IMG/VR virus record: IMGVR_UViG_3300019755_000001
Source: a virus
Lineage: Duplodnaviria > Heunggongvirae > Uroviricota > Caudoviricetes
Direction: 5' to 3' (one strand)
Length of the DNA stretch: 64,000 nt
In this document: positions 1 to 64,000 of the stretch, piece after piece
How the letters are laid out: each line of letters begins with the position of its first letter
Position numbering within the stretch: position 1 is the first letter of the stretch
The notes under the pieces: generated by a model
Databases searched by the model: none
Told to the model about the DNA's origin: nothing
The model's input: only the letters and a program-made list of their open reading frames with translations
Program-made: the position numbers and the translations under genes

Positions 1-89
1 TAATCTACTATCAACTCATCATTGTTTCTTGCTGCTATGTTTGACAACTCCCCTGACTTAGCTTGCCTAAGTATTGTTGATAACTTCAT
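1..89 (-). CDS. 5' end of a gene that runs off the window edge (N-terminus MKLSTILRQAKSGELSNIAARNNDELIV...)
   Basis: ATG at 87-89 on the minus strand with an AAAGGA RBS about 8 nt upstream. The ORF stays open to position 1. It lies transcriptionally downstream of the terminase gene. Confidence 0.35.
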   Translation of the reverse strand, partial: MKLSTILRQAKSGELSNIAARNNDELIVD

Positions 90-184
90 TTAGCTTATCC
101 TTTGTGGACTAATTGATTAGCCACAAGGCTCAGTCCGTATTTCTCTTATTATACTGTACTGAAACTTAGCCTTAGCTTGTTGAG

Positions 185-2131
185 TTAGAATACGGTACTA
201 TTACCATATTCTTCTGGTTCTTCATAGTCGAAGTCACTGTATATTGACCTGGTGTATCCACCTTGGCTTTCTTGTAGTGGTACGCCTTCACTTGGTGTTT
301 GTGTCTGCATACTCACTTGTAGCATTGTTAGCAAATCAGGCCCGTCATCAGATCGTGTGAACTGCTCGTGTGTTGCGCCTTTTACTTGACTAACCCATTC
401 TTTCATATCTGGTGTGTGCTCCAAATGTGCAGGCAACCACAACTTTTTCTGTTGCATTATCTGTGCAGCAATCCTGAACCTCTCGTGTTTCTTAACCCCT
501 GTTGATCTACTCAGTATACCTTTTCTATCACTATTAGGGTTATTTCGATCTCTTGCAAATGTATAGAAGTCCCCACGTTTCATCATCTCTTGTTCTAGTG
601 AGTACACATGTGCGGTTTGTCCACCATCAAGCTCAACGCCAAGTTCTATGTGCTTACCACGTCTTCTCCAGTTGGATAATTCGTTCATTGTACCTGTATA
701 CTGTTCCGCCATGTTCATCTTACGTAGTGCTAAGTCCAGCATGAATATATCCCCATTATTACTAATAGCCCATGTTGCTCTACCACTGTAATCAGATTGC
801 TCACCACTTGTTGTTGTGTAGTCCGTTGTTACATACAAGTTGTACATGTGTATATTTTTGATTATGTACTGCATGTCTACGAACTGGAAACAATCATCTT
901 GGACTAGTCTATCTGCACCACTTGTTAATCGTAGCATCCTCTCCTGCATGAACTTATTTAATGTCCTGGTCTTTTTAGCATCTCTCACTAAGGCTATAAT
1001 TGACTTACTTGGATGATAGGACTCCCAAGTACTGTTTATGTCCTTAGTAGTCAGTACCTCAGATTCTGCGTCGAAGTCATTAGCTAGTGGAATAACGCAC
1101 GGAGTATAAGCCCCACTAAGCACGAGTCTAGTATTTACGTCTGTGTACGAGAAGGGGGTGAAACAGTTAAGTATCCGTCCTTTACCCCCACCCTTTAGTG
1201 CTGCAACTGAATCCGAGTGGATCACCAACTCTAGGTTTTCAGTAATTGTCTTTGAGTATGCTGCTGATTCATTAAGTATAATATCATCATTAATTATGCA
1301 GCAGATTCTTCTTTGACCGTATCTTATCCCTCTTACCCCTGTTCCTACACCCTGGTACCTAATCAGGAATGACCTATTTTTCCTTGGGCCGTTTCCTTTT
1401 CTAACGAACTCCGACTCTGTTTCTGTGAACCTCATCTCTTCAAAGTACCCCAGCAGGAACTCACTCTCTTCACACATTGCTCTGACTGCAAGGGCATTTA
1501 CTCTTGCACCCCCACGACTCGAGGCAGCTAGTACTAGGTAGAACCACACTTTACCTATGCCGTTTGGTAACTCACCTTTTATTGCACTATACACTCCAAA
1601 GAATGATATAACTACTGAAGACTTAGCAACCCCTCTACTACACATAAATGCTAGTCGTAAGTGATTTATCTCTATAGTATCACAGATTTCCTTACTGTAA
1701 GGGAACATATGCGGATCTGTTATATTGTTTAGTAGTAGATCTACCATGAAGTAGTGGGCTATAGGAGTATCAAACTCGAAGTCCCCTCCCTCTATTAATC
1801 TCATTATCGTAAAGAACTCAAACGCCTCTTGACTTGGTGTATATCCTGGAAATGCAGGGTCATAACTATCTAGTGCAAAGTCCAACTCGAACTCTTTGGT
1901 ATTTATTGCGTGCTCTAATAACTCTTTATTGAATTCTTCATCAGCATCTATGGCTTCATCTGCAATTACTTCTTCTGTGTATTCTATTTCAGCATAATCG
2001 TCTTCGAAGGTGACTGCCGAATACTCATCGACTGCAGGAGGTTGACTGACGTATTTACGTAGCTTTTTTAATACCTCTGGAGGTAGGTCAAAGCTTTCTA
2101 TTTCGGCCAATTCTTCTTTAGTCATCCTCAA
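185..2131 (-). CDS. terL: terminase large subunit (ATPase + nuclease)
   Basis: 648 aa. Walker A-like MCSRGVAKSS resembles T4 gp17 LSRQLGKT, with a Walker B-like ICCIINDD. The C-terminal nuclease region has acidic motifs (TTDYTT...GDIFMLDLA and a final DDGPDLL), typical of the Terminase_6 C-terminal domain. Confidence 0.7.
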   Translation of the reverse strand: MRMTKEELAEIESFDLPPEVLKKLRKYVSQPPAVDEYSAVTFEDDYAEIEYTEEVIADEAIDADEEFNKELLEHAINTKEFELDFALDSYDPAFPGYTPSQEAFEFFTIMRLIEGGDFEFDTPIAHYFMVDLLLNNITDPHMFPYSKEICDTIEINHLRLAFMCSRGVAKSSVVISFFGVYSAIKGELPNGIGKVWFYLVLAASSRGGARVNALAVRAMCEESEFLLGYFEEMRFTETESEFVRKGNGPRKNRSFLIRYQGVGTGVRGIRYGQRRICCIINDDIILNESAAYSKTITENLELVIHSDSVAALKGGGKGRILNCFTPFSYTDVNTRLVLSGAYTPCVIPLANDFDAESEVLTTKDINSTWESYHPSKSIIALVRDAKKTRTLNKFMQERMLRLTSGADRLVQDDCFQFVDMQYIIKNIHMYNLYVTTDYTTTSGEQSDYSGRATWAISNNGDIFMLDLALRKMNMAEQYTGTMNELSNWRRRGKHIELGVELDGGQTAHVYSLEQEMMKRGDFYTFARDRNNPNSDRKGILSRSTGVKKHERFRIAAQIMQQKKLWLPAHLEHTPDMKEWVSQVKGATHEQFTRSDDGPDLLTMLQVSMQTQTPSEGVPLQESQGGYTRSIYSDFDYEEPEEYGNSTVF

Positions 2132-2918
2132 CCTCCACAGTATGCACTATATTCAGTCTCTGTACTTCGTTTATCGACTTTCCGGCTTTGTAGTTAGTCA
2201 TTTGCATCTCTGCCATTTTAGAAATCTGCTCAGCTAGATTATTTTGTGACTCAATTGACGCATCACTCATCCCAATCTTCAGTTCCATCGTATTGTCTTC
2301 CGGCATCTTCACTGCATCGTATGCTGCTATTGTTGCGTTCAGCTGCACTGTCGGACTTACGTAATCGTCTGGTTTTGCTCCTACTCCGTTACTCAAGTTT
2401 ACCATCTTTTGTAGTAATTGGTTACGTAGTGGTGCATGTGTGATGTGTACCCCAACCATTACCAACTTCTGTACTTCTATTACTGCTTTTGTGTTTGAGT
2501 ACATACTAGCGAAGTTATCTACTGTCGCACCTCTGCCCTCAATCTCTACGGTCTTCTCTGGGAACACCACTCTGTATGCCTTTGCACTTCCACCCATTAC
2601 TTCTCGTAGTGTCACATACTTTATTGCGTTCATCAACTTCTCTACGCTGATACCAGGCCCAATCAAGTGTGCATAGCTGCATATCTGCTCTTCGAACAAC
2701 CCTTGGTCCATCCCGGTATCTTGCTCTACTCTATTGATCAGTTTCAGTATCTCGTCTGTGATTGTTACCGAACTGCCCTTTGGCATGAACGACTCTAATC
2801 TCTCACGTGTTAGTAGTTGTTTATTTGTATTCCTTGGAGCCCATTTACTGGCTAATTCCTCTTGGGTGAACTCACCTTGGATCTCGGTTGTCAGCCTATC
2901 TTCTATCTTACTTCCCAT
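2118..2918 (-). CDS. hypothetical protein; terminase small subunit suggested by position only
   Basis: 266 aa ORF immediately upstream of terL with a 14 nt overlap. No diagnostic motif was recognised. Confidence 0.3.
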   Translation of the reverse strand: MGSKIEDRLTTEIQGEFTQEELASKWAPRNTNKQLLTRERLESFMPKGSSVTITDEILKLINRVEQDTGMDQGLFEEQICSYAHLIGPGISVEKLMNAIKYVTLREVMGGSAKAYRVVFPEKTVEIEGRGATVDNFASMYSNTKAVIEVQKLVMVGVHITHAPLRNQLLQKMVNLSNGVGAKPDDYVSPTVQLNATIAAYDAVKMPEDNTMELKIGMSDASIESQNNLAEQISKMAEMQMTNYKAGKSINEVQRLNIVHTVEVEDD

Positions 2919-3099
2919 CTACAGTATTCCTCTCGATCTGTTCTTTGTACCACTTTTTTTCTCTGTCATCAGCATTCCTGCATAACGGTGTTACATTCTT
3001 TAGTTTGCAGTTCACAACACTACCAACTGTTAGTGTCATTGGTAGCCCATCAACTTCTTTGCTTGTGCTGCTCACTTGAGCTTTATAATGAATCTTCAT
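2908..3099 (-). CDS. hypothetical small protein (63 aa)
   Basis: Fills the gap between the PhoH-like gene and the 2118-2918 gene. AAAGG RBS upstream; 11 nt overlap with the downstream start. Confidence 0.3.
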   Translation of the reverse strand: MKIHYKAQVSSTSKEVDGLPMTLTVGSVVNCKLKNVTPLCRNADDREKKWYKEQIERNTVDGK

Positions 3100-3190
3100 T
3101 GAAGTGCCTTTGTTGTTTTTCTTTAGTATACTGTAGTGTTTCTTAAGGAGTGTTGAAGTAGTGTTGACTAAGGCCGAGTGACCTTAGTGT

Positions 3191-4570
3191 TTATTTGCTG
3201 AACAGCCCTTCTGCAAACAGTGCCATATCACTTCTCACAACTTTGTGTAGCGTAATTGCGAACATGTTGATGTCTGTATCTACCATTCTTCGGTTAGCTT
3301 CATCCATCAGCACAGCCAACCCATTGTTGTACTTATTCACGTATTTGTTGTCTATTTGGCGCTGACTACCAATCACTATCACCTTGCAGTTCTTACCAAC
3401 TCTTGTCAGTATTTTCTGTGTAGTTGCTGTGTTTCCATTTTGTGCCTCATCGATGATGAACACTGTATCGTGGAATGTTCTACCTCTCAACCCAGTTGAT
3501 ATCATCGACTCCATACCGCAATCTGCTACTAATTTGTCACGTTTCTCCTCAACCATTTGGTCAATCTCAATCTTCTTCTTGCCTTTTGGGTTAATCTCAC
3601 TTCTTACGATGAAGTCTAGTGTATCTTCCATTGGGCCGAGGTATACGCTCATCTTCTCATCATTTCCTGCTAAGTAGCCAATGTCCTCACCGCTTTCTTC
3701 ATCATTGATTGGGGATCTGATGTACACTATCGAGCTATACTTGTCTCTGTTAGTCTCAACCAACCTAATTGCGTTGCTCAGTGCTACCACATTTTTACCT
3801 GATCCAGCAAGTCCTTCTATTAGTACCAAGTCCATTGTTGGGTCTTGTATTGCTTTACTTGCAAGTAACTGCTCCGAATTGATTGGTCCACATCTTTGCT
3901 TACGCAAGTCTTTCTCTGTGGTATCACCAAGCACACTAACGAACCCATTTGTTACTGTTGCTAACTTCATCTGGTTTGTATTTGGGTTTGTGAATTTATA
4001 GCTATAGTTACCAATTTGGTAGTCTGGGTCAATCCCAAGCACGTCACTGTTGTGTAGTGTTCTGAATTGCTCATCATCTTCTACTGCCAACTCTTTCACG
4101 AACTCAATTGGCACATCCTCAACTGCTTTCAGGCTAGTCACTTCCACCCCTTTTGCTATTGCCTGGAACTTCATATGCAAGTCGTTTGTCATTAGTGGAC
4201 AACCCAACTTCTGTGCAACTTCAATTATTCGCCTGTCATTACCACCGTAATCTGCAGCATCTGCTTCGTACGAATTTAGTGCAACTATCCCCAACATGTA
4301 CTTACTTTGTACAAGCAGTTCAGTTATTGTACCATACTTCGGGTGTCTTGTTACTACGATTTCAGCACTCTCTAGTATTCTAGCTGCAGCTCTTGCCTGG
4401 AAGTTGATTTCCTCGAACCCACCTTTGTGTTTGTCTGTCTCGGATAATACAGTCTCACATAGAATTACCAGTGTGTCTTCTACCAGCATATCTTGTGCGT
4501 TATTTAGCAGGATATTTGTATCCATCACAATTGTTTTCATGTTACTTACCTGCCTTTTTCTTGTTCTCAT
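3191..4570 (-). CDS. phoH: PhoH-like ATPase with N-terminal PIN domain (PhoH2/YlaK-type)
   Basis: 459 aa. The N-terminus (MKTIVMDTNILLNN...) is PIN-like. Walker A LIEGLAGSGKNV and Walker B VFIIDEAQN are in the PhoH arrangement. Confidence 0.8.
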   Translation of the reverse strand: MRTRKRQVSNMKTIVMDTNILLNNAQDMLVEDTLVILCETVLSETDKHKGGFEEINFQARAAARILESAEIVVTRHPKYGTITELLVQSKYMLGIVALNSYEADAADYGGNDRRIIEVAQKLGCPLMTNDLHMKFQAIAKGVEVTSLKAVEDVPIEFVKELAVEDDEQFRTLHNSDVLGIDPDYQIGNYSYKFTNPNTNQMKLATVTNGFVSVLGDTTEKDLRKQRCGPINSEQLLASKAIQDPTMDLVLIEGLAGSGKNVVALSNAIRLVETNRDKYSSIVYIRSPINDEESGEDIGYLAGNDEKMSVYLGPMEDTLDFIVRSEINPKGKKKIEIDQMVEEKRDKLVADCGMESMISTGLRGRTFHDTVFIIDEAQNGNTATTQKILTRVGKNCKVIVIGSQRQIDNKYVNKYNNGLAVLMDEANRRMVDTDINMFAITLHKVVRSDMALFAEGLFSK

Positions 4571-5693
4571 TGCCTAGTTCAGCTTCCCATCGTTCGGCTT
4601 TCTCCGTGTCTGTTAATCCGTCTAACCCTAGTATATCTCTAGTAAATAATTCCGTATTTCCTGTGCTCATTACTTTATCCCCCTTGTACTTGTGTCTAGT
4701 GTACTTTTTTAATATGTGTTGCTCCACCTTGTAAGCGGAAGCGCCATTATCGTATTCTGTTGTATAGATTAGTCTTATCTGGTCTCTATCGAACTGAGTC
4801 CTATATCTCTGCTCTATGCTTTGTGAGGTCAGCCCTATTTTGTAGAGGTCTGTTCCTATTACGTTGAAGTAGTAAACCATACACTTTTTATGGATGTCTC
4901 CTTTACCTCCTCCATAGCTTACACAGTGTTTGCAGCCATAGCCACTTAAGTGCCCTGATGCCAGTTGTTCAAAATCTCCGTGTTCAGGGCATGTTATTGT
5001 AATCTTGTCTCTAGCAGCTGTATACGTAGTCTTATCGTAGGTATACTTATCTCCGTGAACTTTCTTTGCTTTCTGGATAAATTCCTCTTGTGAGCACTCT
5101 TTACTCTTGGCACTAGAGACTACCCCACACTTAGGACACCCTGTACCATTTAAGTGGTTTGTAGGGGATTGACTAAATCTACCATGTTCAGGGCATATAA
5201 TCGTCACAGGAGTAGTTGATAACGTATACTCGACTTCAGCGTAGTCGAACTTGTTTGCGTGTAGTATGTTTGCAGACTCTATGAAACTTACAGTAGTATG
5301 TGTATTATTGCCGCACTTTGTACAACCTTTACCAGCTAGGTGTTGGTCGCAGCGTTGCTCAAACTCTCCATGTACGGAACAGATAATTTTTACTTTATTC
5401 CTAGAGGTCGCATTAATTACTTTGCTGTAATCATATACGTCTCTATGTACTTTACGGGCCCGCTCTATGAAATTCTCGTCAGTCATTTTAATTCTGACTC
5501 CGGCACACACAGGACACCCTTGTCCTCTGCCATAGTGCTTCGAGGGAGACTGCCAGAAGCCTCCGTGCTCAGGACACACTATTTCAATCTTTGTTTTTGC
5601 GTCTATGTATTTCACCTTACTATAATCATACTTATAATTATGCTTATTGTTAGCTCTTTGGATAACTTCTTCAACTGTTAGTGACTTCGCCAT
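4542..5693 (-). CDS. homing-endonuclease-like protein: four N-terminal Cys/His repeats plus a C-terminal T5orf172/GIY-YIG-like domain
   Basis: 383 aa. Four ~48-aa repeats of the form (V/K)H.DxYDYSKV...I.CP.HG.F.Q.P..HL.G.GCP.C. The C-terminus (VYYFN...YKIGLTSQSIEQRY...STGNTELF) matches the T5orf172-type GIY-YIG-like fold. Confidence 0.6.
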   Translation of the reverse strand: MAKSLTVEEVIQRANNKHNYKYDYSKVKYIDAKTKIEIVCPEHGGFWQSPSKHYGRGQGCPVCAGVRIKMTDENFIERARKVHRDVYDYSKVINATSRNKVKIICSVHGEFEQRCDQHLAGKGCTKCGNNTHTTVSFIESANILHANKFDYAEVEYTLSTTPVTIICPEHGRFSQSPTNHLNGTGCPKCGVVSSAKSKECSQEEFIQKAKKVHGDKYTYDKTTYTAARDKITITCPEHGDFEQLASGHLSGYGCKHCVSYGGGKGDIHKKCMVYYFNVIGTDLYKIGLTSQSIEQRYRTQFDRDQIRLIYTTEYDNGASAYKVEQHILKKYTRHKYKGDKVMSTGNTELFTRDILGLDGLTDTEKAERWEAELGNENKKKAGK

Positions 5694-5718
5694 AGTTTGT
5701 ACCTCATTCTTTTTATGT

Positions 5719-6318
5719 TTAATTATATCCTTTTCCGTCTGTATTATAACTTAATTTACGTTTCCTTTTCCATCTGTCTAGTACCTCATCCTTATCTAGC
5801 CACAGATCTTTACCCTCAAGTACTCTATTAATTTCCTTATTACTCAGAAATCCTTTGTATAAGTCATTGAATACACCGGCTAGCAGTTTATCACTAAACT
5901 CCATGTATGCTTTAGTTTCGTGGTGCTTGCCTTGTGTACCTCCAGATGAGCTGTGTATCATAAAACTTGTCCAGTCCCCTATTTCTATCTCATCACAACA
6001 CATCGTAATCATAGTTGCTGCACTAGCTACTGTACCGTCTAGTACTGCTATTACTTTTGCGTTGGATTTCTGTATTGCCGAACGTATACTCAGCATACTA
6101 TCCATATAGCCGCCACCGTTATTCATTATTAATTTTACTGTTTTTGCTTTTGTGTGTTCTAATGTGTGTATTAGTTCGCAGTAATTACCAACTGAGTATA
6201 CCTCTTCTGGTAGGTACGCATATACTGTATCTTTATCCGCTATTATCGGTACTGCTTTTTCCCATTCGCTAGTTGCTCCTGGTGCTTTATCTTCGTTGAA
6301 TGTTAGTTCTAATTCCAT
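5719..6318 (-). CDS. ClpP-like serine peptidase (S14 family)
   Basis: 199 aa. IMNNGGGYMDS...GTVASAATMI...MIHSSSGGTQG aligns with the ClpP core (NSPGG...GQAASMG...MIHQPLGG), including the catalytic Ser and His context. Confidence 0.7.
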   Translation of the reverse strand: MELELTFNEDKAPGATSEWEKAVPIIADKDTVYAYLPEEVYSVGNYCELIHTLEHTKAKTVKLIMNNGGGYMDSMLSIRSAIQKSNAKVIAVLDGTVASAATMITMCCDEIEIGDWTSFMIHSSSGGTQGKHHETKAYMEFSDKLLAGVFNDLYKGFLSNKEINRVLEGKDLWLDKDEVLDRWKRKRKLSYNTDGKGYN

Positions 6319-6393
6319 ATTGGCCCTTTATTGTAGTTTCAGGCAGTCTATCTTAACTACCTGACTACATTATAGGTCACATTGGCTTGTGTT

Positions 6394-7227
6394 TTACTGA
6401 AGTTGACTGTTTTGTTGGATTGTGTAGTCCATTAGTAACTTCTGTGTTGGTCTATCCGTATGTAGTGTCAGTACTCCGTCCATCTTACCAGTCTTGTTGA
6501 TGTAGTGCCGCAGGTGACTTGGTGTTATGTCCTGTAGTTCGTGTTTCTTCAGCATTATCTCTAGTATTGGTGTTGCTAGGTGTATGTTCTCGTACGCATG
6601 TTGGTCTTGTTTATTTGCTTCAGCTGTTGCTTGTTTCTCTAGCACTATTTGCTCTTTTCTACTTTCTACTAGCAAGTCTGTGTGTTCTCTTGTTATTTGG
6701 TCTATATCTTCCTTCTCCAGCCATTCTATTACTTCAGTAGGGTTATCGTCCCAATGTGCCTGCAATTGAGCCACAGCATCACTTCCTAGTTGATTTGGTA
6801 GTATCTCGTATGGGTTAGTCATTAGCTTGTATTTACCAATCTTCACAACCATGCCTGATTCGATTAACCACTTTAGTACTTTACTTGCTACGGGAGCCGA
6901 GCACCCTAACCATTCTGCTATTGATTTGTTTAGTGGTTTGCCCTTACTATCGTACGCGATATTACCAGTCTTTCCACCTCTTGTCTCAGCTATTAGTTTT
7001 CCTAGTGCTGTACTCTTGTGTGTATCTCCTGCTACGTTTAGCATCATTGTCATTACTGCTGGTCCTAGTCTTTTCATGTTACCTGTCTTTGCTCTATTCT
7101 GTCTTACCAGTGTAGTTGTGGTCTCTGTGTATCTTACCACAGTCCCATTCTTGTTGTTTTGTGTATGTCCTACTTGCTCTTGACGTAGTACGTCACCGTG
7201 TATTGTTGCATTTGTATTAACTTGCAT
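6394..7227 (-). CDS. hypothetical protein with a probable winged-HTH segment
   Basis: 277 aa. The segment IAEWLGCSAPVASKVLKWLIESGMVVKIGKYKL looks like an HTH/wing. Confidence 0.45.
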   Translation of the reverse strand: MQVNTNATIHGDVLRQEQVGHTQNNKNGTVVRYTETTTTLVRQNRAKTGNMKRLGPAVMTMMLNVAGDTHKSTALGKLIAETRGGKTGNIAYDSKGKPLNKSIAEWLGCSAPVASKVLKWLIESGMVVKIGKYKLMTNPYEILPNQLGSDAVAQLQAHWDDNPTEVIEWLEKEDIDQITREHTDLLVESRKEQIVLEKQATAEANKQDQHAYENIHLATPILEIMLKKHELQDITPSHLRHYINKTGKMDGVLTLHTDRPTQKLLMDYTIQQNSQLQ

Positions 7228-7577
7228 AGTCTCTTTCGGAATAATTTAGTTGAGTTTGAGTGTCAGTTGCGTCCTAATTCATCTGCACTCTTCAATGAAG
7301 ATCTCTGACGAACACCCGACCATTTTATTTTGGTGGATATTCCAGATGAACTAGGACGCTCGTCAGGAATCTTTCTATGTTGTTAGTATACACCAACCCA
7401 CATTAATGGAAGCTTAACTGGTTGGTATTTTGTTTCTTGTGTAGGCAATTTACCTGATCTATTTATTATGTTTATTTCCTGTCTAGGAAATTATCAACTA
7501 GCCCGAATCCCAGTGGCCATCGGCTTAGTTGGCCTTTTTGTCTCCACAACTCTAATATTACTATATTATTAATAGGT

Positions 7578-7973
7578 TTACAACAAGTTCTCGATCCATT
7601 GTTCGTATCGGTATATGCAATCACAACCAAGCACATTATTGAATTTTGGTGTGTATTTGTATCGCTCTAGTACGATTTGTAGCGCCTCAATCTTCTTCTC
7701 CCAGCCGTATGTCGGGTCTCCACATTCACCAAGCTGCACTACCAATCCAGTTTCAACCCATTCGGTATTCAGTGCTTCGTATGTGTCGATCTGACTATCA
7801 ACTGCTAGTATCAGCATCGTGCCTGTGAACTTACCATCCTTGTGGAGTGTGTATGTTGCCATACTCTTTTGTGTCGGCTCTACATTCCACTTTGGCTTGT
7901 CTGGTGTTATGTCCTGTTTGTTGAAATCTGTGACTTCATTTTCCGTCCAGAAGGAATTACCCAGTCTATCCAC
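7578..7973 (-). CDS. hypothetical protein
   Basis: 131 aa ORF within the minus-strand block. No recognised motif. Confidence 0.45.
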   Translation of the reverse strand: MDRLGNSFWTENEVTDFNKQDITPDKPKWNVEPTQKSMATYTLHKDGKFTGTMLILAVDSQIDTYEALNTEWVETGLVVQLGECGDPTYGWEKKIEALQIVLERYKYTPKFNNVLGCDCIYRYEQWIENLL

Positions 7974-8087
7974 GTAATTTACCTAACAACCATTCTACCA
8001 ATCCTGGTGTTGTTGGTTTTATTTGCGACTTATCTGCTTTTACTTTACTTTTCTTACGTCGGTACATTGTCTGTTGTTTTGATTTTC

Positions 8088-8234
8088 TCATAGCCCTTCT
8101 CTTACTTCCAGTATCATCTGCACACACTCACGCAGTTCGTCTGCTTCGTCTGTTACCAAGTCAATACCTCTTTCATTCAACTTGTTATCTACCAAGTCCA
8201 CTACTTCGTCTACTATCTCTTCTATTTCTATCAT
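8088..8234 (-). CDS. hypothetical small acidic protein (48 aa)
   Basis: Not in the supplied ORF track (<60 aa). ATG at 8232-8234 (minus) with an AAAGGAA RBS 7 nt upstream. Fills the gap between two genes. Confidence 0.35.
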   Translation of the reverse strand: MIEIEEIVDEVVDLVDNKLNERGIDLVTDEADELRECVQMILEVREGL

Positions 8235-8260
8235 GTTATTCCTTTGTTAATATCAGTATA

Positions 8261-9292
8261 TCACATCTCTATTAACGTTGGCTGAACTGTCACATAGTCT
8301 TTAGCCGCTGTCTGTTGGTTAGGATGGAAGCTGTAGTCAGTACTTGAGCTTTTACTCAAGTTGCATGAAGCACAACTCCAAACTACATTGTTTATTGTGT
8401 GTAAGCCTCCTTTACTGATAGGAAATACGTGATCTAAGTGTATATACTTGGGCTTTAAGTAAGTCAATACATTATCACAGTACTTACAGCGGTGCCTTTG
8501 ATCCTCCATTAATGCTTTCAATGCCGGACCTGTTACTGTTCCGTCACTGACTTCTTTTTTCTTACTTGTGTACTTTGCTCTAGCTTCTTTAGCAATTGCC
8601 TGGCCTTTAGCAGACTCTCTGTAACGTTTACAAGTAGCTTTAGCTTTCTCAATGTGTCTCAATCTAGACTCTCTCTTAGCTTGTTTGACTTTAGCGGAGT
8701 TTGCCTTATTATACTCTTGTCTAGCTAGTCGTTGTCGTTCTACCTCTTCCGCCGATCGGTTACTCCTCCGTTCCCTCTCCGACTTTCTATAAGCTTCAAT
8801 GTCTTTATTTCTCCACGCTTTATTTTTTGCGGCTAGTCGTTCTTTATTATTCTCTCTATATTTCTTATCTGATAACCTCTTAACTTCTTTTCGTTGTTGT
8901 TTCTTTGTTGCCTCATTTTTCAACCTTTTATTAAGTTTACCTATTAATAAAAGTGCAGGCGGCTTCTTAAACTTGCAGTAGGTGTGCACAGCATTTAGTA
9001 TACCAAGTCCTAACCTTCTCTGGTATTCGACATAGAGCTTTGCAGTAGGTTTGATTTTCTTCTCTAGCGCACATAAGGGACAACCTAGCTTTCCATTTAG
9101 ATGCTTGTCCATACTAGTTTCCCAATCAGGGTGTCTACCTGTATTACATCGAAGTGTACTAGAGTCTTTAACCCCCTTAAATGTAAATAGAGAGTAGTCG
9201 TATTTATCTCCGTGGATTTGAGCTATCCTGCTAGGCAGTTTATTGTATGTCTTTATAGATACTTTGTTCGTTACAGTTGAGTGTAATTTCAT
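8261..9292 (-). CDS. HNH homing endonuclease with one N-terminal Cys/His repeat module and a Lys/Arg-rich linker
   Basis: 343 aa. The C-terminal HLDHVFPISKGGLHTINNVVWSCASCNLSK is a classic HNH motif. The N-terminal IHGDKYDYS...GKLGCPLC matches the repeat unit of the 4542-5693 and 32916-34061 proteins. Confidence 0.8.
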   Translation of the reverse strand: MKLHSTVTNKVSIKTYNKLPSRIAQIHGDKYDYSLFTFKGVKDSSTLRCNTGRHPDWETSMDKHLNGKLGCPLCALEKKIKPTAKLYVEYQRRLGLGILNAVHTYCKFKKPPALLLIGKLNKRLKNEATKKQQRKEVKRLSDKKYRENNKERLAAKNKAWRNKDIEAYRKSERERRSNRSAEEVERQRLARQEYNKANSAKVKQAKRESRLRHIEKAKATCKRYRESAKGQAIAKEARAKYTSKKKEVSDGTVTGPALKALMEDQRHRCKYCDNVLTYLKPKYIHLDHVFPISKGGLHTINNVVWSCASCNLSKSSSTDYSFHPNQQTAAKDYVTVQPTLIEM

Positions 9293-9445
9293 TATTATGT
9301 TTCTTTCGCCATAGGTTAATTTTTAAGTTTGATAGTGTTCAGAAGAGTTGGCGGACTTCTTATCAAGTACTTACTAAAGAGGTGAGTCCGCCAAGATTGA
9401 CCTCTTTATTAAAAACTTTGTACCTTAATTATACAAAGTATTGGC

Positions 9446-9853
9446 TTACATACAGATTAATTCAGGTGGTTTCACTGCTGGGTAAGCTTTATTTACACAA
9501 TTCGTGAACTCTTTTAGTAAGTCAACTTCACCCATACGCCTAAACTCTGAGTAGCCGTGCAACCTCTCATCCGGGACAAATGTGTATTTTGCTGTTCTGT
9601 CAAGTAGTTCCTTCTCCACTGCATAATTCTCACGGACTTGTTTACTACCAACCACTCGCATTCTCGGTATCTCCCCAAACAGCTCTAGGCATTGAGTCGC
9701 AATCTCAATCGCTCGTGTATTTGGGTTTCTATTAGTAGTGCCAATTTTTAATAGGACTTCCCCTTTTAACCAAATCTTGATCACGTACACCCAACCATTT
9801 TGCTTTGGTCCTTGTTTCTTCTTACGCTTAGCAGCCATCGTACCCTTCCCCAA
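9446..9853 (-). CDS. T5orf172/GIY-YIG-like domain protein (stand-alone)
   Basis: 135 aa. GWVYVIK...LLKIGTTNRNPNTR...GYSEFRR fits the T5orf172 pattern (VYVl...yKIGiT...R...G.TEwF). N-terminus is Lys-rich. Confidence 0.55.
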   Translation of the reverse strand: MGKGTMAAKRKKKQGPKQNGWVYVIKIWLKGEVLLKIGTTNRNPNTRAIEIATQCLELFGEIPRMRVVGSKQVRENYAVEKELLDRTAKYTFVPDERLHGYSEFRRMGEVDLLKEFTNCVNKAYPAVKPPELICM

Positions 9854-10145
9854 ATTGCTCTATCATTGCGCGATGTGTGCCTTTTAGTGTAAGTGACATT
9901 GAGTAATAATCTCCTTGTTGAGCAGTACACTCAAATCCCAGATTGGTGTATTTACTAAACAAGTCTTTCACCAGCCTGTCGTACGGCGGCCCCATTCTTC
10001 CACCAGTACAAGTTGCATCGATCGTGTGTTCCACAATCTCATCTAGCAGCGCATCAGCTTTCTTTTGCTCTATTCTTGCTTTTGGGCCAACCCAGTCTGT
10101 TCTTTGTACTTCTATTTTCTTGTTTATTCCGTAGTAATTCATCAT
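9828..10145 (-). CDS. hypothetical protein
   Basis: 105 aa ORF, co-oriented and overlapping its neighbours. Confidence 0.45.
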   Translation of the reverse strand: MMNYYGINKKIEVQRTDWVGPKARIEQKKADALLDEIVEHTIDATCTGGRMGPPYDRLVKDLFSKYTNLGFECTAQQGDYYSMSLTLKGTHRAMIEQFGEGYDGC

Positions 10146-10447
10146 ATCTCCTCGAATTTGTTATATAGTTCTTCTAGTTCTTGTTCCCTGATCTCATCCA
10201 GGTACTCCATCAACTTGGTAATCTCGTAGTCGGATATCACGTCGTCTCGTATCTTTTCTGTCTTAACTCCACTGTAGCGATCCTCAACTACCTCAACGTG
10301 CCACTTGAAGTCGGCTATTCCTGCTATGTGGTTGTCGTACAATTCGTTACGTGTCTCTACTTTATCAATCCTCTCTTGGATGTATTTTGCTTGTGCGTAA
10401 TTTTCTTTAGTCATTACTGCTCCTTTACTGTCGGCACATCTAGCCAT
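10142..10447 (-). CDS. hypothetical protein
   Basis: 101 aa ORF with ATGA overlap to the downstream gene. Confidence 0.45.
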   Translation of the reverse strand: MARCADSKGAVMTKENYAQAKYIQERIDKVETRNELYDNHIAGIADFKWHVEVVEDRYSGVKTEKIRDDVISDYEITKLMEYLDEIREQELEELYNKFEEI

Positions 10448-10595
10448 TTAACTTCGCCTGTGTTGCTTACCCATTTTTGTTGTAGTACTTGCTTTGTTGC
10501 TGGGTACATACCAACAAGGTCTCCATTGCTACTTAATACCTGAGTACTATCATCTGTTTCCAACCATCTCATCTCTTTTGTACATGTCCAAGGCA

Positions 10596-11075
10596 TCACA
10601 CAACCTTTACTATTATTTTATCTGTGCTAACCACAGCAATTGGCACGTTCATATATGTATCTACACCATTCTCACTCATGTACGCAGGTTGATATTGACC
10701 TCTGTCAGCGATGCTCAGGAGTTTGTCTAGTACGTAGCTAGACACGACAACAAATGCAGGCTGTTTTTCTGAATACCTGATCATGTCAATACCAGCTTGT
10801 ATTGCTTCGCTGTACTCACCAACTTCAGTTGCTAGTTTTGCTACTATCGTGTACCACTCCGTACCATTTCTTGCTGCTATGTAGAACTTGTGTTTCCCAA
10901 GTCTGTACTCCCTGATGTCTATTTCCTCAGTCTTGTACTGAATTTGGGGTACGTTAACTCCATCAGCTGTTATTGGTTTAGCATCTTCGTGTACCATACA
11001 CGATAGTCTATTTATACTATCAGAGGCTACTGTGATTTTCACTTCGTCTTTTTTCATATAGTGTACTTCTATCAT
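10596..11075 (-). CDS. hypothetical protein
   Basis: 159 aa ORF; start abuts the stop of the upstream small ORF. Confidence 0.5.
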   Translation of the reverse strand: MIEVHYMKKDEVKITVASDSINRLSCMVHEDAKPITADGVNVPQIQYKTEEIDIREYRLGKHKFYIAARNGTEWYTIVAKLATEVGEYSEAIQAGIDMIRYSEKQPAFVVVSSYVLDKLLSIADRGQYQPAYMSENGVDTYMNVPIAVVSTDKIIVKVV

Positions 11076-11218
11076 TATTTATCTCCTGTCTGTGTTTTTA
11101 CTATATCTAGCAGCTTTTGCCTGGCCCACACGGCTGTTGGTGTACTGTCTGCTGCCTTCTCAATCTTCTTTTTCTCATCTTGTGTCAGTCTGATCATTAT
11201 TGTTTTATCTCTGTTCAT
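11075..11218 (-). CDS. small protein (47 aa), possibly ribbon-helix-helix-like
   Basis: Not in the ORF track. Protein is MNRDKTIMIRLTQDEKKKIEKAADSTPTAVWARQKLLDIVKTQTGDK. The 'IRLTQDEKKKIEKAA' segment resembles RHH/Arc-type regulators. Confidence 0.35.
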   Translation of the reverse strand: MNRDKTIMIRLTQDEKKKIEKAADSTPTAVWARQKLLDIVKTQTGDK

Positions 11219-11391
11219 CCTAACATCCCATGTACCATTCTTAGTGCTTTTAGTTCACCTTTTGTCTCAGCTACTCTCAACTCATACGTTTTTGTGGGCA
11301 CCATGTAGTCATCAGCTTTTGCCAGTTCTTGTAGTGCGCACTCTAACTGATATTCAGTAGTTATTATAATTTGTTCTAGTTGTTCTTTCAT
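11215..11391 (-). CDS. hypothetical small protein (58 aa); first gene of the leftward operon
   Basis: Not in the ORF track. Protein begins MKEQLEQIIITTEYQLECALQELAKA. AAGGAA RBS 6 nt upstream. Its stop overlaps the next start (ATGA). Confidence 0.4.
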   Translation of the reverse strand: MKEQLEQIIITTEYQLECALQELAKADDYMVPTKTYELRVAETKGELKALRMVHGMLG

Positions 11392-11845
11392 GCTTATTCC
11401 TTTGTTACTAACAGTATACTCTCAATATACTTAACTTCTACTGAATTATTTCCGGAAATTTTATAGGATCGGGTATTTACCAACTTGTCTAGGCCTTACC
11501 TCAACCTCAACCGAGCAGGTGATTTTGGTATTACCAAGTTCTCATAGGCACGCTCTTAACCCTCCGCTCAGCCGGTCTTTTATACCCTATACTACTGATT
11601 TGATAACTCCATTGTTTATTAGTAGGATAATATAGATGATAAGTATGGTATTGATAACGATTATCAGTAAGACGTGTGTCATTTTTAAATTTTCGGGGAG
11701 GGAGGTACTAATATCACTTTTACCGACATACAACCAGACGGCCCCCCCATTGATTTCACCTGCCATTCAATTCATGTACTTCCCTGAACCGTTTACTTTA
11801 CTTGCTTAGGCGTGTCATAGACATAGCTTAATCTAAGGATTTATT
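11392..11845. promoter_or_regulatory. divergent intergenic control region (strand switch)
   Basis: 454 bp without ORFs, sitting between the first minus-strand gene and the first plus-strand gene. Contains GTATA-CTCTCAA-TATAC and other small inverted repeats. Individual promoters could not be assigned confidently by eye. Confidence 0.4.
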
Positions 11846-12130
11846 ATGCGAAGAGCATCTATCTTTCAATCAACCAAACAAGTAGCGCAAACAACTGCGT
11901 CAATCATAGAAGAAACAGCTGGCTTAGTTGTTGACCAAATCAAAGTAACTCGTGAGCTTAACAGTATCGAAGACGGTACTGATATCAAAGAAGCTAAGGT
12001 ACAATCTGTTATGGATGTAGCTAACATTACTGCTGAAGCATATGCTCAACAAACTGCTATTGATAAGATGGACATACCTGATGATGTGAAAGCACAACTA
12101 AAAGCAAACTTACTAAGCGCAATAGCTTAA
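11846..12130 (+). CDS. hypothetical protein
   Basis: 94 aa; first plus-strand ORF, with a GGA-rich RBS. Confidence 0.45.
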   Translation: MRRASIFQSTKQVAQTTASIIEETAGLVVDQIKVTRELNSIEDGTDIKEAKVQSVMDVANITAEAYAQQTAIDKMDIPDDVKAQLKANLLSAIA

Positions 12131-12154
12131 ACAACTTAATATAAAGGATATATA

Positions 12155-12442
12155 ATGGAATTAACAAACAAACAACAACTAATCATAAACAAAATGACTT
12201 CAACTCTTGACAAAGCTTCTAAAGACGCATTGGCTACTATGTTGAAACGTCCTAACTCAGTTCGTGTTGCTAAGATAGCTAACTTCTCAGTATCTGGTAC
12301 TCAGCTTAACCAAATCTTCTCAACTGATGAAATCTATGGTATAACAAATGCTGTGTACTTCTACGCAGAGGACCTATTAGCTCCATCAATGAATGGTGTT
12401 GACGATATTGACTTATTAGCTCAACTTACTGCGGAGGTGTAA
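12155..12442 (+). CDS. hypothetical protein
   Basis: 95 aa ORF. Confidence 0.45.
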   Translation: MELTNKQQLIINKMTSTLDKASKDALATMLKRPNSVRVAKIANFSVSGTQLNQIFSTDEIYGITNAVYFYAEDLLAPSMNGVDDIDLLAQLTAEV

Positions 12443-12528
12443 CATGTTTGATGAGCAATACGACGAAGATAGCAAACAGCTATTCTTCAAATAACCTTAA
12501 CCTTCGGGTTTTGGTTATTCTTTTTTCT

Positions 12529-13239
12529 TTATTCGTTTCCTTCCTTCAGCATGGCATAACCAACCTTTATTACCTCAGTCCTAACTATCTCAGACTCTTT
12601 CTTCAGTACTGCAAGGAACTTATTAACTATCAGCTGCTCTGTTTCTGTTAACTCAGTCCTTGGCTCTAACCCAATCTGTACTTCCGAGTTCTTTATAGTC
12701 CAATTATCTGCTAACCATCTTAGTATAGTACCAAGTGAATCAGTCAAAAATGGTATATCAGTTGTTCCTGTGTTGAATTTCTCTCCATCAAACAACAACT
12801 CTAGTATATCTGGTCTATTGTATGTTACTGCTATCTTCTTTGCTTCGCTTATTCTCTTAACATTTGCCCCAAACATCTTAGCTGCTTCGGCTTGGCTTAT
12901 CTTGTCTGTGCTTCCGAGGATATGCTTGTATGCTCTAATTGCCAATTGACTAGCAGTTTCATGTCTTCTTGTTTCTTTCCCAATTACTACATCCTTAATT
13001 TGTTGTAGTGTACTATTATTTGCCATCTTAACTGCTTTAATAGTACCAATCCCAAGTTCTTGGAGTACCAACCATCTGTGTCTACCATCAACTATCTTCC
13101 CTCTGTATGTTGTAACTGGTTCTAACTGACCGTGTTTGTCTATGTGGTCTTTCAGTGCTTCAAACTGTTCTACGTTCATTCGTGGTGTTGCTAATGCCTC
13201 TGGGTGTAGCACCAAACTCTCTGTTTCTAATATTTCCAT
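12529..13239 (-). CDS. ParB-like nuclease domain protein
   Basis: LVLHPEALATPRMNVEQFEALKDHIDKHGQLEPVTTYRGKIVDGRHRWLVLQELG matches the ParB N-terminal (ParBc/sulfiredoxin-like) fold with the DGxHR signature. Start chosen at Met28 (13239) because of the AAGGATAACACA-ATG RBS. The longer ORF reaches 13320. Confidence 0.6.
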   Translation of the reverse strand: MEILETESLVLHPEALATPRMNVEQFEALKDHIDKHGQLEPVTTYRGKIVDGRHRWLVLQELGIGTIKAVKMANNSTLQQIKDVVIGKETRRHETASQLAIRAYKHILGSTDKISQAEAAKMFGANVKRISEAKKIAVTYNRPDILELLFDGEKFNTGTTDIPFLTDSLGTILRWLADNWTIKNSEVQIGLEPRTELTETEQLIVNKFLAVLKKESEIVRTEVIKVGYAMLKEGNE

Positions 13240-13648
13240 TGTGTTATCCTTTGTGTGTAATCTGTCAGTAGTATACCATAGTTGACTGATTATGTCAAGA
13301 GCGTTAGCAAATAAGAGCAAAACTCGTCTTAAAGCCTTTAGTTAAGGGAAAAACAGCGGGGTTTTGGGCTAATAAATCGGTCATTGACCTATTTTTGAGT
13401 CAGACAGTGACCTAATTTATCTATTTACTAATCCTCTATACATCCTATATACTAATAGCGCAACTGTGGATTTTTTTAGTATGTTTTTCCTTTAGTTGTG
13501 GGGTTTAGGTCGAATAATAGGTTTTATTAATTTCACTCTATTCAATTGGACAGTATGGTTCATTTCACCTGGTTGGATTGTATTTGCAAAAACTCTTTAA
13601 TCCGATACTTTATGTGTTTAGGTAAATAATTTAACTAAAGGACAACTA

Positions 13649-13861
13649 ATGACTGAATCAGACAAAGCCTTTTGGCAAGAAGTAAATAAACAGGATACAA
13701 GAGACATGCTCTATGATTTAGAGGATGAGTGGTTAGATAGCCTACCAGATGAGAAACCAGACTTTCAACCCAATCGTGGACAAGGATTTATCTGCCCTAA
13801 CTGCGGTGTCGAGTGGGAAGACCCAATGGACTTACCTACTTGCCCATGCTTAGAGTATTAA
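13649..13861 (+). CDS. small zinc-ribbon protein
   Basis: 70 aa with CPNCG...CPC. AAAGGA RBS. Confidence 0.4.
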   Translation: MTESDKAFWQEVNKQDTRDMLYDLEDEWLDSLPDEKPDFQPNRGQGFICPNCGVEWEDPMDLPTCPCLEY

Positions 13862-14148
13862 TAACCAACCAACTGTATACTTTCTACACAACCATAACTC
13901 TATAGAGGATTGTGTGGGTTTGTGGGGTGGTTTTACGGTCTACAGCATTGCATTTGTGCAGCATTCCACAACAAAACATGACAAATTGCAATGTTTGAGC
14001 AACACCAAACTTGCACTATGCCACATACACACTCTATTTACTACAACACTACTACAATACTTATAATAACCAAACTGTAAAAGTATTAACCAATTAAAAA
14101 CACCGTCTTGGCCCAAGTTCAAGTACGTGCCTATGAAAGGACATAAAA

Positions 14149-14364
14149 ATGACAATAGAAATAAAGATAACAACATTCAAACAAACAGGTAAATACTACG
14201 ATGAAGATATAATAGAGGTAGACTGTACAGACCAATGGTACTACATTCTAGAAGCAGTTAGAGAACTGAAATCATTAGGTAAAGGACCTCAACCAGATAT
14301 GATTTGGTTACCAAGCCCTATAAAACCTAGACATGATGATTTCCCAGTATTAATAGGAATTTAG
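14149..14364 (+). CDS. hypothetical protein
   Basis: 71 aa; AAAGGA RBS. Confidence 0.4.
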   Translation: MTIEIKITTFKQTGKYYDEDIIEVDCTDQWYYILEAVRELKSLGKGPQPDMIWLPSPIKPRHDDFPVLIGI

Positions 14365-14416
14365 TCGTCTCGACCCAGGCTTAAGTGCCTGTACAAATTA
14401 ACATAAAGGATTTAAC

Positions 14417-14584
14417 ATGAAACAAATAGCAATTCTACTAGCACTACTATGTGCAACTTATGTGTTAGCCGAAGTACTGAGTACCAACAACAAACACAAC
14501 TATAGCAAATCATCAACTACTGTAACTAACATGTTCAGTAAACCAACAAGTGGCTTCAATATGTGGTCATACAACAACAGATAA
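14417..14584 (+). CDS. small protein with N-terminal signal peptide/TM helix (55 aa)
   Basis: Not in the ORF track. MKQIAILLALLCATYVLAEVLS... AAAGGA RBS 7 nt upstream. Confidence 0.35.
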   Translation: MKQIAILLALLCATYVLAEVLSTNNKHNYSKSSTTVTNMFSKPTSGFNMWSYNNR

Positions 14585-14860
14585 GGACTTGATAATGAAA
14601 GACATAATCTTAGCAAAATGGCGTAAACAATCAACTAACCAATTCTTCGGAGATGACAAATGAACCAGTATCAACTAGCAAACTTCAACATATGTCGAGC
14701 CTTACTGGCAGACATAGCAGAAACTCCCACTCCAGCAGAGGAGTTCATAGCAGGCATTGACTTGTCTCAACCAATCAAATAGTACATGATTAACTCCTTG
14801 TATTTTATTTGTTTATGTGATTAATTTCATTAACAACCAACTCAACATAAAGGCAAACAA

Positions 14861-15163
14861 ATGGCAAGAAAAACAGGCATATTCAAATCAGTAGGTGCAT
14901 TAGCACAAACTACTCTCAACTCAACCGAATCAGTAATTGGTTCAACACTCAACACAGTAGATGAGTCTATGCAAGCAATTGCAGGTGTAGCGAAGCAGTT
15001 CAACAACGACTGTAAAGGTGACTTAGTTGACTCAGTAGTAGACTTAGCAACAACTACTAACACAGCGGTAGACAGGTTACGAGAACTGGACTATAGTGAC
15101 GAGCAAATAGCATTAATGCTACCAGACTCTCATATCCACGCTCAACCACAACAAACAGCCTAA
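14861..15163 (+). CDS. hypothetical protein
   Basis: 100 aa ORF. Confidence 0.4.
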   Translation: MARKTGIFKSVGALAQTTLNSTESVIGSTLNTVDESMQAIAGVAKQFNNDCKGDLVDSVVDLATTTNTAVDRLRELDYSDEQIALMLPDSHIHAQPQQTA

Positions 15164-15234
15164 TAACTGTTTGGTATTCACTACTTCTATGACTGGATTG
15201 TATCAGTCAGAACCACAACTCATAAAGGATAAAC

Positions 15235-16074
15235 ATGAACACAATTATTAACAAAACAACATCAGCAGCGGCAGTAAATAAAGCACTTAAAGTACTAAGA
15301 AAGACAGACAAAGACTTAGCTTTATTACTAAGAAAAATCTACACAAACATCAGTGAACAACAGTACACTATAGCACCAACTACTTGTAAAGACTTACTAG
15401 CAGCATACACTGGTGCAGAGGACATTACTGGCCTTGATGCAACAGTACTATTCGACGCTATTAGCTTTGACTTTGCCCAAGCAGTAGAATCAGAATTAGT
15501 AACAGGTGTAACTGCAATTGAAATACCTGCTCCAGTTGAGCCTTCAGTACCAGTAGACTACTCAGCAATGACTGTAGTGCAACTTACTAACGTACTGTTC
15601 GCAGACCTTGGTAGTGAGATAACAGCACAAGTTACTAACATGACTACAGGACTGAAAGTTAAGCTTGACTTACTTGATGAACTGAAACAATTATTAACAG
15701 CTAACTTCGATGATGTTAGAGCAGATGTATTAACAGCTAGACTAGCAAATGCATTAGCATTAACTAAAGAGGACAAAGGTTCAGCTTTACACACAACTGA
15801 TGGTAACTTATCAGTGTACAACTACCTTAACTCTGATGTTAAAACTGAGTCAAAGAACTACTTGTTCATGGCAGATATAATGGCAGATACAACAGCTAGT
15901 CTTGATGTATTAATTCTTGAATCGGCTTTCAGAAGCTACAAAGAGCAGATAGCCGTTGGTGCATTACCAATCCCTGATAGAGCATTAACTCTGGCAGTAA
16001 CTAAAGCAATCAAAGGCATCTGCGCTTTGAAAGATAATAACAAAGACAAACTACTTAGTATGTCATTCGCGTAG
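15235..16074 (+). CDS. hypothetical protein
   Basis: 279 aa; AAAGGA RBS. Confidence 0.5.
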   Translation: MNTIINKTTSAAAVNKALKVLRKTDKDLALLLRKIYTNISEQQYTIAPTTCKDLLAAYTGAEDITGLDATVLFDAISFDFAQAVESELVTGVTAIEIPAPVEPSVPVDYSAMTVVQLTNVLFADLGSEITAQVTNMTTGLKVKLDLLDELKQLLTANFDDVRADVLTARLANALALTKEDKGSALHTTDGNLSVYNYLNSDVKTESKNYLFMADIMADTTASLDVLILESAFRSYKEQIAVGALPIPDRALTLAVTKAIKGICALKDNNKDKLLSMSFA

Positions 16075-16133
16075 AGTAGGGCTTCGGCCTTACTTTAATC
16101 CCAACCAACCCAAATTTAATATAAAGGCAAAAT

Positions 16134-17834
16134 ATGTATCCTAAAATACTATCAACTGAACTTAATCGACTCAATCAACTAACAGACAGCAAAATAGCTG
16201 AACTACTTGAATCTACTGTAACTACTGGCGACACACTGTCTATGCTAGTTGGTAGAGTATGTGAGATGTTGCTTAATACTAAAGCAATCAGATCAATCAA
16301 CAACGGAACTTACAACTTCAAAAAAGCGCTACTTATCCGTATAAACACTGTAGCTAAAGACCTTGACTTCGATACTGTAACTACTAACAAAGTATCTATG
16401 TCATCTGATGGAGAACTTGTGTGCCATCCTGTTACTTCTATAGTTGGAGAGCAGGAGCCTAAAGCATTTAACAAGTCTTGGTATAACGAACCAACAGGAT
16501 ATCAGGATCATGCAATACTTAAAGGTTCTGGTAGAAAATTCAACAACAACTCTACTTCTTTACTTGAAGAGAAGGCAAGTGTTGAGCTAATGGTTAAAGA
16601 CATTCAACCAATGTTCGTTGACCTTTATGCAGTACTGCTTTACGAAGATACTAAAGTAAATGTTGATGATGTTAATTACTTTGACAGACTTACTGAAGTA
16701 GCGTACTGGACTAAATGTAAACTTGGTCAAACATACACTAACTATCGTAAACTAGACAGCAACAGTCGTAACTACCCACTTAACAGATATGGCTTTGCTT
16801 ACGAATATGGTGATAGCTTCGAGAAATGGTTAATCGAGCCTGCTAAACCTTGGTTAGTAGATACTACTGAAGTGGGGCTTGCTAAACAATACCTTAGAGA
16901 GGAATTTGGTGCTAAACGATATGACCATCTTGTGAATAGTGCAATGGACAAAGTAATCGAAGCACTAGCAGACTTAGAAGAATACCAAGCTGGGAAAATA
17001 GTTGACTTTGGTATTAGTCACAAGGAACTTGGTAAACTACTACATATCATTGATGTTGACCAAAATATCATCCAAAACGAGGGTAACTACACAACATCTT
17101 GCGTGTCTTATGACTTTACTAACTCTGGTGGTATAAACGCAGCTAACCAATTTGGTGATGCTAAGTTCTTAGAAGCAACTAACTTACTTGGCAGTGACAC
17201 TAAGTTCGACACACACCAAGCTGTTGCAAACCACTTAGGTATGGAACGTGATGATGCTAAAGCAGTAATGCAAGGGCCTAACCACGGTGGACGAGTTAAA
17301 CCTGAACATAAAGACATGGTTAACTCAATCTTCGGCGAGTCTTACAACTACATCCACATGATGTCTCAGTACGGTATGAAACTAGCAGAATCTGGTATTA
17401 CTGAAGTAATCCTAACTAGACCTGATGGTGTTAACGCAGTATGGTATCCGTACTCAATCAAGTGTAGAGTGCCTATGGAAGATGGTAGTACTGTTGACTC
17501 AACTATGCCTTTCAATCCAGCAATTGGTACACAGAAACACAGAGGACTAGCAGTATCTATCCTACACTCAGCAGATGCATTTACTGAACATTATATCTAC
17601 TCTAACTTACTTGAGATGGGTATAGAAATCAAGACAACACTTGATAACTTCTATGGTCAACCAAGCATCAAAGCATTAGTAGTTGAACTAACATTCGAAG
17701 CATTAGCAATCCTTGAGGGCTATGCAGAGAGACAACTACAAACAATCGAACGAACAACAGGAATCAGCAGAGACAATAACTGGACTCTACCTAACCGTGA
17801 ACTGCCAATCGTAGTAAACAACAACATAATGTAA
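16134..17834 (+). CDS. hypothetical protein (566 aa)
   Basis: Long ORF with an AAAGG RBS. No motif recognised. Confidence 0.55.
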   Translation: MYPKILSTELNRLNQLTDSKIAELLESTVTTGDTLSMLVGRVCEMLLNTKAIRSINNGTYNFKKALLIRINTVAKDLDFDTVTTNKVSMSSDGELVCHPVTSIVGEQEPKAFNKSWYNEPTGYQDHAILKGSGRKFNNNSTSLLEEKASVELMVKDIQPMFVDLYAVLLYEDTKVNVDDVNYFDRLTEVAYWTKCKLGQTYTNYRKLDSNSRNYPLNRYGFAYEYGDSFEKWLIEPAKPWLVDTTEVGLAKQYLREEFGAKRYDHLVNSAMDKVIEALADLEEYQAGKIVDFGISHKELGKLLHIIDVDQNIIQNEGNYTTSCVSYDFTNSGGINAANQFGDAKFLEATNLLGSDTKFDTHQAVANHLGMERDDAKAVMQGPNHGGRVKPEHKDMVNSIFGESYNYIHMMSQYGMKLAESGITEVILTRPDGVNAVWYPYSIKCRVPMEDGSTVDSTMPFNPAIGTQKHRGLAVSILHSADAFTEHYIYSNLLEMGIEIKTTLDNFYGQPSIKALVVELTFEALAILEGYAERQLQTIERTTGISRDNNWTLPNRELPIVVNNNIM

Positions 17835-17864
17835 CCCATTATAACTTAATACAAAGGAAATAAC

Positions 17865-18143
17865 ATGCTAATAACAGCAATAATAAGCAGGAACTTGAGA
17901 GATGTACATACATCATCTCCTAAAGTACTACTCAGAGACTTACAAACAGAAGACGGTCCATACAGAGACCATGCACATGTAGAGCTTACTGATGAGCTAC
18001 ACAAGCTACTTCAGTCTAAACGATTTAACAACAACAAGTCTCATCCAGTTTATCTGGAAGCAGATGAGAAAGTGTACCCATGCGTACATACTGGTGTAGA
18101 GAAACGTACACTACAGAACATTCAATTGAGCAAGCTATCTTAG
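17865..18143 (+). CDS. hypothetical protein
   Basis: 92 aa; AAAGGAA RBS. Confidence 0.4.
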   Translation: MLITAIISRNLRDVHTSSPKVLLRDLQTEDGPYRDHAHVELTDELHKLLQSKRFNNNKSHPVYLEADEKVYPCVHTGVEKRTLQNIQLSKLS

Positions 18144-18248
18144 TTTGTTCTTTTTTTTTCTTTATCCTACCGGAGGTCCCTTAACAGGGTGTTCTCTTGC
18201 AGAGTGCTTTCTTTTTTCTTGTTGATTAAGCAAGCAAAGGAATATTTA

Positions 18249-18737
18249 ATGGATTATATTATTACTATAGTAGTTATCTTTCTACTGTATCAGTTTGTGG
18301 AGTACACCAACAGACCCAAACGAACGAGGAAGAAGTACTACCAATCAAGCAACGAACCAATATTTGGGGGCTTTAACAAGCCTACTGAAACAACCAAACC
18401 AGTCGAGCCTGAACCCGAACCCAAGCAAACATACACGATACCTACTGAACTTAGGTGGAGTGATCAATTTATGTCTCCGGAACAGAAAGCAGAACACTTA
18501 CTTAGTGACTTTTGGTATGACCTTCGTTCTCAACGAATGGTTATTGCCAATAATCAGTGTGAAGTACCTGGTTGTGGTAGTACGCATCGACTCAATTGTC
18601 ATCATACACACTATCTTACTCTTGGTAACGAATCAGTGGAAGATCTTCGAATCGTCTGCCGTTCATGCCACCAGAAAATACACGACAAATTAGGGTGCGA
18701 TAGAGTGACTAAATATCCGATTGAGTGTCTCAAATAA
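18249..18737 (+). CDS. HNH-motif protein with N-terminal transmembrane helix
   Basis: Start moved to Met21 of the tracked ORF, which has an AAAGGAA RBS. The N-terminus IITIVVIFLLYQFV is hydrophobic. The C-terminus CEVPGCGSTHRLNCHHTHYLTLGNESVEDLRIVCRSCHQKIH has HNH zinc-finger-type spacing. Confidence 0.5.
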   Translation: MDYIITIVVIFLLYQFVEYTNRPKRTRKKYYQSSNEPIFGGFNKPTETTKPVEPEPEPKQTYTIPTELRWSDQFMSPEQKAEHLLSDFWYDLRSQRMVIANNQCEVPGCGSTHRLNCHHTHYLTLGNESVEDLRIVCRSCHQKIHDKLGCDRVTKYPIECLK

Positions 18738-18820
18738 ATTCCGTGAAACTTCAATAAACAAAAGGTCAAAAACCTTCAACTCTTCTACAATGAAGGCCTG
18801 TCAAAAACAAAGGATTAAAC

Positions 18821-19018
18821 ATGGAAATTTACTTATATGGCTATGCGGTAGCATTTGTGCTTATGGCTCTACTCAACTGTCATGAGGACCAATACTGGAA
18901 CTCTAACGTATGGCAATTAATTGTTACTCCACTGCTGTCTTGGTTACTTGTTGTATTTACGCTACTTATGTTAGCCTATTATTACCATGACTATAAATCT
19001 TATAACATAAAGGACTAA
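18821..19018 (+). CDS. small membrane protein (2 predicted TM)
   Basis: 65 aa, hydrophobic; AAAGGA RBS. Confidence 0.4.
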   Translation: MEIYLYGYAVAFVLMALLNCHEDQYWNSNVWQLIVTPLLSWLLVVFTLLMLAYYYHDYKSYNIKD

Positions 19019-19019
19019 T

Positions 19020-19565
19020 ATGAACCCAATCCAACTTAACGAACAACAAATAGAAGCACTGAACAACGGAGCAACCAAATTTTGGTTTCCTTTATCAAAC
19101 TTGGCATTGGACCAATACAGCAATTCAGATGACTTAGGACACGACTTTACTTGGGAAAATCCTGAGCACATAGGTCACTGGGTTAGTGGTGTAGAAGTAT
19201 TCTCTCCACTACAACCAAACGAACAGTACTTTGTGCAGGAACAAACTGAGTGTCCTGGTGATTGTAATATGGGACAAGCTTGTCAACTTTGTGGAAGTAA
19301 TGGACAATTTATTGGAACCGTAGATTATATGCCAAATAGCTGTTCTATTAAGTTCACAGCAACTGATGTGGAAGTGAAGCATGTGCAAGATATAGTTTAC
19401 TGGTCAGAGCTAGGGCTATTCCCAGTGAAACAGTACCCTCACCCAGAATCTGGTATTAAAGTGAGTGAGTATAGGCCTAACTATTGGCACGACAGCCAGT
19501 ACCCAGACCAACCATATTCACAAAATCCAGTAGGTTTTCTTATCTCAATTAAGAGAATCTCTTGA
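19020..19565 (+). CDS. hypothetical protein
   Basis: 181 aa with a Cys cluster CPGDCNMGQACQLCG. Confidence 0.5.
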   Translation: MNPIQLNEQQIEALNNGATKFWFPLSNLALDQYSNSDDLGHDFTWENPEHIGHWVSGVEVFSPLQPNEQYFVQEQTECPGDCNMGQACQLCGSNGQFIGTVDYMPNSCSIKFTATDVEVKHVQDIVYWSELGLFPVKQYPHPESGIKVSEYRPNYWHDSQYPDQPYSQNPVGFLISIKRIS

Positions 19566-19590
19566 CAATATGTTACATTTATGTTACAAT
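19562..19590 (+). promoter_or_regulatory. sigma70-type promoter (TTGACA-N17-TACAAT) with an embedded ATGTTACA direct repeat
   Basis: cTTGACAatatgttacatttatgtTACAATact, 28 nt upstream of the RHH gene start. The repeat atgttaca-ttt-atgttaca spans the spacer and the -10 element. Confidence 0.5.
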
Positions 19591-19617
19591 ACTACAACAT
19601 AAACAAAAGGAGTACTA

Positions 19618-19746
19618 ATGTACAAATCAATTAGAGTTTTAGAAGAACAAAGTAAACAGTTTAAATCAGCAGCAGAAGAACGTGGTATGACTATGATAGG
19701 ACTTATGAAAAAAGTCTTAGAGCACCTCGCGAGTGAGAAACTATAA
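19618..19746 (+). CDS. ribbon-helix-helix (Arc/CopG-like) small regulator (42 aa)
   Basis: Not in the ORF track. MYKSIRVLEEQSKQFKSAAEERGMTMIGLMKKVLEHLASEKL has the beta-strand plus two-helix pattern. AAAGGAG RBS. Its stop overlaps the next start (TAATG). Confidence 0.45.
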   Translation: MYKSIRVLEEQSKQFKSAAEERGMTMIGLMKKVLEHLASEKL

Positions 19747-20465
19747 TGGGAAATAACCGAGCAACTAGTAAGATAGGGGAAGTATTCACTACTAATGAAG
19801 GATATGAAGCAACAATCATAGCTGCTGGTAGTAATGGTAGTAAAGTCGTTATCCAAATAGGTACATGGACTAAAGAAGTCAATTATGGAGACATTAAAAG
19901 AGGTCAGGTAGGGTATCCATTACACCCTGCTACCTACGGGAAAGGCTTTATTGGGGTGGGTACCTATTTGAAGAAGAATAGCCTAAAGTGCTATGAGACT
20001 TGGGCAAGGATCCTACAGAGAGTTTACTGCCCTAAGTTCCACGAAAGACAGCCAACTTATAGCAAGGTTACTATGTGTGAAGAGTGGCATAACTACCAAG
20101 TGTTTGCCAAATGGTTCTATGAGAATTATATAGAAGGATTTGAAATAGACAAAGATATTTTATCCGATGAGGGTAAGGCCTATTCGCCAAGTACGTGCGT
20201 GTTTATACCGAAGAGGTTAAACTCTTTTCTTACTAATAAGCAAACAGCTAACACTAGCGGTTACATAGGGGTTAGTAGAACAAGAAACGGACTTAAGTGG
20301 AGAGCCAGCATTAAGATAGACGGAAAAGGAAAAAACTTAGGTGTTTTCGAAGAAGTCGAAGATGCGGTAGACGCATATAAACAAGCCAGACAAGCGCAAG
20401 TAGTGGCTCTCCAGGAGCTATATAAAAACGTACTCTCAAAAGAAGTACTTGACAGATTATGGTAA
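19746..20465 (+). CDS. AP2-domain protein, probable homing-endonuclease family
   Basis: 239 aa. The C-terminal SGYIGVSRTRNGLKWRASIKIDGKGKNLGVFEEVEDAVDAYKQA is a clear AP2 DNA-binding domain. The N-terminal domain is unassigned. Confidence 0.55.
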   Translation: MGNNRATSKIGEVFTTNEGYEATIIAAGSNGSKVVIQIGTWTKEVNYGDIKRGQVGYPLHPATYGKGFIGVGTYLKKNSLKCYETWARILQRVYCPKFHERQPTYSKVTMCEEWHNYQVFAKWFYENYIEGFEIDKDILSDEGKAYSPSTCVFIPKRLNSFLTNKQTANTSGYIGVSRTRNGLKWRASIKIDGKGKNLGVFEEVEDAVDAYKQARQAQVVALQELYKNVLSKEVLDRLW

Positions 20466-20646
20466 AGAATTACCGTGTACGTATTTAAGGACCTGAACAA
20501 GCAGAAAGCTTATTCCAAGTGGTGTGGAAAAATAGCATGGACTATAACTCTAGGGTTTTACATAGGCCTATGTTATTTAGTCTCCACCTTCACATAAAAC
20601 CCTTCGAACCCAATAGGGTTCTTGGTGTCAATCGAAAGGATAACAA

Positions 20647-20844
20647 ATGAGTGATAAACAACTACTAGCAAAGTATTTTGCACAAGGCGGTACGGTAACT
20701 GTCAAGCACGCAGCTGAACCAGTTTACCATCCACACCCAAATCCAGTGAAATGTCCTACTAACCATGTTGAGCATACTGGACCCAAACACGCATTTAACA
20801 GCCTGTACTCACTTGATGAAACAGTACATAATTACGGGAGATAG
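20647..20844 (+). CDS. hypothetical protein
   Basis: 65 aa; AAAGGA RBS. Confidence 0.35.
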   Translation: MSDKQLLAKYFAQGGTVTVKHAAEPVYHPHPNPVKCPTNHVEHTGPKHAFNSLYSLDETVHNYGR

Positions 20845-20845
20845 C

Positions 20846-21073
20846 ATGAAAGTAGAACACACAAATCAACAACCAGAATTTCAACCAATTGAGTTGAAGA
20901 TAACTATCGAATCAGCAGAGGAGCTTAAACGTCTCTATGGAGCCACCAACACAAACCCAAGAGAATTCGGGTATGGTAGTTTTTCAAAAGAAGTTTCTAT
21001 CACAGGTACTATAGACAATACGTTATTTAGTACATTGTATGACATAGCTGAAAAACGCGGCTACATCAAGTGA
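20846..21073 (+). CDS. hypothetical protein
   Basis: Start moved to the internal Met after a GGGAGA RBS; 75 aa. Confidence 0.4.
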   Translation: MKVEHTNQQPEFQPIELKITIESAEELKRLYGATNTNPREFGYGSFSKEVSITGTIDNTLFSTLYDIAEKRGYIK

Positions 21074-21074
21074 C

Positions 21075-22094
21075 ATGCTATTCAAAGCAATAGTATCAGG
21101 AATTGACAAAGACCGTCGACTAATCCTTGAGGACATCATCCAATCAGATTCAAATTTATTTCGGGACCACTGCTGGACTAAACCATTGTCCGATAAGGAG
21201 CTTGGTAAAGCCAGAAAGATACTGAACAAATACGGCGGTGGTAATTCAGAGCCAATCTACTTCTACGCTGATGTATATTGGTACGGACGAAAGAAAGCCC
21301 TAAAGAACATAACAAAATTAACACACGAACAGGAAATAATCATGCAACCAAAACACATTAAAGTAAACAAACGAACTAACAACATCTATATCAGAATGGA
21401 GTACATCAAAGTAACAACAGCAACTATTGAGTCAGTGCAAAACATGGCACTTGATAACGACGAGGTGGAGATTGGTTCTGACCATATCACAATCAAAAGG
21501 GATGTTGGTACACACGAACAAGCAGGTATTATCAAACCTTACCTAGCTAATCTAGTTATTGAAGGATTTGCTTGGGATGACATTATCACAGCAGAGCCAC
21601 CAAAAGAAGAGCAAATACTTGTTAGTAAAGTTGATGTTAACATTCATATCAAATTACCAAAGTGTACAAGAGCATTTACTCAGTACCCTGATGTTAAATC
21701 AATTGCTACTGACTCTGGTATCATTACTAGAGATGTGTTCACTATCCTTAACAACACAGAACAAACCGCAGTAAAGTTACAAGATCCTCTTAGATACGTT
21801 GTAGACGGTCTTACTGTTCCTGGAGCATTTGTTAAAGAAGTTGAACATGTTATGCAAGCAACATTTGATTGTGTATATGAAACTGATGAGTTCTTGCGAA
21901 TCGAAGACAGTTGTATAGTTATCTCACGTAACGGAGAGACTATCTTATTGTCTAACGAGCTTATGTCACTCCACGACCAAACAACAGAAGTAATTCAACA
22001 TGATGGTATGTACTTCTTACCAGAGGACACAGAATTCTCTCAACCAATTAGTACACAACTAATGAAGTTGAAGAAAGTAACAAACAAACTGTAA
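21075..22094 (+). CDS. hypothetical protein
   Basis: 339 aa ORF. Confidence 0.5.
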   Translation: MLFKAIVSGIDKDRRLILEDIIQSDSNLFRDHCWTKPLSDKELGKARKILNKYGGGNSEPIYFYADVYWYGRKKALKNITKLTHEQEIIMQPKHIKVNKRTNNIYIRMEYIKVTTATIESVQNMALDNDEVEIGSDHITIKRDVGTHEQAGIIKPYLANLVIEGFAWDDIITAEPPKEEQILVSKVDVNIHIKLPKCTRAFTQYPDVKSIATDSGIITRDVFTILNNTEQTAVKLQDPLRYVVDGLTVPGAFVKEVEHVMQATFDCVYETDEFLRIEDSCIVISRNGETILLSNELMSLHDQTTEVIQHDGMYFLPEDTEFSQPISTQLMKLKKVTNKL

Positions 22095-22100
22095 GGATTT

Positions 22101-22814
22101 TTGATGGAACCTATACAAAAACGTAAAGAGTACACAAACAAGCCAAGAAGATACAAACACCAAGCTACTGTAGAGACTGTTAACGCAGGTCAACCGTATT
22201 ATATAGCTAGTCCAACATATGGTTACGAAGGATTGCATTTACCAGTTGCTGGAAGTGTGTCAGAACTACCAGACTGTAATCATAAAACCGGTGTAATTGA
22301 TCTTCGTCGATCTGCATTTCCATCTCTTTGGGTAACTACTACAGCAAGTAGATACCAATTTGGCGATAAATTTCACCGTTGTTCGTTATCGGATGAGGGA
22401 GTAGTTTATCAAACATACAATGACAGGTTAGTATTTCTTACTGAAGAAGCTGCTAAACATTACGCCAGTACAGGCGAAGTAAAAGGAATACAAAGGACAA
22501 AATCAGATTTAGAAACAGGAATGGTAGTAGAAAATAGAAACGGCAATAAAGCCTTAGTTCTACTTGACACACAAAACGGAGACATACTATCAGGTACAAA
22601 CCTTTGGGGTTCATTAGAGAATTATAATAAAAATCTCGAAGATAAAGATGGGGACACAGACTATGATATCGTAAAAATTTATCAGCCTCAACACAATAGA
22701 TCTTACTACCATCTTCAAGACCTTGATATTATATGGGAAAGAGAAGAGTCAACAGAGATGACAATGGAAGAAGTGTGTAAAGCACTTGGTAAACAAATCA
22801 AGATTGTTAAGTAA
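22101..22814 (+). CDS. hypothetical protein
   Basis: 237 aa ORF. Confidence 0.5.
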   Translation: MMEPIQKRKEYTNKPRRYKHQATVETVNAGQPYYIASPTYGYEGLHLPVAGSVSELPDCNHKTGVIDLRRSAFPSLWVTTTASRYQFGDKFHRCSLSDEGVVYQTYNDRLVFLTEEAAKHYASTGEVKGIQRTKSDLETGMVVENRNGNKALVLLDTQNGDILSGTNLWGSLENYNKNLEDKDGDTDYDIVKIYQPQHNRSYYHLQDLDIIWEREESTEMTMEEVCKALGKQIKIVK

Positions 22815-22831
22815 CTAGCTTCGTGCTAGTT
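22813..22831 (+). terminator. possible hairpin at the operon end (AACTAGC-ttcgt-GCTAGTT)
   Basis: 7-bp stem overlapping the stop codon. There is no clean U-tract, so this is weak. Confidence 0.3.
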
Positions 22832-23304
22832 TACTTGTGAGTTGCTTATACTGGTGCTAACAACAGTGAGTAACGGCATGTTAGTTATATGGTCTAGCCA
22901 TACCGAGGAGTCATGACCTCATTATATGTTTACCAGCCGGTGATTAATACTAGTTAAACGATCGATAACAACATAAGCAATTCTCAAGTGAACTATTCAC
23001 TCCCAGCCCAGGGTCAGAGAGCAAATAGGTTATGTCTTCCTACACAAAAAGCGATTATCTTAGTACTATTGGAACAATTGTTTTCTACATTTGTTGTACT
23101 ACTTAAGAAATCAAAAAAAAAACTATTTACTGCAAACTATAGAAGAGGAACTATCATCAACCTCTTCTATAACTATGTGTGTTTCATTACAATAAAAGGA
23201 GAGCTTACCTTTGTCTTAAGAAACGCTGTCCCTGCCTACGCATACAAACACCAAGCTCGACACACATATAGTTATAGAAGAATAAATTAATTTAAAGGAC
23301 TAAT

Positions 23305-23892
23305 ATGATAACACTACAACAAGCAAACGAACTGTGTACACTAGCTCACGAAAACCAATGGCGTAGACCTAGAGGGATGAATAAAACTGATAGAATCCTA
23401 TTTTCAGACAAACTAGACTCATTGTCAGAAGAAGATGACTATGACGTTGATGTATATACTATTAATCATCACAGATTTTCATGGTCTGAAGGTGCAGAAG
23501 AGTGGTTTATGGAAGAGCCTTACCATACTCATCCTCAAGCAGTGGCTGCTATGATGAATACAGAGTACCGTAAGATCCTTGCACTCTTACATGATGTAAT
23601 TGAGGATACTGCCTATGAGCTTACTAATTGCATGGTAACAAAAAAATGCTACATAGTTATGCCCGACAAAGAACAGTACGCGATTTCTCATGATCTGTAC
23701 ATAGACTTAGAGTTGCTTACTAAAGACCCAAACCTTACGTACAGAGAGAATATCAGACGTATCAAGGACTCAGGTCGAGCAGACCCCATTGCTGTCAAGA
23801 TTGCTGACAATTGCAATAACTTATCTACTGGTACTGACAAGCAAAAAGAGCGGTACTTAACTGTCTCTCTACCAATCTTATTAAAGGATTAA
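23305..23892 (+). CDS. HD-domain (p)ppGpp hydrolase-like protein (SpoT/Mesh1 small-alarmone-hydrolase family)
   Basis: 195 aa. LAHENQWRR...EPYHTHPQAVAAMM...ILALLHDVIEDT...DPIAVKIADNCNNL parallels the RelA/SpoT hydrolase motifs (HxGQ.R..GePY..HPl.VA, LLHDVvEDT, KLADRLHNM). Confidence 0.55.
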   Translation: MITLQQANELCTLAHENQWRRPRGMNKTDRILFSDKLDSLSEEDDYDVDVYTINHHRFSWSEGAEEWFMEEPYHTHPQAVAAMMNTEYRKILALLHDVIEDTAYELTNCMVTKKCYIVMPDKEQYAISHDLYIDLELLTKDPNLTYRENIRRIKDSGRADPIAVKIADNCNNLSTGTDKQKERYLTVSLPILLKD

Positions 23893-23893
23893 C

Positions 23894-25081
23894 ATGACAT
23901 TACAACAAAAGAAAGAACTGTACGAGCAAGGTAATCATATTTGTTTACTAGAAAATAAGTTTGGTGACACTGATTGGTCAATACACGAAGACCCGAAATG
24001 GAATCCTCAATGGGGCTATCAACTAATCCACAAAAAGCACAGACACATCCTAGATGCTTACTTGGACGGTTGTGAGGTTTACGTTTGCCCTCAAACAGCA
24101 CCAGAGATTATAACAGACTTTATTGAAGGTTATGAAGAGGAATGGGAATACCTTGCAATTCCAGGGTCACTGAAGAACTGCTACTGTGAAGCTACTAACG
24201 TACATTATCAAATACTTTATTCTATAGCAAAGAACCCAGGGTCGTTATTTGACTTTAACTACGCTAAAAGTGAGGAATACTATGTTATATTCCCTAATGG
24301 ACAAAATAGCGAACAATACTCTAAAACATATGCAGTTATAGAAGAAGACATGAATAAAGTCGAATGGAACGAATCAATACAAAACTGGGTATATTGCCCA
24401 AAGGAGACTGAAGATGAAGCCAACAACTATTCATATACTGGAGATAATCACAGCGATAATAGCAGGGATGTTACTATGCAAGAAAATACTATAAACAACT
24501 TCAATGACTACGGGTTCACTGCTGACTTTCCTGGACACCTTACAGGTGAAATGGTTGAATTCTATAACCAGACATACCTCCTTGGGTACTTCTTAGAAGG
24601 TAAGATGAAACATCCTAGAGCACAGTTCTGGAACAAAGATACTGGTAGGATCTGGCAAGGGGAGTGTAACACGATGTACAACCTCACACCAATCGTACCT
24701 GAGTACCCTCTATTTAAGAAGAACGAAGCTGGTGATGTACTAAGAATAGATAGCGAGTTATCAGGCACATGGATGCTGTTAGCTAATAGCGATTTCATAG
24801 GAGATCCTGAGAACTTACAGGAAATTCCTGTGCTTTCTTCAGACTATTGGACTGACATTCCTTACGACTCTGAACGAGGTTTTTACCACGGACAACCTGT
24901 ATGGGTACACTTTGCAGACGACGCTTCTATGATATACTTCTATAATGCAGACAAAGACTTGTTTCACACAGCAGGTGGAGGCTGCATACATTCTAGTAAA
25001 GTAGAACCAATAGCACTAGAAGCACTACAACACATGCCATTCGTTTGGGAGCAGTATCAAGCCTTCATAAAGGAGAAATGA
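23894..25081 (+). CDS. hypothetical protein
   Basis: 395 aa. Its N-terminus MTLQQKKEL resembles MITLQQANEL of the upstream HD-domain protein. Confidence 0.5.
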   Translation: MTLQQKKELYEQGNHICLLENKFGDTDWSIHEDPKWNPQWGYQLIHKKHRHILDAYLDGCEVYVCPQTAPEIITDFIEGYEEEWEYLAIPGSLKNCYCEATNVHYQILYSIAKNPGSLFDFNYAKSEEYYVIFPNGQNSEQYSKTYAVIEEDMNKVEWNESIQNWVYCPKETEDEANNYSYTGDNHSDNSRDVTMQENTINNFNDYGFTADFPGHLTGEMVEFYNQTYLLGYFLEGKMKHPRAQFWNKDTGRIWQGECNTMYNLTPIVPEYPLFKKNEAGDVLRIDSELSGTWMLLANSDFIGDPENLQEIPVLSSDYWTDIPYDSERGFYHGQPVWVHFADDASMIYFYNADKDLFHTAGGGCIHSSKVEPIALEALQHMPFVWEQYQAFIKEK

Positions 25082-25212
25082 TGGCAAATCAAGGATACGT
25101 TTGTAAGAAATGTAAACAGTACAATTCAACAGGTGATCTAACTTGTTGGAGATGCGAAGCTAATTGGTTTGACTAATTGGAAACAATACCAAACATTTAT
25201 AAAGGAGAAGTG

Positions 25213-25422
25213 ATGATATTAGAAAGTCTAGAAGTAAACGGCAAATTCACTGATGCTGAGTTAACAACAAATGCATTACACATAAATGGTAGTAAGCCTG
25301 ACTTAAGGTTTGATGTAGTAGGAGACCATGTCTACACGATAACAAACGGTGTAGATACGGTTGTAGTAGCTGCAGACATGGGAAATAGCCACGGTGTAGT
25401 ACTATCTATCACCAATTACTAA
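25213..25422 (+). CDS. hypothetical protein
   Basis: Start moved to Met13 after an AAGGAG RBS; 69 aa. Confidence 0.35.
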   Translation: MILESLEVNGKFTDAELTTNALHINGSKPDLRFDVVGDHVYTITNGVDTVVVAADMGNSHGVVLSITNY

Positions 25423-25762
25423 AGTAACCAAACAGGCACAGACTTCTAACCACCCGTACGCGATGGAATTAGTGGTGGAGTAGTGTTAAACGACATCATA
25501 ATCGATGGAACCTGTAATCTTACCTAACTATTGAAAGACATAGAGGCGAAACAACGTGAGGTCATTGCTGGAGCAGAAACAACCTGTTCCGTGTGCTATT
25601 GGCGCCTTGCTAGGTAAGCCACTCGCTACAGAGGGTACAACCAGTGATGTCAATGTCATCGCATGCTACGGGAGATCCTGCAGAAGTGTTGGTAAACTGA
25701 GTCTGGTCTTGTCAGAGGAGAATTGGAACGACTCCTGTAAACTAACTAGATTCCACCCGTAT

Positions 25763-25872
25763 GCAGTATTAGCTCAGTTGGTAGAGCACTTTCCAAGTAA
25801 TTGTCTGGAGAACACCCTCTAATTAAGAGGTGCAAGAGAGTTAGGTCCCTGGTTCGAGCCCAGGATACTGCA
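25763..25872 (+). tRNA. tRNA-like gene, 110 nt, with a ~35-42 nt insertion in the anticodon region
   Basis: Perfect 7-bp acceptor (GCAGTAT/ATACTGC). Canonical D-arm (TAGCTCAGTTGGTAGAGC), variable loop AGGTC and T-arm (CCTGG-TTCGAGC-CCAGG), discriminator A. Between the 6-bp helix ACTTTC/GAGAGT sits 42 nt that contains its own hairpin (CACCCTC-TAATTAA-GAGGTG). No canonical 7-nt loop with U33 could be derived. Confidence 0.45.
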
Positions 25873-26056
25873 CAACCTGGTCAGTATTATCGGTACAGGT
25901 GTGAATGTACCAACTTTATTTATGCTGTGGAAGTGGGTAACAATACAGGATCGAGGCCTGTGCCCAGCACCACTCAGTCTTGGAAGCAAGTCTGTTTAAC
26001 TAGCCGTATATAGATAAGTCTGCAGGGTGTAGCTCTGGGGGTAACAGCCCGGGTCG

Positions 26057-26073
26057 CAAGGTTCGAATCCTTG
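26057..26073 (+). ncRNA. isolated T-arm-like hairpin (CAAGG-TTCGAAT-CCTTG); no matching acceptor stem
   Basis: Perfect T-stem/loop consensus, but no complementary 5' acceptor within 120 nt. A GGGTAACA motif is repeated at 25935 and 26035. Confidence 0.25.
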
Positions 26074-26180
26074 AAAGTATACGCAACCTACTACAGTCGT
26101 ACAATCGTTATACTCCTTGGGAGTTGAGTACGCAACCATTCTCGACGGTCCATGTAACGTGCAACATGGAGCTTTTATAT

Positions 26181-26300
26181 GAAAGAGTGACAGAGTAGGG
26201 AGTAGTTAGCAAGCTATTCTGCAATGTGTGAGTGTATATGTAACATCACTCGACGGTTCTTTACACAACCACGTAGGTTGAAATCCTACCTCTTTCACCA
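26181..26300 (+). tRNA. tRNA-like gene, 117 nt plus encoded CCA, with a ~40 nt insertion
   Basis: Perfect 7-bp acceptor (GAAAGAG/CTCTTTC). T-arm GTAGG-TTGAAAT-CCTAC, discriminator A, then CCA. The central region is expanded. It contains GGTT-CTTTACAC-AACC with an 8-nt loop bearing TTA. Confidence 0.4.
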
Positions 26301-26309
26301 ATTTTATAC

Positions 26310-26380
26310 GGACGTTTACCCAATCTGGTCTGAATGTGGCAGGTCGCTCCTGTAGGTCGGTTCAATTCCGACAACGTCCA
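26310..26380 (+). tRNA. tRNA-like gene, 71 nt, non-canonical D/anticodon region
   Basis: Perfect 7-bp acceptor (GGACGTT/AACGTCC). T-arm GTCGG-TTCAATT-CCGAC, discriminator A. The D and anticodon arms could not be folded into the canonical form by eye. Confidence 0.4.
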
Positions 26381-26589
26381 CACACTTTTATATGCCGAGT
26401 ATGTACCGCATGCTATAGTACACAGCGCAACTGGAAGGGAGGGACCTTCTGCTCGGCTCCAACACCTCATTACTAAGCAACTACTGAGTTGTTTATTTAT
26501 GAAGTAACTAATAAAGGACTAATATGGATGACAAACCTACGTCAGAATCATGGTTTAAAACCATTAACAAATACCTCTAAGGATTAACT

Positions 26590-26721
26590 ATGACAAGTAA
26601 AAAAGTAACATACTCTGATATAAATAAAGTCAATAAACTTATAAGAAAGAACAAGGGCAAACTTAAACCTAAATTCTACGAAGGTGGGTCACCAGGCCTT
26701 AAGCAAATACGAAGAGGTTGA
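26590..26721 (+). CDS. small basic protein (43 aa)
   Basis: Not in the ORF track. MTSKKVTYSDINKVNKLIRKNKGKLKPKFYEGG... AAAGGA RBS. Confidence 0.3.
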   Translation: MTSKKVTYSDINKVNKLIRKNKGKLKPKFYEGGSPGLKQIRRG

Positions 26722-26733
26722 CAAAGGACTAAC

Positions 26734-27180
26734 ATGAAACAACTACTACTTTTACTACTAGCTATTAATCTATACGCACTTGACTTCGACTCAATCGTAA
26801 CAGAGGTCAAACAACACGAAGGTTTTAGACACAAACCTTACGTAGACGGCAATCATTACTCAGTTGGGTACGGTACCAACCTATCGTACATCACAAAGGC
26901 CGAAGCTCATTTGCTACTAGTTCATCGTTTATCGATGCGCCAAGCACAGTTACAACAACACGAGTGGTACAATAAACTTAACCCAACTCGTCAATATGTA
27001 CTTTTATCAATGGCTTACCAACTTGGCTATACTGGACTTATGCAGTTCAAACACACAATTTGGCGTATCAAACAAGGATATTATAGAGCAGCAGGCAATT
27101 CTATGCAGGATAGCCTTTGGTTCAAACAATCTGGTAATCGCTCAAGAGAACTAGTGAAACTAATGAAGAAAGGGTATTAA
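26734..27180 (+). CDS. endolysin: GH24 (T4-type) lysozyme with N-terminal signal/SAR segment
   Basis: 148 aa. The N-terminal MKQLLLLLLAINLYALDF is hydrophobic. EGFRHKPYVDGNHYSVGYGTNL matches the lysozyme active-site region (T4 E: [21 protein letters not shown]). Confidence 0.75.
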   Translation: MKQLLLLLLAINLYALDFDSIVTEVKQHEGFRHKPYVDGNHYSVGYGTNLSYITKAEAHLLLVHRLSMRQAQLQQHEWYNKLNPTRQYVLLSMAYQLGYTGLMQFKHTIWRIKQGYYRAAGNSMQDSLWFKQSGNRSRELVKLMKKGY

Positions 27181-27181
27181 C

Positions 27182-27457
27182 ATGAGACTAGTCGAAGGGT
27201 GCAACTACCACACAACTTGGCAATCTAGTAAAGCTATGAGGTTCGTTTTACTAAAAATAAACGGTACTGTCGCTACTCTAGCTACCACACGAACTTGTAA
27301 GCAGTTTACTACTAAGGTCTCTGATCTTATCTTCATCGATACAGATCACAACAATGGCAAAGCAGACCTAATTGAATCAGGGCACTGGAACACAATCAAA
27401 CATTCTTATAATCTATGTGGCGTTCAGCCTGAAGATTATGGGCACACAAAGGAATAA
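27182..27457 (+). CDS. hypothetical protein
   Basis: 91 aa ORF directly after the endolysin gene (ATGA coupling). Confidence 0.4.
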   Translation: MRLVEGCNYHTTWQSSKAMRFVLLKINGTVATLATTRTCKQFTTKVSDLIFIDTDHNNGKADLIESGHWNTIKHSYNLCGVQPEDYGHTKE

Positions 27458-27458
27458 T

Positions 27459-27641
27459 ATGCTAACAACCAATTTATCACCAACAGAAGAAATCAAAGCC
27501 CTACGTGTGCACTGGCAACATTCTACAGACGCACTTAAGGATTCTACTGATTTACCTCAGTCAGTAATTGACGAACACACAACGTTGCAAGCTTACATTG
27601 AAGTAAGGATTGCCAATTTACGAACTCAAATAGGAGCTTAA
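27459..27641 (+). CDS. hypothetical protein
   Basis: Start moved to Met30 of the tracked ORF after an AAAGGAA RBS; 60 aa. Confidence 0.35.
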   Translation: MLTTNLSPTEEIKALRVHWQHSTDALKDSTDLPQSVIDEHTTLQAYIEVRIANLRTQIGA

Positions 27642-27995
27642 TATGTATAGATTACTACGATTAATTTTTATTGGTACTTGGGAATTACCTAAGCAACCAA
27701 AACCATGTAATCATAAATGGAAAGAAATTGCTGCTATGTCAAACAATTACAAGTTTGTGCGAACTCTTCAATGCGAACATTGCGGTGAATTATACGACCA
27801 CGTAACCAAATCTTCATAAGGACAAGCAATGCCATCTAACACATCAGTACCACCAAGCCTGCCTTGGTTGCTAATCCGTATCGAACACTGGGAGACTCAA
27901 CGTGATGGGTCTTGTTGTGATTATTACCAACAATCTTGTGAGCTTATCATAGCCGAACTTCAGTTTGCTATTGAATATGCAAAGGAGCACTCGTC

Positions 27996-28151
27996 ATGAA
28001 TTTATTATTACTAATAATCATACCATCTTTTATTTATGGTCCTATACTAAGTGCTATTGGACACACAATATTCACACCAACTTTTTGGGGATTTGCTTTA
28101 GTATATGCGATACTAGTAGACTACCCAAATCAATTTCTTAGGGAGGGCTAG
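27996..28151 (+). CDS. small hydrophobic membrane protein (51 aa); holin-like by context
   Basis: Not in the ORF track. MNLLLLIIIPSFIYGPILSAIGHTIFTPTFWGFALVYAILV... Located in the lysis neighbourhood. Confidence 0.35.
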   Translation: MNLLLLIIIPSFIYGPILSAIGHTIFTPTFWGFALVYAILVDYPNQFLREG

Positions 28152-28152
28152 T

Positions 28153-28545
28153 ATGGAACTACTTCATCCAAATGCAGACGTACGTATGTCTGGCGCTGAG
28201 TATAACTCTATGCAGTCTGATATAGACAAAGCACGACAGTCGTACGAGCATGTAGCTCAACGTAATCGTGCTATTCCCAAGCTTATTGCTGAACTCAAGT
28301 CAGTTCGATTCGACCTTGCGAAGGAACGTGCACTGAACTCAACCTTGCTCAAGCAACGAATTGCTAGGGATTGTGTTAGTTCAGCCTACAACTCATGCAG
28401 GACTGATCTAGTTAATTCTAAGTCAATTTTACGTGCAACTATCCGTATTGCAGAGCAGTACCAATCTGAGTCGAACCTTCTGAAGGACGAACTCAAACAA
28501 GCATATGAACTAATTGAGCAACTACGTGTTACTCAGTATGCGTAG
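28153..28545 (+). CDS. hypothetical coiled-coil protein
   Basis: 130 aa; GGGAGGG RBS. Confidence 0.45.
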   Translation: MELLHPNADVRMSGAEYNSMQSDIDKARQSYEHVAQRNRAIPKLIAELKSVRFDLAKERALNSTLLKQRIARDCVSSAYNSCRTDLVNSKSILRATIRIAEQYQSESNLLKDELKQAYELIEQLRVTQYA

Positions 28546-28736
28546 GAAGTGAAACAGAACAGCTTATCGCAAATCAGTTAGGAATCTCTCACCTGCCATC
28601 AACGCAAACAGAGCATCGCTGACCTACACTATGTAGTTAGTGTTCTACTTTATTTACCACAGCATTTTCTTTGCTCGTAGAACATTATAGTACGTAGGAG
28701 AAGTCCTTTATACTTAATTTAAACGAAAGGAATTTA

Positions 28737-30032
28737 ATGAATTACAAATACAAGCCTTCCACATATACACCAATAGCCGGAGATATAGTTGAACGAATTA
28801 GCACACAAGAGGGCGCCAATTTAGACGTAGGCTCTATAAACATAGTAAAGAGATTTACTAAATCTGGTAGCAGTCCTGGAATATACCTAGTAAATGATGA
28901 TGGTGCGGGGATGAGGTACTTTAAACATTTCAAAGTTATTGACACCAAACCAGGATCTGAAGCATCAATAGGTTCTCAATTATACTGTTTAGAGGCCACA
29001 GGAGTATTTTTAACCGGGAGCTTAATAACTGTTACTGAAGTAGATGTAGCGAATGGAGTGTATATAGGTTCAAATCACTTATCTCAAGGACAATTAGAGA
29101 GTTTCTTAATAATTCAACAAGCCGAACCGGAACAACAGTGTAAATTCAGAGAAGGTGATATAGTTGACACAACATCAAGTTTATTTGCAGGTAATAACAA
29201 AGAACTAGAAATAATGCAAGTTGATAATCCTGATTCTATTGCTGTTTACATACAGGACAAATCAGATTACTGGTGGGTTGCAGAAGATGAACTAAGACTA
29301 TCAAAAAAGGAACAAATAATGAACAAAGCAAAAGTAGGTGATAGAGTAATAGCTAGAAGGCATGTGGGTATAGGAGACCTAGATGCAGGATCTATTGAAA
29401 CTATTACTAAAGTAGATGGTAACAAAATCTGGGTGTCAAATACAAATAATAGCCCGTGGTATTTAGGGATAGCTTGGGAACTTTATACAGGTGATGCAGA
29501 AATATCTAACACAAAGGATTCAGTGAGTGAGGAACAAACACGACCATTGATAGGTTCATTATGGAATCGTAATGCATACCAAGAACAAGTGACAATAGTA
29601 GAACATAATGGATTATTCCCTAATGACGTTCACTTTAACGGGGATAGATGCTTAAGTTTAGGGCAATTCCTAAAAGATTTCACTCCAATCAGTGCTGTTA
29701 TGGCAACAACAGAAACATCAGAACCGACAATCACTAAGGAACAAACAATGAACACAAATATCGAAATCAAAGTAAACGGCGAAACAATCGAAACAGGGAC
29801 TAAAGTAAGTAAACCAAAGTCTGACTTCAAACTTAAGCCTTCAGTAATGGCACTTTACCACACAGCTGATGGAGTTGAAATCGAGTTGAAGAGATTCACA
29901 GGTAAGTCGGCAACAGCTGATGCACAAGCACATTTAGTAAATATGATTGCTGAACACCCAAATGCAAAAATGACACCATACACAGTTGGTAAGTCAACAA
30001 AAATCAAACACCAATTCGAAGCAGCTAAGTAA
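28737..30032 (+). CDS. hypothetical protein with three internal GD(I/R)V repeats
   Basis: 431 aa with an AAAGGAA RBS. Repeats: GDIVERIS, EGDIVDTT, VGDRVIAR. Confidence 0.5.
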   Translation: MNYKYKPSTYTPIAGDIVERISTQEGANLDVGSINIVKRFTKSGSSPGIYLVNDDGAGMRYFKHFKVIDTKPGSEASIGSQLYCLEATGVFLTGSLITVTEVDVANGVYIGSNHLSQGQLESFLIIQQAEPEQQCKFREGDIVDTTSSLFAGNNKELEIMQVDNPDSIAVYIQDKSDYWWVAEDELRLSKKEQIMNKAKVGDRVIARRHVGIGDLDAGSIETITKVDGNKIWVSNTNNSPWYLGIAWELYTGDAEISNTKDSVSEEQTRPLIGSLWNRNAYQEQVTIVEHNGLFPNDVHFNGDRCLSLGQFLKDFTPISAVMATTETSEPTITKEQTMNTNIEIKVNGETIETGTKVSKPKSDFKLKPSVMALYHTADGVEIELKRFTGKSATADAQAHLVNMIAEHPNAKMTPYTVGKSTKIKHQFEAAK

Positions 30033-30217
30033 TGGATGCAAATTACGATGTAAACAAGTTCAGAAATGAGCCTGTCCATCCAGTTATAGGTATTTTGACT
30101 AATGGGTACGTACTGACAAGTTCACTGATCCCTGTAGTGTGTGCTTGGGCATACTTTGCTCCAGCCACATTTCCGTACGACTTCATTATTAAATCTTACT
30201 ACAGTTTAGTAGGCTAG
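30032..30217 (+). CDS. small protein with hydrophobic C-terminus
   Basis: 61 aa; TAATG coupling to the upstream gene. Confidence 0.35.
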   Translation: MDANYDVNKFRNEPVHPVIGILTNGYVLTSSLIPVVCAWAYFAPATFPYDFIIKSYYSLVG

Positions 30218-30221
30218 TCAC

Positions 30222-30527
30222 ATGGAATTGTCCTACCAATGGTTTTGGTTAGTTAAACTCGGATTGTTCTTGGTAACTGTAGGTGCTACCTACAGGGCAG
30301 TATGGAAGTACAAGTTACAATCTAGAGTATGGAACATTATTCTACTAATACTTTTTATATTTTCCTGGATGATGCCAATTAAGATGAACCCAACAACAAA
30401 CACGGTGAACTACCAAGCAGATAGAGCTATAGCTACTTCGAAAGTACTTCCACCCAAACAAGTGGACGATAGCTTTAAGCAATCTGTTAATGCAGTTCAA
30501 TCAATAAGCAAAGAGGAGCTTAAATGA
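30222..30527 (+). CDS. membrane protein (2 TM); NfeD-like partner by context
   Basis: 101 aa. WFWLVKLGLFLVTVGATY and WNIILLILFIFSWMMPI are hydrophobic. Overlaps the SPFH gene (ATGA). Confidence 0.45.
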   Translation: MELSYQWFWLVKLGLFLVTVGATYRAVWKYKLQSRVWNIILLILFIFSWMMPIKMNPTTNTVNYQADRAIATSKVLPPKQVDDSFKQSVNAVQSISKEELK

Positions 30528-31420
30528 AAAGATTATTTAAAACAGTAGCAGCAAGTGCTGTAGCATTACTTCTACTTACTGGATGTAATGTACAAGTCGA
30601 GCAAGGAACAGTTGCTAAAGTACTTGGACCGACAGGGTTCCAACCAGAGGTTTATCCTCCAGGCGTTGTTAACATTGACAACGGGTTTTTTACTTCTAAT
30701 AGAAAGAAAGAGAAATTAATATTCGTAGAGACTACTACGGAGAAATTTAACGAACCAATAGAAGTACTTCTAAAAGACAAGTTAAAACTTAAGTTTGAAG
30801 TTGTATTTAGAGGTAGAAATACTACTGACAAGAAGAGACTTGATGCTATTTTCAATGACATGAAAATGGATGATGATAGAATCACTACTAGAGAAGTGTA
30901 CAATGTATACGGTAAGATGATCGTAATGAACACAGCCAGAGCAGTCATATCTAAGTACAACGTAGACGAAGTTAATGTCAACTACGAAAGAATTACCGTT
31001 GAGCTCTACCAAGCTTTACTTCCTAAGTTACAAAACATCCCTATGGATATATCAGATGTCACTATTGGGGCTATTGAGTACCCTAAATCTGTTACAGCAG
31101 CAATAGAAGCAGCAAACAAGAGAAGAATGGAGATTACTACTCAACAAGCACAGACTCAAATTGAACTTACTAGGAAAAAAGGTCAAGAAGAGTTAGCAGA
31201 AGCAGATTATAGAATTAAGATGTTAGAAGCTAAGAGAATTAGAGACTACAACGCTATGACTGCTAAAGGAATTACTCCTCAACTTATCACACTTAGAAAA
31301 CTTGAACTACAAGACAAAGAACTTGATGTTAGACTTGCTGAGGCTGAGAGATGGAACGGATCACTTCCAGCAACTGTTATGAATGGTAATATACCAGTTA
31401 TAGCAAATACGAGTAAGTAA
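30524..31420 (+). CDS. SPFH/band-7 (stomatin/prohibitin/HflKC-like) lipoprotein
   Basis: 298 aa. Lipobox LLLLTGC. KVLGPTGFQPEVYPPGV... plus a long C-terminal coiled-coil (QQAQTQIELTRKKGQEELAEADYRIKMLEAK) is characteristic of SPFH proteins. Confidence 0.6.
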   Translation: MKRLFKTVAASAVALLLLTGCNVQVEQGTVAKVLGPTGFQPEVYPPGVVNIDNGFFTSNRKKEKLIFVETTTEKFNEPIEVLLKDKLKLKFEVVFRGRNTTDKKRLDAIFNDMKMDDDRITTREVYNVYGKMIVMNTARAVISKYNVDEVNVNYERITVELYQALLPKLQNIPMDISDVTIGAIEYPKSVTAAIEAANKRRMEITTQQAQTQIELTRKKGQEELAEADYRIKMLEAKRIRDYNAMTAKGITPQLITLRKLELQDKELDVRLAEAERWNGSLPATVMNGNIPVIANTSK

Positions 31421-31644
31421 TGGCGTATTTTATCCTGTATGTGATATCTGTACTGTTATCACTTAGGGTTTGGCAAATAGCTTTACAACTTGATTCTAAA
31501 CCTGTAGCACATCTTGCGTGGTTATGTTACATACCTATCACAAACCTGGTAGTACTACTACTAGGTGTTGGTTCTATCATAACATCTAAATACAACCTGA
31601 TGAACGGATCATTCTTTCGAGACGACTACTTTACAGCTAAGTAA
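31420..31644 (+). CDS. small membrane protein (2 TM)
   Basis: 74 aa; TAATG coupling. Followed by a terminator hairpin. Confidence 0.4.
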   Translation: MAYFILYVISVLLSLRVWQIALQLDSKPVAHLAWLCYIPITNLVVLLLGVGSIITSKYNLMNGSFFRDDYFTAK

Positions 31645-31648
31645 ATCC

Positions 31649-31682
31649 ACTCAGCACCTTCGGGTGTTGTACTGAGTTTATT
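31649..31682 (+). terminator. rho-independent terminator-like hairpin
   Basis: ACTCAGCACC-ttcg-GGTG(ttgta)CTGAGT followed by TTTATT, directly after the operon's last stop codon. Confidence 0.55.
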
Positions 31683-31696
31683 ACAAAGGACATAAC

Positions 31697-31882
31697 ATGA
31701 AGATAATCGACGGAACAAACGAACAAATCAAGTCACCAAACACAATCAGCGTTGACGTACACATCGAACCTGGTGAGTATGTGAACATAGTACTACCATC
31801 TGGTAGGATTCTTACTGTTGATTACAGGGACGCAACTCTATGGGACGTTGACGAATCACTAATCAACTCATTGGAATTATAA
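31697..31882 (+). CDS. hypothetical protein
   Basis: 61 aa; AAAGGA RBS. Confidence 0.4.
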   Translation: MKIIDGTNEQIKSPNTISVDVHIEPGEYVNIVLPSGRILTVDYRDATLWDVDESLINSLEL

Positions 31883-31883
31883 C

Positions 31884-32411
31884 ATGGGTCGTTCAGTAAG
31901 CTACCTATCAAATACACACACAGTTTGTTACTACGACGTATCTTGGATGGGAATGGAGTCAGTGGCGGTTTGTGACGAATGTAACGAACACTACTACGAG
32001 CCTTACCAGGATGACCAGCCTGTTGAACAAACGCATTGTTGTGGAGTTGAACTTGAGTATGCGGATGTGTACAACGAGTCACATTGCGACTGGGATTGGT
32101 TCATGGAATCTATTATCGACCAATTCACTACCAAGTACCCTTCATTGGGCACTTGCGACCGTTGGGAGGGTAACGAGGATCGCATCTTCTTGGAGAACGA
32201 ATTAATAGAGCTAGGAGTCAGTGAATATTGTGGTTTAGTATCTGTATCTATGCGTGCTAAGGACGACTTTTACTCTAGCGAAGCAGGTAAGCTGAATCTA
32301 GCCGCTCGTATGGCTGACTATGTAGGCAAATGGATGGACGCAAATATCGGAGATTATAACAAAGTTGGCACTTTCTCTAACGGAGAGGGTGTCTATGAAC
32401 GAAAGGATTAA
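31884..32411 (+). CDS. hypothetical Cys-rich protein
   Basis: 175 aa, coupled to the upstream gene. Confidence 0.45.
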   Translation: MGRSVSYLSNTHTVCYYDVSWMGMESVAVCDECNEHYYEPYQDDQPVEQTHCCGVELEYADVYNESHCDWDWFMESIIDQFTTKYPSLGTCDRWEGNEDRIFLENELIELGVSEYCGLVSVSMRAKDDFYSSEAGKLNLAARMADYVGKWMDANIGDYNKVGTFSNGEGVYERKD

Positions 32412-32414
32412 CGG

Positions 32415-32582
32415 ATGATTACTCTAACAAACCCTGTTTACTTAGATACAATTGCAAAAGCAATACAGCAGACACCTACGGAAGTCAAACTATCAGCTAA
32501 CAGAGTACACCTTTACTTTGACACAACAGTTTCATCTTATAGCAAGGATGATTTAATTTTAATTTTAGGGAGAGACAAATGA
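32415..32582 (+). CDS. hypothetical small protein (55 aa)
   Basis: Not in the ORF track. GAAAGGA RBS. Stop overlaps the next start (ATGA). Confidence 0.35.
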   Translation: MITLTNPVYLDTIAKAIQQTPTEVKLSANRVHLYFDTTVSSYSKDDLILILGRDK

Positions 32583-32761
32583 CAGTATTAGACTATGACA
32601 CATTCTGTGAAGTACAAGGATTTACTAAACTACACGACGCCTTACAACTCGGCTTAATCGATGACGAAGTTGAGTACCTGAACGATGCATACGAGGAGTA
32701 CACTTCGGAGGCAACAGACTATTTTACAGATATATACAGAGACCAATTAATAGATATCTAA
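32579..32761 (+). CDS. hypothetical acidic protein
   Basis: 60 aa. Confidence 0.35.
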   Translation: MTVLDYDTFCEVQGFTKLHDALQLGLIDDEVEYLNDAYEEYTSEATDYFTDIYRDQLIDI

Positions 32762-32791
32762 GACTTTCTTAGGTATAATTAAGATAGATTT

Positions 32792-32845
32792 CTAATAAAG
32801 AGTATTAAGCAGTTTCAGTCACGTTCTGTTAATACTCTTTATTAG
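32792..32845. repeat. perfect 17-bp inverted repeat (CTAATAAAGAGTATTAA / TTAATACTCTTTATTAG) with a 20-nt spacer
   Basis: Read directly from the sequence, 70 nt upstream of the homing-endonuclease-like gene. A TATAAT hexamer lies at 32774-32779. Confidence 0.5.
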
Positions 32846-32915
32846 GGCTCTATAGAGTATAAAAACGTGACAATTCTTATCCTCTCCTTAAATTTAATGC
32901 TGTCGAAAGAACGAA

Positions 32916-34061
32916 ATGAAATTACATCCAGGTATTACCAATCCTAGATCTATACAGGCTTATAAAAATTTTAAAAAGAAGCTAATTGGTCTGTATGATG
33001 ATAAATGTGATTATAGTGAGGCTGTGTACACAGGTGCTAAAAATCCTATTACGATTACGTGTAAAATACATAATTTTACTTATAAGCAAAGAGCTGAAGG
33101 ACACCTTAAAAGTTCTGGGTGTAGTAGATGTAAAAACGAGGCTGTAGGAAATCGTTTACGTAAATCAGTTTTCAGTTTTATTGCGGAGGCCGTTGAAGTA
33201 CATAATGATTTTTACACCTACTCTAATATTTCTTATCACTCTGCACATGAACCTGTGATCATTACTTGCCCAATCCACGGGGATTTTAAGCAAGTACCTA
33301 CAAATCACCTAAAAGGTGTTGGGTGCAGAAAGTGTGGCATTGCAAAGAGTAGCCAAGCTAAAAAATCCAGTACTCAAGAATTTATACTACAAGCAAAAGC
33401 AGTGCATAATAATACTTACACTTATACAAACGTCGAGTACACAACTGCAAGAGACAATGTAAAAATAACCTGTCCAATACATGGAGACTTTGAACAAACT
33501 CCTAGTAGTCATTTGGTTGGGTCTGGTTGCCCTAGATGTCTAGGTAGGAATAAAACCACGAAAGACTTTATCAAAGAATCACAAAAAGTACATAATAATA
33601 AGTACTATTACTCAAATACAATATACACAAATGCGAAAAGTAAAGTGATAATCACTTGCTCAACGCATGGTGATTTTGAACAAATAGCCTCCGATCACCT
33701 ATCAGGTAGAGGCTGCTCTTCCTGTACGAAAACGGGGTTTGATGGGGCTAAATCAGCTGTACTATATTATCTTTCAATCAATAACGGAGAAGCGTATAAG
33801 ATCGGTATAACAAACCGGACAATTAAAGAGAGATTCGGGCTTGATATGAGTAATATCAGAGTCTTACATCAAATCCATTATAAGTCCGGAAAAGATGCTT
33901 ACAATGAGGAACAGCGAATTCTTAGAGAATTCATTGACCATAAGTATACAGGTCCTGACTTATTGAAGTCAGGTAATACAGAATTATTCAAAACGAATAT
34001 CCTTAACCTAGCTTATGAGAAGTTCAAGGATATGGAATTATTTAGTAGAGAAGGAGATTAA
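32916..34061 (+). CDS. homing-endonuclease-like protein; paralog of 4542-5693 (four Cys/His repeats plus T5orf172/GIY-YIG-like domain)
   Basis: 381 aa. Four repeats (VHN.FYTYSN..Y.....ITCPIHGDFEQ.P..HL.G.GC..C). C-terminus VLYYLSINNGEAYKIGITNRTIKERF...SGNTELF. Confidence 0.6.
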   Translation: MKLHPGITNPRSIQAYKNFKKKLIGLYDDKCDYSEAVYTGAKNPITITCKIHNFTYKQRAEGHLKSSGCSRCKNEAVGNRLRKSVFSFIAEAVEVHNDFYTYSNISYHSAHEPVIITCPIHGDFKQVPTNHLKGVGCRKCGIAKSSQAKKSSTQEFILQAKAVHNNTYTYTNVEYTTARDNVKITCPIHGDFEQTPSSHLVGSGCPRCLGRNKTTKDFIKESQKVHNNKYYYSNTIYTNAKSKVIITCSTHGDFEQIASDHLSGRGCSSCTKTGFDGAKSAVLYYLSINNGEAYKIGITNRTIKERFGLDMSNIRVLHQIHYKSGKDAYNEEQRILREFIDHKYTGPDLLKSGNTELFKTNILNLAYEKFKDMELFSREGD

Positions 34062-34063
34062 TT

Positions 34064-34597
34064 ATGGGACTAGATATGTACCTAACAAAGAAAATTTACG
34101 TGGGTGGCAACTACGAGCACAACAAAATAACAGGATCAATTAACATATTAAAAGATGGTAAGCCATTAGCAGTTGATTTGTCGAAGCTAACTTATATCGA
34201 GGAAGAAGCAATCTACTGGCGGAAAGCGAACGCAATCCACAATTGGTTTATTTCTGAAGTGCAGGATGGTGTTGATGAATGTATGCCTCACTGGGTTTCC
34301 TTCAAGCAATTGGAGTCTCTTAGCAAATTGTGTCAGGAAACACTTGACTTCTTAAGTGAATGCCCGATAATTGACAAAGTAGTTGATGCAGGTTGGAGTT
34401 CATCCGAAGGTCAACTAACGAAAACTATTCAAGTTTATGATGTTGATCTTGAAGATTTACCAATAGTACCAACTTCTGGTTTCTTCTTTGGCTCTTCACA
34501 TATCGATGAGTGGTTTGTTGAGGACTTGGAGTACACAATCAAGTCGATTGCAGAACTCGACCCTAACGCAGAGTACGAATATTGTAGTAGTTGGTAG
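34064..34597 (+). CDS. hypothetical protein
   Basis: 177 aa; GGAGA RBS. Confidence 0.45.
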   Translation: MGLDMYLTKKIYVGGNYEHNKITGSINILKDGKPLAVDLSKLTYIEEEAIYWRKANAIHNWFISEVQDGVDECMPHWVSFKQLESLSKLCQETLDFLSECPIIDKVVDAGWSSSEGQLTKTIQVYDVDLEDLPIVPTSGFFFGSSHIDEWFVEDLEYTIKSIAELDPNAEYEYCSSW

Positions 34598-34598
34598 C

Positions 34599-35090
34599 AT
34601 GACTAGCGAAGCCCAGCTACAACGTACTTGGATCTCATTGTTTAACTTTCTGTACCCAGATTGCCTAGTGAGTCTGTCATTGAACGGGATTACTTTGCCT
34701 GGTTCACCAAAGGTCAAGGCACAGATTATTAACCAAGCCAAAGCAGACGGTATGGTCAATGGCATACCTGACATATTGGTGTATTTACCAAATGCTATTA
34801 GCCTTCACTTGGAGTGGAAACACCCCAACGGCAAAGGTGTTCAATCTGAGGACCAAAAGGACATTGAACATATTCTTGTATCTCTTGGTCACACTTACTA
34901 TCTGGTCAACGACTTAATGACTGGCTTCCAACTGGTTGCTGATCATACAGAACTTCACTATCGACAGGAGCGTTTCCAGCAACTAACTGATTCATTGCCA
35001 AGCACATTAGCTGAACCATTTCTTTACTTCCCTATAGGTACGCCTAGGGATGATGTACTGACTGCGGTTGAACCATATTTTTATTTATAG
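34599..35090 (+). CDS. VRR-NUC domain nuclease (PD-(D/E)xK fold)
   Basis: Start moved to Met38, just after the upstream stop. GIPDILVYLP...HLEWKHPNGKGVQSEDQKDIEHILVSLGHTYYLV matches VRR-NUC (kG.PDlil...EvK...g.ls..Q..w...l...G..v.vv). Confidence 0.5.
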   Translation: MTSEAQLQRTWISLFNFLYPDCLVSLSLNGITLPGSPKVKAQIINQAKADGMVNGIPDILVYLPNAISLHLEWKHPNGKGVQSEDQKDIEHILVSLGHTYYLVNDLMTGFQLVADHTELHYRQERFQQLTDSLPSTLAEPFLYFPIGTPRDDVLTAVEPYFYL

Positions 35091-35099
35091 GAGCATTTC

Positions 35100-35630
35100 A
35101 TGCCAAACAATATTACAACTACACTAACTATTAGCGGACCAGAAGCGGGTACAATTTTACCTAAGTACCAATCATCGGAATCTGAGTTTGATTTTAATTT
35201 AATCATTCCTATGCCGTCTGGGCTTGAGGGAACTACTTCTCCTTGTGAACCTAACGAGGAGCTTATTACCAAGTACGGAGCAGACAACTGGTACACTTGG
35301 AGACTGAAGAACTGGGGAACTAAGTGGAATTGCTACGATATTATTATCTCTGATACAGAAGTACAGTTCGATACAGCTTGGTCTTGTCCAGAGGCTATTA
35401 TTAAGCACTTATCAATTGTTCATCCTGACCATACTTTCACAGCAACTTTTGCTGATGAAGATATTGGGTACAACTGTGGAGTTCTAACATTCACTAATGG
35501 CGAAGGTAAGTTCGACGATATGTCTGTCGGACAGCTTGATTCTGAGGAAGCTTCAATTAGATGGGCCTTAACTACGAAGTATGGTTCTGATGATGACTAC
35601 GAAGAATGGTATGGTGAGGAACAGAACTAG
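35100..35630 (+). CDS. hypothetical Trp-rich protein
   Basis: 176 aa with NWYTWRLKNWGTKWN. Confidence 0.45.
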   Translation: MPNNITTTLTISGPEAGTILPKYQSSESEFDFNLIIPMPSGLEGTTSPCEPNEELITKYGADNWYTWRLKNWGTKWNCYDIIISDTEVQFDTAWSCPEAIIKHLSIVHPDHTFTATFADEDIGYNCGVLTFTNGEGKFDDMSVGQLDSEEASIRWALTTKYGSDDDYEEWYGEEQN

Positions 35631-35793
35631 TTGAGCCTTACTATTGTTTGCAGTAATTCGTCAAACCTCCTCCAACTCTCGCAATTTCAGCACCATATGT
35701 GTAGGCTCCCAAGCCTTAGCAGTTGGTGCGACTGATCTTTATCTTTATTAAGATGAATATCTTTACTAGATATTCCCTTTAATAGATAAACCG

Positions 35794-35886
35794 CGTATAA
35801 CCGTATGTTTGTCGGCATTAATTTCCGCCAATCTGTCGGTGTATAACCTGCTATTTTGTCGGTACTATATTCCACACTTTTGTCGG
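35794..35886. repeat. iteron-like array: four TTTGTCGG/TGTCGG direct repeats at 23-24 bp spacing plus two GTATAACC repeats
   Basis: TGTCGG at 35810, 35834, 35857 and 35881; GTATAACC at 35794 and 35841. The array sits in a 470 bp ORF-free, AT-rich region upstream of the HTH initiator-like gene. Confidence 0.5.
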
Positions 35887-36099
35887 TTTTTAGCGAACTA
35901 TTACTTTTACTTATATCTCTCAGTATTAATCTATCTTTAAGTGCTTACCCAGTATAATCTCTTAGTAGCTTTTAATAAACAGCAGTAGCCCGGTTCGTCC
36001 AGTACCAGTTTCTCCTGTTGTTTATTAAGTGCTATCAGAGGAACGGAACTGGACATTCTTTTTTACTCTCACTTAAATTTTATTAATCCGAAAGATCAC

Positions 36100-36642
36100 A
36101 TGAGTGAATCAACAACAGCCAATGGATGGCAAGCATTAGGTAAACTTCTTTTATGGAGTTTTGGTAAATTACAAGGTAACGACCATTTGGTGTACATGGC
36201 TATCGCACGTAAGTGTGTTGGGTATTACCAGTATACCACGGAACTACTCAGCTACTCTGAACTCAGCAAGCTTACTGGAGTTTCTGTACGTTCTATTGAG
36301 CGTATTGTTCCCAAACTTATTGCTTCTGGTTTTATCATCAAGGTAGCAACTAACCAAATTTCTTACGCTGGTAAGTTACCATATAAGTACCAACTGAATA
36401 TGAAGTTAGCGGAATTTCCATCTCTTGGCAATCTGTACTCTAATCGTATTGACTCAATCGTAACAGAACCAACGCCTGAGCCTAAGTTTATCTGCCCTCC
36501 TGTCGAGGATTATTTCATCATTAACGGACAAATTGCTTTAATCAGCGATCCGCTATTTGCAGGGAAGTTAGCCATTGCTACCAAGGATGGTATCATACCT
36601 AACCCAACTGTCGAACAACTAACCAATCACTTAAGGAACTAA
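36100..36642 (+). CDS. HTH protein, candidate replication initiator / replisome organiser
   Basis: 180 aa. YSELSKLTGVSVRSIERIVPKLIASGFI is a winged-HTH typical of phage initiator N-terminal domains. Its position next to the iterons supports the call. Confidence 0.4.
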   Translation: MSESTTANGWQALGKLLLWSFGKLQGNDHLVYMAIARKCVGYYQYTTELLSYSELSKLTGVSVRSIERIVPKLIASGFIIKVATNQISYAGKLPYKYQLNMKLAEFPSLGNLYSNRIDSIVTEPTPEPKFICPPVEDYFIINGQIALISDPLFAGKLAIATKDGIIPNPTVEQLTNHLRN

Positions 36643-36643
36643 C

Positions 36644-36841
36644 ATGCTGGCATCTGAATTAATTAACGAACTTGAAACACTAGTAGAATTCAATGGGGAT
36701 CTACCAGTAGCCTTCATTTACGAGGATTATCTTGGTGACTGTTATCCTGTTACGGAAATTGATCATATATTGCCTAACTCAGTACTGGACGAACGAATCG
36801 ACTTTACTGCTACACAACCAACCCATTTTGTAATGGACTAA
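36644..36841 (+). CDS. hypothetical protein
   Basis: 65 aa. Confidence 0.35.
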   Translation: MLASELINELETLVEFNGDLPVAFIYEDYLGDCYPVTEIDHILPNSVLDERIDFTATQPTHFVMD

Positions 36842-36850
36842 GGAACTAAC

Positions 36851-37093
36851 ATGAACAGACAACAAGCACACGACAAATTGGCTGAAGCAGTAGACGATCC
36901 ATTCCTAGACAAGTATGACGTCATAAACCAAGCTGAGTATATACTTGACGACGTCTACGACGACATCGAATCACGAGTTTGTGGTAATTGTGACTTTGGA
37001 GGTAGGCAATACTGTAATAACCCAAATTCTTTTTGCGTTCAGTCTATGATTGAACCAACTGACGGCTGCAACCAATTCGAGAGTGCGAAATGA
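36851..37093 (+). CDS. hypothetical Cys-rich protein
   Basis: 80 aa; CGNCDFGG...C...C. Confidence 0.4.
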   Translation: MNRQQAHDKLAEAVDDPFLDKYDVINQAEYILDDVYDDIESRVCGNCDFGGRQYCNNPNSFCVQSMIEPTDGCNQFESAK

Positions 37094-37260
37094 CAATCAC
37101 ACCAATTTACCTAGTTACACAGTTCACACCTGCTGGCACTGCACAACCCATCCTTACCTTCTTCTCTGAGTCGAAGGCTTACGCACACGTTGCTGACTTG
37201 AACGCCAAGGGTACGGAGTACAGCTTTACTATTAACCAAATCAATTTGATTGGTGACTAA
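37090..37260 (+). CDS. hypothetical small protein (56 aa)
   Basis: Not in the ORF track; ATGA coupling. Confidence 0.3.
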   Translation: MTITPIYLVTQFTPAGTAQPILTFFSESKAYAHVADLNAKGTEYSFTINQINLIGD

Positions 37261-37309
37261 CATTTGTAGGGCCTACTCAGTAGGTCTTATCAAGTATTAA
37301 GGAGAATTT

Positions 37310-37561
37310 ATGATCTATTTTATTATTTACTGTGCCGGTTTCGTGCTGTCAATTGTTGCTATCAAGTATTTTAACACAACAGACAGGATTATCACAGGTT
37401 GGTCTGGACCTAATATGAAACCAACTCCATTTGGAGCTGCGTTTGGTATGTCTATTATGTGGCCTTTAATGGTAGTATTGGTAGGAGGCTTTTATTTATT
37501 TACTTGGATTTGGCCAACTAATCTAATTAACCGGTTTACTAACTGGTACGAAGGGAAGTAG
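37310..37561 (+). CDS. small membrane protein
   Basis: 83 aa with two hydrophobic segments; AAGGAG RBS. Confidence 0.4.
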   Translation: MIYFIIYCAGFVLSIVAIKYFNTTDRIITGWSGPNMKPTPFGAAFGMSIMWPLMVVLVGGFYLFTWIWPTNLINRFTNWYEGK

Positions 37562-37562
37562 T

Positions 37563-39377
37563 ATGCAAGAACGGCCTTACCAAACCCAATATGTTGATGG
37601 TATTCAACTTAACCAATCCAACCTGATGATCTCAACCATGCGTTCAGGCAAATCCTATATTTTGGAGCGAATTATTGAGCGTTACTTCACTGGTAAACGT
37701 GTATTAATTCTAGTGGGGATGCGCAATATAGTGCTCCAGTTAGCGGACTACTTCGACGACCATACGTTTATTCTAACCGGTAAACACCACGACGATAACA
37801 AACATATTCAACTTGCGACATTTCAAACCTTTCAGAGAAGGTCAATAGATCTGTCTAGCTACGATTTAGTTGCTATTGACGAAGCACATATGCGGTACGA
37901 CACCAAGTTAGTGAAGGAAATTCGCAGCTTATCTTGTACTCGATTGTTTATGACTGGTACACCACTCAAGCCTAATGGCCGGTTCTTAGATGATTCGATC
38001 GACAACATACTGGAATTCACTAGCATGAAGCAGATGCTATCTGACGGTTATCTTGCACCAACTCGGTTCATCTCTCGGTACAATCTACTGGCAGACGAAT
38101 CATCTATTGGTGTACGGAATGGTGAGTACATCGACACGGACATTGAACGTGTTCTGGACAAGTCTGCTGTTGTTGACCAATTGGTAGCTGATGCGAACCA
38201 ACTCAACTGGGCTACTGAGCACAAGTGTATTCTGTACGTTAACTCAATCCACACAGCGATGAAGGTGTTTGATGCATTCGCAGATCCAGCCAATGTACGT
38301 GTTATTCACTCCAAGCTGAGCAAGTCTCAATTGGAAGTTGTCACGAACTGGTACGAGGACTGTACTAATGGTATTATCATCAATGTTCGTATGCTTACGA
38401 TTGGGTATGATTCACCGACTACTGATACTATATTGTACCTCACACCAACTCGTGTGACTTCGCTGTTCTTGCAATCTGTCTGGCGTGCATCTACGCTCAA
38501 CGGCAACAAACAAGCAACTGTTTACGATTACTCTGGTACTTTATCTCGTATTAACCCATTCTTCAACGATTGGCGTAAGGAAAAGCCAACCTGTCGTGAA
38601 CAGTGTGCGAAGCTGAAGAATCCTATGGAGAGGTTCTTTTGTGAAGCATCTTGTGTATCTGAACCGCCTATGTCGACTTGTGATGGTCAACTACCATACT
38701 CACTAATCGACAACCCATATGTTAGCAACTTCACCATCAGCTCGGGCGAACCTTGTGGAGAAACTGTGCCGGTTTTCAACATGTCTTTCAAGTCAACCGA
38801 GCCGAGTGTTGGTGTTTTACGTAAGTGGTCCAAGTGTAAGTGTGGTTGTGTATCGTATTACGACGTAGCAACTCTCACCGAACCATCGCAGATGATTACT
38901 ATGTACCAAGACGAAGTGCCGAGCAATTGTGTTACTATCTTGTACTCCCAAGAGCACGGTAAAGCACTAGCAATCCTCGACGATCTTAACAAGCCGACTT
39001 ACTCGTTCAAGATGTTCACCAACTCAACTGAGCTGTACGAGCACTGTCTCAAATACTTTAACGACCAGCCGTTTACTATTTTGTCTAACGCCAAGTCTAA
39101 GTTACCGAACGTTGTTGTTGATACTGAACTGAACTACGCTCTACCCCTAGTTAATTGGGAGTCTGAGTCGAACACAGGACTGATCAAGAAGCTAATCCGG
39201 TCGAAGTTGGAGCACATTTGTGAGCATTTTTCAATCCGTAAGGGCTATGCGTATTACCAGATGAAGAACATCACGAGCCAGAACGCTAAACAAATTATGA
39301 ACACACTGAACTCAAGTGACTTATCACGAGCCGCTTTAATCAAGTGTTTCAAAAAAATTGAACCAAAGGACAATTAA
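37563..39377 (+). CDS. SF2 DEAH-box DNA helicase with C-terminal Cys-rich region
   Basis: 604 aa. Motif I ISTMRSGKSYI, motif II LVAIDEAHM, motif III MTGTP. Cys cluster CREQCAKL...CEASC. Confidence 0.7.
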   Translation: MQERPYQTQYVDGIQLNQSNLMISTMRSGKSYILERIIERYFTGKRVLILVGMRNIVLQLADYFDDHTFILTGKHHDDNKHIQLATFQTFQRRSIDLSSYDLVAIDEAHMRYDTKLVKEIRSLSCTRLFMTGTPLKPNGRFLDDSIDNILEFTSMKQMLSDGYLAPTRFISRYNLLADESSIGVRNGEYIDTDIERVLDKSAVVDQLVADANQLNWATEHKCILYVNSIHTAMKVFDAFADPANVRVIHSKLSKSQLEVVTNWYEDCTNGIIINVRMLTIGYDSPTTDTILYLTPTRVTSLFLQSVWRASTLNGNKQATVYDYSGTLSRINPFFNDWRKEKPTCREQCAKLKNPMERFFCEASCVSEPPMSTCDGQLPYSLIDNPYVSNFTISSGEPCGETVPVFNMSFKSTEPSVGVLRKWSKCKCGCVSYYDVATLTEPSQMITMYQDEVPSNCVTILYSQEHGKALAILDDLNKPTYSFKMFTNSTELYEHCLKYFNDQPFTILSNAKSKLPNVVVDTELNYALPLVNWESESNTGLIKKLIRSKLEHICEHFSIRKGYAYYQMKNITSQNAKQIMNTLNSSDLSRAALIKCFKKIEPKDN

Positions 39378-40405
39378 TGACAAAAAAATCAATATCAAGA
39401 AACCTGACAACAAAAACTAACGAATGGTTAAACTCAATTACTGACACAGAATTACGTAATGATCTTAAATCAAATATAATTGTAACTGGAGGAGCTATAG
39501 CTTCAATGTTCTTAAATGAACAAGTTAATGATTATGATATTTATATATCAAATAAACAAGTTCTTATTCGTTTAGCTAACTATTATTGTGAGCAGTTTAA
39601 CAAATCGCAGCCAAGTAATAGCACACCGGCTTGGGTACTGGATGGGGAGGATATCGCCGCATGGAAATCAGGGGATAAATGTATTAGTTCATTTGCTCAT
39701 GGTTATGACCCAGTTCAGTATGAGCCTGCTATGGAGTGGAATGCTGAGGAAGGTAGGCATTTGTCTTATGGGCCTAGTGGTATGTTACTTAATACAGCAC
39801 CAGACCAAGTTAAGATAATTATAAACTCTGATGGTATTGCAGAAGATAACACAGCTGATGAAGTGGATTATGACGTTGAAGAATATGTTGAAAGAACTCA
39901 AAGCAATAACGAACAACCAAAAAACAAATACAGACCTATATTTATTAGTGCAAATGCAATTACATTATCGGATAAGATTCAGATAGTTGTTCGTTTTTAT
40001 GGAGACCCGGAAGAAATCCACTCTAACTATGATTTTGTACACTGTACAGGTTACTGGCATTCGACTAATAAAAAAGTAGTTGCTGATGCTGAAGTGCTTG
40101 AAGCACTAATGAACAAAGTACTAGTATATAGAGGCAGCAAGTATCCAATAGCAAGTATGATCCGTACAAGAAAGTTCATTAAACGAGGGTATCATATCAA
40201 CGCAGGCCAATATTTGAAAATGGCTATGCAAATTAACAAGCTTGACCTTAACAATATTTATGTGCTTGAGGATCAATTAACTGGGGTAGACTCTATTTAC
40301 TTCATGCAGTTTATTAGACAAGTTAGAAAGCAAATAGAATCTGGGAAATCAATTGATTTAACCGGAGACTACGTAACTACTGTTATTGACAGAATATTCA
40401 ATTAA
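39377..40405 (+). CDS. hypothetical protein
   Basis: 342 aa. Confidence 0.5.
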   Translation: MTKKSISRNLTTKTNEWLNSITDTELRNDLKSNIIVTGGAIASMFLNEQVNDYDIYISNKQVLIRLANYYCEQFNKSQPSNSTPAWVLDGEDIAAWKSGDKCISSFAHGYDPVQYEPAMEWNAEEGRHLSYGPSGMLLNTAPDQVKIIINSDGIAEDNTADEVDYDVEEYVERTQSNNEQPKNKYRPIFISANAITLSDKIQIVVRFYGDPEEIHSNYDFVHCTGYWHSTNKKVVADAEVLEALMNKVLVYRGSKYPIASMIRTRKFIKRGYHINAGQYLKMAMQINKLDLNNIYVLEDQLTGVDSIYFMQFIRQVRKQIESGKSIDLTGDYVTTVIDRIFN

Positions 40406-40414
40406 GGATAAATA

Positions 40415-40801
40415 ATGAATCACATCAAACATTTCGAGCAACTGCTCATCATCAACCGTCGATTAGCAGCAACTGGCCTGCCTGTTGTGTTGAACTTAAC
40501 TTATCAATGTAAGAGTAAGTTTTTAGTGCTTTGCCATTTAGAGAAAGACAAAAATATGTATGGTTTATCACACAATGTTGATAAACGAGCATGGCCAACT
40601 ATGGACAGAATAATCGAAGAAGCACACAAACTGTGTCAGCCTCAGTTTATCCCAGTCAAAGCCATTTGTATCAACGCACTTGGACAAACTTTCTGGCTTG
40701 ACGAGCAAACTGAAGTAATTGTCGACTCTATCGCAGCTGATGGAGTTCATTTATCAGATGGTCAAGTTGTTTCAACTGACCGTCTATTCATTAAGGAGTA
40801 A
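40415..40801 (+). CDS. hypothetical protein
   Basis: 128 aa. Confidence 0.45.
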   Translation: MNHIKHFEQLLIINRRLAATGLPVVLNLTYQCKSKFLVLCHLEKDKNMYGLSHNVDKRAWPTMDRIIEEAHKLCQPQFIPVKAICINALGQTFWLDEQTEVIVDSIAADGVHLSDGQVVSTDRLFIKE

Positions 40802-40802
40802 T

Positions 40803-41774
40803 ATGTCACACTTAACTGATGTAGCCACTGCACAGCAAGCTAACTTAATCACAATCAACGGTAAGTCATTTACCAACAACTCCAACGTACCTAGGGAGCT
40901 TAGTCTCATGTTCGCATGGGCCTCAACTCAGTACGACGGCAAACCAACTACAGCAACCAACATATCTGTGTCTGATATTATCGGACCAATGCGTAAGCTA
41001 CTGTACAAGATAACTCACCCGGTTACTACTGATTCTATGGACATTATGTCTATTAGCAAATCAGCAATTGGTACTATCTTACACACAGGCATGGAAGAAG
41101 CCTTAAATTCTGTTGGTGGGTATACGCAGGAAGTACGGTCGGAGACGACTATCCTTGGTGTTACTGTATCTGGTAAATTCGATATTGTCACACCTGATGG
41201 AGAAATCAAGGATCTGAAGAACATATCTAGTTTTGCGTACAAGTTACTTATGCAGGACAAGGATGCAGTTCAACCTGGTCTATCTATCCAGGAGATGTAC
41301 GAGCAATTCCCAAACTACGCCAAATACACAATGCAGATGTCTATGTACAGATACTTGAACCAAGAATTAGTTACTAAGCCTTATGGCTCTATCTTGTTCA
41401 ACTTAACGTCTAGCTCGTTCCAGGATGATTTCCCAACTTACTCAGAGATGAAGTTCCCCCTATTCCCTGTTGAAGAGATTCACCAGTACTTAATTGAGCG
41501 TATCAAACTGATGCAACAGCACTTAGCAGCCGGAACTTACCCTGACTGTACACCGAACGAACGAGGAACTCGTCCGCCTAGTTACAAACTGCAACGAATG
41601 GGAAAAACTGGTAAACTAGCAACTGTTCGCGGGTCGAAATTTGACAACGGTGCTGAGTTCAGGCAGTTTGTCATGACTAAGGGTAAACCTGGCGATGTCG
41701 AAAATATCGAGGAGAGCAGACACATTCTGTGTGAGTATTGCTCATTCAGTCACAGCATATGTGACCAAATATAG
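40803..41774 (+). CDS. RecB-family / Cas4-like PD-(D/E)xK exonuclease
   Basis: Start moved to Met29 after a GGAG RBS. Motifs: GTILHTGMEEAL, GKFDIVTPDGEIKDLK (D...ExK), QMSMYRY (QxxxY), C-terminal Cys cluster CEYCSFSHSIC. Confidence 0.55.
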   Translation: MSHLTDVATAQQANLITINGKSFTNNSNVPRELSLMFAWASTQYDGKPTTATNISVSDIIGPMRKLLYKITHPVTTDSMDIMSISKSAIGTILHTGMEEALNSVGGYTQEVRSETTILGVTVSGKFDIVTPDGEIKDLKNISSFAYKLLMQDKDAVQPGLSIQEMYEQFPNYAKYTMQMSMYRYLNQELVTKPYGSILFNLTSSSFQDDFPTYSEMKFPLFPVEEIHQYLIERIKLMQQHLAAGTYPDCTPNERGTRPPSYKLQRMGKTGKLATVRGSKFDNGAEFRQFVMTKGKPGDVENIEESRHILCEYCSFSHSICDQI

Positions 41775-41783
41775 GAGTTTTAC

Positions 41784-42371
41784 ATGCGAAAATCAACTGT
41801 GGCCAAATACATTAACGAATTTACTAACTGGGTCAACGAGCAACCAGTTTTAATGGGCTACCCAACCTCTATGTCTGATAGGACACTTACTTGGAAATCC
41901 GTTACTTCCCATACTGATTGGGAAGCGTTTGATACTATTTACGTATTGGATGATGAATATTCCACTTTCAGAAAAGCCTTGGCTGAAGGGAAACAATTGC
42001 AGTTTTACGATAAGTGGAAGTGGGACACAGAGATTTGGGATGACTTGAATTATACCAATCCTTCCTTTGCTTTTAGTCCTGATTTGCAATACCGTATCAA
42101 GACAGAACACCAAACTTTTACAGTTGGTACTTGGGTTCGTCATCCTGATGACTATGTATTTCAGTGCAAAGACGACACATGTCCTTATGGTCCTGATTAC
42201 GAACTTTGGGAACCCCAACCTGGGGAATGGTGTTGGTTTTGGAATACTGGTTCAACGACTGCAGTCATTGGACAACTCAAGTCTACTTGCGGTCAATATA
42301 TAACTAAAGGACCGACAAGATGGGATTACTGTCAGCCTTTCATCGGTGAACTACCAGTTCATCTTCAATAA
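41784..42371 (+). CDS. hypothetical Trp-rich protein
   Basis: 195 aa. Confidence 0.45.
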   Translation: MRKSTVAKYINEFTNWVNEQPVLMGYPTSMSDRTLTWKSVTSHTDWEAFDTIYVLDDEYSTFRKALAEGKQLQFYDKWKWDTEIWDDLNYTNPSFAFSPDLQYRIKTEHQTFTVGTWVRHPDDYVFQCKDDTCPYGPDYELWEPQPGEWCWFWNTGSTTAVIGQLKSTCGQYITKGPTRWDYCQPFIGELPVHLQ

Positions 42372-42916
42372 TTTAGTGGTGCCTAGGTTAAATGATCACA
42401 GCCACAAACAACTTTAAGGAGTCTTTGATGAATTTCAGAGGAAGCAAAATCGGATGCGGAGTAATCTGCGGCGTGGTTTCAGGAATGGAATCGTGAAAGG
42501 GGTAGGTGGAATGGGCGGAAGTCCTATGACTGGTGCCGAATGTCGTTGGGAGAACAATGACTCTCCTATCACTGACGGTGGAGACATCTAACTAACTTGA
42601 CAAGTGGTGGAATAAACGAGTTAGAGTCTCGTACTGTCCTTAACTGGGCAGTGTGAATGGTTCACAAAGACACATACCAAGCCGAAGCAATCTTTACGGC
42701 TGTAACTACAGGGAGTCGGTTCAATTCCGATGACACACATTAGGGGTTGTGGAGGGGTTCAAGGCCCTAAACTGTAGTGTCTCAAGGTGTAAGTCCTTGA
42801 GCTTGTCAACAAGGCAGACGTGCCGAGCTTCAGTTTAGTGGTTAATAGCCGATACTTTACTGATTAAACAACAAGCCTCTACCACATTGCACTATGTTTT
42901 GTGGATACGCTTTTAT

Positions 42917-42987
42917 GAAGCATTCGTCTAGTGGTAGGACCACAACATTAAAATCAGTGTACCCAGGTTCGATTCCTGGATGCTTCA
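42917..42987 (+). tRNA. tRNA-like gene, 71 nt, with an enlarged anticodon loop
   Basis: Perfect acceptor GAAGCAT/ATGCTTC. D-arm GTC-TAGTGGTAG-GAC. T-arm CCAGG-TTCGATT-CCTGG, discriminator A. The anticodon region CACAACATTAAAATCAGTG only forms a 3-4 bp stem with a ~9-13 nt loop. Confidence 0.4.
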
Positions 42988-43043
42988 CTTAACCCTTTCC
43001 AAGCTAGGTAAACAGACTAATGCAATTTAGTCGGAGGGTTTAT

Positions 43044-43122
43044 GGACATTTAGCTCAGTGGTAGAGCGCCTGCACTAGCATGAAATAACAGGAGGCCACA
43101 AGTTCAACTCTTGGAATGTCCA
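43044..43122 (+). tRNA. tRNA-like gene, 79 nt, with a ~15-nt anticodon loop
   Basis: Acceptor GGACATT/AATGTCC. Canonical D-arm TAGCTCAGTGGTAGAGCG. The 5' anticodon stem CCTGC is followed by ACTAGCATGAAATAA and then (A)CAGG. T-arm CAAG-TTCAACT-CTTG. 3' end A-CC. Confidence 0.4.
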
Positions 43123-43295
43123 CCTTACACCGCAACATGCTCATGAAAGAGGCGGTATATAAATAGACAAGTGAAGAGCAGGAATGGGGAATTGATAGAA
43201 TCATCCGCAGCCTTAAAGAGCAAGGGAACTATCACGAACAAGTAGGGTCTTATCCAATTGGATTTGTACTTCTACGCAAACAGTAAATTTACGCA

Positions 43296-43361
43296 ACAAC
43301 CAACTAGCCTACAGGTGTAGGATTGCAGCCCTCTGGCTCGAAACCAGTACGTTGGTTGTTG
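43296..43361 (+). ncRNA. mini tRNA-like element: 11-bp terminal helix enclosing two hairpins, one of them T-arm-like
   Basis: CAACAACCAAC...GTTGGTTGTTG forms a perfect 11-bp closing helix. Inside are CCTACA-GG-TGTAGG and CTGG-CTCGAAA-CCAG. Confidence 0.3.
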
Positions 43362-43676
43362 TAGTAAGTTTATATGACCTGAGACGGCCGAGCTTATCAC
43401 TTTCGATATACAGTACTGATGGAATTCAACATCAACTACTGGACGTGCCTTAAACCGTTGATCTGCAGAATCACTGAGTGGCGGCGCACAATGCTCGGTA
43501 AGGTACTAGAGCTATACAAGAGAGTACCTATGGCTACCTCGAAAAGAGTGAAATAATTTACTAGTTTACAGTCATATAAAACTAGTGCAAACAATCAGCT
43601 GATGAAGCACACACCACACCAGGCAAATTGTCGAGGAAGTTATGTGCTTTAGTGAGTTGATAATAAAGGAGTAATT

Positions 43677-44546
43677 ATGAGATTAGTAGACAAAATATTG
43701 AATTATATGACAGGCAGAGAAAGTACAAGTCTTTCAGAGCTGTATAGAACTTTCAGTGAAACAGCAGAAACAACAATCAGAGGAAGAGTAAACGAAGCCA
43801 CTAAATCCAGACAACTTATTAGAATTGCTAGAGGGAAGTACATATTAGCAGGAGACGATATTGATGCGGTTATCATAGAAGGAAATGCTCTTAGTATAGT
43901 TCCACAAATATGCAACACAAACATAAAGTATGACTTGATTTTTTTGGACATTCCTTATAATTTAGGAGGACAAAAAGGGGGCAACAGAAATCTTGCTAAC
44001 TATAATCTTATTGAGCCTGAGACATTTAAAGAGTTTCTGCATTACGCTACTAAGCTATTACGGAACGAGGACTCTTTAGTTTACATGATGATTGCCGGAG
44101 GAAAGTCATCAATCAAAAAAGCAATGAAGTATTTAGAAGCGTTTGATAGTACTGAACTTAAATGTGTAGCAGAAGGCTCTTATACAAAGCTAACAAAAGC
44201 AGGAAAAGTATGTAACATGGGAAAATATAAAATGCCACCAGAGTTAATAAAAGCATATAATAAAAAAGGTATTTCTAGCATATCTCAAGAGAATCTGGAT
44301 TTTAGAATACAAAGACCTCCATTACCTGTTTCAGGAGGATACCCTACACAAAAGCCAAGAGAATTACTTGACAATATAATAGAAAAATCAACAAAGCTTA
44401 AGGACCTTGTACTAGACCCTTTTGGAGGTTCAGGAGAAATGTTATCTGCTGTCTTAAACGCAGGTAGAAGAATACACACTTTTGACATATCTCCTAAAAG
44501 TATAGAAGAGTTTATTTTACCAAAGGCAAGACAGTATGGAATTTGA
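43677..44546 (+). CDS. DNA methyltransferase, beta-class N6-adenine/N4-cytosine, with N-terminal HTH
   Basis: 289 aa. Motif IV DLIFLDIPYN precedes the TQKP motif (GYPTQKPRELL) and motif I VLDPFGGSGEM. This order is typical of the N6_N4_Mtase family. Confidence 0.75.
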   Translation: MRLVDKILNYMTGRESTSLSELYRTFSETAETTIRGRVNEATKSRQLIRIARGKYILAGDDIDAVIIEGNALSIVPQICNTNIKYDLIFLDIPYNLGGQKGGNRNLANYNLIEPETFKEFLHYATKLLRNEDSLVYMMIAGGKSSIKKAMKYLEAFDSTELKCVAEGSYTKLTKAGKVCNMGKYKMPPELIKAYNKKGISSISQENLDFRIQRPPLPVSGGYPTQKPRELLDNIIEKSTKLKDLVLDPFGGSGEMLSAVLNAGRRIHTFDISPKSIEEFILPKARQYGI

Positions 44547-45123
44547 AGGATTAACCGTAGACAGCAAGTTTTTGTGTGTCGCGCCAAATGACTATGCGGT
44601 AGTAGCGAAGTTTTCAGTTATTGTTAATGGTCATTCATTCGAGTACTCACAAAGTCCTCACTGGCTTGCACAACACTACAAGAAACTGAAGGGCAAAGTG
44701 TTTTACTCATCTAATGACCACAACTGGATATTGAACGACATTATCAAGGACAAGGCATGTATTCTAAAGGACAGGGATGAGGATAAGTTCTCACTCAAGT
44801 TAGCTAATGGCAGAGGTTATTATATTGATGTTACGGAGCCACGATTTACAACTTTCTTTAGCGGTCTCAGCAAACTCAGGTTAACCATGACTGATGAGGA
44901 GAACCTATTCGCACTTCGTTGTGTGTTACAGGACGCTCTAATACCCCTGGAGTTTAACGAAGAGGAGTTCATCGAGTGTATGGGCTACGAGGGGAATTAC
45001 CAATCTGTCATGAATGGTGTTCGTGTGTACAATCAGTGCAAGGACAATTTCTTCAAGTTGGCTCTTGGTGATTCACAAATCCGCACACTCTTGGACAAAC
45101 TGTCTGAACAAGGAATTGAGTAA
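44536..45123 (+). CDS. hypothetical protein
   Basis: 195 aa, coupled to the MTase gene. Confidence 0.45.
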   Translation: MEFEGLTVDSKFLCVAPNDYAVVAKFSVIVNGHSFEYSQSPHWLAQHYKKLKGKVFYSSNDHNWILNDIIKDKACILKDRDEDKFSLKLANGRGYYIDVTEPRFTTFFSGLSKLRLTMTDEENLFALRCVLQDALIPLEFNEEEFIECMGYEGNYQSVMNGVRVYNQCKDNFFKLALGDSQIRTLLDKLSEQGIE

Positions 45124-45896
45124 TGCAAATTTTAGTCGGGAGTACAGCACTTAACCACCATTTACCAAATTCACGTAAACCGAACGACATTGACATCTGG
45201 ACCGATAAACCGTTCACCAAGCAACTTGGTTACGACTACAAGTATCTGCCTCGTAATATCTTGATGATGGTTGATGGAAGGTACGTCAACGGCCGACTAA
45301 TCGCTTCACTGGACAGCTTGTACACTATTAAGTGTTCTCACTTAGGTTGGGATAATCCAAATTGGGATAAGCACAAGCTTGATTTACTCAGTCTGAAGCA
45401 GCACGGCTGCAAACTAATCCCAAATCTGTACCAAGCTCTTGTGGAGTTCTGGACAACTGAACTTGATGATAAGTCGTTTCTGTCACTTAGCAAGCCCAAA
45501 CAGGATTTCTTTACTGACAATGTGCCTTACGTGTTTGACCACGATTGGCTACATGAACAGGTATCTCACCCTGCCGAGCCTGTTTACAAGCAGTGCCTAG
45601 TCGACGGAGCTGATGTTCTTATTGACAAGGACAAGTTCAATTCTATGGACTTCGAGCAGCAAGTTAGTATGTTCAGAGAGGAGATCACGGTGATTGCTAT
45701 CGAACGATGGTTAGTCAACCCGAATGTTAAAGGCAAATGGTCCTGGGTACAAGCTTATTTTATGGCTCTCAGGAAAACAATCACGTCATTAACCAAGGGA
45801 TGGGCTACTGAGTTCATAGTAATGAACATTGAGTACTTTACTAAACCTGAGTACGAATATTTTGAATATGCCCTAGAGGCAACAAAGGATTATTAA
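45123..45896 (+). CDS. hypothetical protein with a possible nucleotidyltransferase (Pol-beta fold) signature
   Basis: 257 aa. The N-terminal ILVGSTALNHHLPNSRKPNDIDIWT resembles the GS-x(9-13)-DxD motif of NTase-fold enzymes. Other motifs could not be confirmed. Confidence 0.3.
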   Translation: MQILVGSTALNHHLPNSRKPNDIDIWTDKPFTKQLGYDYKYLPRNILMMVDGRYVNGRLIASLDSLYTIKCSHLGWDNPNWDKHKLDLLSLKQHGCKLIPNLYQALVEFWTTELDDKSFLSLSKPKQDFFTDNVPYVFDHDWLHEQVSHPAEPVYKQCLVDGADVLIDKDKFNSMDFEQQVSMFREEITVIAIERWLVNPNVKGKWSWVQAYFMALRKTITSLTKGWATEFIVMNIEYFTKPEYEYFEYALEATKDY

Positions 45897-46243
45897 TGAG
45901 TTTACCAATAGAAATACAAGAGATAGTAGATAAATGCGAAGCAGCTGGCTATAGTGGTGCAGTTATTGCTTTATTCGACACAGATTACGAACTAGAGACT
46001 CCTAGTAGTGATTGGGATGCTGAAAGAAATTTCAGAAAAAACCTATTTGATGAAATTAACCACAAAATTATGGTATGTGAAGAAGGCGAAGGCGAGTACT
46101 GTTATTCTGTTATCAGAATCGGGGACAAGTTCTTCAAAGCTGAGTGGTCTTACTACTCGTACAACGGTTGTGACTTTGACTATATCGAGGATACAATCAA
46201 GGAAGTTACACCTAAAGAGAAGACTATCACAGTTTACGAATAA
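45896..46243 (+). CDS. hypothetical protein
   Basis: 115 aa. Confidence 0.45.
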   Translation: MSLPIEIQEIVDKCEAAGYSGAVIALFDTDYELETPSSDWDAERNFRKNLFDEINHKIMVCEEGEGEYCYSVIRIGDKFFKAEWSYYSYNGCDFDYIEDTIKEVTPKEKTITVYE

Positions 46244-46404
46244 TGACTTACCGAAAGCAAGTCCAGTCAGCCACACTACAGCAACTTTACCACGAACGCA
46301 GGGAGCTGACATGGGTTATAGCCAATTCAATTAACCAATATGATATTGATTTAGCAAATATTCGTCTGCCTTTGGTGGAACAAACAATCTCACAAAAGGA
46401 GTAA
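46243..46404 (+). CDS. hypothetical small protein (53 aa)
   Basis: Not in the ORF track; TAATG coupling. Confidence 0.3.
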   Translation: MTYRKQVQSATLQQLYHERRELTWVIANSINQYDIDLANIRLPLVEQTISQKE

Positions 46405-46406
46405 TT

Positions 46407-46556
46407 ATGGACAGTATACACGACCCACTAACTCAAGCAATCATTTACAGGGCGGAGATCTTGGAACGTCTGGAGTTAACAATACACCAATCTGAGCGTG
46501 ATAATTTAGTCAGTGTATTAACTAAACTAGATACATACATATTGGAGCAATCATGA
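46407..46556 (+). CDS. hypothetical small protein (49 aa)
   Basis: Not in the ORF track. AAAGGAG RBS; ATGA overlap with the polymerase gene. Confidence 0.35.
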   Translation: MDSIHDPLTQAIIYRAEILERLELTIHQSERDNLVSVLTKLDTYILEQS

Positions 46557-49210
46557 TTAATTTACTGCTCACTGAATTTATTCCAGGATACACCCAATCA
46601 ATTAACCAGTACATCAAGTCGGAGTTTGATCTTGAACCAACTGACTTGAACATCATCATGGTCGGCTCGTTACCACGTGATGACGGCAAGTACTTGATTG
46701 ACCATTTAGTCGGTACGGTTGTTACGGATTACTGGCAATTCAAATCAACTGACAACGTTCGACGAATTGACGACATGGCAACTGTATCTGATGTTGGTGA
46801 TATTGTAGCATCTCATTTCATCACACCAAAAGTTTGGTACACTGATGAAGTAGAAGTAGCCCAACGCTGGCTGGCTAAGTTACCAAGCACTTTTGCTTAC
46901 GATACAGAAACTCGTGGTCTAGCAATCAAGGACATTGGTGACATTACTATGCACTCATTTAGTATCCCCAAAGGGAACTCTATTGTGCTTATTGACTCTC
47001 CAGTTATTCGTGCGCTAATCTTTGATTTTCTTATAACTACTGAGCAATCTGTGGTTTGCCATAATCTTGCTTTCGATATGAGACCAATTTATCGAGCTAC
47101 TAGTAAGTTCATCAAGAACTACGAGGATACTCAACTAATTGCTCAAGCATATATGAACAACGCCAAGCAGCCTTTATTTAGCTTGAAAGCTTTAGCTGGC
47201 GGATTATTAGGTGATTGGGCTTCAGCAAAAACCTCTTTTGAACTTTATGAAGACTCTACTGACTATGACAATCCCAACCTAGTATATGTCGGCTCTAATC
47301 CTGATGTAACGAAGTACAACTTACCTCTTATTTACTACGCAGGGGTAGATACAACCGCTACAATCCATTTGTGGAACAAGTTTTCACGAATCGATCCTGA
47401 GTTTGAATCAGTGGATATTGGGGACTTATTACCAATTCCTGAACCAAGGTACCATGAGGAATCCCCACGTTTCTTCTATGAGAACGTACTGAAGCCTCTT
47501 ATCCGTACAAATATTGAACTATTGGAAACACCAATGCCTATTGATATGGGTATTGTTGAGGAGATTAAGCAGGAGGCATTGGATCAGAAGGAGCCCGCAT
47601 TTGATAAGCTGCAGAATTTCCCAGCTGTTATGGAGTATATGGCAACAGTCAAAGCACAACTAATTACCAAGTTAACTGAACCTTTACTGGAGCAGAAGCG
47701 TAACTGGCCTGTTCGTGTATATAAACACACACCAGCTGATCGTACGTTTGTGATGAACAAACTAACTGGCGAATCTCGTGATTCCTGGAAGATTGTTGAT
47801 ATTAAGCAGTACTTGAAGGAGGAAGAAGCACCTGACCCACTAGTTCAAGCAATTCTTGATAAGTCGGATAGCTTGCCTACTAACTCACGTATGCAAATTC
47901 TCATGAAGAGTCATCGTACCCTGAACCAAACCAAGTTGCAACATAAGCTTGATAATCCTGAGCAGTATCTTGACCCTAAGCAAACTGTAATTAATCCAAA
48001 TGCGTCACAGCAAATGCGTGGATTATGGAAGTCTTTGGGCCTTGAGTCTGATGTACTTACTCCGAAGAAGGAGGAATCTTTCAGTAAGGAAGTACTTGAG
48101 TCCATTGTGAAAACAACGTCTAACCAAACCGCGAAAGAGGTGATTCAGCAAGTCTTGGAAATTGCAGCTACTAAGAATTTACTTTCACAGTACATCCCTG
48201 CCTACGAACATAGCAGCAAAGATGGTTTTTGTTATCAATCAATGAAGTGTCCTGGTACCAAATCTTACCGTATTTCTGGAGCTGTTGGGAAGGTTGATAA
48301 ATCTGTTATTTCAGATGAACCTCTGTCTGGTTTTGGTGCGTCAATGGTAACACAACCAGGAATCACCAAGCGAGCAGTTGTTGCTCCTGACGGATTTATT
48401 ATTGCTACGTCGGATTATGCAGGTCTTGAGGGAGTAATTGGGGCGTGTATTACACATGACCCAAACAAAGTGGCTATCTTTAACGATGGTTTGGATCTTC
48501 ACTGTCTTAACGCAGCTTCTTTCTTCCAACCGGAAGTAGAGGAGTTACTTGGTCGTCCTGTGGAACAAACTCTGGAGTTCAACAAGTTCTTCAATGCGTT
48601 CAGGAAGGAACACAAGTCTGCCGACAAACTACGTTCAGCTGCTAAGTCTCCCAATTACCTTCTTGAGTATGGTGGGTATCCTCCCAAACTCTCGAAAGAT
48701 TTGGGTTGTAGTCTAGCTGTTGCACAGAGTATCTTTGATAAGTTCCATTATGAGACGTTTTTAGGTACTACCAATTACCGTGAGGATTATGTGTTACCTA
48801 CTGTTGTAAAACAAGGGTACTTACATCTTGGTCTGGGTGCGCGAATTTACTCTAGCAATCCCCAGAAGGATATACGTACTGTTACGAATGCAGGATATCA
48901 ATTCTGGTCTATATTAACTCTCATTGGACTGTACCTTATCAAGGAACGAATTAAGTCGGCTGGGTATGAGCATGATATTTTTATCTACTCAACTATACAC
49001 GATTCTATTACAGCATATGTACGACAGGACCCAGCTATTATTAAGTGGTATAATGACAACCTTATTGAGTGTATGGTACCGGATTTTCTTATTGACCAGG
49101 AAGTAACTCTTGAGTCTAATGTGGATATTGGCCCATCGTATGATAAATGTGTGGAACTACCAAACGAATGTTCTATTGAACATATTAATCAAGTCTTAGC
49201 TACTTTTTAG
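46553..49210 (+). CDS. DNA polymerase I family (family A) with 3'-5' exonuclease domain
   Basis: 885 aa. Exo I motif FAYDTETRGL. Pol motif B RSAAKSPNYLLEYGG (R..AK..N....YG). Motif C region YSTIHDSI. Confidence 0.85.
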   Translation: MINLLLTEFIPGYTQSINQYIKSEFDLEPTDLNIIMVGSLPRDDGKYLIDHLVGTVVTDYWQFKSTDNVRRIDDMATVSDVGDIVASHFITPKVWYTDEVEVAQRWLAKLPSTFAYDTETRGLAIKDIGDITMHSFSIPKGNSIVLIDSPVIRALIFDFLITTEQSVVCHNLAFDMRPIYRATSKFIKNYEDTQLIAQAYMNNAKQPLFSLKALAGGLLGDWASAKTSFELYEDSTDYDNPNLVYVGSNPDVTKYNLPLIYYAGVDTTATIHLWNKFSRIDPEFESVDIGDLLPIPEPRYHEESPRFFYENVLKPLIRTNIELLETPMPIDMGIVEEIKQEALDQKEPAFDKLQNFPAVMEYMATVKAQLITKLTEPLLEQKRNWPVRVYKHTPADRTFVMNKLTGESRDSWKIVDIKQYLKEEEAPDPLVQAILDKSDSLPTNSRMQILMKSHRTLNQTKLQHKLDNPEQYLDPKQTVINPNASQQMRGLWKSLGLESDVLTPKKEESFSKEVLESIVKTTSNQTAKEVIQQVLEIAATKNLLSQYIPAYEHSSKDGFCYQSMKCPGTKSYRISGAVGKVDKSVISDEPLSGFGASMVTQPGITKRAVVAPDGFIIATSDYAGLEGVIGACITHDPNKVAIFNDGLDLHCLNAASFFQPEVEELLGRPVEQTLEFNKFFNAFRKEHKSADKLRSAAKSPNYLLEYGGYPPKLSKDLGCSLAVAQSIFDKFHYETFLGTTNYREDYVLPTVVKQGYLHLGLGARIYSSNPQKDIRTVTNAGYQFWSILTLIGLYLIKERIKSAGYEHDIFIYSTIHDSITAYVRQDPAIIKWYNDNLIECMVPDFLIDQEVTLESNVDIGPSYDKCVELPNECSIEHINQVLATF

Positions 49211-49319
49211 CTGAGCAACAACGCCTCGATTGAGGCAATTACCAGCACAAACTAGCTGAACTTAGATAGACACAGCCATTTTCGGATGGTTGCAGTGTAT
49301 TTATTACAAAGGATAACAC

Positions 49320-49577
49320 ATGCACGTTAACGATATTACGCCCTCACTAGGCAGAGTTTATTGCGACTTTAATTTACCAATTACAGGTACTGGAATGTTT
49401 CGTACTCTTGATGGAGAAATAGTTAAACTGTCAACTTCTGTCACATGGTACGCATTTTGTCCTACTTATCATCTGGATTATAACGAACATACGATTTCAG
49501 TCACAAACAAAGATAGCATACCAGAAGCAGAGTTAGCTTTGTGTATGTTAATTAACCAATCAAAGGATAACAAATGA
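49320..49577 (+). CDS. hypothetical protein
   Basis: 85 aa; AAAGGA RBS. Confidence 0.4.
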   Translation: MHVNDITPSLGRVYCDFNLPITGTGMFRTLDGEIVKLSTSVTWYAFCPTYHLDYNEHTISVTNKDSIPEAELALCMLINQSKDNK

Positions 49578-49903
49578 CTTACGATTACGAACTACGACTC
49601 AAGCCTTGGCGTGAACTCACGTTACTGGCAGACTTTATCGACGCTGATGGAATTCATTATAACAATGCAGTTCTTTCTTCTGCGCAATATCACCACATAG
49701 TTAAACATCCTTATTATGCACTTGATACAGGATTCATGGGAGTGTTAGTATATTTTGATTCAGAAGGACAGCAAATGACAGCTGATTTACCTACGAATGG
49801 AGGTTGTTTTGATTACTATCGTACAACCAAATCAGCTGTTTGTCAATCAACTTTTAACAAACCTACACCAAACCCAGGCGATTCGTCTGAAGAACATTAT
49901 TAG
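49574..49903 (+). CDS. hypothetical protein
   Basis: 109 aa. Confidence 0.45.
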   Translation: MTYDYELRLKPWRELTLLADFIDADGIHYNNAVLSSAQYHHIVKHPYYALDTGFMGVLVYFDSEGQQMTADLPTNGGCFDYYRTTKSAVCQSTFNKPTPNPGDSSEEHY

Positions 49904-49911
49904 GAACATAC

Positions 49912-50628
49912 ATGAACGAAACAATTAACACACTATTAGTACAATCAACTGAGGAGTACATGCAGAGCGACAAGCTTAAGCAGTACATTAACGAACAAGC
50001 CGAATCTTGCGTGAACGAAGCTGTCAAGGAAGCCTTCAGATGGAATGGTAACTTAAAGACACAGATTGAGGATGTTGTAAAGAACCAATTGTCTTTCAAC
50101 ACATCTGACCTTGGAATGGAAGGGACTAACAAGTTCTTAACTGAAATCTTAACTAACAAACTGAAGCAAGTTGTTAGAGTTGAGTCAAAGCAGCAAATTG
50201 AGGACAGTATTAACCAAATCTTATCACCTATCGACAAAGTGGTATCATTGAATGCACTGCAAGGTAAATTACTGGAAGCAGCGGACACATCTGACCATTG
50301 TGGTTGTGGTGATTCACCTGACCTTGACTATTACAGGGAGTACATAGGACTTGACGAAGTGTTTACTTTCATTGTTGAGCCGAATGACAACCCAAGCTAC
50401 GAATGGGTTGATGTGTACTTCGACAAAGATACTTACAAATCAACTTACGAATGTAAATACAGTTTAACTGTGCACAAATCTGGTAGAACAACTTACAAAG
50501 TCGACCAACAGGACTGTAAAGCGATGGACATGATGTCCGACCCATATAAGTGGGATATCGAGGACTTAGTTTATTCTATGTTCTTAAACAACTGTACTCT
50601 GGATTATGAGGAACTTTTACACTACTAG
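49912..50628 (+). CDS. hypothetical protein
   Basis: 238 aa. Confidence 0.5.
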   Translation: MNETINTLLVQSTEEYMQSDKLKQYINEQAESCVNEAVKEAFRWNGNLKTQIEDVVKNQLSFNTSDLGMEGTNKFLTEILTNKLKQVVRVESKQQIEDSINQILSPIDKVVSLNALQGKLLEAADTSDHCGCGDSPDLDYYREYIGLDEVFTFIVEPNDNPSYEWVDVYFDKDTYKSTYECKYSLTVHKSGRTTYKVDQQDCKAMDMMSDPYKWDIEDLVYSMFLNNCTLDYEELLHY

Positions 50629-50638
50629 GAGCATACAA

Positions 50639-51079
50639 ATGGAAATAGAACCAATTTACCCACTAACACAAGCACAATACGACGAGTTACGTGCTGTCCA
50701 AACTGAACCGGACGCAATCTTACGCGAGACTAACGAGCAACTGACGAAGAAGCTGGAGGAAGCCGAACGTAAGCTGAGGGAAGGCAGTTTCGAACATGCC
50801 AGACTTGATTCACCAATCATGGTCAACGACGAGGTATTAGCACCTAGGTCTATCACTGACTTTGTTACTATGTTTAACTCATTAGTTCATTACCACCGAC
50901 CAGCAACTATCAAAGACGCTGACCGAGTAGTTTATGAGTATACGGAACAACTTGCGAGCACATTTTTGTATGATAACTTCTTTAAGTCACAAGCCGAACT
51001 CAAACGATACCGAACTGGCATTGTCAAGAAAGGACTGTATTCAATGAAAGCTAAGCAGATGGTGAAATCAGATGATTAG
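50639..51079 (+). CDS. hypothetical protein
   Basis: Start moved to Met12 after an AGGAG RBS; 146 aa. Confidence 0.45.
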   Translation: MEIEPIYPLTQAQYDELRAVQTEPDAILRETNEQLTKKLEEAERKLREGSFEHARLDSPIMVNDEVLAPRSITDFVTMFNSLVHYHRPATIKDADRVVYEYTEQLASTFLYDNFFKSQAELKRYRTGIVKKGLYSMKAKQMVKSDD

Positions 51080-51467
51080 TAAAGAGCTATTGAGTGAGGT
51101 TTTAGGAAGTCCTATTACAATACTATGTTTTGATGAAGTTAAATGTGAGATAAGAAATAGTATTACTTTTGAAAATTATCAACTTGGAGTATCATATAGT
51201 TATTTGTACGGCAATAAAGAGACTAGATTTATGCCTATACATGAATTAGCCCATACGTGTAAGGTATGGGCATTGGATAATGACGCCTTCATTAACTCTA
51301 ACTTGTTAATCGACCGTGTTTCTGGGGCTTGTGCAAGTTACTCAGTTTACTCTAATGAGGAAAATTGCGTGTCTTGTGGTGAGCCAGAAGTAGCGAAGAA
51401 CTTCTTTGCAGATTCAGAACCAGAAGCAGTATTCGCAGCATGTGAGTGGATTAGGAAACAATTATGA
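51072..51467 (+). CDS. hypothetical protein
   Basis: 131 aa. Confidence 0.45.
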   Translation: MISKELLSEVLGSPITILCFDEVKCEIRNSITFENYQLGVSYSYLYGNKETRFMPIHELAHTCKVWALDNDAFINSNLLIDRVSGACASYSVYSNEENCVSCGEPEVAKNFFADSEPEAVFAACEWIRKQL

Positions 51468-51608
51468 TCACAGCATTCACAATCTGGTGCGAATCTCAAG
51501 CCAAACCTACTTTTGAATGGACAGGTATTTACATTGGCACAGTTATTGTTGACGTTACTGGAATTGTAGTAACTTATGACATTATCAAATTAATTATAGG
51601 AGCATAAT

Positions 51609-52199
51609 ATGGGAGCAGAATTTTTATCAAATCATTACAAGTACTGCACAAAGCAGGAACTCGAGGAGCAAGTTACTCGTGACACTGAACAAATGGCTAA
51701 TGAGTATGGTTGTGAGTACTCTGGTACATGGGCGTCAAAAGATCAAGGAATTATCTACTTAGATCAAGTATTTACTTCCCTGGATGAAGCAAATGATCAA
51801 ATTTATTGTCACAATGACAAATGGGGTCCTCTTTGGGCCTGTAAGGTTGTCATATCGGAACCAAGTACAGGTGAATCAAATAAACTCAAGGCAGCTGAAT
51901 CACAGTTCTTTGAAGCTAGAGACAGCATACCAAAGCTTGAGCAATCAATTATCAATTCTATGCGTAACGTTAAAGCAACACGTAGAACTTGTAAGAGTTG
52001 TACATCAGCAATTGCAACTAACTTCATCAACTCATTGAACTGTCCGGTTTGTGGTAACAAGCTATGTTCACCAACTGATCATACTCGACTGAAGTCAGCA
52101 CACAAGAAGCTCGAAAGAGCAACCACTAATCTACAACACATCCGATCCACTAGCAAAGCAGAAATGTATTGGGTAGTAGGCGGTAATTGTAGCTCATAG
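51609..52199 (+). CDS. hypothetical Cys-rich protein
   Basis: 196 aa; AGGAG RBS. Confidence 0.5.
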   Translation: MGAEFLSNHYKYCTKQELEEQVTRDTEQMANEYGCEYSGTWASKDQGIIYLDQVFTSLDEANDQIYCHNDKWGPLWACKVVISEPSTGESNKLKAAESQFFEARDSIPKLEQSIINSMRNVKATRRTCKSCTSAIATNFINSLNCPVCGNKLCSPTDHTRLKSAHKKLERATTNLQHIRSTSKAEMYWVVGGNCSS

Positions 52200-52210
52200 A
52201 AAGGATATAC

Positions 52211-52828
52211 ATGAGCAATATTGAATCAAAAATAGCAACCGACCTTCAGCACCTTGTTAACCAGTACGAAGCCGAACTAGGTTTTTTACAGAACCGTAAC
52301 ATGCGTCAATTTGACACATCTGGTCTACCATCAATCATGCAGGACATGATCAAGTTAGCTACTAGCAAATCACCATCATTCTCGAACGTGTCTGCACTGA
52401 GTGTAGCCAATTTCGTTCTTAGCCATTTATTTGGACAGTGTCGACCAGTAATCAACGACCCAATTTATTCGGACGATGTTATTGGTATCAACACATATGG
52501 AATGGTAATCAGTAAGTCTGGTTCTGGTAAGGACTCAACTTACCAAGCTTTATCGAAGGCAACTGCATCAGCACTTGAGCTAATCAACTCTATGCAACGT
52601 GACGAAGCCGAGGAGAAAGCCAAACTATCTTACTGCAAAGCGATGAAGGCAGCTAACCCTGAGTTTGACGAGAGCACAGTGACTATCGAGGACTTCAAGG
52701 ACGAAGTACCGAAGTTGGAGATGGCTATTACCAGTCTTGCCTCAACTCGTGGCGGACTTACTTCATCGATGAACCGAATGGCGAAGTCTCAATTTGGTAC
52801 TAAGTCAATCTTCAGCTCGGAATTGGGT
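52211..52828 (+). CDS. exon 1 candidate of an intron-split P-loop protein (or stand-alone 206-aa ORF)
   Basis: GMVISKSGSGKDST is Walker-A-like, similar to T7 gp4 SGSGMGKST. The last sense codon GGT ends in U at 52828, immediately before the in-frame TAA. Confidence 0.45.
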
Positions 52829-54026
52829 TAACTAACCAGCCCCTCGTACTCGTGAGAGTATGTAGCAAAATTCTTTAATTGTCTGGAACGTCTTGTTAGG
52901 CGTACACTAGGATATTACCACGAAAGTAGGTAACGAACCCTGAAAATGTGTACGATAGAGAAAATCAGCAGCGAAGCATCGTAGTATTAATTTACCGATG
53001 AACGTTCAACGAACATCCCGTCAGGGAGTAGAACCTCTAGTTATAAAATGAGGAAGAAATAGGAATAAACTAACTTATTTAAGTTACAAATAAATATTTT
53101 CTGCTATAATGTTATTAAACATAATAGGAGAACATAATGGAAGAAATACATAAAGATATCAAAGGCTTTGAGGAATTATACTCAATTACCAGTAAAGGTA
53201 GAGTTTACTCTAAACGTAGTAAGATCTATTTAACACTGGCAAAGTCTATCCAACCGCAAACAACCTATCTTAGGGTGACATTACAAGACAATGGCAGAAT
53301 CGAGAGATTCTTAGTCCACCGACTTGTAGCATCACACTTCATAGACAACCCAACTAACAAACCGTGCGTAAACCATATTGACAATAACGGGTCTAACAAC
53401 TCAGTTAACAATATCGAGTGGTGTACCTATTCAGAGAACCTCGTACATGCTCAATTACAGGGTAGGCTATTTGAGTCTCAGTCTAAAGGCGGACAAGCAG
53501 CAAATGCTAAAGTTCAAGCAGAAATCGCTGAACAAGTAGCAGAGTTAACTGGTCGTACATTTGGTTTATGGGAAGTCACAGGATTTCACGGACGTGAAGA
53601 GATTGGGACGCAAGGAATGTTCAGATTTAATATGAATGTAACTTGTACAGGGTGTGGAACGGATTCAGTAGTTGATAAAAATCAATTAATCTCTGGTAAA
53701 TCTGAAGGTTGTTTAAGTTGTAGGACTAAACAAGCTGGAAGAGAACGTTCAGTTAGGACATTGGAGAAACTCAAAGGCACATATAAGGATCACTGGCATA
53801 TACTGGATTACTACTTCGACGATGAAGTACAAGTCTTAACTTGTCAATGTACTTTATGTGGTGATACTACTGATAAAAAGAAATCTAGTCTTATAGGACG
53901 GCCTATGAGAAAATGTAAAATTTGTAAAAATAAATAATTTAGTTTAAGATATGTTCTAATCTTACAGGAGACTGTAAGCGAGTTAAAAGCTCGGAGTAAG
54001 TGTAACGCCTTACTTGAATATAAATG
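52829..54026 (+). mobile_element. candidate group I intron (~1.2 kb) carrying an HNH homing endonuclease ORF
   Basis: Core-like elements: P AATTGTCTGGAACG (52877-52890); Q AATCAGCAGCG (52963-52973); R GTTCAACGAACA (53004-53015); S AAGATATGTTCT (53946-53957). R GAACA pairs with S TGTTC. A GCCCC guide at 52841 can pair with the exon-1 end GGGU. Terminal G at 54026 leaves exon 2 in frame. Confidence 0.45.
53137..53937 (+). CDS. HNH homing endonuclease (NUMOD4 + HNH_3 type, I-HmuI-like)
   Basis: 266 aa; AGGAG RBS. NUMOD4-like GFEELYSITSKGRVYS. HNH_3 motif FLVHRLVASHFIDNPTNKPCVNHIDNNGSNNSVNNIEWCTYSEN. C-terminal Zn-ribbon Cys pairs. Confidence 0.8.
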   Translation: MEEIHKDIKGFEELYSITSKGRVYSKRSKIYLTLAKSIQPQTTYLRVTLQDNGRIERFLVHRLVASHFIDNPTNKPCVNHIDNNGSNNSVNNIEWCTYSENLVHAQLQGRLFESQSKGGQAANAKVQAEIAEQVAELTGRTFGLWEVTGFHGREEIGTQGMFRFNMNVTCTGCGTDSVVDKNQLISGKSEGCLSCRTKQAGRERSVRTLEKLKGTYKDHWHILDYYFDDEVQVLTCQCTLCGDTTDKKKSSLIGRPMRKCKICKNK

Positions 54027-55694
54027 ATGGCAATCCAGTCTAACTCCACTATCATGGAAGTTCTTGAGCTTTTCTCAGTTCTTTTCGATATGGGGCAGTC
54101 TGTTGCACCGGAGTTCAAGGGCCTGGAGTCGAAGGAAGAAGCAGTTGATAACGCTTATACTAATTTACTTGGTATTAGTTCACCAACTCCATTCTACCAA
54201 GCAGATGGTAACGTTCGTAAGTTGCTGGTACCAATGTTAACTACTTCATTAGCTCGTAGAATTACTGTTGTTTTCTCTAATGCTAAAGAAGAGTTTGAGA
54301 ACAAGGTAATCCCAGGAACTCCTGCAGAGAACCGTACTCGACAAGCCGAAGCTAGGCAGAATGTTAGGGAACTTACTCTATCAATCGACGAACTTATGTT
54401 AACTGCTATCAAGTCAATTATGGACGACGGACAAATCATGTTCGACGAGGATGCAGCAATTGTATACGACGACTACAAGTCATATACCAACACACTGAGC
54501 GAATTACTTCTGTTGAAGGATGGTGAATCTGTGGAAGGTATCGAGATGGCAGGTAGAGCGTTCAAGATGGGCAGGATCGCAGCAACTTGGGCAATGGCAC
54601 AGAACAAACGAACTATTGACAAGCAAACACTAATCGCAGCAATTTACTTCTGTGACTACACTGCGGAGCATCTTAAACGTTTTGCAGCAACTCTGGAACT
54701 CAAAGACTATGAGCTGTTCATCAACGATTGGGAGCAAGGTTTTTTCGACAATATTTTACCAATTGACGAAGCAATCACTCGTGGATACATAACTACTCGG
54801 CAAGTGAACAAGGCAGCCCTTGAGGGATTTCTTAAGCCTGTTAACTCACGTTTAGCTGGTACAGCAACTGTTTCATACAACGACAAGGACAACGCATTTG
54901 TGTTTATTCCAGTTGTTACTAATACGGTATCCGGTGATTATTCATTCAGAGCAATCTCAACTTTCTCTGACGAACGACCAATCCATGCGATTCACGAAAA
55001 TCGTCCAGCCGAGTCTCTTGGCAAGTTGACTAGCAAGTTATCATCATTCAATCCATTTGTTGATGATACTACCAAATTCATCTGCCTGTCTGTTACTGAT
55101 TCATTTCTGTCTATGCAGCAAGTGAACACATACTTAGCCGATACACAGCACTTTATCAGCACAGTAGAACCGAATAACAACCACTCATTCAACTTGGTTA
55201 TTCCGTTGAACACGGTTATTAGCAAGTCTGAGTACAAGTTTGTTTGTTTATCAGTTGCCGAGCAGATGATGTTGAAAGCCTTACCAGAATTACACGAAGC
55301 GGAGTCTATTTACCACGGGGTGAACGATTCTGTTCAACTTACTCATCAACCTGATGCGAAGTTGTTTGATGTGTCTGGTATTGTCGGTAATTACGCAAGT
55401 GGGTCTGATGTACCATTGCTAACTGTTAAGTCGAAGACGAAGCCAGCAAAGAACATTGTTGATAAGTATTTAAAAGATGACATCCTAGCCCATCGAGGCG
55501 ATATTGTCGACATGCTTGATGCATCTGACAATCCACTATTACTGATGGCAGGATTGTATTACGATATGGCTTGTCATTATGTGCCAACTGAACGTGCTAC
55601 TGACGTTGTCAACAACATTAACTCAAGCCTTATTGAGTCAATCCCATCAGCGGTGATTACTGAATTTGTAATCGAACCATTTCAATCTATTTAG
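54027..55694 (+). CDS. exon 2 candidate (556 codons) of the intron-split protein; function unknown
   Basis: The ORF opens exactly after an in-frame TAA at 54021-54023 and has no RBS. This is consistent with expression only after splicing to 52828. Confidence 0.45.
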   Translation: MAIQSNSTIMEVLELFSVLFDMGQSVAPEFKGLESKEEAVDNAYTNLLGISSPTPFYQADGNVRKLLVPMLTTSLARRITVVFSNAKEEFENKVIPGTPAENRTRQAEARQNVRELTLSIDELMLTAIKSIMDDGQIMFDEDAAIVYDDYKSYTNTLSELLLLKDGESVEGIEMAGRAFKMGRIAATWAMAQNKRTIDKQTLIAAIYFCDYTAEHLKRFAATLELKDYELFINDWEQGFFDNILPIDEAITRGYITTRQVNKAALEGFLKPVNSRLAGTATVSYNDKDNAFVFIPVVTNTVSGDYSFRAISTFSDERPIHAIHENRPAESLGKLTSKLSSFNPFVDDTTKFICLSVTDSFLSMQQVNTYLADTQHFISTVEPNNNHSFNLVIPLNTVISKSEYKFVCLSVAEQMMLKALPELHEAESIYHGVNDSVQLTHQPDAKLFDVSGIVGNYASGSDVPLLTVKSKTKPAKNIVDKYLKDDILAHRGDIVDMLDASDNPLLLMAGLYYDMACHYVPTERATDVVNNINSSLIESIPSAVITEFVIEPFQSI

Positions 55695-55695
55695 C

Positions 55696-56481
55696 ATGAT
55701 CCGTCTATCAATCCGTCACGTCCCTGGGTTTACCAAGGAGGATAGGGAATACCAAACGCATTTCAACCGGTATGTAGAACGTCACTTCAGTGATTTACCC
55801 AAGCTCTTGCGGAACGATTATATCTACTCACCGTTTTCATTCCTCGGATACAAGCGTGGTACGGAGAACATTTGTAGTACTACCAACTTTGTAGTGCTGG
55901 ATGTGGACACAACCACAGTATCGATTACGGAACGGCATGCTGAGCTACTGGCCGAGGAACTAACCCACATCGTGGCAACTACTTCTGACCCAACCAACAT
56001 GCACAAGTACCGTATCTTATTCCCACTGGATAAGCAAGTTACCGACCTGGAGTATCGACGAGTTGTTCGTGGAATCGCGTCTAACGGACTGGTCACGGAC
56101 ATGGACGTTGGTGCATCTGTCAAGGCAGGTGGCTTTATGTTCAGCTACTCAGGCTCGACTGTTCTTACTCATTTTACTGGCAATTCATTGTCTGTTGATG
56201 ACTATATGGTCGAGGACGAGCAAGTTGACTATTCCAGTATGAACCCCCAGGAACTACTGGACAACTTCGAAGCCGAGTTCAGCTCATACCGCAACGCATT
56301 GCCTGGCAAACGTACCAAGTCCTTATTCAGTGTAGCCTTCAAGTTACGTGAATCTGGTTGTACGTTCGAGCAAATCGCAACTGGTGTGCATGCAGTCAAT
56401 CGCATGTTTCTTACCCCTAAATCTGAGTATGACGTAAATCGCCGAGTTCTCAGCAAATTCAAACACAAAGGACAAACATGA
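55696..56481 (+). CDS. archaeo-eukaryotic-type primase (prim-pol) with PriCT-like C-terminal domain
   Basis: 261 aa. NFVVLDVDTTT (DxD) and YRILFPL resemble AEP catalytic motifs. The C-terminal GKRTKSLFSVAFKLRESGCTFEQIATGVHAVNRMF resembles PriCT_1. Confidence 0.45.
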   Translation: MIRLSIRHVPGFTKEDREYQTHFNRYVERHFSDLPKLLRNDYIYSPFSFLGYKRGTENICSTTNFVVLDVDTTTVSITERHAELLAEELTHIVATTSDPTNMHKYRILFPLDKQVTDLEYRRVVRGIASNGLVTDMDVGASVKAGGFMFSYSGSTVLTHFTGNSLSVDDYMVEDEQVDYSSMNPQELLDNFEAEFSSYRNALPGKRTKSLFSVAFKLRESGCTFEQIATGVHAVNRMFLTPKSEYDVNRRVLSKFKHKGQT

Positions 56482-57377
56482 ATCTAAGTGAATTAACAAT
56501 CACACAAGCCAAGCAGTATACTAGTCACTTCCCCCTTTTATTAGTCGGGTCGAATTCTAGTGGAAAATCATTCGCAGTTGAGTCTATGGACCCAGCCGAC
56601 AAGGCTAGGACTGTAGTACTGAACTGGGATCTTAAGCCAATCGGAGACGGTTCGGAGACTGAGTTCCACAGCCTGTATCAAGCAGCATCAACTTCTGAGA
56701 ACCTTGACAAGCAAATTACTCTACTTACTGCCAAAGGTAAGGAACTAGCAGCAGAGGATGCTAAACACCCAGCTCTACCAAGATTGAGAGCACAAGTGAA
56801 GGAACTGAAGAAGCTGAAGGCACAATCATTCTTCATCGACGATATCGAAGCAATCGACAAGGTTGTTGCTGTTATCCTGGAACTGACTTTCAACAACGAT
56901 GTTGACAGACTAGTGACAGACACATTAACTGCAATGACGGACTTCTGTGAAGCATGGGCTAACCATAACTTCGACGGAAGGGAAGTATGGGCTAACTACG
57001 GTGTTGCTCATCAGAGGATTTTACAAGCAATCAAGGAAGCAACTATCTTTGGTTACAAGTACACATACGTTATGGCGCACCATGACTTCATCCCAGCTGC
57101 ACAGTACGCAACTACACCTAAGCAAGTTATCGCTGTTAAGGGTGGTATTATGAAAAACAACGTGGAAACACACTACAACACAATCGTATTTGCACACGTT
57201 ACTGAGGATGCAAGCAGAGTATTCGAGTGTGACAACGACAGCTCACTGGACACATCGAGAACGAAGGTAGTTGACGGTAAATTTAGCTTTGCCAGAACTT
57301 CACTTGACGACTTGGAACAGATATTTGCCGGTCTGAAGGTAGTTGTCGATGGCGAACTGGTACCAAAGGAGTCGTAA
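56478..57377 (+). CDS. P-loop ATPase (replication-associated)
   Basis: 299 aa. Walker A LLVGSNSSGKS. Walker B-like FFIDDIEAID. Confidence 0.45.
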   Translation: MNLSELTITQAKQYTSHFPLLLVGSNSSGKSFAVESMDPADKARTVVLNWDLKPIGDGSETEFHSLYQAASTSENLDKQITLLTAKGKELAAEDAKHPALPRLRAQVKELKKLKAQSFFIDDIEAIDKVVAVILELTFNNDVDRLVTDTLTAMTDFCEAWANHNFDGREVWANYGVAHQRILQAIKEATIFGYKYTYVMAHHDFIPAAQYATTPKQVIAVKGGIMKNNVETHYNTIVFAHVTEDASRVFECDNDSSLDTSRTKVVDGKFSFARTSLDDLEQIFAGLKVVVDGELVPKES

Positions 57378-57640
57378 TGTCAACTTTAACTGGTAAGCAA
57401 ATCAGGCAACTGTTGAAGGAATTTCAGCCCAAGCCAGGCTACATCCACAACAAATCGACTGGTAAACCATTTACTAGGGCCGAGTTTGAGCTGTTGTTTG
57501 ACTCACTGGAGTCTGATGTGGACATTCTTGGTGACGACTTTGCCGAACTTGGCGACTCAGTTGCCAAACGGTTCACACACTTTCTCAAGGTCGGTACTGA
57601 GGCCGATATTGAGTTTATTACCAATTTATTGCGGGATTAA
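57377..57640 (+). CDS. hypothetical protein
   Basis: 87 aa; coupled to the upstream gene. Confidence 0.4.
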   Translation: MSTLTGKQIRQLLKEFQPKPGYIHNKSTGKPFTRAEFELLFDSLESDVDILGDDFAELGDSVAKRFTHFLKVGTEADIEFITNLLRD

Positions 57641-57742
57641 CACACTGCACGCCAACGACGGCTGACTTAACACAAATTTATTAGTGCTAATAGCAACAAC
57701 TGAACCACATTGTGGGGAATATCACATTAAGGAATTATAATT

Positions 57743-58543
57743 ATGGCATCATTCATTGCTAAAGCGTACTCAAATATGGGAGACGCAGAGAAGAAAAAAA
57801 TTGGAGTTGTAGGAACAAGAATCAACTCAGATGGGGACCACAAAGTGAAGATCGTTTCAGCTTACGAGGGTGACTACGAGGGTCAACCAAACTTTAACGT
57901 AACATTCGAAGACGCACAAGGAAAGACTGTTGAATGGACTGGATACTTAACTTCTGAGGTTACAGAGAAGGACGGAGCTGTTCAAGCTGGTATGTACTCA
58001 GTTAATGGTGTACAAACACAATTGAATAACAAAGGTGACAGATATGATAACTTAAAGACTATGGGTATCGTTAAGAACCTATGTAAGATCGTTGGTACAA
58101 CACTTGAGGAAGCAGCCGGAACAATTACTGATGGAAATGTTACTGCATTCGGTAAGACTATTGTTGCACCAATCTGGAATGACTTAATTGGTAGAGAGTT
58201 AACTATTGTTACTAGCTACGAAATTACTGCTGACAAGAAAGACCCGAAGAAAGTATACAGAAACCAAAAGGTGTCTATGTCTCACTTATTCACTGCAACT
58301 GGTTTATCACAAGTTGAAGCAGACGCAGGGAAAACTGAACCATCAGCAATCCACGCTATCGTGAAGTTAGCTAAGCAACCAGCGGCACAGTACGCTGATA
58401 TTGGTTACGGTATCAAGTTCTCAGACAAGTCAAAAGCAGCTTGTATCAGTGAGCTTAAGGTAATCGCATCTGGTGGCCAAGCTCCAGCAGTTGAGTCAGC
58501 ATCAGCAACTAACACAGTAGCAGACAACGAGCCGGAATTCTAG
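57743..58543 (+). CDS. hypothetical protein (possible ssDNA-binding protein, by context only)
   Basis: 266 aa with an AAGGAA RBS, inside the replication module. No motif confirmed. Confidence 0.4.
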   Translation: MASFIAKAYSNMGDAEKKKIGVVGTRINSDGDHKVKIVSAYEGDYEGQPNFNVTFEDAQGKTVEWTGYLTSEVTEKDGAVQAGMYSVNGVQTQLNNKGDRYDNLKTMGIVKNLCKIVGTTLEEAAGTITDGNVTAFGKTIVAPIWNDLIGRELTIVTSYEITADKKDPKKVYRNQKVSMSHLFTATGLSQVEADAGKTEPSAIHAIVKLAKQPAAQYADIGYGIKFSDKSKAACISELKVIASGGQAPAVESASATNTVADNEPEF

Positions 58544-58544
58544 G

Positions 58545-58745
58545 ATGAACCTACCAGCAATCCTTGACGAGAGGGAACAACTACTCGTCGCGGAGTTGGG
58601 TGCTATAGCTGCTCTTAGGGTAGCTGTGAGCAAAGACTCATCAGTTACTGTTAGGCAGTGTTCTAAGTTACTTGACGATACGTCGGTACAGCTTAGAAAA
58701 GACCTAATCGCATTCGACAAAACACTGGCAGTCAGCAATGACTAA
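58545..58745 (+). CDS. hypothetical protein
   Basis: 66 aa. Confidence 0.35.
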   Translation: MNLPAILDEREQLLVAELGAIAALRVAVSKDSSVTVRQCSKLLDDTSVQLRKDLIAFDKTLAVSND

Positions 58746-59112
58746 CCCTAATCAATATCTTAACAAGGCAATTCAATTGGAAATCATCAAATCACAAATC
58801 GACATCACACTAGGTAAGCAAGAGCTTTTAACTATCGTAACTGAGGCATTAGCAGCAGAGGACAATTCAGCAATCAGAAGAGTGCTGCAACCATTCTTAT
58901 CTGGTAAGTTCCCGCAGTTCCCAGACTTTACTAACGTTACTTTATCAGAAATCAACGAGGACGGTACAGCAAACGTTACACTGAAAGTGCCTGTTGTGAG
59001 AGCAAGCAAGCCTGGTGTAGACGAGCAGTCTCCTAGTGACTTGGACATTCCTGTAGAGGAACCAGTTAACGAACAGGATGCTGAAGCACCAATCGACGAT
59101 CCTGCAGAGTAA
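58738..59112 (+). CDS. hypothetical protein with acidic C-terminus
   Basis: 124 aa. Confidence 0.4.
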   Translation: MTNPNQYLNKAIQLEIIKSQIDITLGKQELLTIVTEALAAEDNSAIRRVLQPFLSGKFPQFPDFTNVTLSEINEDGTANVTLKVPVVRASKPGVDEQSPSDLDIPVEEPVNEQDAEAPIDDPAE

Positions 59113-59303
59113 TGTCTAGGTACGAAACTATGGCAATCGAAGAGTGTTTTATCGAAGATCTTACAGCCAATCACGACTTTGACGAAGTTCAAGCATTCAA
59201 TGCTTGGGAGCAACACAAGGACAAACTTTTCTCACAAATGTGGGACGAGTTTAGTTTCATCCTAAGCGAAACAGTCGGAGCTCCAGACGAGTATAACGAC
59301 TAA
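59112..59303 (+). CDS. hypothetical protein
   Basis: 63 aa. Confidence 0.35.
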   Translation: MSRYETMAIEECFIEDLTANHDFDEVQAFNAWEQHKDKLFSQMWDEFSFILSETVGAPDEYND

Positions 59304-59307
59304 CCAA

Positions 59308-59329
59308 CTAACCAATTTCGATTGGTTAG
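59308..59329 (+). terminator. terminator-like hairpin CTAACCAAT-ttcg-ATTGGTTAG
   Basis: Perfect 9-bp stem 5 nt after the stop codon. The T-rich tract starts ~10 nt downstream, so it is not a textbook terminator. Confidence 0.4.
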
Positions 59330-59391
59330 CAGAGCCTATTTATTATCCTTTTTAGGCCCTGTTAATCAATCCCAACCAACAAGGAACACAC

Positions 59392-59676
59392 ATGAACTTA
59401 CAACCAACACAAGACTTTATTGACAAACAAATCGAACAGCAAAATATCTTACAGGTAGCGGACATTCTCACTACCCTCAATCGTAGTGGTTACAAATTAG
59501 TACCAGACTGGGAGATTATTAATGATGAGGCTTTTCTTGCGCAAGTTATTGACGACCTTGTAGAGTACCAGAATTACTCACAAGCAGAAGCCGAAGAAAC
59601 AGCCCCAGACATGGCCAATACATTAATAGAGGCAATGTGGGACGAATACTCTCATGTTCTTAGTGAGGACTCTTAA
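59392..59676 (+). CDS. hypothetical acidic protein
   Basis: 94 aa. Confidence 0.4.
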   Translation: MNLQPTQDFIDKQIEQQNILQVADILTTLNRSGYKLVPDWEIINDEAFLAQVIDDLVEYQNYSQAEAEETAPDMANTLIEAMWDEYSHVLSEDS

Positions 59677-59906
59677 TGCAATATGACAAACAAATACAAG
59701 CCGGTCCATACTGGTTGTCAATCGACACTGAAGCTCAGTACGGCTACTTCGAACACGATGATTATGGTGAGGACGACGGAGGTAGTTTCGAAATGGAACA
59801 CGACGTTGTTACTGATATGGATGGTTGCTATGTAATCCCACGAACTGTTGCCAAAGCCATACAGGACTTTGGTTTTACTATTGACCAAGAGGAGTTTTGC
59901 GCATGA
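59676..59906 (+). CDS. hypothetical protein
   Basis: 76 aa. Confidence 0.4.
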   Translation: MQYDKQIQAGPYWLSIDTEAQYGYFEHDDYGEDDGGSFEMEHDVVTDMDGCYVIPRTVAKAIQDFGFTIDQEEFCA

Positions 59907-60032
59907 ACTATTTAATTATTTACGAACACGAAGTACCTGATTGGGTTTACCAATCTTATCTCGAGCTAGCACATGCCGAAGTACACGACGGCTATGTTAA
60001 GTTCTACACAATTAATCCACAGGAGGTTTACC

Positions 60033-60401
60033 ATGCTAACTAACAAATCTATTATCCAAACAATCTGTAACTTTACTGATGAGCCCTTTTCATTGTCTGA
60101 ACTGAAAGAACTTGACGAGCATATTGAGGACAAGTACGAGAGTAAGGAATTCTATATCGAACTACCAAATAATGGCTACGAGTACAGAATTATCTCTGAG
60201 TACTGGATTGACGATATCCTAGAGGATTCTCTGGAGGATCTAATCACAGACTGTTACCAACTTGGTGAAGGGTCTGAATGGCTTATGCGATATATTGACT
60301 GGAAGCAGATGGCGAAGGACACTGACTACGGAGAACATTTCAGTTCTTACGACGGTTCTGAGGAATCAGATAACTACTATTACTATTTTAGGACTAACTA
60401 A
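60033..60401 (+). CDS. hypothetical protein
   Basis: Start moved to Met21 after a GGAGG RBS; 122 aa. Confidence 0.4.
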   Translation: MLTNKSIIQTICNFTDEPFSLSELKELDEHIEDKYESKEFYIELPNNGYEYRIISEYWIDDILEDSLEDLITDCYQLGEGSEWLMRYIDWKQMAKDTDYGEHFSSYDGSEESDNYYYYFRTN

Positions 60402-60703
60402 TGAAAGCAATTAACAAACAGCTCAAGATTGGTATATCAATCCAATCTATGGTGTCAGCTAGTGGTAATGCAGTACCTAATCAGTTCATCATCCACTCAG
60501 CTCACGGCAGAATGTTTCGTTCTTACCAATCGAATATAGCCTTCATTCCACACGACGAACCTGGGAAGGTTTACCTTGGAGCTGATTGGGATTATTCTAG
60601 GACTACTATGAAGTACCTTAACCAATTCCTCAACGGACAATGTGCTGCTGACACTAGAGCCAAACTTGCGTCTGGTCAGTACATATTGGAGCCTAGGTTA
60701 TGA
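60401..60703 (+). CDS. hypothetical protein
   Basis: 100 aa. Confidence 0.45.
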   Translation: MKAINKQLKIGISIQSMVSASGNAVPNQFIIHSAHGRMFRSYQSNIAFIPHDEPGKVYLGADWDYSRTTMKYLNQFLNGQCAADTRAKLASGQYILEPRL

Positions 60704-60900
60704 GTTACGAACCAGACAACGGCATCCGAATCTGTGACAACTGTGGATCAGAGATGACAGAAGGTTATTGTTGGGGCGATGGCGAAGGTTACGCTTGCTC
60801 GGACGAGTGTCTGTATGTCGACGGCTATACCGAACAACAACACGAACTTGACTACGAAGCAGGGTATGTTTACTGGACCGAATGGCATGCCGGAAACTAA
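60700..60900 (+). CDS. small Cys-rich zinc-ribbon protein
   Basis: 66 aa; CDNCGS...C...C. Confidence 0.4.
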   Translation: MSYEPDNGIRICDNCGSEMTEGYCWGDGEGYACSDECLYVDGYTEQQHELDYEAGYVYWTEWHAGN

Positions 60901-60914
60901 TTAAAGGAATATAC

Positions 60915-61073
60915 ATGAACAAACAAGAAGCATTACAGGAACTATCTTACCTAATTTGGGATGTGTCTCATCCTGATGAGTGGGATACAAACAGCGTTAA
61001 GGAATGGGAGTCCTTACAAATTAGCATAGCCAAACTCATTACCTACATAGAATCCTTGCCTGATGAGTTATAA
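60915..61073 (+). CDS. hypothetical small protein
   Basis: Start moved to the Met after an AAAGGAA RBS; 52 aa. Confidence 0.35.
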   Translation: MNKQEALQELSYLIWDVSHPDEWDTNSVKEWESLQISIAKLITYIESLPDEL

Positions 61074-62556
61074 GTTAACCAACGAGCAGCAAGCGATTGT
61101 TGACTTCATCTCCAACCCAACTGATACTTTACTCAAAGTACAAGCAGTTGCCGGAGCATCGAAGACTACAACCCTAACCGAAGCAGCTAAGCAACTTCAA
61201 CTGTCACATCCAGGCAAGGAGTTTAAATATTTAATTTTTGGTCGAGCAGCTAGTGAGGAAGCACGTACAGCATTCGGTACTAATGCAGTTGTATCAACCA
61301 TTCACCAACTTGCTTATGCACATACCATCCGTACTTCTAATATGAATGTCTCACGTAAGGGCTATTTGTCTTACCACGATGTTCCCAAGTCTATCAAACG
61401 ACCATTTGGGATTGATTACAACGTGTTTCAGCTGATTAATCAGTTTACTTCGTCTCGATTCTTGGAACTTGGTCAGTTTATCAATGACTTTCCACGAACG
61501 GAACGACCATCTACTGACATGGTTCACTATGCACGACTGTATATGAATCACATGCTGAAGGGTACTATGCCTTGCACACACGATTTCTATCTGAAGGTAT
61601 TCCATCGTAAACTGATGAATGGCAACCTTCAACTCGACGAGGTTGATGTGTTAGCTGTTGACGAAGCCCAGGATCTTACTCCAATCACTCTCGACATATT
61701 CGACAACTACCCGGCCAAACTGAAGGTTGTTGTTGGTGATGAGTTTCAGTCTATTTTCGGATGGATGGGGTGTATCAATGCATTCGAGTACTACGCAGGT
61801 CAGGGCACAACTCTTCAGTTAACCAAGTCCTTTCGTGTGAATGTAGCTGATGCCAAACTAATCCAGAACTTCACTAACTCAACTTTTGCACCGGATATGG
61901 TATTCGAGGGTTTCGACTCACCTGAACCAACTAATCCGTCTTACGCATATTTAACCCGTACTAACTCCGAGTTGATTGCCAAGATGATGGAACTGAACAA
62001 GTGCGGAACTCCGTACAAGCTATCTAGCACAACGAAAGTCGACCAGATGTTCAAATTACCTCTTGGTATTCTGTATCTTAAACCTGGGTATAACCAGAAA
62101 TCGCCTGAATTGATGGACTTGCAGAAGGACGTCGACAACTGGCATTCTAGCCACAAACTCAAGCGACTGTACAAGAACAAGTACACTATGTTGTTGGGTC
62201 TACACAAAGGTAACTCAACTATCGAGCAAGCAGTTAAACTGGTGTTGCAGTGTAAGGATACGGATGCACTAATCGCAGCAAGGGAAGCAGCAGAAGCTCA
62301 CAAGAAGTCTTCAGCCAATCTCAGCTTGATGACAGTACACACAGCCAAGGGCGGAACATTTACCCACGTCGAACTTGATGATGGTATTGGCAAGTCTATT
62401 GACGATACTCTAGCATTGCTACGAACTGGCAACCACACATTAACAGCAACCGAACGTGAGTCATTGATGATTGCATATGTAGCAGTAACTAGACATACTG
62501 CAACATTAAAAAATGCTGATTTTTTATACCAAGGAGGAGCAAATGATACCGATTAA
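61063..62556 (+). CDS. UvrD/Rep-family (SF1) DNA helicase
   Basis: 497 aa. Walker A AVAGASKTTTL. Motif II VLAVDEAQDLTP. Motif VI-like VHTAKGGTFTHV. Confidence 0.75.
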   Translation: MSYKLTNEQQAIVDFISNPTDTLLKVQAVAGASKTTTLTEAAKQLQLSHPGKEFKYLIFGRAASEEARTAFGTNAVVSTIHQLAYAHTIRTSNMNVSRKGYLSYHDVPKSIKRPFGIDYNVFQLINQFTSSRFLELGQFINDFPRTERPSTDMVHYARLYMNHMLKGTMPCTHDFYLKVFHRKLMNGNLQLDEVDVLAVDEAQDLTPITLDIFDNYPAKLKVVVGDEFQSIFGWMGCINAFEYYAGQGTTLQLTKSFRVNVADAKLIQNFTNSTFAPDMVFEGFDSPEPTNPSYAYLTRTNSELIAKMMELNKCGTPYKLSSTTKVDQMFKLPLGILYLKPGYNQKSPELMDLQKDVDNWHSSHKLKRLYKNKYTMLLGLHKGNSTIEQAVKLVLQCKDTDALIAAREAAEAHKKSSANLSLMTVHTAKGGTFTHVELDDGIGKSIDDTLALLRTGNHTLTATERESLMIAYVAVTRHTATLKNADFLYQGGANDTD

Positions 62557-62641
62557 GCACCAACCTTACCTATTTTGGGCAGGAGTTGCAGCAGCTATTG
62601 GCGCAATATTTTTGCAGCACATAACAAGTTAAGGAGATTAA

Positions 62642-62833
62642 ATGCAAATTAACATAACATATAAAGACCATCCATTCCCCCAAATTTATGGAAAAGTGTC
62701 TGAACAAGAGGCTATCAGATTAGCACAAACTAAAGAGGATGTGCGAATGTTTGTCTATTCACACAAACCGACTAGGATTGCTATGGTGACTATCAATAAT
62801 GGTAATCTTGTAATAGGACAGTACCGTGCCTGA
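62642..62833 (+). CDS. hypothetical protein
   Basis: 63 aa; AAGGAG RBS. Confidence 0.4.
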   Translation: MQINITYKDHPFPQIYGKVSEQEAIRLAQTKEDVRMFVYSHKPTRIAMVTINNGNLVIGQYRA

Positions 62834-63077
62834 TATAATCAACACAATCCGCCAATTGGAGCAAGAGTTTTACTGCTCTCATGGGCCTAATCACAAACCT
62901 TCCGTGCTTACTATGGACTACGATTCGTGGTGTGAACTTATGAGCCACGAGAGTATTCGCATCTATTACAGACAATCCTATGAACTAAAGGAGTTGGGAC
63001 CAGACAAGTTTATGGACTTAACAGTCGGTATTTTACGTAGTAATCCAACTGATAAACCATTTATCAAAGTGACTTAA
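62826..63077 (+). CDS. hypothetical protein
   Basis: 83 aa. Confidence 0.4.
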   Translation: MPDIINTIRQLEQEFYCSHGPNHKPSVLTMDYDSWCELMSHESIRIYYRQSYELKELGPDKFMDLTVGILRSNPTDKPFIKVT

Positions 63078-63215
63078 TATCTGGCATTCGACTTCAACCT
63101 CTACCATGTGTAACCACAAAGTAAGTTTAATGGATTTAAGTTGATGTAAGTCCTTCTTTCGGATTAAGCTTTTGTAAGCTATAATCTCAACCAATTAATT
63201 TTAAAGGAAACAAAT

Positions 63216-63488
63216 ATGAACAAACAACAATTTATCGCACAAGTTGCGGACAAGAACACAATGACTAAAAAAGACGCTGCGGCTGCAGTTGAAGCGGTAT
63301 TAAGTACAATTACAGATGCATTAGCTTCTGGTGACTCAGTTCAGTTTATCGGTTTTGGTACATTCTCAACTGGTGTAAGAGCTGCTAGAGAAGGTATCAA
63401 CCCATCAACTGGTGACAAAATCCAAATTGCTGAAACAGTTTCACCGAAGTTTAAAGCTGGGTCGAAGCTGAAAAAAGCGGTTAAGTAA
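63216..63488 (+). CDS. hup: HU/IHF-family DNA-binding protein
   Basis: 90 aa. GFGTFSTGVRAAREGINPSTGDKIQIAETVSPKFKAGSKLKKAV is a near-consensus HU arm. Confidence 0.8.
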   Translation: MNKQQFIAQVADKNTMTKKDAAAAVEAVLSTITDALASGDSVQFIGFGTFSTGVRAAREGINPSTGDKIQIAETVSPKFKAGSKLKKAVK

Positions 63489-63489
63489 A

Positions 63490-64000
63490 GTGAGTATTAA
63501 TGTAGTTAAGCATGACGGAACTACCGAACCATTGGATCTAGCAAAAGCTTCAGCAAGTCTTGAGTGGTCTATGGAAGGTGTCCCTGGTGTATCACAGTCG
63601 GAGGTTGAAGTTCAGTCGAAGTTGCATTTCTTCGATGGAATTGAGACTAGCTACATCACTGACATATTTATCAAAACATGTGACGATTTAGCAGACTTGA
63701 GAAACCCGAACTACGACCAAGTAGCCAGAAACCTCAAGTTACAACGACTGTACAAACGAGTTTTCAACTCAGTTGAGCCTCAATCACTTGCCGATTTCAT
63801 ACAAGCCAGAGTTGATGCAGGTCATTATTCACAGAACATTCTGCCTAGAGCAGATTATGTGGATTATGACGAACTGGAGAAGGTTATTGACCATTCTAGG
63901 GACTTTACATTCACTAGTTCTGGGCTAGATGCACTAATTAACGGATATGGAGTGTGTAAGTATGAAACACCTCAGTTTATGTTCATGGCAATTGCTATAG
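63490..64000 (+). CDS. nrdA: ribonucleotide reductase class Ia alpha subunit, N-terminal part (ATP-cone); continues beyond the window
   Basis: VVKHDGTTEPLDLAKASASLEWSMEGVPGVSQSEVEVQSKLHFFDGIETSYITD aligns with E. coli NrdA VTKRDGSTERINLDKIHRVLDWAAEGLHNVSISQVELRSHIQFYDGIKTSDIHE. Probable GTG start at 63490. Confidence 0.8.
   Translation, partial: MSINVVKHDGTTEPLDLAKASASLEWSMEGVPGVSQSEVEVQSKLHFFDGIETSYITDIFIKTCDDLADLRNPNYDQVARNLKLQRLYKRVFNSVEPQSLADFIQARVDAGHYSQNILPRADYVDYDELEKVIDHSRDFTFTSSGLDALINGYGVCKYETPQFMFMAIAI

Follow-up and report, generated by a model that had tools for sequence, protein, structure and literature searches.

What kind of enzyme is encoded by the gene at 23305..23892 (+ strand, stop codon included), which nucleotides would it act on and how would it serve a phage? 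The gene lies in the window, that is, the whole 64,000-nucleotide stretch of DNA analysed here, and originates from an uncultured phage with a genome of ~107 kb. Its product is a putative 195-aa single-domain small alarmone hydrolase (SAH) with an HD domain of the RelA/SpoT-homologue (RSH) family. A preliminary description had called the gene phage-encoded, which is borne out by the terminase, DNA polymerase, primase, helicase and PhoH genes found in the same window. The ORF starts with an ATG. The initiation motif AAAGGAYTAAYATG recurs at the gene starts of this phage, with nine copies in the window versus 0.14 expected, and an exact copy at 23294-23307 encloses the hydrolase start codon; the ribosome-binding/start motif at this site (23294..23307, + strand) reads AAAGGACTAATATG.

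Genetic setting of the hydrolase gene

The absence of a synthetase domain, claimed from the sequence alone, was confirmed. The protein has only 195 aa, wholly covered by the HD core and an insertion, and TGS and ACT domains are likewise absent. A Pfam scan found no RelA_SpoT synthetase domain in the hydrolase ORF or in the flanking ORFs, and neither RelA_SpoT nor MuF is among the Pfam families listed for 53 ORFs of the window, a list that leaves out eight weaker families (E between 1e-5 and 1e-3). Similarly, no toxic small alarmone synthetase (toxSAS), MuF or other toxin partner gene was found within the window and, among the same listed families, no (p)ppApp synthetase or MuF toxin was found near the hydrolase gene. 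Judging by its flanking genes and the listed Pfam families, this is an orphan SAH gene, without an adjoining toxic RSH synthetase gene.

Upstream of the hydrolase gene lies a gene-free leader of 490 bp (22815..23304, + strand) that folds unusually well, with an RNA fold z-score of -3.87 and 0 of 100 shuffles equally stable. The gap itself had been recognized before, but it is not strictly ORF-free, as a mechanical ORF of 100 aa, starting with GTG, is present at 22988-23290. This ORF has no initiation motif and was left uncalled by gene callers in four independent assemblies. Inverted repeats in the leader give long-range stems at 22827-22849/22973-22995 and at 23163-23185/23259-23281, and a hairpin of 11 perfectly paired bp lies at 23138-23171. 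The leader matched no Rfam family, and neither a sigma-70-like promoter nor an intrinsic terminator was found in it; no repeated intergenic motif other than the ribosome-binding site was found. The leader is 100% identical in four other assemblies, and more distant relatives do not have the 490-bp gap.

Downstream, a gene for a 395-aa protein (23894..25081, + strand) starts 1 nt past the hydrolase stop, with its ribosome-binding motif embedded in the last hydrolase codons. The two genes are loosely syntenic in related phages, but they lie anywhere between 1 nt and 3.2 kb apart, so adjacency is not conserved. The neighbour has no Pfam, PHROG or NCBIfam match and no fold match in the PDB. The echo between the N-termini of the two products (MITLQQANEL versus MTLQQKKEL) is real as a likeness of strings but does not reflect relatedness, since hhalign aligned nine columns at 0.5% probability. 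The idea that the neighbour is a degenerate hydrolase paralogue was rejected on this result and on a BLASTP E value of 0.41. Also against it were the AF2 model of the neighbour, in which the N-terminal domain is α/β, with no helical HD bundle, and a related phage where the SAH N-terminus is MKLTTPEQAKAL, yet the neighbour keeps MTLQQ.

Family assignment

The three RelA/SpoT signature segments noticed earlier were all found in the ORF translation: EPYHTHPQAVAAMM (residues 71-84), ILALLHDVIEDT (residues 91-102) and DPIAVKIADNCNNL (residues 160-173). The window protein matched PHROG_990 ('metal-dependent phosphohydrolase', E 5.8e-14) and, locally, NCBIfam spoT_relA (TIGR00691, E 2.2e-5). A PDB search with a profile of 15 homologues (A1) retrieved RSH hydrolase domains only (best E 4e-7). 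A second profile (A3), made from insert-less relatives and including close homologues 72-81% identical to the window protein across the shared core, retrieved Aph1 (7smg) with an E value of 4.5e-31, Rel/SpoT proteins with 3e-22 to 3e-17 and Mesh1 with ~1e-14. The two profiles matched 22-23 RSH chains in the PDB. The AF2 model of the hydrolase (pLDDT 91.8) agrees with this picture: the best 19 Foldseek matches in the PDB were all SAH, Mesh1, Aph1 or RelH, and the best matches in a BFVD fold search were phage RelA/SpoT-like HD proteins.

Pfam HD_4 had been suggested as a check. The window protein did not match this model at E <= 1, a result that, taken alone, would wrongly have led to the idea being discarded. 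A match to DUF4735 (E 0.071) was dismissed as spurious. Among 49 insert-less relatives, 43 match HD_4 (PF13328) at E <= 0.01, the best with 5.8e-9; the insert-less P0009 reaches 17.9 bits, below the gathering cut-off of 27.2. The shortfall reflects a threshold of model sensitivity and no biochemical feature; the insertion splits the domain.

A megablast search of INPHARED with 4 kb gave no match, and tblastn of the hydrolase against phages retrieved only partial matches of 33%, to phosphohydrolases of S. pneumoniae prophages. Six relatives were found in IMG/VR, and none in 185,579 species-representative genomes scanned by two narrow peptide patterns only.

The closest solved protein is Aph1 (adenosine 3'-pyrophosphohydrolase 1 of Bacteroides caccae, PDB 7smg), which is strictly (p)ppApp-specific (Ahmad et al. 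2023, PMC10083569). The A3 profile covers residues 7-144 of its 149, and Aph1 is the top Foldseek match (TM 0.68 normalised on Aph1), although identity in the structural alignment is just 17-18%. Without its insertion, the window protein is a compact core of ~145 aa, to which Aph1 aligns end to end. The two share the metal ligands, the ED pair, K107/K165, N114/N172, R96/R152 and a C-terminal K/R-Y, and Aph1, too, is encoded by a phage, a temperate one. The Aph1 core consists of eight helices and forms a tetramer. The model of the window protein has β-strands in its central segment and in the 50-aa insertion that follows R21, the central segment being longer than in Aph1. Moreover, neither a MuF-(p)ppApp synthetase toxin nor an immunity gene of the Tis1 type was found beside the window gene.

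PbcSpo (gp220 of Salmonella phage PVP-SE1; Jimmy et al. 2020, PMC7229694) is likewise a stand-alone SAH of a large lytic phage. It aligned with the profile of the relatives in hhalign (probability 99.6%, E 6e-24) and directly with the window protein in BLASTP (31% identity over 103 aa, E 1e-6). In contrast to the window protein, gp220 has no insertion, its loop reading ...NQKDKGGNPY..., and it carries Asp instead of Arg at the position of Aph1 D24; its C-terminal region did not align.

The long RSHs (RelSeq 1vj7, B. subtilis Rel 7oiw, T. thermophilus Rel (TtRel) 6s2t and SpoT 7qps) have the same hydrolase fold and catalytic residues but are farther than Aph1 by profile. The window protein lacks their synthetase and regulatory domains, has Ser in place of the Arg of HNxRT and carries 50 residues where RelSeq has the loop S46-G47-E48. 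Mesh1 (human HDDC3 3nr1/5vxa and Drosophila 3nqw) is a single-domain SAH of the same fold (Foldseek E 1e-3 to 1e-2), but it is clearly farther by profile and is a dimer with at least nine helices (PMC10083569). The original designation as a SpoT/Mesh1-like HD hydrolase therefore stands for the RSH-family HD domain but not for the nearest kin, as Aph1 and PbcSpo are closer by profile, and 'Mesh1-like' is valid at the superfamily level only. Pairwise and profile comparisons place the window protein as a predicted stand-alone SAH in a compact, Aph1/PbcSpo-like branch of the RelA/SpoT-homologue superfamily.

Active site, pocket and insertion

Loss of the metal-binding His/Asp residues on alignment would have spoken against a hydrolase; all four (H76, H96, D97 and D168) are intact. 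They correspond to H53, H77, D78 and D144 of RelSeq and to H33, H53, D54 and D110 of Aph1, and each is kept in at least 152 of 156 family representatives. Sequence and model together predict that they form a divalent-metal site, for Mn2+ or Mg2+. The first ligand, H76, lies in the PYxTH motif (23518..23532, + strand) with Y73, the counterpart of the substrate-contact Tyr. The motif HDVIED (23590..23607, + strand) provides H96-D97 and the catalytic pair E100-D101 (HDxxED; H53, D54, E57 and D58 in Aph1). This pair is invariant in A1, and in the wider family the Glu is present in 148 and the Asp in 144 of 156 members. K165 and the fourth ligand, D168, belong to KIADNCNNLST (residues 165-175; 23797..23829, + strand), as assigned from the alignments and from the residue roles given in PMC10083569.

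HMM alignments to 1vj7 and 7smg locate the N-terminal helix with AHxxQxRR at residues 11-21 (23335..23367, + strand). Its R20-R21 occupy the position of the guanine-stacking pair, R44-K45 in RelSeq and R43-R44 in TtRel, for which the Aph1 equivalent is D24-K25; R20 is kept in 143 of 156 family members. N172 corresponds to N150 of TtRel and N114 of Aph1, T175 to T153 of TtRel, and S174 stands at the position of Aph1 D116, so that the TtRel base contacts R43/R44, N150 and T153 have their counterparts in R20, R21, N172 and T175. Towards the C-terminus, R183-Y184 (23851..23856, + strand) matches the K133-Y134 signature of Aph1, whose Tyr has been proposed to contact the substrate pyrophosphate (PMC10083569). 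Most family members have K-Y here, the first position being Lys in 142 of 156. The substrate pocket is predicted, from sequence and model, to be lined by Y73, K165, N172 and R183-Y184. The extended central segment (residues 105-127; 23617..23685, + strand) is predicted by AF2 to form three β-strands, where solved SAHs have helices; the central region comprises 37 aa, compared with a median of 29 in short forms and, by alignment count, 24 in Aph1.

The 50-residue insertion (residues 22-71; 23368..23517, + strand) was delimited from the A1 and 157-member family alignments and the AF2 secondary structure, which consists of a helix (27-44) and three β-strands (50-53, 56-61 and 66-70). It breaks a loop that spans only 2-4 residues in Rel, in Aph1 and in relatives without the insert; in the relatives P0009 and P0003 the short loop reads DGVT. 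Of the 157 family representatives, 85 have an insert, 27-85 aa long with a median of 45, and an equivalent is absent from all solved SAHs. Its skeleton, an NG turn and aromatic residues, is conserved, and the rest of the sequence poorly so. In the window protein the insertion is acidic (14 D/E versus 5 K/R), and the median net charge in the family is -2. From its point of entry in the sequence, we infer that it sits in the loop next to the base pocket. Its function may lie in controlling the access of substrate, in oligomerisation or in contact with a protein, and a module beside the pocket could change the substrate altogether.

Candidate substrates and role

The pocket residues suggest that the enzyme probably accepts (p)ppGpp and possibly also (p)ppApp. 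This (p)ppGpp or dual specificity is favoured because R20, R21, N172 and T175 are of the Rel type and because the residues that confer adenine specificity on Aph1 are missing: D24 is replaced by R20 and D116 by S174, and R119 is without an equivalent, being either paired with T177 or part of a 4-residue insertion specific to Aph1. A substrate call from a few pocket residues is weak, and a phage paper of 2025 rates substrate prediction for divergent phage SAHs as unreliable (PMC12846349).

Alternatively, the enzyme could be a strictly (p)ppApp-specific hydrolase of the Aph1 type, which would shield the phage or the infected cell from (p)ppApp-synthesising toxins (Tas1/Apk-type, FaRel) and would not act on (p)ppGpp. 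Aph1 is the best solved match both by profile, over its full length, and by fold, and its signature R96, K133 and Y134 is partly kept as R152, R183 and Y184. Furthermore, all 12 tested Aph1 homologues hydrolysed ppApp, and only two touched ppGpp (PMC10083569). Nevertheless, we consider this alternative unlikely. D24 and R119, both missing here, were experimentally shown to enforce adenine specificity, and the double change D24R/R119A opened Aph1 to ppGpp hydrolysis (PMC10083569); neither was a (p)ppApp synthetase or MuF toxin found nearby among the Pfam families listed for 53 window ORFs.

It is somewhat less probable still that the insertion-bearing SAHs constitute a distinct, phage-restricted subfamily, in which the module retargets or regulates the enzyme, which would then be dedicated to counter-defence and more than a plain scavenger of alarmones. 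Roles conceivable for such a module are gating of a bulkier substrate (for example a tRNA with a pyrophosphorylated end, or a different immune nucleotide) and docking on a host RSH or toxSAS. The subfamily reading rests on the share of cluster representatives with an insert (85/157) and on the scan of 185,579 genomes with two narrow peptide patterns, in which no relative was found.

We give slightly less credit to a main substrate other than a free alarmone, either the 3'-pyrophosphorylated CCA end of tRNA, a product of tRNA-targeting toxSAS defences (CapRel, FaRel2, PhRel), or a 3'-phosphorylated metabolite such as NADPH or PAPS, with the insertion as the recognition module. With the SAHs MESH1 and ATfaRel, tRNA modified by FaRel2 can be aminoacylated again (bioRxiv 10.1101/2021.04.30.441581), and PbcSpo and PaSpo (phage SSU5) neutralise tRNA-targeting toxSAS in vivo (PMC7229694). 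The point at which the insertion enters the sequence, beside the base pocket, would suit this alternative, as would a tRNA-like cluster 1.5 kb downstream of the hydrolase gene and an aminoacyl-tRNA synthetase gene directly upstream of the SAH in one related phage. However, the acidity of the insertion, in the window protein and in the family, is unlike that of an RNA-binding module, and its sequence is poorly conserved save for the structural skeleton. Natural relatives without the insert are otherwise 72-81% identical, which argues that the core activity is independent of it, and alarmone hydrolysis is in any case compatible with tRNA dephosphorylation by SAHs. Finally, a generic HD-domain phosphohydrolase (a nucleotidase or dNTPase remodelling nucleotide pools) with no link to alarmones is highly improbable: databases name the relatives merely 'metal-dependent phosphohydrolase', Pfam HD_4 is not reached and gp220 of PVP-SE1 overlaps a thymidylate kinase gene, but all significant sequence and fold matches are to the RSH hydrolase subfamily and none to other HD families, and besides HD the protein carries the RSH-specific motifs AHxGQxR, the ED pair after HD and KxAD..HN/NN.

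The best explanation, which we hold to be likely, is a phage SAH of the Aph1/PbcSpo-like branch that would hydrolyse alarmones during infection. By the chemistry of the family, the enzyme would cleave the 3'-pyrophosphate off hyperphosphorylated purine nucleotides. If it works like the phage SAHs already tested, its expression during infection would hold alarmone levels low, and the stringent response could then not shut down the host machinery needed by the phage. Abortive-infection defences based on toxSAS or (p)ppApp toxins might be neutralised too. The proposed role has a precedent in PbcSpo and PaSpo: each toxSAS tested, five in the case of PbcSpo, was neutralised by these phage SAHs (PMC7229694).

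Phage SAHs such as PbcSpo and PaSpo are already known and tested, and it is the extra module of ~50 residues near the pocket that is unusual here. Pocket-loop insertions of 27-85 residues are widespread in metagenomic phages, and neither Pfam models nor solved structures cover them. Since Pfam-based annotation misses the branch to which the window protein belongs, the number of phage SAHs is probably underestimated. The combination of an Aph1 scaffold with a Rel-like base pocket offers a natural test of the rules that the Aph1 mutant D24R/R119A suggested for specificity. Phage alarmone hydrolases are a known but little-studied means against the stringent response and toxSAS/(p)ppApp abortive infection, and the window gene refines, rather than changes, the picture of alarmone biology.

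Family assignment and active site

The ORF at 23305-23892 (+) has the coordinates first ascribed to it, starts with ATG and encodes 195 aa, with the three signature segments of the RelA/SpoT hydrolase located in the translation at residues 71-84, 91-102 and 160-173. Searches with the single sequence give weak evidence that agrees throughout. The protein matched NCBIfam spoT_relA (residues 71-108, E 2.2e-5) and PHROG_990 'metal-dependent phosphohydrolase' (E 5.8e-14), and every PDB match retrieved with phmmer (E 0.02-0.5) was a Rel, SpoT or small alarmone hydrolase (SAH) chain. The Pfam family proposed as a check, HD_4, did not hit the window protein at all; it was touched by 43 of 49 family members without a 50-residue insertion (insert-less relatives). 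At the sequence level, profiles settle the identity. The profile of 15 metagenomic homologues retrieved exclusively RelA/SpoT-homologue (RSH) hydrolase domains from the PDB (best E 4e-7). A second profile, built from the 49 insert-less relatives, four of which have 72-81% identity to the window protein across the shared core, matched the Bacteroides caccae (p)ppApp hydrolase Aph1 (7smg) over its full length (E 4.5e-31), followed by Rel/SpoT hydrolase domains (E 3e-22 to 3e-17), Mesh1 (E about 1e-14) and the P. aeruginosa SAH (E 8e-12). An exhaustive HMMER search of 1.84 billion cluster representatives detected 4,538 relatives at E <= 1e-3; 307 of them reach E <= 1e-10 and 61 reach E <= 1e-30.

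AlphaFold2 gave a confident model (pLDDT 91.8, pTM 0.85). Searched with Foldseek, it had Aph1, Mesh1, RelH, TdActApo2, Lmo0812 or PaSAH as each of its top 19 PDB matches, and phage RelA/SpoT-like HD proteins ranked best in BFVD. Profile and fold searches, with exclusively RSH matches in the PDB, bear out the preliminary description of a phage-encoded RSH-type HD hydrolase. PbcSpo (gp220 of Salmonella phage PVP-SE1), an experimentally tested phage SAH, is a clear relative: it aligned with the relatives' profile at 99.6% hhalign probability (E 6e-24) and with the window protein directly by BLASTP (31% identity over 103 residues, E 1e-6). The close clade was detected in six IMG/VR viral contigs and in none of the species-representative bacterial genomes, which were scanned with narrow peptide patterns.

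Residues were mapped through HMM alignments to RelSeq (1vj7) and Aph1, plus MAFFT --add. The metal ligands H76, H96, D97 and D168 correspond to H53, H77, D78 and D144 of RelSeq and to H33, H53, D54 and D110 of Aph1; the alignment gives E100-D101 as the catalytic pair, and the other pocket residues Y73, K165, N172 and Y184 are present. The loss of metal-binding His/Asp residues envisaged earlier does not occur, since the intact ligands, like the catalytic pair and these pocket residues, are each kept in at least 144 of the 156 other sequences of a 157-representative alignment.

Substrate pocket and pocket-loop insertion

Sequence, model and analogy together make it probable that the window protein removes the 3'-pyrophosphate of (p)ppGpp and/or (p)ppApp in a metal-dependent reaction; with this enzyme the phage would hold alarmone levels low and defuse RSH-toxin defences. 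There is a precedent for such a role: PbcSpo and PaSpo, another phage SAH, neutralise every toxic small alarmone synthetase (toxSAS) tested (PMC7229694).

Strict (p)ppApp specificity, as in Aph1, is unlikely and is disfavoured by the pocket residues. The Aph1 signature consists of D24, R96, D116, R119, K133 and Y134, and Aph1 acquires ppGpp hydrolysis through the double change D24R/R119A; the Rel of T. thermophilus (TtRel) stacks guanine with R43 and R44 and hydrogen-bonds it through N150 and T153 (Ahmad et al. 2023, PMC10083569). The window protein has R20 where Aph1 has D24 and TtRel R43, and R21 at the position of Aph1 K25 and TtRel R44. N172 occupies the position of TtRel N150 (Aph1 N114), T175 that of TtRel T153 and S174 that of Aph1 D116. 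R119 of Aph1 has no equivalent, falling in a four-residue Aph1-specific segment or, when ungapped, opposite T177. The remaining signature positions R96, K133 and Y134 are R152, R183 and Y184. By this residue-by-residue comparison the scaffold is Aph1-like and the base pocket Rel-like, and we infer that guanine nucleotides, possibly adenine ones too, would be accepted. PbcSpo differs in retaining Asp at the Aph1 D24 position.

The loop between R21 and P72 has two to four residues in RelSeq (S46-G47-E48), Aph1 and the insert-less relatives, versus 50 in the window protein. AlphaFold2 predicts a helix (27-44) followed by β-strands (50-53, 56-61 and 66-70) at pLDDT 73-89, and three further β-strands in residues 105-127, a segment longer than its Aph1 counterpart. 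Judged from the alignment, the insertion must emerge at the pocket rim, because the flanking R20, R21 and Y73 correspond to base/substrate contacts in Rel enzymes. Comparable insertions (27-85 aa, median 45) were found in 85 of the 157 family representatives; their sequence is variable, with a conserved skeleton of Pro22, an [IV][LI]xNGxK[ILV]x[YW] hairpin and an aromatic residue before E71-P72. Among solved SAHs none has a counterpart of the insertion (Foldseek against the PDB), and TM-scores are ~0.5 normalised on the window protein and up to 0.69 on Aph1.

SAHs are capable of a tRNA-3'-pyrophosphate reaction (bioRxiv 10.1101/2021.04.30.441581), but that tRNA 3'-pyrophosphate or another compound is the main substrate seems improbable; the insertion is strongly acidic (14 D/E versus 5 K/R), which speaks against an RNA-binding module. 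Least plausible is a generic HD phosphohydrolase, contradicted by the exclusively RSH matches.

Genomic setting

The window is phage DNA and encodes a large terminase, PhoH, helicases, a family-A DNA polymerase, a primase and two HNH homing-endonuclease paralogues on opposite strands, at 4545-5693 (-) and 32916-34058 (+) (PHROG_681, E about 1e-70 each). T5orf172, NUMOD4 and DUF723 domains occur elsewhere, which suggests several mobile endonuclease insertions. Pfam scans also bring up lysozyme, Clp protease, methylase and others. The phage has no close cultured relative: megablast gave no match, and even N4-like phages have terminases with only ~28% identity to this one. At least 11 metagenomic contigs, the longest of 107.7 kb, carry identical copies of the hydrolase; they come from JGI, ENA and Logan assemblies. 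The hydrolase gene sits within a unidirectionally transcribed block of small genes without known function.

Among the Pfam families listed for 53 ORFs of the window there is no RSH synthetase, nor a MuF toxin or other obvious partner; the hydrolase is therefore regarded as an orphan SAH, neither antitoxin nor immunity gene. The slot immediately upstream is a hot spot for exchange of host-manipulation genes: the left neighbours in related phages are three TerD and one TerC tellurite-resistance-type stress proteins (locus L008, 1945-4849), a 438-aa class-II aminoacyl-tRNA synthetase with tRNA-synt_2b and HGTP_anticodon domains (L009, 224-1540) or small ORFs (L005 and L011). Downstream, related phages carry at variable distance a protein of a conserved ~395-aa family and a lysozyme. 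The family member in the window (23894-25081, +) starts 1 nt past the SAH stop; elsewhere the distance is 0.36-3.2 kb. In this protein and its homologues (P0017-P0033) NNF and LTPI motifs are invariant and a C-terminal MPFIWEQY is conserved; the AF2 model is confident at 1-92 and 200-395, not at 93-199. Since this protein has no Pfam, PHROG or NCBIfam match and no PDB fold match, a functional link to the hydrolase is unsupported.

Exact copies of the initiation motif AAAGGAYTAAYATG lie at 23294 and 23883 (+), at the hydrolase gene and the next gene; the motif marks gene starts (nine copies in the window versus 0.14 expected), and the hydrolase ATG lies inside it. The next gene's motif, AAAGGATTAACATG (23883-23896, +), is formed by the hydrolase's own last codons (…TTA AAG GAT TAA), so the hydrolase C-terminus (…LLKD) is constrained. 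This overlap of motif and stop suggests translational coupling, only in this phage. The N-terminal echo reported between the two proteins (MITLQQANEL and MTLQQKKEL) stands as a resemblance, not as homology: BLASTP gave only E 0.41, hhalign aligned nine columns at 0.5% probability, the neighbour's N-terminal domain was modelled as α/β, and the resemblance is lost in the related pair from L005.

Gene callers do leave the 490 bp upstream (22815-23304) empty, although the region is not ORF-free as described, containing a purely mechanical 100-aa GTG ORF. It folds better than 100 of 100 shuffles (z = -3.87) because of two long-range inverted-repeat stems of 23 nt each (22827-22849/22973-22995 and 23163-23185/23259-23281) and a perfect 11-bp hairpin (23138-23171). 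No Rfam, promoter-consensus or terminator match was found in this gap, which is 100% identical in all four other assemblies and missing from more distant relatives.

Past the hydrolase, a 39-nt direct repeat (25045-25083 and 25177-25215, +; 79% identical, 132-nt spacing) spans the RBS and start of each of two small ORFs that follow one another; one of the two (25045-25176, +) encodes a zinc-ribbon-like CxxC...CxxC peptide of 43 aa. Standard scans miss the tRNA-like genes in the ORF-poor 1.1 kb at 25430-26500 (+), a stretch ~1.5 kb downstream of the hydrolase. Rfam detected one at 25763-25872 (+; 110 nt span versus a 71-position model, 44.6 bits, E 2e-7), which the ARAGORN intron search gives as tRNA-Cys(gca) with a 37-nt insertion. 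Relaxed ARAGORN thresholds added 26181-26300 (39-nt insertion) and 26310-26381, and more T-arm-like GGTTCRAWTCC motifs are visible. Two other Rfam tRNAs, at 42917-42987 and 43044-43124 (+), have odd anticodon loops: of these, ARAGORN called the second alone, giving it a two-base anticodon (ag) and the label 'tRNA-???', and its intron search gave the first as tRNA-Phe(aaa) with a 2-nt insertion.

A widespread architectural variant

As a type, the protein is already known: work on phage SAHs, experimental tests included, goes back to 2020, and descriptions of new phage genomes routinely mention them (e.g. PMC12846349). The novelty lies in a widespread, uncharacterised variant of the architecture that Pfam misses, combining a pocket-loop insertion and a β-rich central segment with a putative mosaic specificity signature.

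Follow-up and report, generated by a model that had tools for sequence, protein, structure and literature searches.

A candidate array of non-decoding tRNA-like RNAs in an uncultured phage lineage

The tRNA-like stable RNAs of bacteriophages T5 and T4 are still labelled as being of "unknown function". The T5 record (AY543070) places in its tRNA region three RNAs, RNA1 (144 nt), RNA2 (125 nt) and RNA3 (73 nt), each described as "tRNA-like stable RNA with unknown functions". In RNA1 the anticodon arm of a tRNA body is extended by ~40 nt, and a match across the full tRNA model gives the RNA 24 bits; the extension covaries, with compensatory changes in 10 of its 38 pairs, and its loop ACAUCCRC is invariant. 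We found full-length RNA1 in 487 phage records and RNA2 in 436. The two are almost never annotated in the more than 400 sequenced phages that keep them. In T4, the small stable RNAs rnaC (species 1) and rnaD (species 2) adjoin the tRNA genes and again have the function label "unknown"; rnaC, of 139 nt, has paired termini and ends in a canonical T-arm, CCGGG-UUCGAAU-CCCGG. Excerpts from several papers (PMC10264068, PMC11464382, PMC11555353, PMC12851939, PMC12445682) present tRNAs as major targets of bacterial immunity, which phage tRNAs counteract; on the strength of these excerpts, a tRNA mimic that does not decode is an obvious candidate for a part in this conflict. Here we describe elements that appear to be of the same kind as the T5 and T4 RNAs in an unrelated lineage of uncultured phages.

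The window, i.e., the whole stretch of DNA that we analyzed, comprises 64,000 nt of a ~107-kb Caudoviricetes genome (IMGVR_UViG_3300019755_000001) whose DNA polymerase is nearest to those of N4-related Alteromonas phages (31% identity) and whose host is bacterial, given the presence of a lysozyme gene. Gene callers, applied to three independent assemblies, placed no gene between window positions 25422 and 26590, bearing out an earlier sequence-only reading according to which 25423-26520 holds no credible ORFs. ARAGORN, one of the checks proposed in that reading, returned in default mode zero tRNAs and zero tmRNAs in this 1.1-kb stretch. The perfect acceptor stems and T-arms claimed for three elements did hold when we re-checked sequence and coordinates: E1 (25763-25872), E2 (26181-26300) and E3 (26310-26380), all on the + strand, have 7/7 acceptor pairs, 5/5 T-stem pairs and 7-nt T-loops (TTCGAGC, TTGAAAT and TTCAATT, respectively). 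A 5-bp anticodon stem with a 7-nt loop, U33 and purine 37 is absent from all three, as had been noted, its place being taken by a 42-nt branched insert in E1, by three hairpins in E2 and by a 5-nt loop in E3. At least three further tRNA-shaped elements lie in the stretch.

Such a density is not expected by chance. A strict scan for an acceptor stem plus T-arm over both strands of the 64 kb recovered these elements, one more in a second cluster and two implausibly long matches. A looser scan of 201 kb (window and relatives) gave 34 matches, compared with 6-13 in shuffled sequences, which corresponds to a chance expectation of ~0.03 elements per 1.1 kb against 3 observed, and 21 of 48 strict T-arms had a 7/7 acceptor partner where 6.3 would be expected. 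The single-sequence folding energies of the elements are unremarkable (z = -1.5 to -2.2). Searching 25000-27000 against Rfam at E <= 10 yielded no match to a tmRNA, ribozyme or riboswitch, to the Y RNA-like YrlA (RF02553) or to Intron_gpI, a model that picked up a real group I intron in the contig L008 (L numbers denote the contigs used for comparison). A tmRNA was rejected, as ARAGORN and Rfam were both blank and E1-E3 have A3-U70, not G3-U70. G3-U70 does occur in two elements of other contigs, L008 13235-13352 and L010 11524-11612.

E1, of 110 nt, is a tRNA body in which the anticodon loop is replaced. Its acceptor (GCAGTAT/ATACTGC, followed by A), D-arm (GCTCAGTTGGTAGAGC) and T-arm (CCTGG-TTCGAGC-CCAGG) are intact, but the element is not quite as textbook-like as first described, the variable region becoming 7 nt if the stem is read as CTTTC/GAGAG. 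The stem ACTTTC/GAGAGT encloses a 42-nt insert (25794-25835) that forms a hairpin at 25813-25832, CACC(C)TCT-AATTA-AGAGGTG, in line with the ~35-42 extra nucleotides with their own hairpin seen at the outset. The Rfam tRNA model (RF00005; gathering threshold 29 bits) gives E1 44.6 bits, only by way of a 46-nt insertion in the anticodon arm and only in local search. E2 has a 7-bp acceptor (GAAAGAG/CTCTTTC), three internal hairpins and a T-arm at 26273-26289 (GTAGG-TTGAAAT-CCTAC), with neither a D-arm nor an anticodon arm; the encoded CCA reported for it is present, within a terminal ACCA, while the reported length of 117 nt has to be read as 117 plus CCA, the coordinates giving 120 nt. It matches nothing in Rfam, and ARAGORN calls it only once the threshold is relaxed, and then with mismatches in the stems. 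E3 is a 71-nt cloverleaf-like RNA (acceptor GGACGTT/AACGTCC, T-arm GTCGG-TTCAATT-CCGAC) whose best "anticodon" hairpin, GCAGG/CCTGT, has the 5-nt loop; in Rfam it has no tRNA match and an insignificant tRNA-Sec match (21 bits, E = 0.42), and at -ps80 ARAGORN calls it with two mismatches in the stems and with A33. The cores of E1-E3 lack any significant match, direct or as reverse complement, to the window or the relatives, and we rejected the idea that the insert is a repeated mobile hairpin or an antisense regulator; (ARN)n or GCAA motifs following the insert hairpins, too short and too A-rich, were not counted.

The remainder of the stretch, all of it considered on the + strand, is organized around these elements. 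A conserved non-coding leader region (25423-25762), which belongs to no Rfam family, includes block A (25478-25519), whose 42 nt are 100% identical to L007, and leader block B (25703-25762), which ends in CCACCCGTAT directly 5′ of the first G of E1 and is 95% identical to L010 over 42 nt, the flanking protein being just 37-41% identical. Downstream of E1, the hairpin GGTACAGGTGTGAATGTACC (25892-25911), kept in L010, L014, L015, L016, L017 and L022, is followed by a T-rich run abutting the next element, forming a terminator-like site. That element is a degenerate 49-nt minihelix ending in ACCA (25924-25972), with 5/7 acceptor pairs and the T-loop ATCGAGG; it has an intact positional homologue at L022 9632-9679 (7-bp acceptor, T-loop TTCAACT), of which L017 carries a close copy. 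Spacer block C (25972-26008, containing CTTGGAAGCAAGTCTGTTTAACTAG) is 93-97% identical in 9 related loci; an exact 25-mer from it matches 9 metagenome contigs and 2 IMG/VR contigs, and a scan of bacterial genomes with this block, in search of a host or prophage, gave 0 matches. An 88-nt cloverleaf-like element (26003-26090), closed in the predicted fold by CGTATA/TATACG and followed by CAACC, contains the T-arm at 26057-26073, which is therefore not an orphan as first thought. In relatives, the same slot holds 5 to ~75 nt between a covarying stem (CGTAC/GTACG, CGTCA/TGACG, CGTAG/CTACG), and in L014 it likewise contains a T-arm. A second small stem-loop of this type, CGTAC...GTACG-CAACC, is predicted at 26097-26138. 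Spacer block D (26145-26180), i.e., a hairpin at 26149-26170 plus GCTTTTATAT, makes another terminator-like site abutting E2 and is 86-96% identical in L007, L010, L014-L018, L020 and L023.

Beyond E3 lies E4 (26394-26461), 68 nt with an 8-bp closing stem GCCGAGTA/TGCTCGGC, two hairpins and a terminal TCCA; both E4 and the 25924-25972 minihelix had been overlooked in the first listing, which was thus incomplete. L023 has a homologue of E4 (90% identity), and L007 has another at 9240-9307, where the T-loop is canonical (TTCGAAT) and the inner hairpin shows a compensatory exchange (TGTAC/GTACA vs. TCTAC/GTAGA). Some of the neighboring elements are visibly decayed, namely 25924-25972 and E4, which is without a T-loop. 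A last hairpin, CAACT-ACTG-AGTTG plus TTTATTTAT (26478-26501), kept in L007, L014, L020 and L023, stands just 5′ of the next ribosome-binding site and is likely the end of the array. No sigma-70-like promoter was found on the + strand. The spacer motif GGAA[CG]..CTGT has only 3 non-coding + strand copies in the 64 kb, all within the array, a confinement that led us to reject the spacer motifs as genome-wide promoters.

At the DNA level, neither the region nor 6 kb around it matches any of 50,697 phage records by blastn, and IMG/VR scans with the 5′ half of E1 or with a neighboring protein gave no match. Similar arrays occur in at least 10 related uncultured phages and in the cultured Alteromonas phage AD45-P1; in relatives with 33-41% protein identity they occupy the same place and come with few canonical tRNAs, which are rare in the lineage. 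Of the cultured phages, AD45-P1 has the DNA polymerase closest to that of the window; its record contains unannotated elements of 144 nt with a terminal CCA (53155-53298) and of 71 nt (52961-53031), with T-rich leaders similar to those of the window. Across phages, leaders and inter-element hairpins are 95-100% identical over ~40 nt, but corresponding slots contain different tRNA-like bodies, and in some relatives slots are empty or shrunken. One family of bodies of ~50 nt, present in 8 phages, shows compensatory changes in 9 of 17 pairs, a value that 0 of 500 shuffles reach and that collapses in slid controls, and its internal loop ACNCYGR is conserved while the stems covary. The slot stem, E4 and a family of ~105 nt show covariation as well. 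None of the fetched relatives has a sequence homologous to E1, E2 or E3, and the case for selection on the three is made by analogy and from the integrity of their stems.

Just upstream of the array, a conserved 395-aa protein (23894-25081) has no sequence match in Pfam, PHROG, PADLOC or PDB; its AlphaFold model is poor (pLDDT 64) and Foldseek against PDB finds nothing below E = 0.2, and having no recognizable fold it was dropped as a lead to a partner of the RNAs. The preceding gene (23305-23892) encodes an HD-domain protein with a weak resemblance to (p)ppGpp/(p)ppApp hydrolases (E = 0.02). A gene with a similar label adjoins the elements of AD45-P1.

Taken together, these results lead us to think it probable, at roughly 60%, that the elements are selected, unspliced, non-decoding tRNA-like RNAs. 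The acceptor/T-arm halves are intact and covary in related families, the anticodon domains are replaced and the build is T5-like, all of which supports the earlier suggestion of tRNA-derived non-decoding RNAs. The same reading had also put forward short intervening sequences, in which case E1, and perhaps E2, would be real tRNA genes spliced to decoding tRNAs, e.g., a tRNA-Cys(GCA) from E1. With introns allowed and at the default threshold, ARAGORN does read E1 as a tRNA-Cys(gca) interrupted at 32/33 by a 37-nt intron, i(32,37); U-GCA-A stands directly 3′ of a hairpin in both E1 and E2; L016 has a canonical tRNA-Cys(GCA) in its equivalent array; and in L142 of IMG/VR, a similar insert sits at the anticodon loop of three different tRNA bodies, as if an intron were spreading. 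However, excision at 32/33 is the sole solution and requires nucleotide 26 to be absent and the variable loop to have 6 nt, equally good solutions arise in 57% of shuffled inserts, and the discriminator of E1 is A73 whereas that of the L016 tRNA-Cys is U73. Introns of the archaeal and eukaryotic type have a bulge-helix-bulge at the exon-intron junctions, usually at 37/38, and E1 lacks this motif (no helix-bulge-helix-bulge-helix arrangement). The insert matches no group I intron or ribozyme and has 42 nt compared with ~200 nt or more for group I; the host is bacterial, and searches with Pfam and PHROGs found no RNA ligase, kinase or splicing endonuclease among the 50 window ORFs (64 kb of the ~107-kb genome). 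Moreover, allowing introns yields no acceptable tRNA from E2 or E3, and T5 RNA1, built in the same way as E1, is annotated as a stable RNA of full length and has an "insert" covarying like a functional domain. Given the shuffled inserts, the missing motif and the lack of a splicing enzyme among the window ORFs, we regard splicing as quite improbable. Insert-bearing bodies of the E1 type do recur in other viral contigs: in L040, L091, L141 and L142 of IMG/VR and in the family L044/L110/L118/L126/L135/L140, the same D-arm and T-arm enclose 35-45 extra nucleotides in the anticodon region, with a D-arm to T-loop distance of 62-65 nt (63 in E1), a hairpin in the insert and Rfam tRNA scores of 42-52 bits. 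Unlike E1, these genes sit within large canonical tRNA clusters and their inserts share the hairpin plus ACAGCAA, and CCTCCCTCA...GGGCC. Many of the matches in our insert search were giant-virus tRNA-Tyr, Lys, Asn and Ile genes with introns at 37/38; E1 resembles these and the archaeal and eukaryotic intron tRNAs in having extra anticodon-region sequence in a good tRNA body, but differs in lacking the 37/38 position, the bulge-helix-bulge and a canonical loop after excision, and in its bacterial host. The literature searched contained nothing specific on short inserts in phage tRNA genes or on tRNA-like decoys.

Decay from a former tRNA cluster, leaving functionless pseudogenes, would fit the degenerate neighbors (25924-25972, with its 5/7 pairs and ATCGAGG loop, and E4, with its lost T-loop), the empty or shrunken slots of some relatives, the lack of homologues of E1-E3 there and the rarity of canonical tRNAs in the lineage. 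Neutral decay should strike acceptor and T stems as readily as anticodon arms, yet all 7/7 and 5/5 pairs and the consensus T-loops survive in E1-E3, compensatory changes preserve stems in the related families, like molecules are conserved at full length in hundreds of T5-like phages, and in compact phage genomes the array and its leaders persist across phages with ~35-40% identical proteins; we hold decay to be unlikely. Still less likely, in our view, is that the tRNA-like elements are mere processing signals at which RNase P and RNase Z free spacer RNAs or shape mRNAs, the spacers being the functional products. The spacers, not the bodies, are indeed best conserved (95-100% over ~40 nt against 37-41% protein identity), spacer hairpins are followed by U-runs and constraint on the bodies falls only on the minihelix half. 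A precedent exists in the t-elements of plant mitochondria, which, as excerpts of PMC1920247 describe them, mimic an acceptor and T-arm without decoding, can be cut by tRNA-processing enzymes and contribute to mRNA end formation. These t-elements flank mRNAs, whereas the window elements form an array without intervening genes, some with conserved internal loops. Promoters and terminators would explain the conservation of the spacers equally well, the spacer motifs are restricted to the array within the 64 kb, and the T5 annotation calls the tRNA-like molecules themselves the stable RNAs. Furthermore, the ACNCYGR loop of the ~50-nt family and the T5 RNA1 loop are conserved while stems covary, so that in both cases the bodies carry sequence-specific information.

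In a tRNA, the coaxial minihelix half made of acceptor and T-arm is recognized by RNase P, by 3′ trimming enzymes and by the CCA-adding enzyme. If the elements are unspliced, non-decoding RNAs, as we favor, the stretch would be a tRNA-gene-type array for tRNA-shaped stable small RNAs and not for decoding tRNAs. It would be transcribed from the + strand, and the RNAs would begin at the conserved G after the T-rich leader (TTTATAT-G, CGTAT-G), through RNase P or by direct initiation, and end with an encoded or added CCA. They would accumulate unspliced, by analogy with the T5 annotation of RNA1-3, and would be unable to decode; the tRNA half would act as a scaffold for processing and stability, and the variable half would offer a hairpin or loop to a partner. 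Our best guess for this partner, a speculative one, is some tRNA-directed protein of the host, for instance a defence nuclease or modifying toxin, which could explain why bodies are swapped within a conserved regulatory framework; a decoy function, which the earlier reading had raised with anticodon nucleases in mind, is in itself speculation that we consider doubtful. Equally tentative is the broader idea that the arrays are RNA-based counter-defence islands, in which the host's tRNA enzymes would mature each cassette into a tRNA-scaffolded decoy or sponge that titrates one host tRNA-directed immune effector, be it an anticodon nuclease, an acceptor- or CCA-end nuclease or modifying toxin, or a tRNA-binding sensor. 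Arms-race pressure might then account for the cassette-like exchange of bodies between near-identical promoters, terminators and leaders, and, if this idea is true, T5 RNA1-3 and the species 1 RNA of T4 would gain a function as well.

In the lineage of the window, tRNA-like RNAs dominate the tRNA region, with a highly conserved regulatory framework, cassette-like turnover and compensatory evolution. The conservation of T5 RNA1 and RNA2 in more than 400 phages, the covarying RNA1 insert and a cultured Alteromonas phage provide handles that open an old question to experiment. On the practical side, such genes are missed by default tRNA finders and are mis-called as intron-bearing by intron-tolerant modes, as happens with T5 RNA1 and E1 alike in the intron mode of ARAGORN. 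Like RNA1-3 of T5, the window elements lie in a phage tRNA-type region on the gene strand and keep the acceptor stem and a consensus T-arm while lacking an anticodon arm fit for decoding; the 144, 125 and 73 nt of the T5 RNAs parallel the 110, 120 and 71 nt of E1, E2 and E3, RNA1 and E1 both have a branched sequence of ~40 nt instead of the anticodon loop, and RNA2, RNA3, E2 and E3 are all missed by the Rfam tRNA model. The two systems differ in that there is no sequence similarity between them and that the phage of the window, to judge from its polymerase, is no T5 relative; in addition, RNA1-3 stand among ~24 canonical tRNAs whereas the window is almost devoid of these, and the T5 RNAs are annotated as stable whereas those of the window are putatively so. 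T4 rnaC and rnaD likewise have no sequence similarity to the window, rnaD folds without a T-arm, and the two accompany eight normal tRNAs and form no array. What characterizes the T5/T4 class, i.e., paired termini and a consensus T-arm without a decoding arm in ~70-145 nt, in an ORF-free tRNA-type cluster on the gene strand of a virulent phage, is also found in the window. Since blastn gave no match in the 50,697 phage records, the assignment is one of architecture and context, not of descent: by this analogy, the window elements probably join the already known class of phage tRNA-like stable RNAs.

The stretch 25423-26520 follows a small ORF that ends at 25422 and precedes the next called gene, at 26590; in three assemblies of this phage made independently (JGI, Logan and ENA), gene callers placed no gene between the two, in agreement with the lack of credible ORFs noted in the sequence-only reading. 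The three elements with a 7-bp acceptor and a T-arm described in that reading are present. E1 (25763-25872) displays acceptor GCAGTAT/ATACTGC, a consensus-type D-arm and T-arm CCTGG-TTCGAGC-CCAGG, and its extra sequence amounts to 42 nt enclosed by the 6-bp stem ACTTTC/GAGAGT, within which lies the expected hairpin, CACC(C)TCT-AATTA-AGAGGTG. E2 (26181-26300, 120 nt counting the CCA, which is encoded) combines the acceptor GAAAGAG/CTCTTTC with the T-arm GTAGG-TTGAAAT-CCTAC and contains three internal hairpins, and E3 (26310-26380, 71 nt) is cloverleaf-like, with a 5-nt loop in its best “anticodon” hairpin upon folding. ARAGORN in default mode found no tRNA in the array, as anticipated from the absence of a canonical anticodon arm, and the Rfam tRNA model matched only E1 there (44.6 bits, spanning a 46-nt insertion). 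The T-arm at 26057-26073, previously taken for an orphan, instead lies inside an 88-nt element that folds into a cloverleaf-like structure (26003-26090, closing stem CGTATA/TATACG). The array also holds a 49-nt degenerate minihelix ending in ACCA (25924-25972) and a 68-nt element ending in TCCA, E4 (26394-26461), as well as inter-element hairpins (25892-25911 and 26149-26170) followed by T-runs that extend up to the G with which the next element begins (TTTATTTAT or CTTTTATAT before this G). A strict scan of the whole 64 kb, requiring a 5-bp T-stem, a T-loop and a 7-bp acceptor, recovered E1-E3 and almost nothing else, and a looser scan gave 34 matches in 201 kb (window and relatives) versus 6-13 in shuffled sequence, confirming that the elements are not due to chance.

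E1 had been proposed to carry a short intervening sequence, in which case it would be a tRNA gene interrupted by an intron and spliced to a decoding tRNA. ARAGORN in intron mode indeed calls E1 tRNA-Cys(gca) i(32,37), and this 37-nt excision yields the loop CUGCAAG, at the cost of omitting nucleotide 26 and accepting a variable loop of 6 nt. However, a strictly canonical anticodon arm cannot be obtained from E1 by any single excision, an equally good solution is possible in 57% of shuffled inserts, and the discriminator of E1 is A, whereas that of the canonical tRNA-Cys of the lineage is U. Moreover, neither a bulge-helix-bulge motif in E1 nor a ribozyme or group I match in Rfam was found, and E2 and E3 gave only mismatched models at relaxed ARAGORN thresholds. 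Splicing of E1 is thus unlikely.

Four related contigs were reached via homologues of a 395-aa protein encoded 5′ of the array (33-41% identity), and nine further metagenome contigs via an exact 25-mer taken from a spacer. All of them have, at the same place, ORF-free stretches populated by unusual tRNA-like elements, 45-141 nt long; canonical tRNAs are rare (one Cys-GCA, one Ser-GCU and an irregular “Val-AAC”), and other calls are “tRNA-???” with anticodons of 2 or 4 nt. Identity is 86-100% over ~40 nt in leaders, hairpins and the closing terminator (25478-25519, 25716-25757, 25972-26008, 26145-26181 and 26469-26501), compared with 37-41% for the flanking protein between the same phages. That the non-coding framework is so much better conserved than the coding sequence suggests either strong constraint on promoter or terminator signals or recent recombination among phages that occur together. 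The bodies in a given slot vary from phage to phage: a single leader block is followed in five phages by five unrelated bodies, and the slot after the spacer at 25972-26008 may hold no more than a pentaloop or as much as a 75-nt body that includes a T-arm, always with a closing stem, which covaries (CGTAC/GTACG, CGTCA/TGACG, CGTAG/CTACG). Two tRNA-like elements of related phages (L008 13235-13352 and L010 11524-11612) carry A73 and G3-U70, the alanine identity pair; the former encodes CCA and has a second, internal T-arm-like hairpin, as in T5 RNA2. Upstream of E1, ~240 nt of conserved non-coding sequence (window 25463-25700; 81-92% identity to relatives L014, L017 and L018) contain a direct repeat (GAGGCGAAACAACGTG and GAGCAGAAACAACCTG), match no Rfam family and are devoid of tRNA-like features; the L014 homologue runs on into a T-arm that is absent from the window. 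A nearly invariant translation-start context, ACAAAGGA(T/C)TAA(C/T)TATG, is found at window 26511-26526 and at many gene starts of relatives (e.g., L016, L018 and L022), and precedes many small ORFs 3′ of arrays.

We then considered whether structure is under selection. In a ~50-nt family (acceptor, 5-bp hairpin with loop ACNCYGR, T-arm) present in eight phages, 9 of 17 pairs show compensatory changes, a value reached by none of 500 column shuffles, and pairing was lost when partners were slid. Differences between E4 and its homologue in relative L007 are compensatory, and compensatory changes also occur in a ~105-nt family (L010, L023) and in an E1-like family whose anticodon arm bears a long hairpin (L017, L015, L010). 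Anchoring on T-arms, a perfect 7-bp acceptor partner was found at 21 of 48, versus 6.3 expected. None of the relatives contains a homologue of E1, E2 or E3, so that selection on them is argued from intact stems and analogy. The elements could alternatively be decaying remnants, and some of their neighbors have clearly decayed, pointing to birth and death within arrays; for E1-E3, with their intact stems, pure decay is unlikely. The array elements are therefore real, non-canonical and structurally constrained, a constraint that for E1-E3 would follow from their stems and from analogy.

A second ORF-free cluster of the same character lies at 42.4-43.7 kb (window 42372-43676). It comprises an element at 42917-42987 (Rfam tRNA, 41.9 bits) whose anticodon stem is mismatched or else closes a 6-nt loop, another at 43044-43124 (50.7 bits) with a 16-nt “anticodon” loop, called tRNA-??? 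with a 2-nt anticodon by ARAGORN, a third at 43294-43361 with an 11-bp perfect closing stem and a T-arm-like hairpin, and a lone T-arm (42715-42731) of which 16 nt are identical to that of E3.

The window is part of a ~89-108 kb phage contig present in several assemblies, and a comparison with 50,697 phage records gave no match at the nucleotide level. Its gene products include a family A DNA polymerase, helicases, PhoH, a Clp-type protease and a lysozyme, together with several endonucleases of the HNH and GIY-YIG types. The 50 ORFs scanned yielded no RNA ligase, polynucleotide kinase, CCA-adding enzyme or splicing endonuclease. The polymerase is nearest to that of the 100-kb Alteromonas phages AD45-P1 to P4 (31% identity), whose annotation includes N4-like virion RNA polymerase, portal and primase genes. 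Just 5′ of the array, an HD-domain protein (23305-23892) shows weak similarity to (p)ppGpp/(p)ppApp hydrolases, and the 395-aa protein (23894-25081), conserved beside arrays in relatives, has invariant Cys, His and Trp residues and could not be assigned to any family or fold. The lineage has many HNH, GIY-YIG and NUMOD endonuclease genes, adjoining a group I intron in L008 (6213-6466, Rfam 69.6 bits).

In IMG/VR, the pattern of an E1 D-arm with GGTTCGA 36-66 nt after it was matched by at least 120 contigs. Among the matches listed were many giant-virus tRNAs with ordinary 37/38 introns, and phage contigs with tRNA bodies carrying 35-45-nt structured inserts, mostly inside large canonical tRNA clusters. 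Viral contig L142 (minus strand) has three different tRNA bodies in tandem (611-725, 812-926 and 1158-1269), each with a ~45-nt insert made of a 6-7-bp hairpin and then (U)AACAGCAAU, a motif that recurs in L040, L091 and L141; these genes form an insert-bearing tRNA-like family, or possibly represent a spreading mini-intron. Six other contigs (L044, L110, L118, L126, L135 and L140) share a recurrent tRNA-like gene family in phage tRNA clusters, with a conserved ~53-nt segment (containing CCTCCCTCAAGGTGAAGGGCCAAAACGCAGGGAATAAAGG) in place of the anticodon and variable region. Cultured AD45-P1 has two unannotated elements of 71 nt (record 52961-53031; 2961-3031 in the extracted stretch L153) and 144 nt (53155-53298; 3155-3298), both with a 7-bp acceptor and a T-arm, the longer one with a CCA end. 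Their leaders are CCTTTTAC before a G and CTTTTTCCA before a T, and they adjoin the only annotated tRNA of this phage (Met) and a gene labelled guanosine polyphosphate pyrophosphohydrolase.

What the array elements retain of a tRNA is the half recognized by tRNA-maturation enzymes; the decoding half is missing. By analogy with the T5 annotation, they would be matured as tRNAs are and persist unspliced, the tRNA half providing a scaffold for processing and stability and the variable half binding a partner. The T-rich leaders may be promoters for an N4-type phage RNA polymerase, an enzyme whose middle promoters are AT-rich (review, PMC4496689). Decoy activity towards host defences directed at tRNAs is consistent with the cassette-like turnover and with the current literature on tRNA-targeting immunity; we regard it as speculative and rather unlikely. 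That the elements are processing signals is also unlikely.

A class of tRNA-like stable RNAs is already known from T5 and T4, although to our knowledge its function has never been explained. In the tRNA region of the T5 record (AY543070), RNA1 (30501-30644, 144 nt) and RNA2 (32959-33083, 125 nt) are annotated as “tRNA-like stable RNA with unknown functions” and RNA3 (73 nt) as “putative tRNA-like RNA,” alongside further stable RNAs. Full-length RNA1 and RNA2 occur in 487 and 436 phage records, respectively; among the matches listed, the homologues are unannotated in most records, and in four they lie beneath a “hypothetical protein” CDS. When folded, RNA1-3 show the same three builds as the window elements: a Leu-like tRNA body whose anticodon loop is replaced by a branched ~40-nt extension (RNA1), paired termini with a terminal T-arm and internal hairpins (RNA2), and a small, tRNA-sized RNA without a proper anticodon arm (RNA3). 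RNA1 is mis-called Leu(taa) i(33,40) by ARAGORN in intron mode and scores 24 bits across the whole Rfam tRNA model. In an alignment of seven diverse RNA1 homologues, 10 of 38 pairs show compensatory changes, among them pairs of the extended anticodon stem and of the inner hairpin. The 8-nt loop of this hairpin, ACAUCCRC, is invariant. These data indicate that the “insert” is a selected structural domain rather than intron filler. T4 rnaC likewise has a canonical T-arm at its 3′ end. The earlier suggestion of tRNA-derived non-decoding RNAs fits these builds and the missing decoding half, and the window elements are best grouped with the tRNA-like stable RNAs of T5 and T4 on the grounds of architecture and context, not of common descent.

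Follow-up and report, generated by a model that had tools for sequence, protein, structure and literature searches.

Among the five genes g1 to g5, only g3 and g4 form a conserved unit: a gene for a small membrane protein with two transmembrane (TM) helices followed by a gene for an SPFH/Band-7 lipoprotein. We propose, with modest confidence, that the two encode an envelope module in which a periplasm-facing SPFH ring is docked to an inner-membrane adaptor, and not parts of a five-gene complex. SPFH proteins such as prohibitin, stomatin, flotillin and HflK/C build membrane cages across all domains of life. Those encoded by phages have, to our knowledge, been annotated but never explained, and phage SPFH lipoproteins in particular already carry an annotation without a known function. 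One paper (PMC7760394) calls SPFH function in phages poorly understood. In the literature we found neither a functional study of any phage SPFH protein nor a description of a dedicated small membrane partner of phage SPFH lipoproteins. Taken with the predicted periplasmic action of both proteins, the joint occurrence of an SPFH lipoprotein and such a partner across unrelated large phages replaces a vague annotation by a defined two-gene unit.

Organisation of the locus

The window, that is the whole 64-kb stretch of DNA that was analysed, belongs to an uncultured marine phage; among phages in culture, the N4-like Alteromonas phages AD45-P1 to P4 are closest to it (DNA polymerase ~31% identical). 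No match was obtained when positions 28000-32500 were compared with 50,697 phage records by megablast. The following features were found in the region:

26734..27180, plus strand: endolysin (Phage_lysozyme E 4.5e-9, PHROG_7) with an N-terminal hydrophobic signal or SAR-like segment
27996-28151: 51-aa ORF with two TM helices, candidate holin, without family match
28153..28545, plus strand: 130-aa coiled-coil-like protein without family match in Pfam or PHROG
28629..28697, plus strand: long imperfect hairpin in the 191-nt gap 5′ of g1 (fold of 28620-28736: -25.8 kcal/mol, z -2.55)
28737..30032, plus strand: g1, 431 aa, without TM segment or signal peptide; predicted tandem small beta-barrels (SH3/Tudor/KOW-like) and a C-terminal alpha/beta domain
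30032..30217, plus strand: g2, 61 aa, one weakly hydrophobic segment; lineage-specific small ORF between g1 and g3
30222..30527, plus strand: g3, 101 aa, two-TM hairpin protein; conserved partner of the SPFH lipoprotein, ATGA overlap with g4
30524..31420, plus strand: g4, 298 aa, SPFH/Band-7 lipoprotein; its SPFH domain is followed by two long helices and, at the C-terminus, a short strand region, as in SPFH proteins that form cages
31420..31644, plus strand: g5, 74 aa, two TM helices; lineage-specific small membrane ORF, TAATG overlap with g4
31640..31690, plus strand: bulged hairpin (31640-31682) with TTTATT, then ACAAAGGA (-13.7 kcal/mol, z -2.26)

The five ORFs that an earlier note on this DNA had listed are all present on the plus strand, tightly packed from 28737 to 31644, with a hairpin at the 3′ end. 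That note had also described overlaps of 1-4 nt throughout, which holds for three of the junctions. As read from the sequence, g1/g2 and g4/g5 each overlap by 1 nt in a TAATG, and g3/g4 overlap by 4 nt in an ATGA preceded by a strong GAGGAG Shine-Dalgarno sequence, whereas g2 and g3 do not overlap and are separated by a 4-nt spacer (TAG tcac ATG). Kyte-Doolittle hydropathy gave two hydrophobic helices each in g3 and g5, in agreement with what had been claimed for g5, and one weak helix in g2. Because other contigs carrying the same phage differ by 0-1 base over 8.9 kb, dN/dS could not be used for g2 and g5 and codon usage was evaluated instead. The log-odds supporting a coding function were 0.145 for g2, 0.121 for g5 and 0.095 for g3, a value that 1 of 119 stop-free off-frame stretches of at least 55 codons attains. 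A search of the g1 to g5 proteins against NCBIfam (E≤0.1) returned nothing beyond noise, and none of them matched a defence-system protein of PADLOC-DB at E≤0.1.

The hairpin at 28629..28697 may mark the 5′ boundary of the transcription unit or have a regulatory function in it; a promoter scan called no sigma-70-like promoter in the gap 5′ of g1. The hairpin at the opposite end probably closes the unit, either as a weak intrinsic terminator or as a processing/stability hairpin. To call it a clean terminator was an overstatement: a hairpin with TTTATT exists, but it is bulged and was not called by the terminator scan. The ACAAAGGA 3′ of the hairpin is the ribosome-binding site of the next gene at 31697. 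A near-twin hairpin of the same shape, with an identical 14-mer after it, is located at 49263-49313 (z -4.5).

The position of the operon just after the lysis genes, as described before, is correct with regard to the endolysin at 26734-27180, but the holin comes down to the 51-aa ORF without family match. A homologue of the 130-aa protein (75% identical) stands 5′ of the g1-like gene in the close relative L036, so that its position is conserved. Among the related metagenomic loci (numbered L), L021 has a homologous endolysin directly 3′ of the SPFH gene, L023 and L024 have soluble ORFs of 66-68 aa in this place, and in L011 and L015 an endolysin follows ~4 kb downstream. No link to lysis genes is seen in the jumbo phages, in Ab03 or in L005/L006.

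The SPFH lipoprotein and its two-helix partner

The description of g4 as an SPFH lipoprotein with the lipobox LTGC, which the earlier note would have given up if profile searches returned no SPFH match, is well supported. Pfam Band_7 (PF01145) matched residues 25-212 above threshold, with 49.9 bits compared with a gathering score of 23.6 (E 5e-13), and PHROG_200 ‘lipoprotein’ matched residues 2-293 on profile positions 78-357 of 379 (E 1.5e-33). PF01145 is also precomputed on 120 of 120 g4 homologues among the matches listed. The signal of g4 reads MKRLFKTVAASAVALLLLTG/C with the lipobox LLTG/C21; its charged n-region, hydrophobic h-region and lipobox (MKRLFK-TVAASAVALLL-LTG-C21) correspond to the pattern of bacterial lipoproteins that are substrates of Lgt/LspA. 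The pattern [LVI][ASTVI][GAS]C identified a lipobox in 113 of 121 g4 homologues, and the remaining 8 have near-lipobox variants (xNC, NAC or QGC) with the same cysteine. Cys21 does not vary among 41 close and 19 diverse homologues. g4 is a predicted lipoprotein anchored at Cys21, and the signal peptide together with the lipobox and its invariant cysteine suggests that the SPFH domain faces the periplasm. Asp at position +2 is present in 2 of the 113 lipobox sequences. Due to this near absence, sorting of g4 to the outer membrane is possible, and the ring may not sit over a patch formed by g3.

A search of PDB sequences with the g4 family profile gave a weak prohibitin match alone (E 0.007), which made a structure comparison necessary. 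In the AF2 model of g4 (pLDDT 80) the long helices comprise residues 188-247 and 252-276, and the model assigns to g4 the full-length SPFH architecture with N-terminal anchor, SPFH domain, long coiled-coil helices and C-terminal oligomerisation segment. Full-length Foldseek matches were prohibitin (8rrh, E 4e-14), HflK/C (7vhq, E 4e-13) and QmcA-YbbJ (8z5g, E 3e-9), and further stomatin, erlin and flotillin. The best of these, covering SPFH domain, long helices and C-terminal cap, are the HflK/HflC-FtsH cage of E. coli (7vhq, 7wi3, 9cz2) and prohibitin, both of which are SPFH cages that hold AAA+ membrane proteases and have the SPFH domain on the non-cytoplasmic side, as predicted for g4. A phage ring of this kind might mimic HflK/C by enclosing or competing for host FtsH or another inner-membrane client, altering the turnover of membrane proteins. 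We regard this function as quite improbable. g4 is 14-19% identical to HflK/HflC and prohibitin and has a lipid anchor instead of the N-terminal TM helix, and FtsH caging would be impossible if g4 were sorted to the outer membrane. In place of an hflK and hflC pair, a single Band_7 ORF is present in 26-34 kb of the window, as it is in the related loci, and no HflK/HflC family of NCBIfam matched at E≤0.1. The assignment to the HflK/C subfamily is soft, because the Foldseek E-values of stomatin and erlin are just 2-3 orders of magnitude behind those of HflK/C and prohibitin.

A small, translationally coupled membrane partner adjoining the SPFH gene had been expected, and g3 with its ATGA overlap is such a partner. 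It is predicted to adopt an N-out/C-out topology, since the N-terminus contains 0 and the inter-helix loop 2-6 Lys/Arg residues in 15 of 15 family members. The C-terminal tail of ~46 aa with the conserved motif LPxKxxDxSF ... IxxxDLK is predicted to face the periplasm, the same side as the SPFH domain of g4. The label “NfeD-like”, which g3 had received for its position, did not hold up: hydropathy confirmed the two TM helices, but an NfeD domain was detected in none of the 15 family members. In a Pfam scan of these members at E≤10, PF01957 was not among the 25 families listed, none of which was matched by more than 4 of the 15. A SLATT_3 match of the family (E 0.013, below the cutoff, 2 of 15 members) was rejected as noise from TM composition.

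In the operons of SPFH and NfeD proteins (QmcA-YbbJ, 8z5g; FloA/FloT with NfeD; PH1511-PH1510), the SPFH gene is co-transcribed with a gene for a small membrane protein, likewise here. The NfeD partners of QmcA and flotillin have a cytoplasmic site of action. A role in promoting SPFH oligomerisation is attributed to NfeD partners, and the cage of the QmcA-YbbJ complex projects into the cytoplasm (PMC13086221). In contrast, g3 has no NfeD/OB-fold domain, consists of just two TM helices and a tail, and this tail is predicted to be periplasmic.

Distribution of the gene pair and local additions

Homologues of g3 were found directly 5′ of the SPFH gene in 16 related loci (tblastn, E 3e-31 to 2e-6), and all related metagenomic loci with upstream sequence have a g3 homologue 5′ of the SPFH gene. 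The pair was found in ~19 metagenomic relatives; a scan of viral contigs with a single protein query found nothing, while an alignment-based query gave 13 loci. Six related loci have an extra small ORF between partner gene and SPFH gene, so the coupling of the two is not universal. With regard to a bacterial origin, two family motifs found no relative in 185,579 species genomes, an absence that covers close relatives only; the wider family alignment was too diverse to be used as query for bacterial genomes.

An architecturally equivalent pair is present in eight cultured phages, where a two-TM protein of 100-139 aa is encoded beside the SPFH lipoprotein gene. The two-TM gene lies downstream in XacN1 and Ep020, and in Miami, Joad, Ab03, PA1C, pf16 and Psa21 it lies upstream. 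The annotation of pf16 gives the pair a promoter and a terminator of its own, and in Miami a terminator lies 3′ of the SPFH gene. In total, a co-oriented small membrane-protein gene adjoins the SPFH gene in ~27 loci, and the combination of an SPFH lipoprotein and a two-TM protein recurs in many large phages of Gram-negative bacteria. The PHROG_200 proteins, annotated as ‘lipoprotein’ or ‘SPFH domain band 7 family’, include gp157 of Klebsiella phage Miami, gp132 and gp131 of the Erwinia phages Joad and RisingSun, and proteins of the Pseudomonas phages pf16 (gp165), Ab03 (ORF97) and PA1C. They are homologous to g4 (30-37% identity over >80% length) and share its lipobox cysteine, its domain order and an adjoining two-TM gene. 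However, g4 belongs to a marine/metagenomic sub-family (52-86% identity within) that is separate from the cultured-phage proteins, and homology of the marine g3 family to the jumbo-phage and pf16 partners was undetectable (hhalign probability 8.6% and 5.8%). The pair in its wide sense may therefore be convergent or too diverged to be recognised. The SPFH protein gp087 of AD45-P1 to P4 is TM-anchored and has neither lipobox nor two-TM partner, and was therefore placed in a different sub-family from g4.

The other three genes, g1, g2 and g5, are additions to the same transcription unit that are specific to the clade or the phage. g1 contains the three GDxV repeats reported earlier (GDIV at residue 15, GDIV at 140, GDRV at 201), has no family in Pfam, PHROG, NCBIfam or PADLOC and only 5 relatives among 5.8 billion proteins. 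In its AF2 model (pLDDT 56), barrels at 1-130 and 196-253 and a domain at 366-417 are predicted with confidence; together with weak Foldseek matches to tandem Tudor/KOW/SH3-like proteins (E at least 7.6e-4) this supports the description “tandem small beta-barrels” and no finer call. Relatives of g1 stand 5′ of envelope-protein genes in L021, L026, L036, L025 and L037, and in L025 genes of this family adjoin holin-like and endolysin genes. In ~30 related loci no homologue of g2 or g5 was found, not even alongside an SPFH protein of 86% identity; L021 and the close relative L036 are without g2, the g1-like gene abutting the g3 homologue.

This distribution speaks against the functional complex of five genes suggested by the earlier note. 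The tight packing, the overlapping stop and start codons, the single closing hairpin and the recurrence of g1 family genes 5′ of envelope-protein genes in the closest clade would all be expected if the five products formed one obligate membrane complex. We nevertheless consider such a complex very unlikely, as g2 and g5 are private to this lineage, g1 recurs in the closest clade only and is missing from most loci that have the pair, and the g1 product has no membrane segment.

Proposed role in the envelope

We propose that g3 is inserted into the inner membrane as a helical hairpin with its N-terminus and the conserved tail of ~46 residues in the periplasm. g4 would be exported, lipid-modified at Cys21 and anchored to a periplasm-facing membrane leaflet, where its long helices could form a ring or cage oligomer as in other full-length SPFH proteins. 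The g3 tail would dock this ring onto a patch of the inner membrane, a physical interaction suggested by synteny, and translational coupling through ATGA would keep g3 and g4 in step. The result would be a membrane microdomain made by the phage and located, like HflK/C, on the periplasmic side, by which the module might organise or stabilise the envelope of the infected cell. Based on the adjacency of the endolysin in this clade, we favour a role in lysis timing or envelope integrity over other roles.

If g4 is sorted to the outer membrane, an SPFH ring anchored there and the inner-membrane hairpin adaptor with its tail reaching the ring could bridge both membranes. We consider this arrangement unlikely. 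An outer-membrane-anchored ring would be new for SPFH biology, as the first outer-membrane or trans-envelope SPFH assembly, and a device bridging the membranes would be a new viral way to hold or gate the envelope until programmed lysis, or to exclude competing phages.

A trans-envelope arrangement of g3 in the inner membrane with a periplasmic tail and g4 as outer-membrane lipoprotein also recalls the spanins, which carry out the last lysis step. As in lambda Rz/Rz1, the gene for a membrane protein is followed by an overlapping lipoprotein gene near an endolysin; the near absence of Asp at +2 predicts outer-membrane sorting by the E. coli rule; and as g4 is the sole credible lipoprotein ORF in the window, no o-spanin candidate is seen there. 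However, ~44 kb of the phage genome lie outside the window, g3 has two TM helices and a tail of ~46 aa in place of a coiled-coil periplasmic domain, and g4 with its 298 aa and SPFH fold is five times the size of an o-spanin. No spanin PHROG was matched. T4-type phages carry their own spanins. SPFH ORFs are reported from T4-like phages (PMC1524935) and, if homologous to g4, likewise argue against a spanin function, which we regard as extremely unlikely.

Lipoproteins such as T5 Llp and Cor and membrane proteins such as T4 Imm/Sp are known exclusion factors of phages. With lambda Rz/Rz1, T5 Llp and Cor the present pair shares a phage lipoprotein in the periplasm, encoded by a gene that adjoins or overlaps an inner-membrane partner gene near lysis genes; in sequence and fold these proteins are unrelated to g4, and their size and architecture are different. 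Superinfection exclusion, in which the periplasmic SPFH lipoprotein and its partner would alter the envelope and block DNA injection or receptor use by later phages, is conceivable for g3 and g4, but rather doubtful. It would fit the predicted periplasmic location of g4, the location of the locus on the strand of the replication genes and outside the structural genes, and the patchy, accessory-like distribution of the pair among large virulent phages, often with its own promoter and terminator. On the other hand, g3 and g4 have no similarity to known exclusion proteins and no PADLOC matches, and the known exclusion lipoproteins are small receptor blockers, unlike an oligomeric scaffold of 300 aa.

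Should the docked module of g3 and g4 prove to be merely a dispensable accessory, the cleaner annotation would remain, with g3 and g4 as a unit and g1, g2 and g5 as local additions. Because pf16, Ab03 and Miami are in culture, the pair is accessible there to deletion or expression, which makes the role of a viral SPFH protein directly testable. In pf16, the C-terminus of gp166 (...KEELK) resembles the end of g3.

Gene structure, borders and surroundings of the unit

The five open reading frames that the earlier note had described as a coupled membrane operon are present on the + strand and are designated g1 to g5:

28737-30032, + strand, g1, 431 aa
30032-30217, + strand, g2, 61 aa
30222-30527, + strand, g3, 101 aa, protein with two transmembrane (TM) helices and partner of g4
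30524-31420, + strand, g4, 298 aa, SPFH/Band-7 lipoprotein
31420-31644, + strand, g5, 74 aa

The codon-usage log-odds of the three short genes (g2 0.145, g5 0.121, g3 0.095) are all inside the range of real genes, and among 119 off-frame stretches that have no stop and are 55 codons or longer, only one attains 0.095. One base is common to g1 and g2 and likewise to g4 and g5 (TAATG at both junctions), and g3 and g4 overlap by 4 nt (ATGA) with a GAGGAG ribosome-binding site ahead. The overlap of 1-4 nt claimed for all junctions is therefore found at three of them, whereas g2 and g3 are separated by a 4-nt spacer. The three GDxV repeats attributed to g1 were located as GDIV at residues 15 and 140 and GDRV at residue 201. 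Three hairpins are relevant for the borders of the unit:

28629-28697, long imperfect hairpin with a GUUCUAC...GUAGAAC core within the 191-nt gap 5' of g1
31640-31690, bulged hairpin followed by TTTATT, 3' of g5, -13.7 kcal/mol, z -2.3
49263-49313, hairpin of matching shape, 3' of the DNA polymerase gene, z -4.5

The region 28620-28736 folds with -25.8 kcal/mol (z -2.55), and no promoter-like site was called near its hairpin. Downstream of g5 a hairpin is indeed present, but it is bulged and was not called by the consensus terminator scan, so that the “clean” terminator of the earlier note does not hold. The hairpins at 31640 and 49263 have in common the bulged shape, an inner stem with a UUCG-type loop and, 3' of both, the identical 14-mer TTTATTACAAAGGA with a start codon 5-6 nt further on. 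They are a recurring gene-boundary element of the phage and not a textbook terminator, and look like an element for termination or processing to which a ribosome-binding site is joined. Junctions, hairpin and codon usage thus confirm the described gene arrangement with two small corrections, the one gap and the nature of the terminator.

The window is identified as phage DNA by a large terminase and PhoH, both encoded on the - strand, while helicases, DNA polymerase and primase are all encoded on the + strand. No nucleotide-level match was found in 50,697 phage records. Metagenome contigs as long as 107.7 kb contain the same phage, with 0 or 1 base different over 8.9 kb. Among cultured phages it is closest to the N4-like Alteromonas phages AD45-P1 to P4 (DNA polymerase identity ~31%). 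An endolysin gene and a possible holin gene lie upstream of the unit:

26734-27180, + strand, endolysin with an N-terminal hydrophobic signal or SAR-like segment MKQLLLLLLAINLYAL
within 26734-28545, five small ORFs 3' of the endolysin gene, without family matches
27996-28151, one of these five, 51-aa ORF with two TM helices, which could be a holin

Three further features of the window were observed. A 381-aa endonuclease-like protein at 32916-34061 (PHROG_681/559; DUF723) contains three internal repeats (33234-33684, spacing ~190-200 nt); it probably represents a homing endonuclease in which a zinc-ribbon-like module is repeated. The tRNA-like gene at 43044-43124, for which ARAGORN gave a two-base and undetermined anticodon call (tRNA-???), could be a false positive or a phage tRNA that is degenerate or unusual. 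A stretch of ~40 nt occurs twice, at 25045-25087 and 25177-25219, 132 nt apart and each time ending in ATAAAGGAGAAxTGATG, which points to small genes in tandem whose start regions are duplicated.

The SPFH lipoprotein g4 and its partner g3

The g4 protein matches Pfam Band_7 with 49.9 bits (cutoff 23.6) and the phage family PHROG_200, annotated as “lipoprotein”, with E 1.5e-33; NCBIfam and PADLOC gave no match. It begins with a classical lipoprotein signal, MKRLFK-TVAASAVALLL-LTG-C, and the lipobox cysteine C21 is invariant in 41 close and 19 diverse homologues, jumbo phages included. The AlphaFold2 model calculated from the family alignment (pLDDT 80) comprises an SPFH domain, helices at 188-247 and 252-276 and short C-terminal strands. 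With Foldseek, this model matched human prohibitin (E 4e-14) and HflK/C (E 4e-13) over the full length at 14-19% identity; further full-length matches were stomatin, erlin, QmcA-YbbJ and flotillin. Due to the profile matches, the lipoprotein signal and the full-length fold matches, g4 is a genuine full-length SPFH protein, as the earlier note had proposed, and judged from its sequence the SPFH domain must be located outside the cytoplasm. SPFH-fold proteins are common among phages and giant viruses, and the phage SPFH lipoprotein family as such is already known as PHROG_200.

The proposal that g3, by its position, is NfeD-like has to be rejected because the NfeD domain, the partner domain of known SPFH operons, was matched by 0 of 15 g3 family members. 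In all 15, the short N-terminus contains no Lys or Arg and the inter-helix loop contains 2-6. On the basis of this distribution and the positive-inside rule, the loop is predicted to be cytoplasmic and the conserved tail to be periplasmic, on the side of the lipoprotein. The cage of QmcA-YbbJ protrudes into the cytoplasm (PMC13086221), in contrast to the g3-g4 pair, which is predicted to be periplasmic. HflK/C resembles the pair in orientation only: g4 is a single gene, has no TM anchor and gives no equivalog match, and fails as a member of HflK/C in these three tested features.

Conservation of the pair and local additions

About 30 loci were compared, comprising metagenomic homologue contigs (43-86% identity), cultured phages and contigs with g1 relatives. 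In 16 of them, tblastn with the window proteins found a g3 homologue immediately 5' of the SPFH gene (E 3e-31 to 2e-6), and according to ORF maps every metagenomic locus having upstream sequence encodes a two-TM protein of 93-116 aa at this position. The g3 family alignment shows a conserved MELxFxWFWL, TM1, a basic loop, TM2 ending in SPIKM and the tail LPxKxxDxSF...IxxxDLK. Together with the ATGA overlap, this conserved position bears out the adjacent, coupled small membrane partner of the SPFH gene. The five-gene complex, on the other hand, is not supported: homologues of g2 and g5 were found in none of the ~30 loci, even at E 0.1, and g1 is absent from most pair-bearing loci. Six loci have some other small ORF between partner and SPFH gene, and a few have unrelated small membrane ORFs 3' of it. 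Evidently, the pair is a place where small genes like g2 and g5 insert.

A two-TM protein of 102-122 aa is also encoded directly 5' of the SPFH lipoprotein gene in the cultured phages Miami, Joad, Ab03, PA1C, pf16 and Psa21, and directly 3' of it in XacN1 and Ep020. The pair corresponds to gp165/166 in pf16, ORF96/97 in Ab03 and gp156/157 in Miami. For pf16, a promoter and a terminator of the pair's own are annotated, and for Miami a terminator 3' of the SPFH gene. Profile-profile comparison did not detect homology between the marine and the cultured-phage partners (probability 6-9%). Therefore, we claim a shared architecture and not common descent as proven. What is new is that the unit appears from the sequences to comprise just two genes, the SPFH gene and that of a dedicated partner other than NfeD which is predicted to face the periplasm, and that this pair recurs across unrelated large phages, with g1, g2 and g5 as local additions.

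The surroundings of SPFH genes differ between loci. In L005 (1804-4428; SPFH protein 70% identical), NMN adenylyltransferase-like and NAMPT genes precede the pair and ThyX follows, so that it sits in an auxiliary-metabolism region and not beside lysis genes. Alteromonas phage AD45-P1 encodes gp087 (L031, 18862-19716), an SPFH protein with an N-terminal TM anchor and without lipobox or neighbouring two-TM gene, amid genes for thymidylate synthase and ligase. The SPFH type therefore varies among related phages.

For g1, no family match was found in Pfam, PHROG, NCBIfam or PADLOC, and the protein has no membrane segment. Its model is weak (pLDDT 56), the confident parts being small beta-barrels that resemble a tandem Tudor/KOW/SH3 fold. 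Only five relatives were found in 5.8 billion proteins; they have the N-terminal barrels, the middle barrel and the C-terminal domain in common and differ by large variable inserts. Five loci with a g1-like gene have these gene orders:

L021: g1-like (63% identical to the P0124 C-terminus, E 1e-43), g3, g4 (86% identical), endolysin directly 3' of the SPFH gene
L036: homologue of a 130-aa ORF, g1-like, abutting g3 homologue
L026, 5001-9251 (contig SRR19039500_770): g1-like of 696 aa, 222-aa coiled-coil protein, 462-aa TM-anchored Band_7 protein
L025, 4317-7131: holin-like two-TM ORF, Hydrolase_2 endolysin, g1-like, 132-aa membrane protein
L037, 158-2101: g1-like, 132-aa membrane protein homologous to that of L025, lipoprotein with CDDD after the lipobox, a classic inner-membrane retention signal

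In the closest clade, g1 relatives are always located 5' of envelope-protein genes, which suggests that g1 is tied to envelope modules near lysis genes in this clade only. The SPFH protein of L026 is of a type different from g4; the SPFH module at this genomic position has apparently been exchanged for another.

Membrane destination and role of the pair

Of 113 g4 homologues, 78 have Asn, 21 have Tyr and only 2 have Asp directly after the lipid-modified cysteine; Miami and Joad have Gly. The +2 rule for lipoprotein sorting is established for E. coli and taxon-dependent. Where it applies, it predicts the outer membrane as destination of the g4 family. This sorting signal, which is a new observation, would be compatible with outer-membrane anchoring of g4. 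If g4 is anchored there, the pair would bridge the envelope, since g3 would reside in the inner membrane. Outer-membrane vesicles of Pasteurella multocida are reported to contain an SPFH protein encoded by a prophage (PMC9872710), which may or may not be homologous to g4. Since g4 is the sole credible lipoprotein ORF in the 64-kb window, no other o-spanin candidate was found there, but ~44 kb of the phage genome lie outside the window. The architecture of g3 and g4 is unlike that of spanins, and a spanin role is unlikely.

In the literature searched, we found no report of a function for any phage SPFH protein; a passage in PMC7760394 describes it as poorly understood, and the SPFH protein gp131 of phage RisingSun was detected in crude lysate by mass spectrometry (PMC6034870). 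To the observed gene structure, SPFH fold, lipobox and conserved pairing we add a tentative mechanism, in which g3 would form an N-out/C-out hairpin, g4 would assemble into a ring or cage as other SPFH proteins do, and the tail of g3 would dock to the g4 ring. Superinfection exclusion and FtsH modulation are live rivals for the role of the pair because no linkage to an endolysin is seen in the jumbo phages, Ab03, L005 or L006. For this clade we prefer a role in controlling lysis timing or envelope integrity, because the pair or the g1 family lies beside the endolysin gene in L021, L025 and the window and about 4 kb from it in L011/L015.
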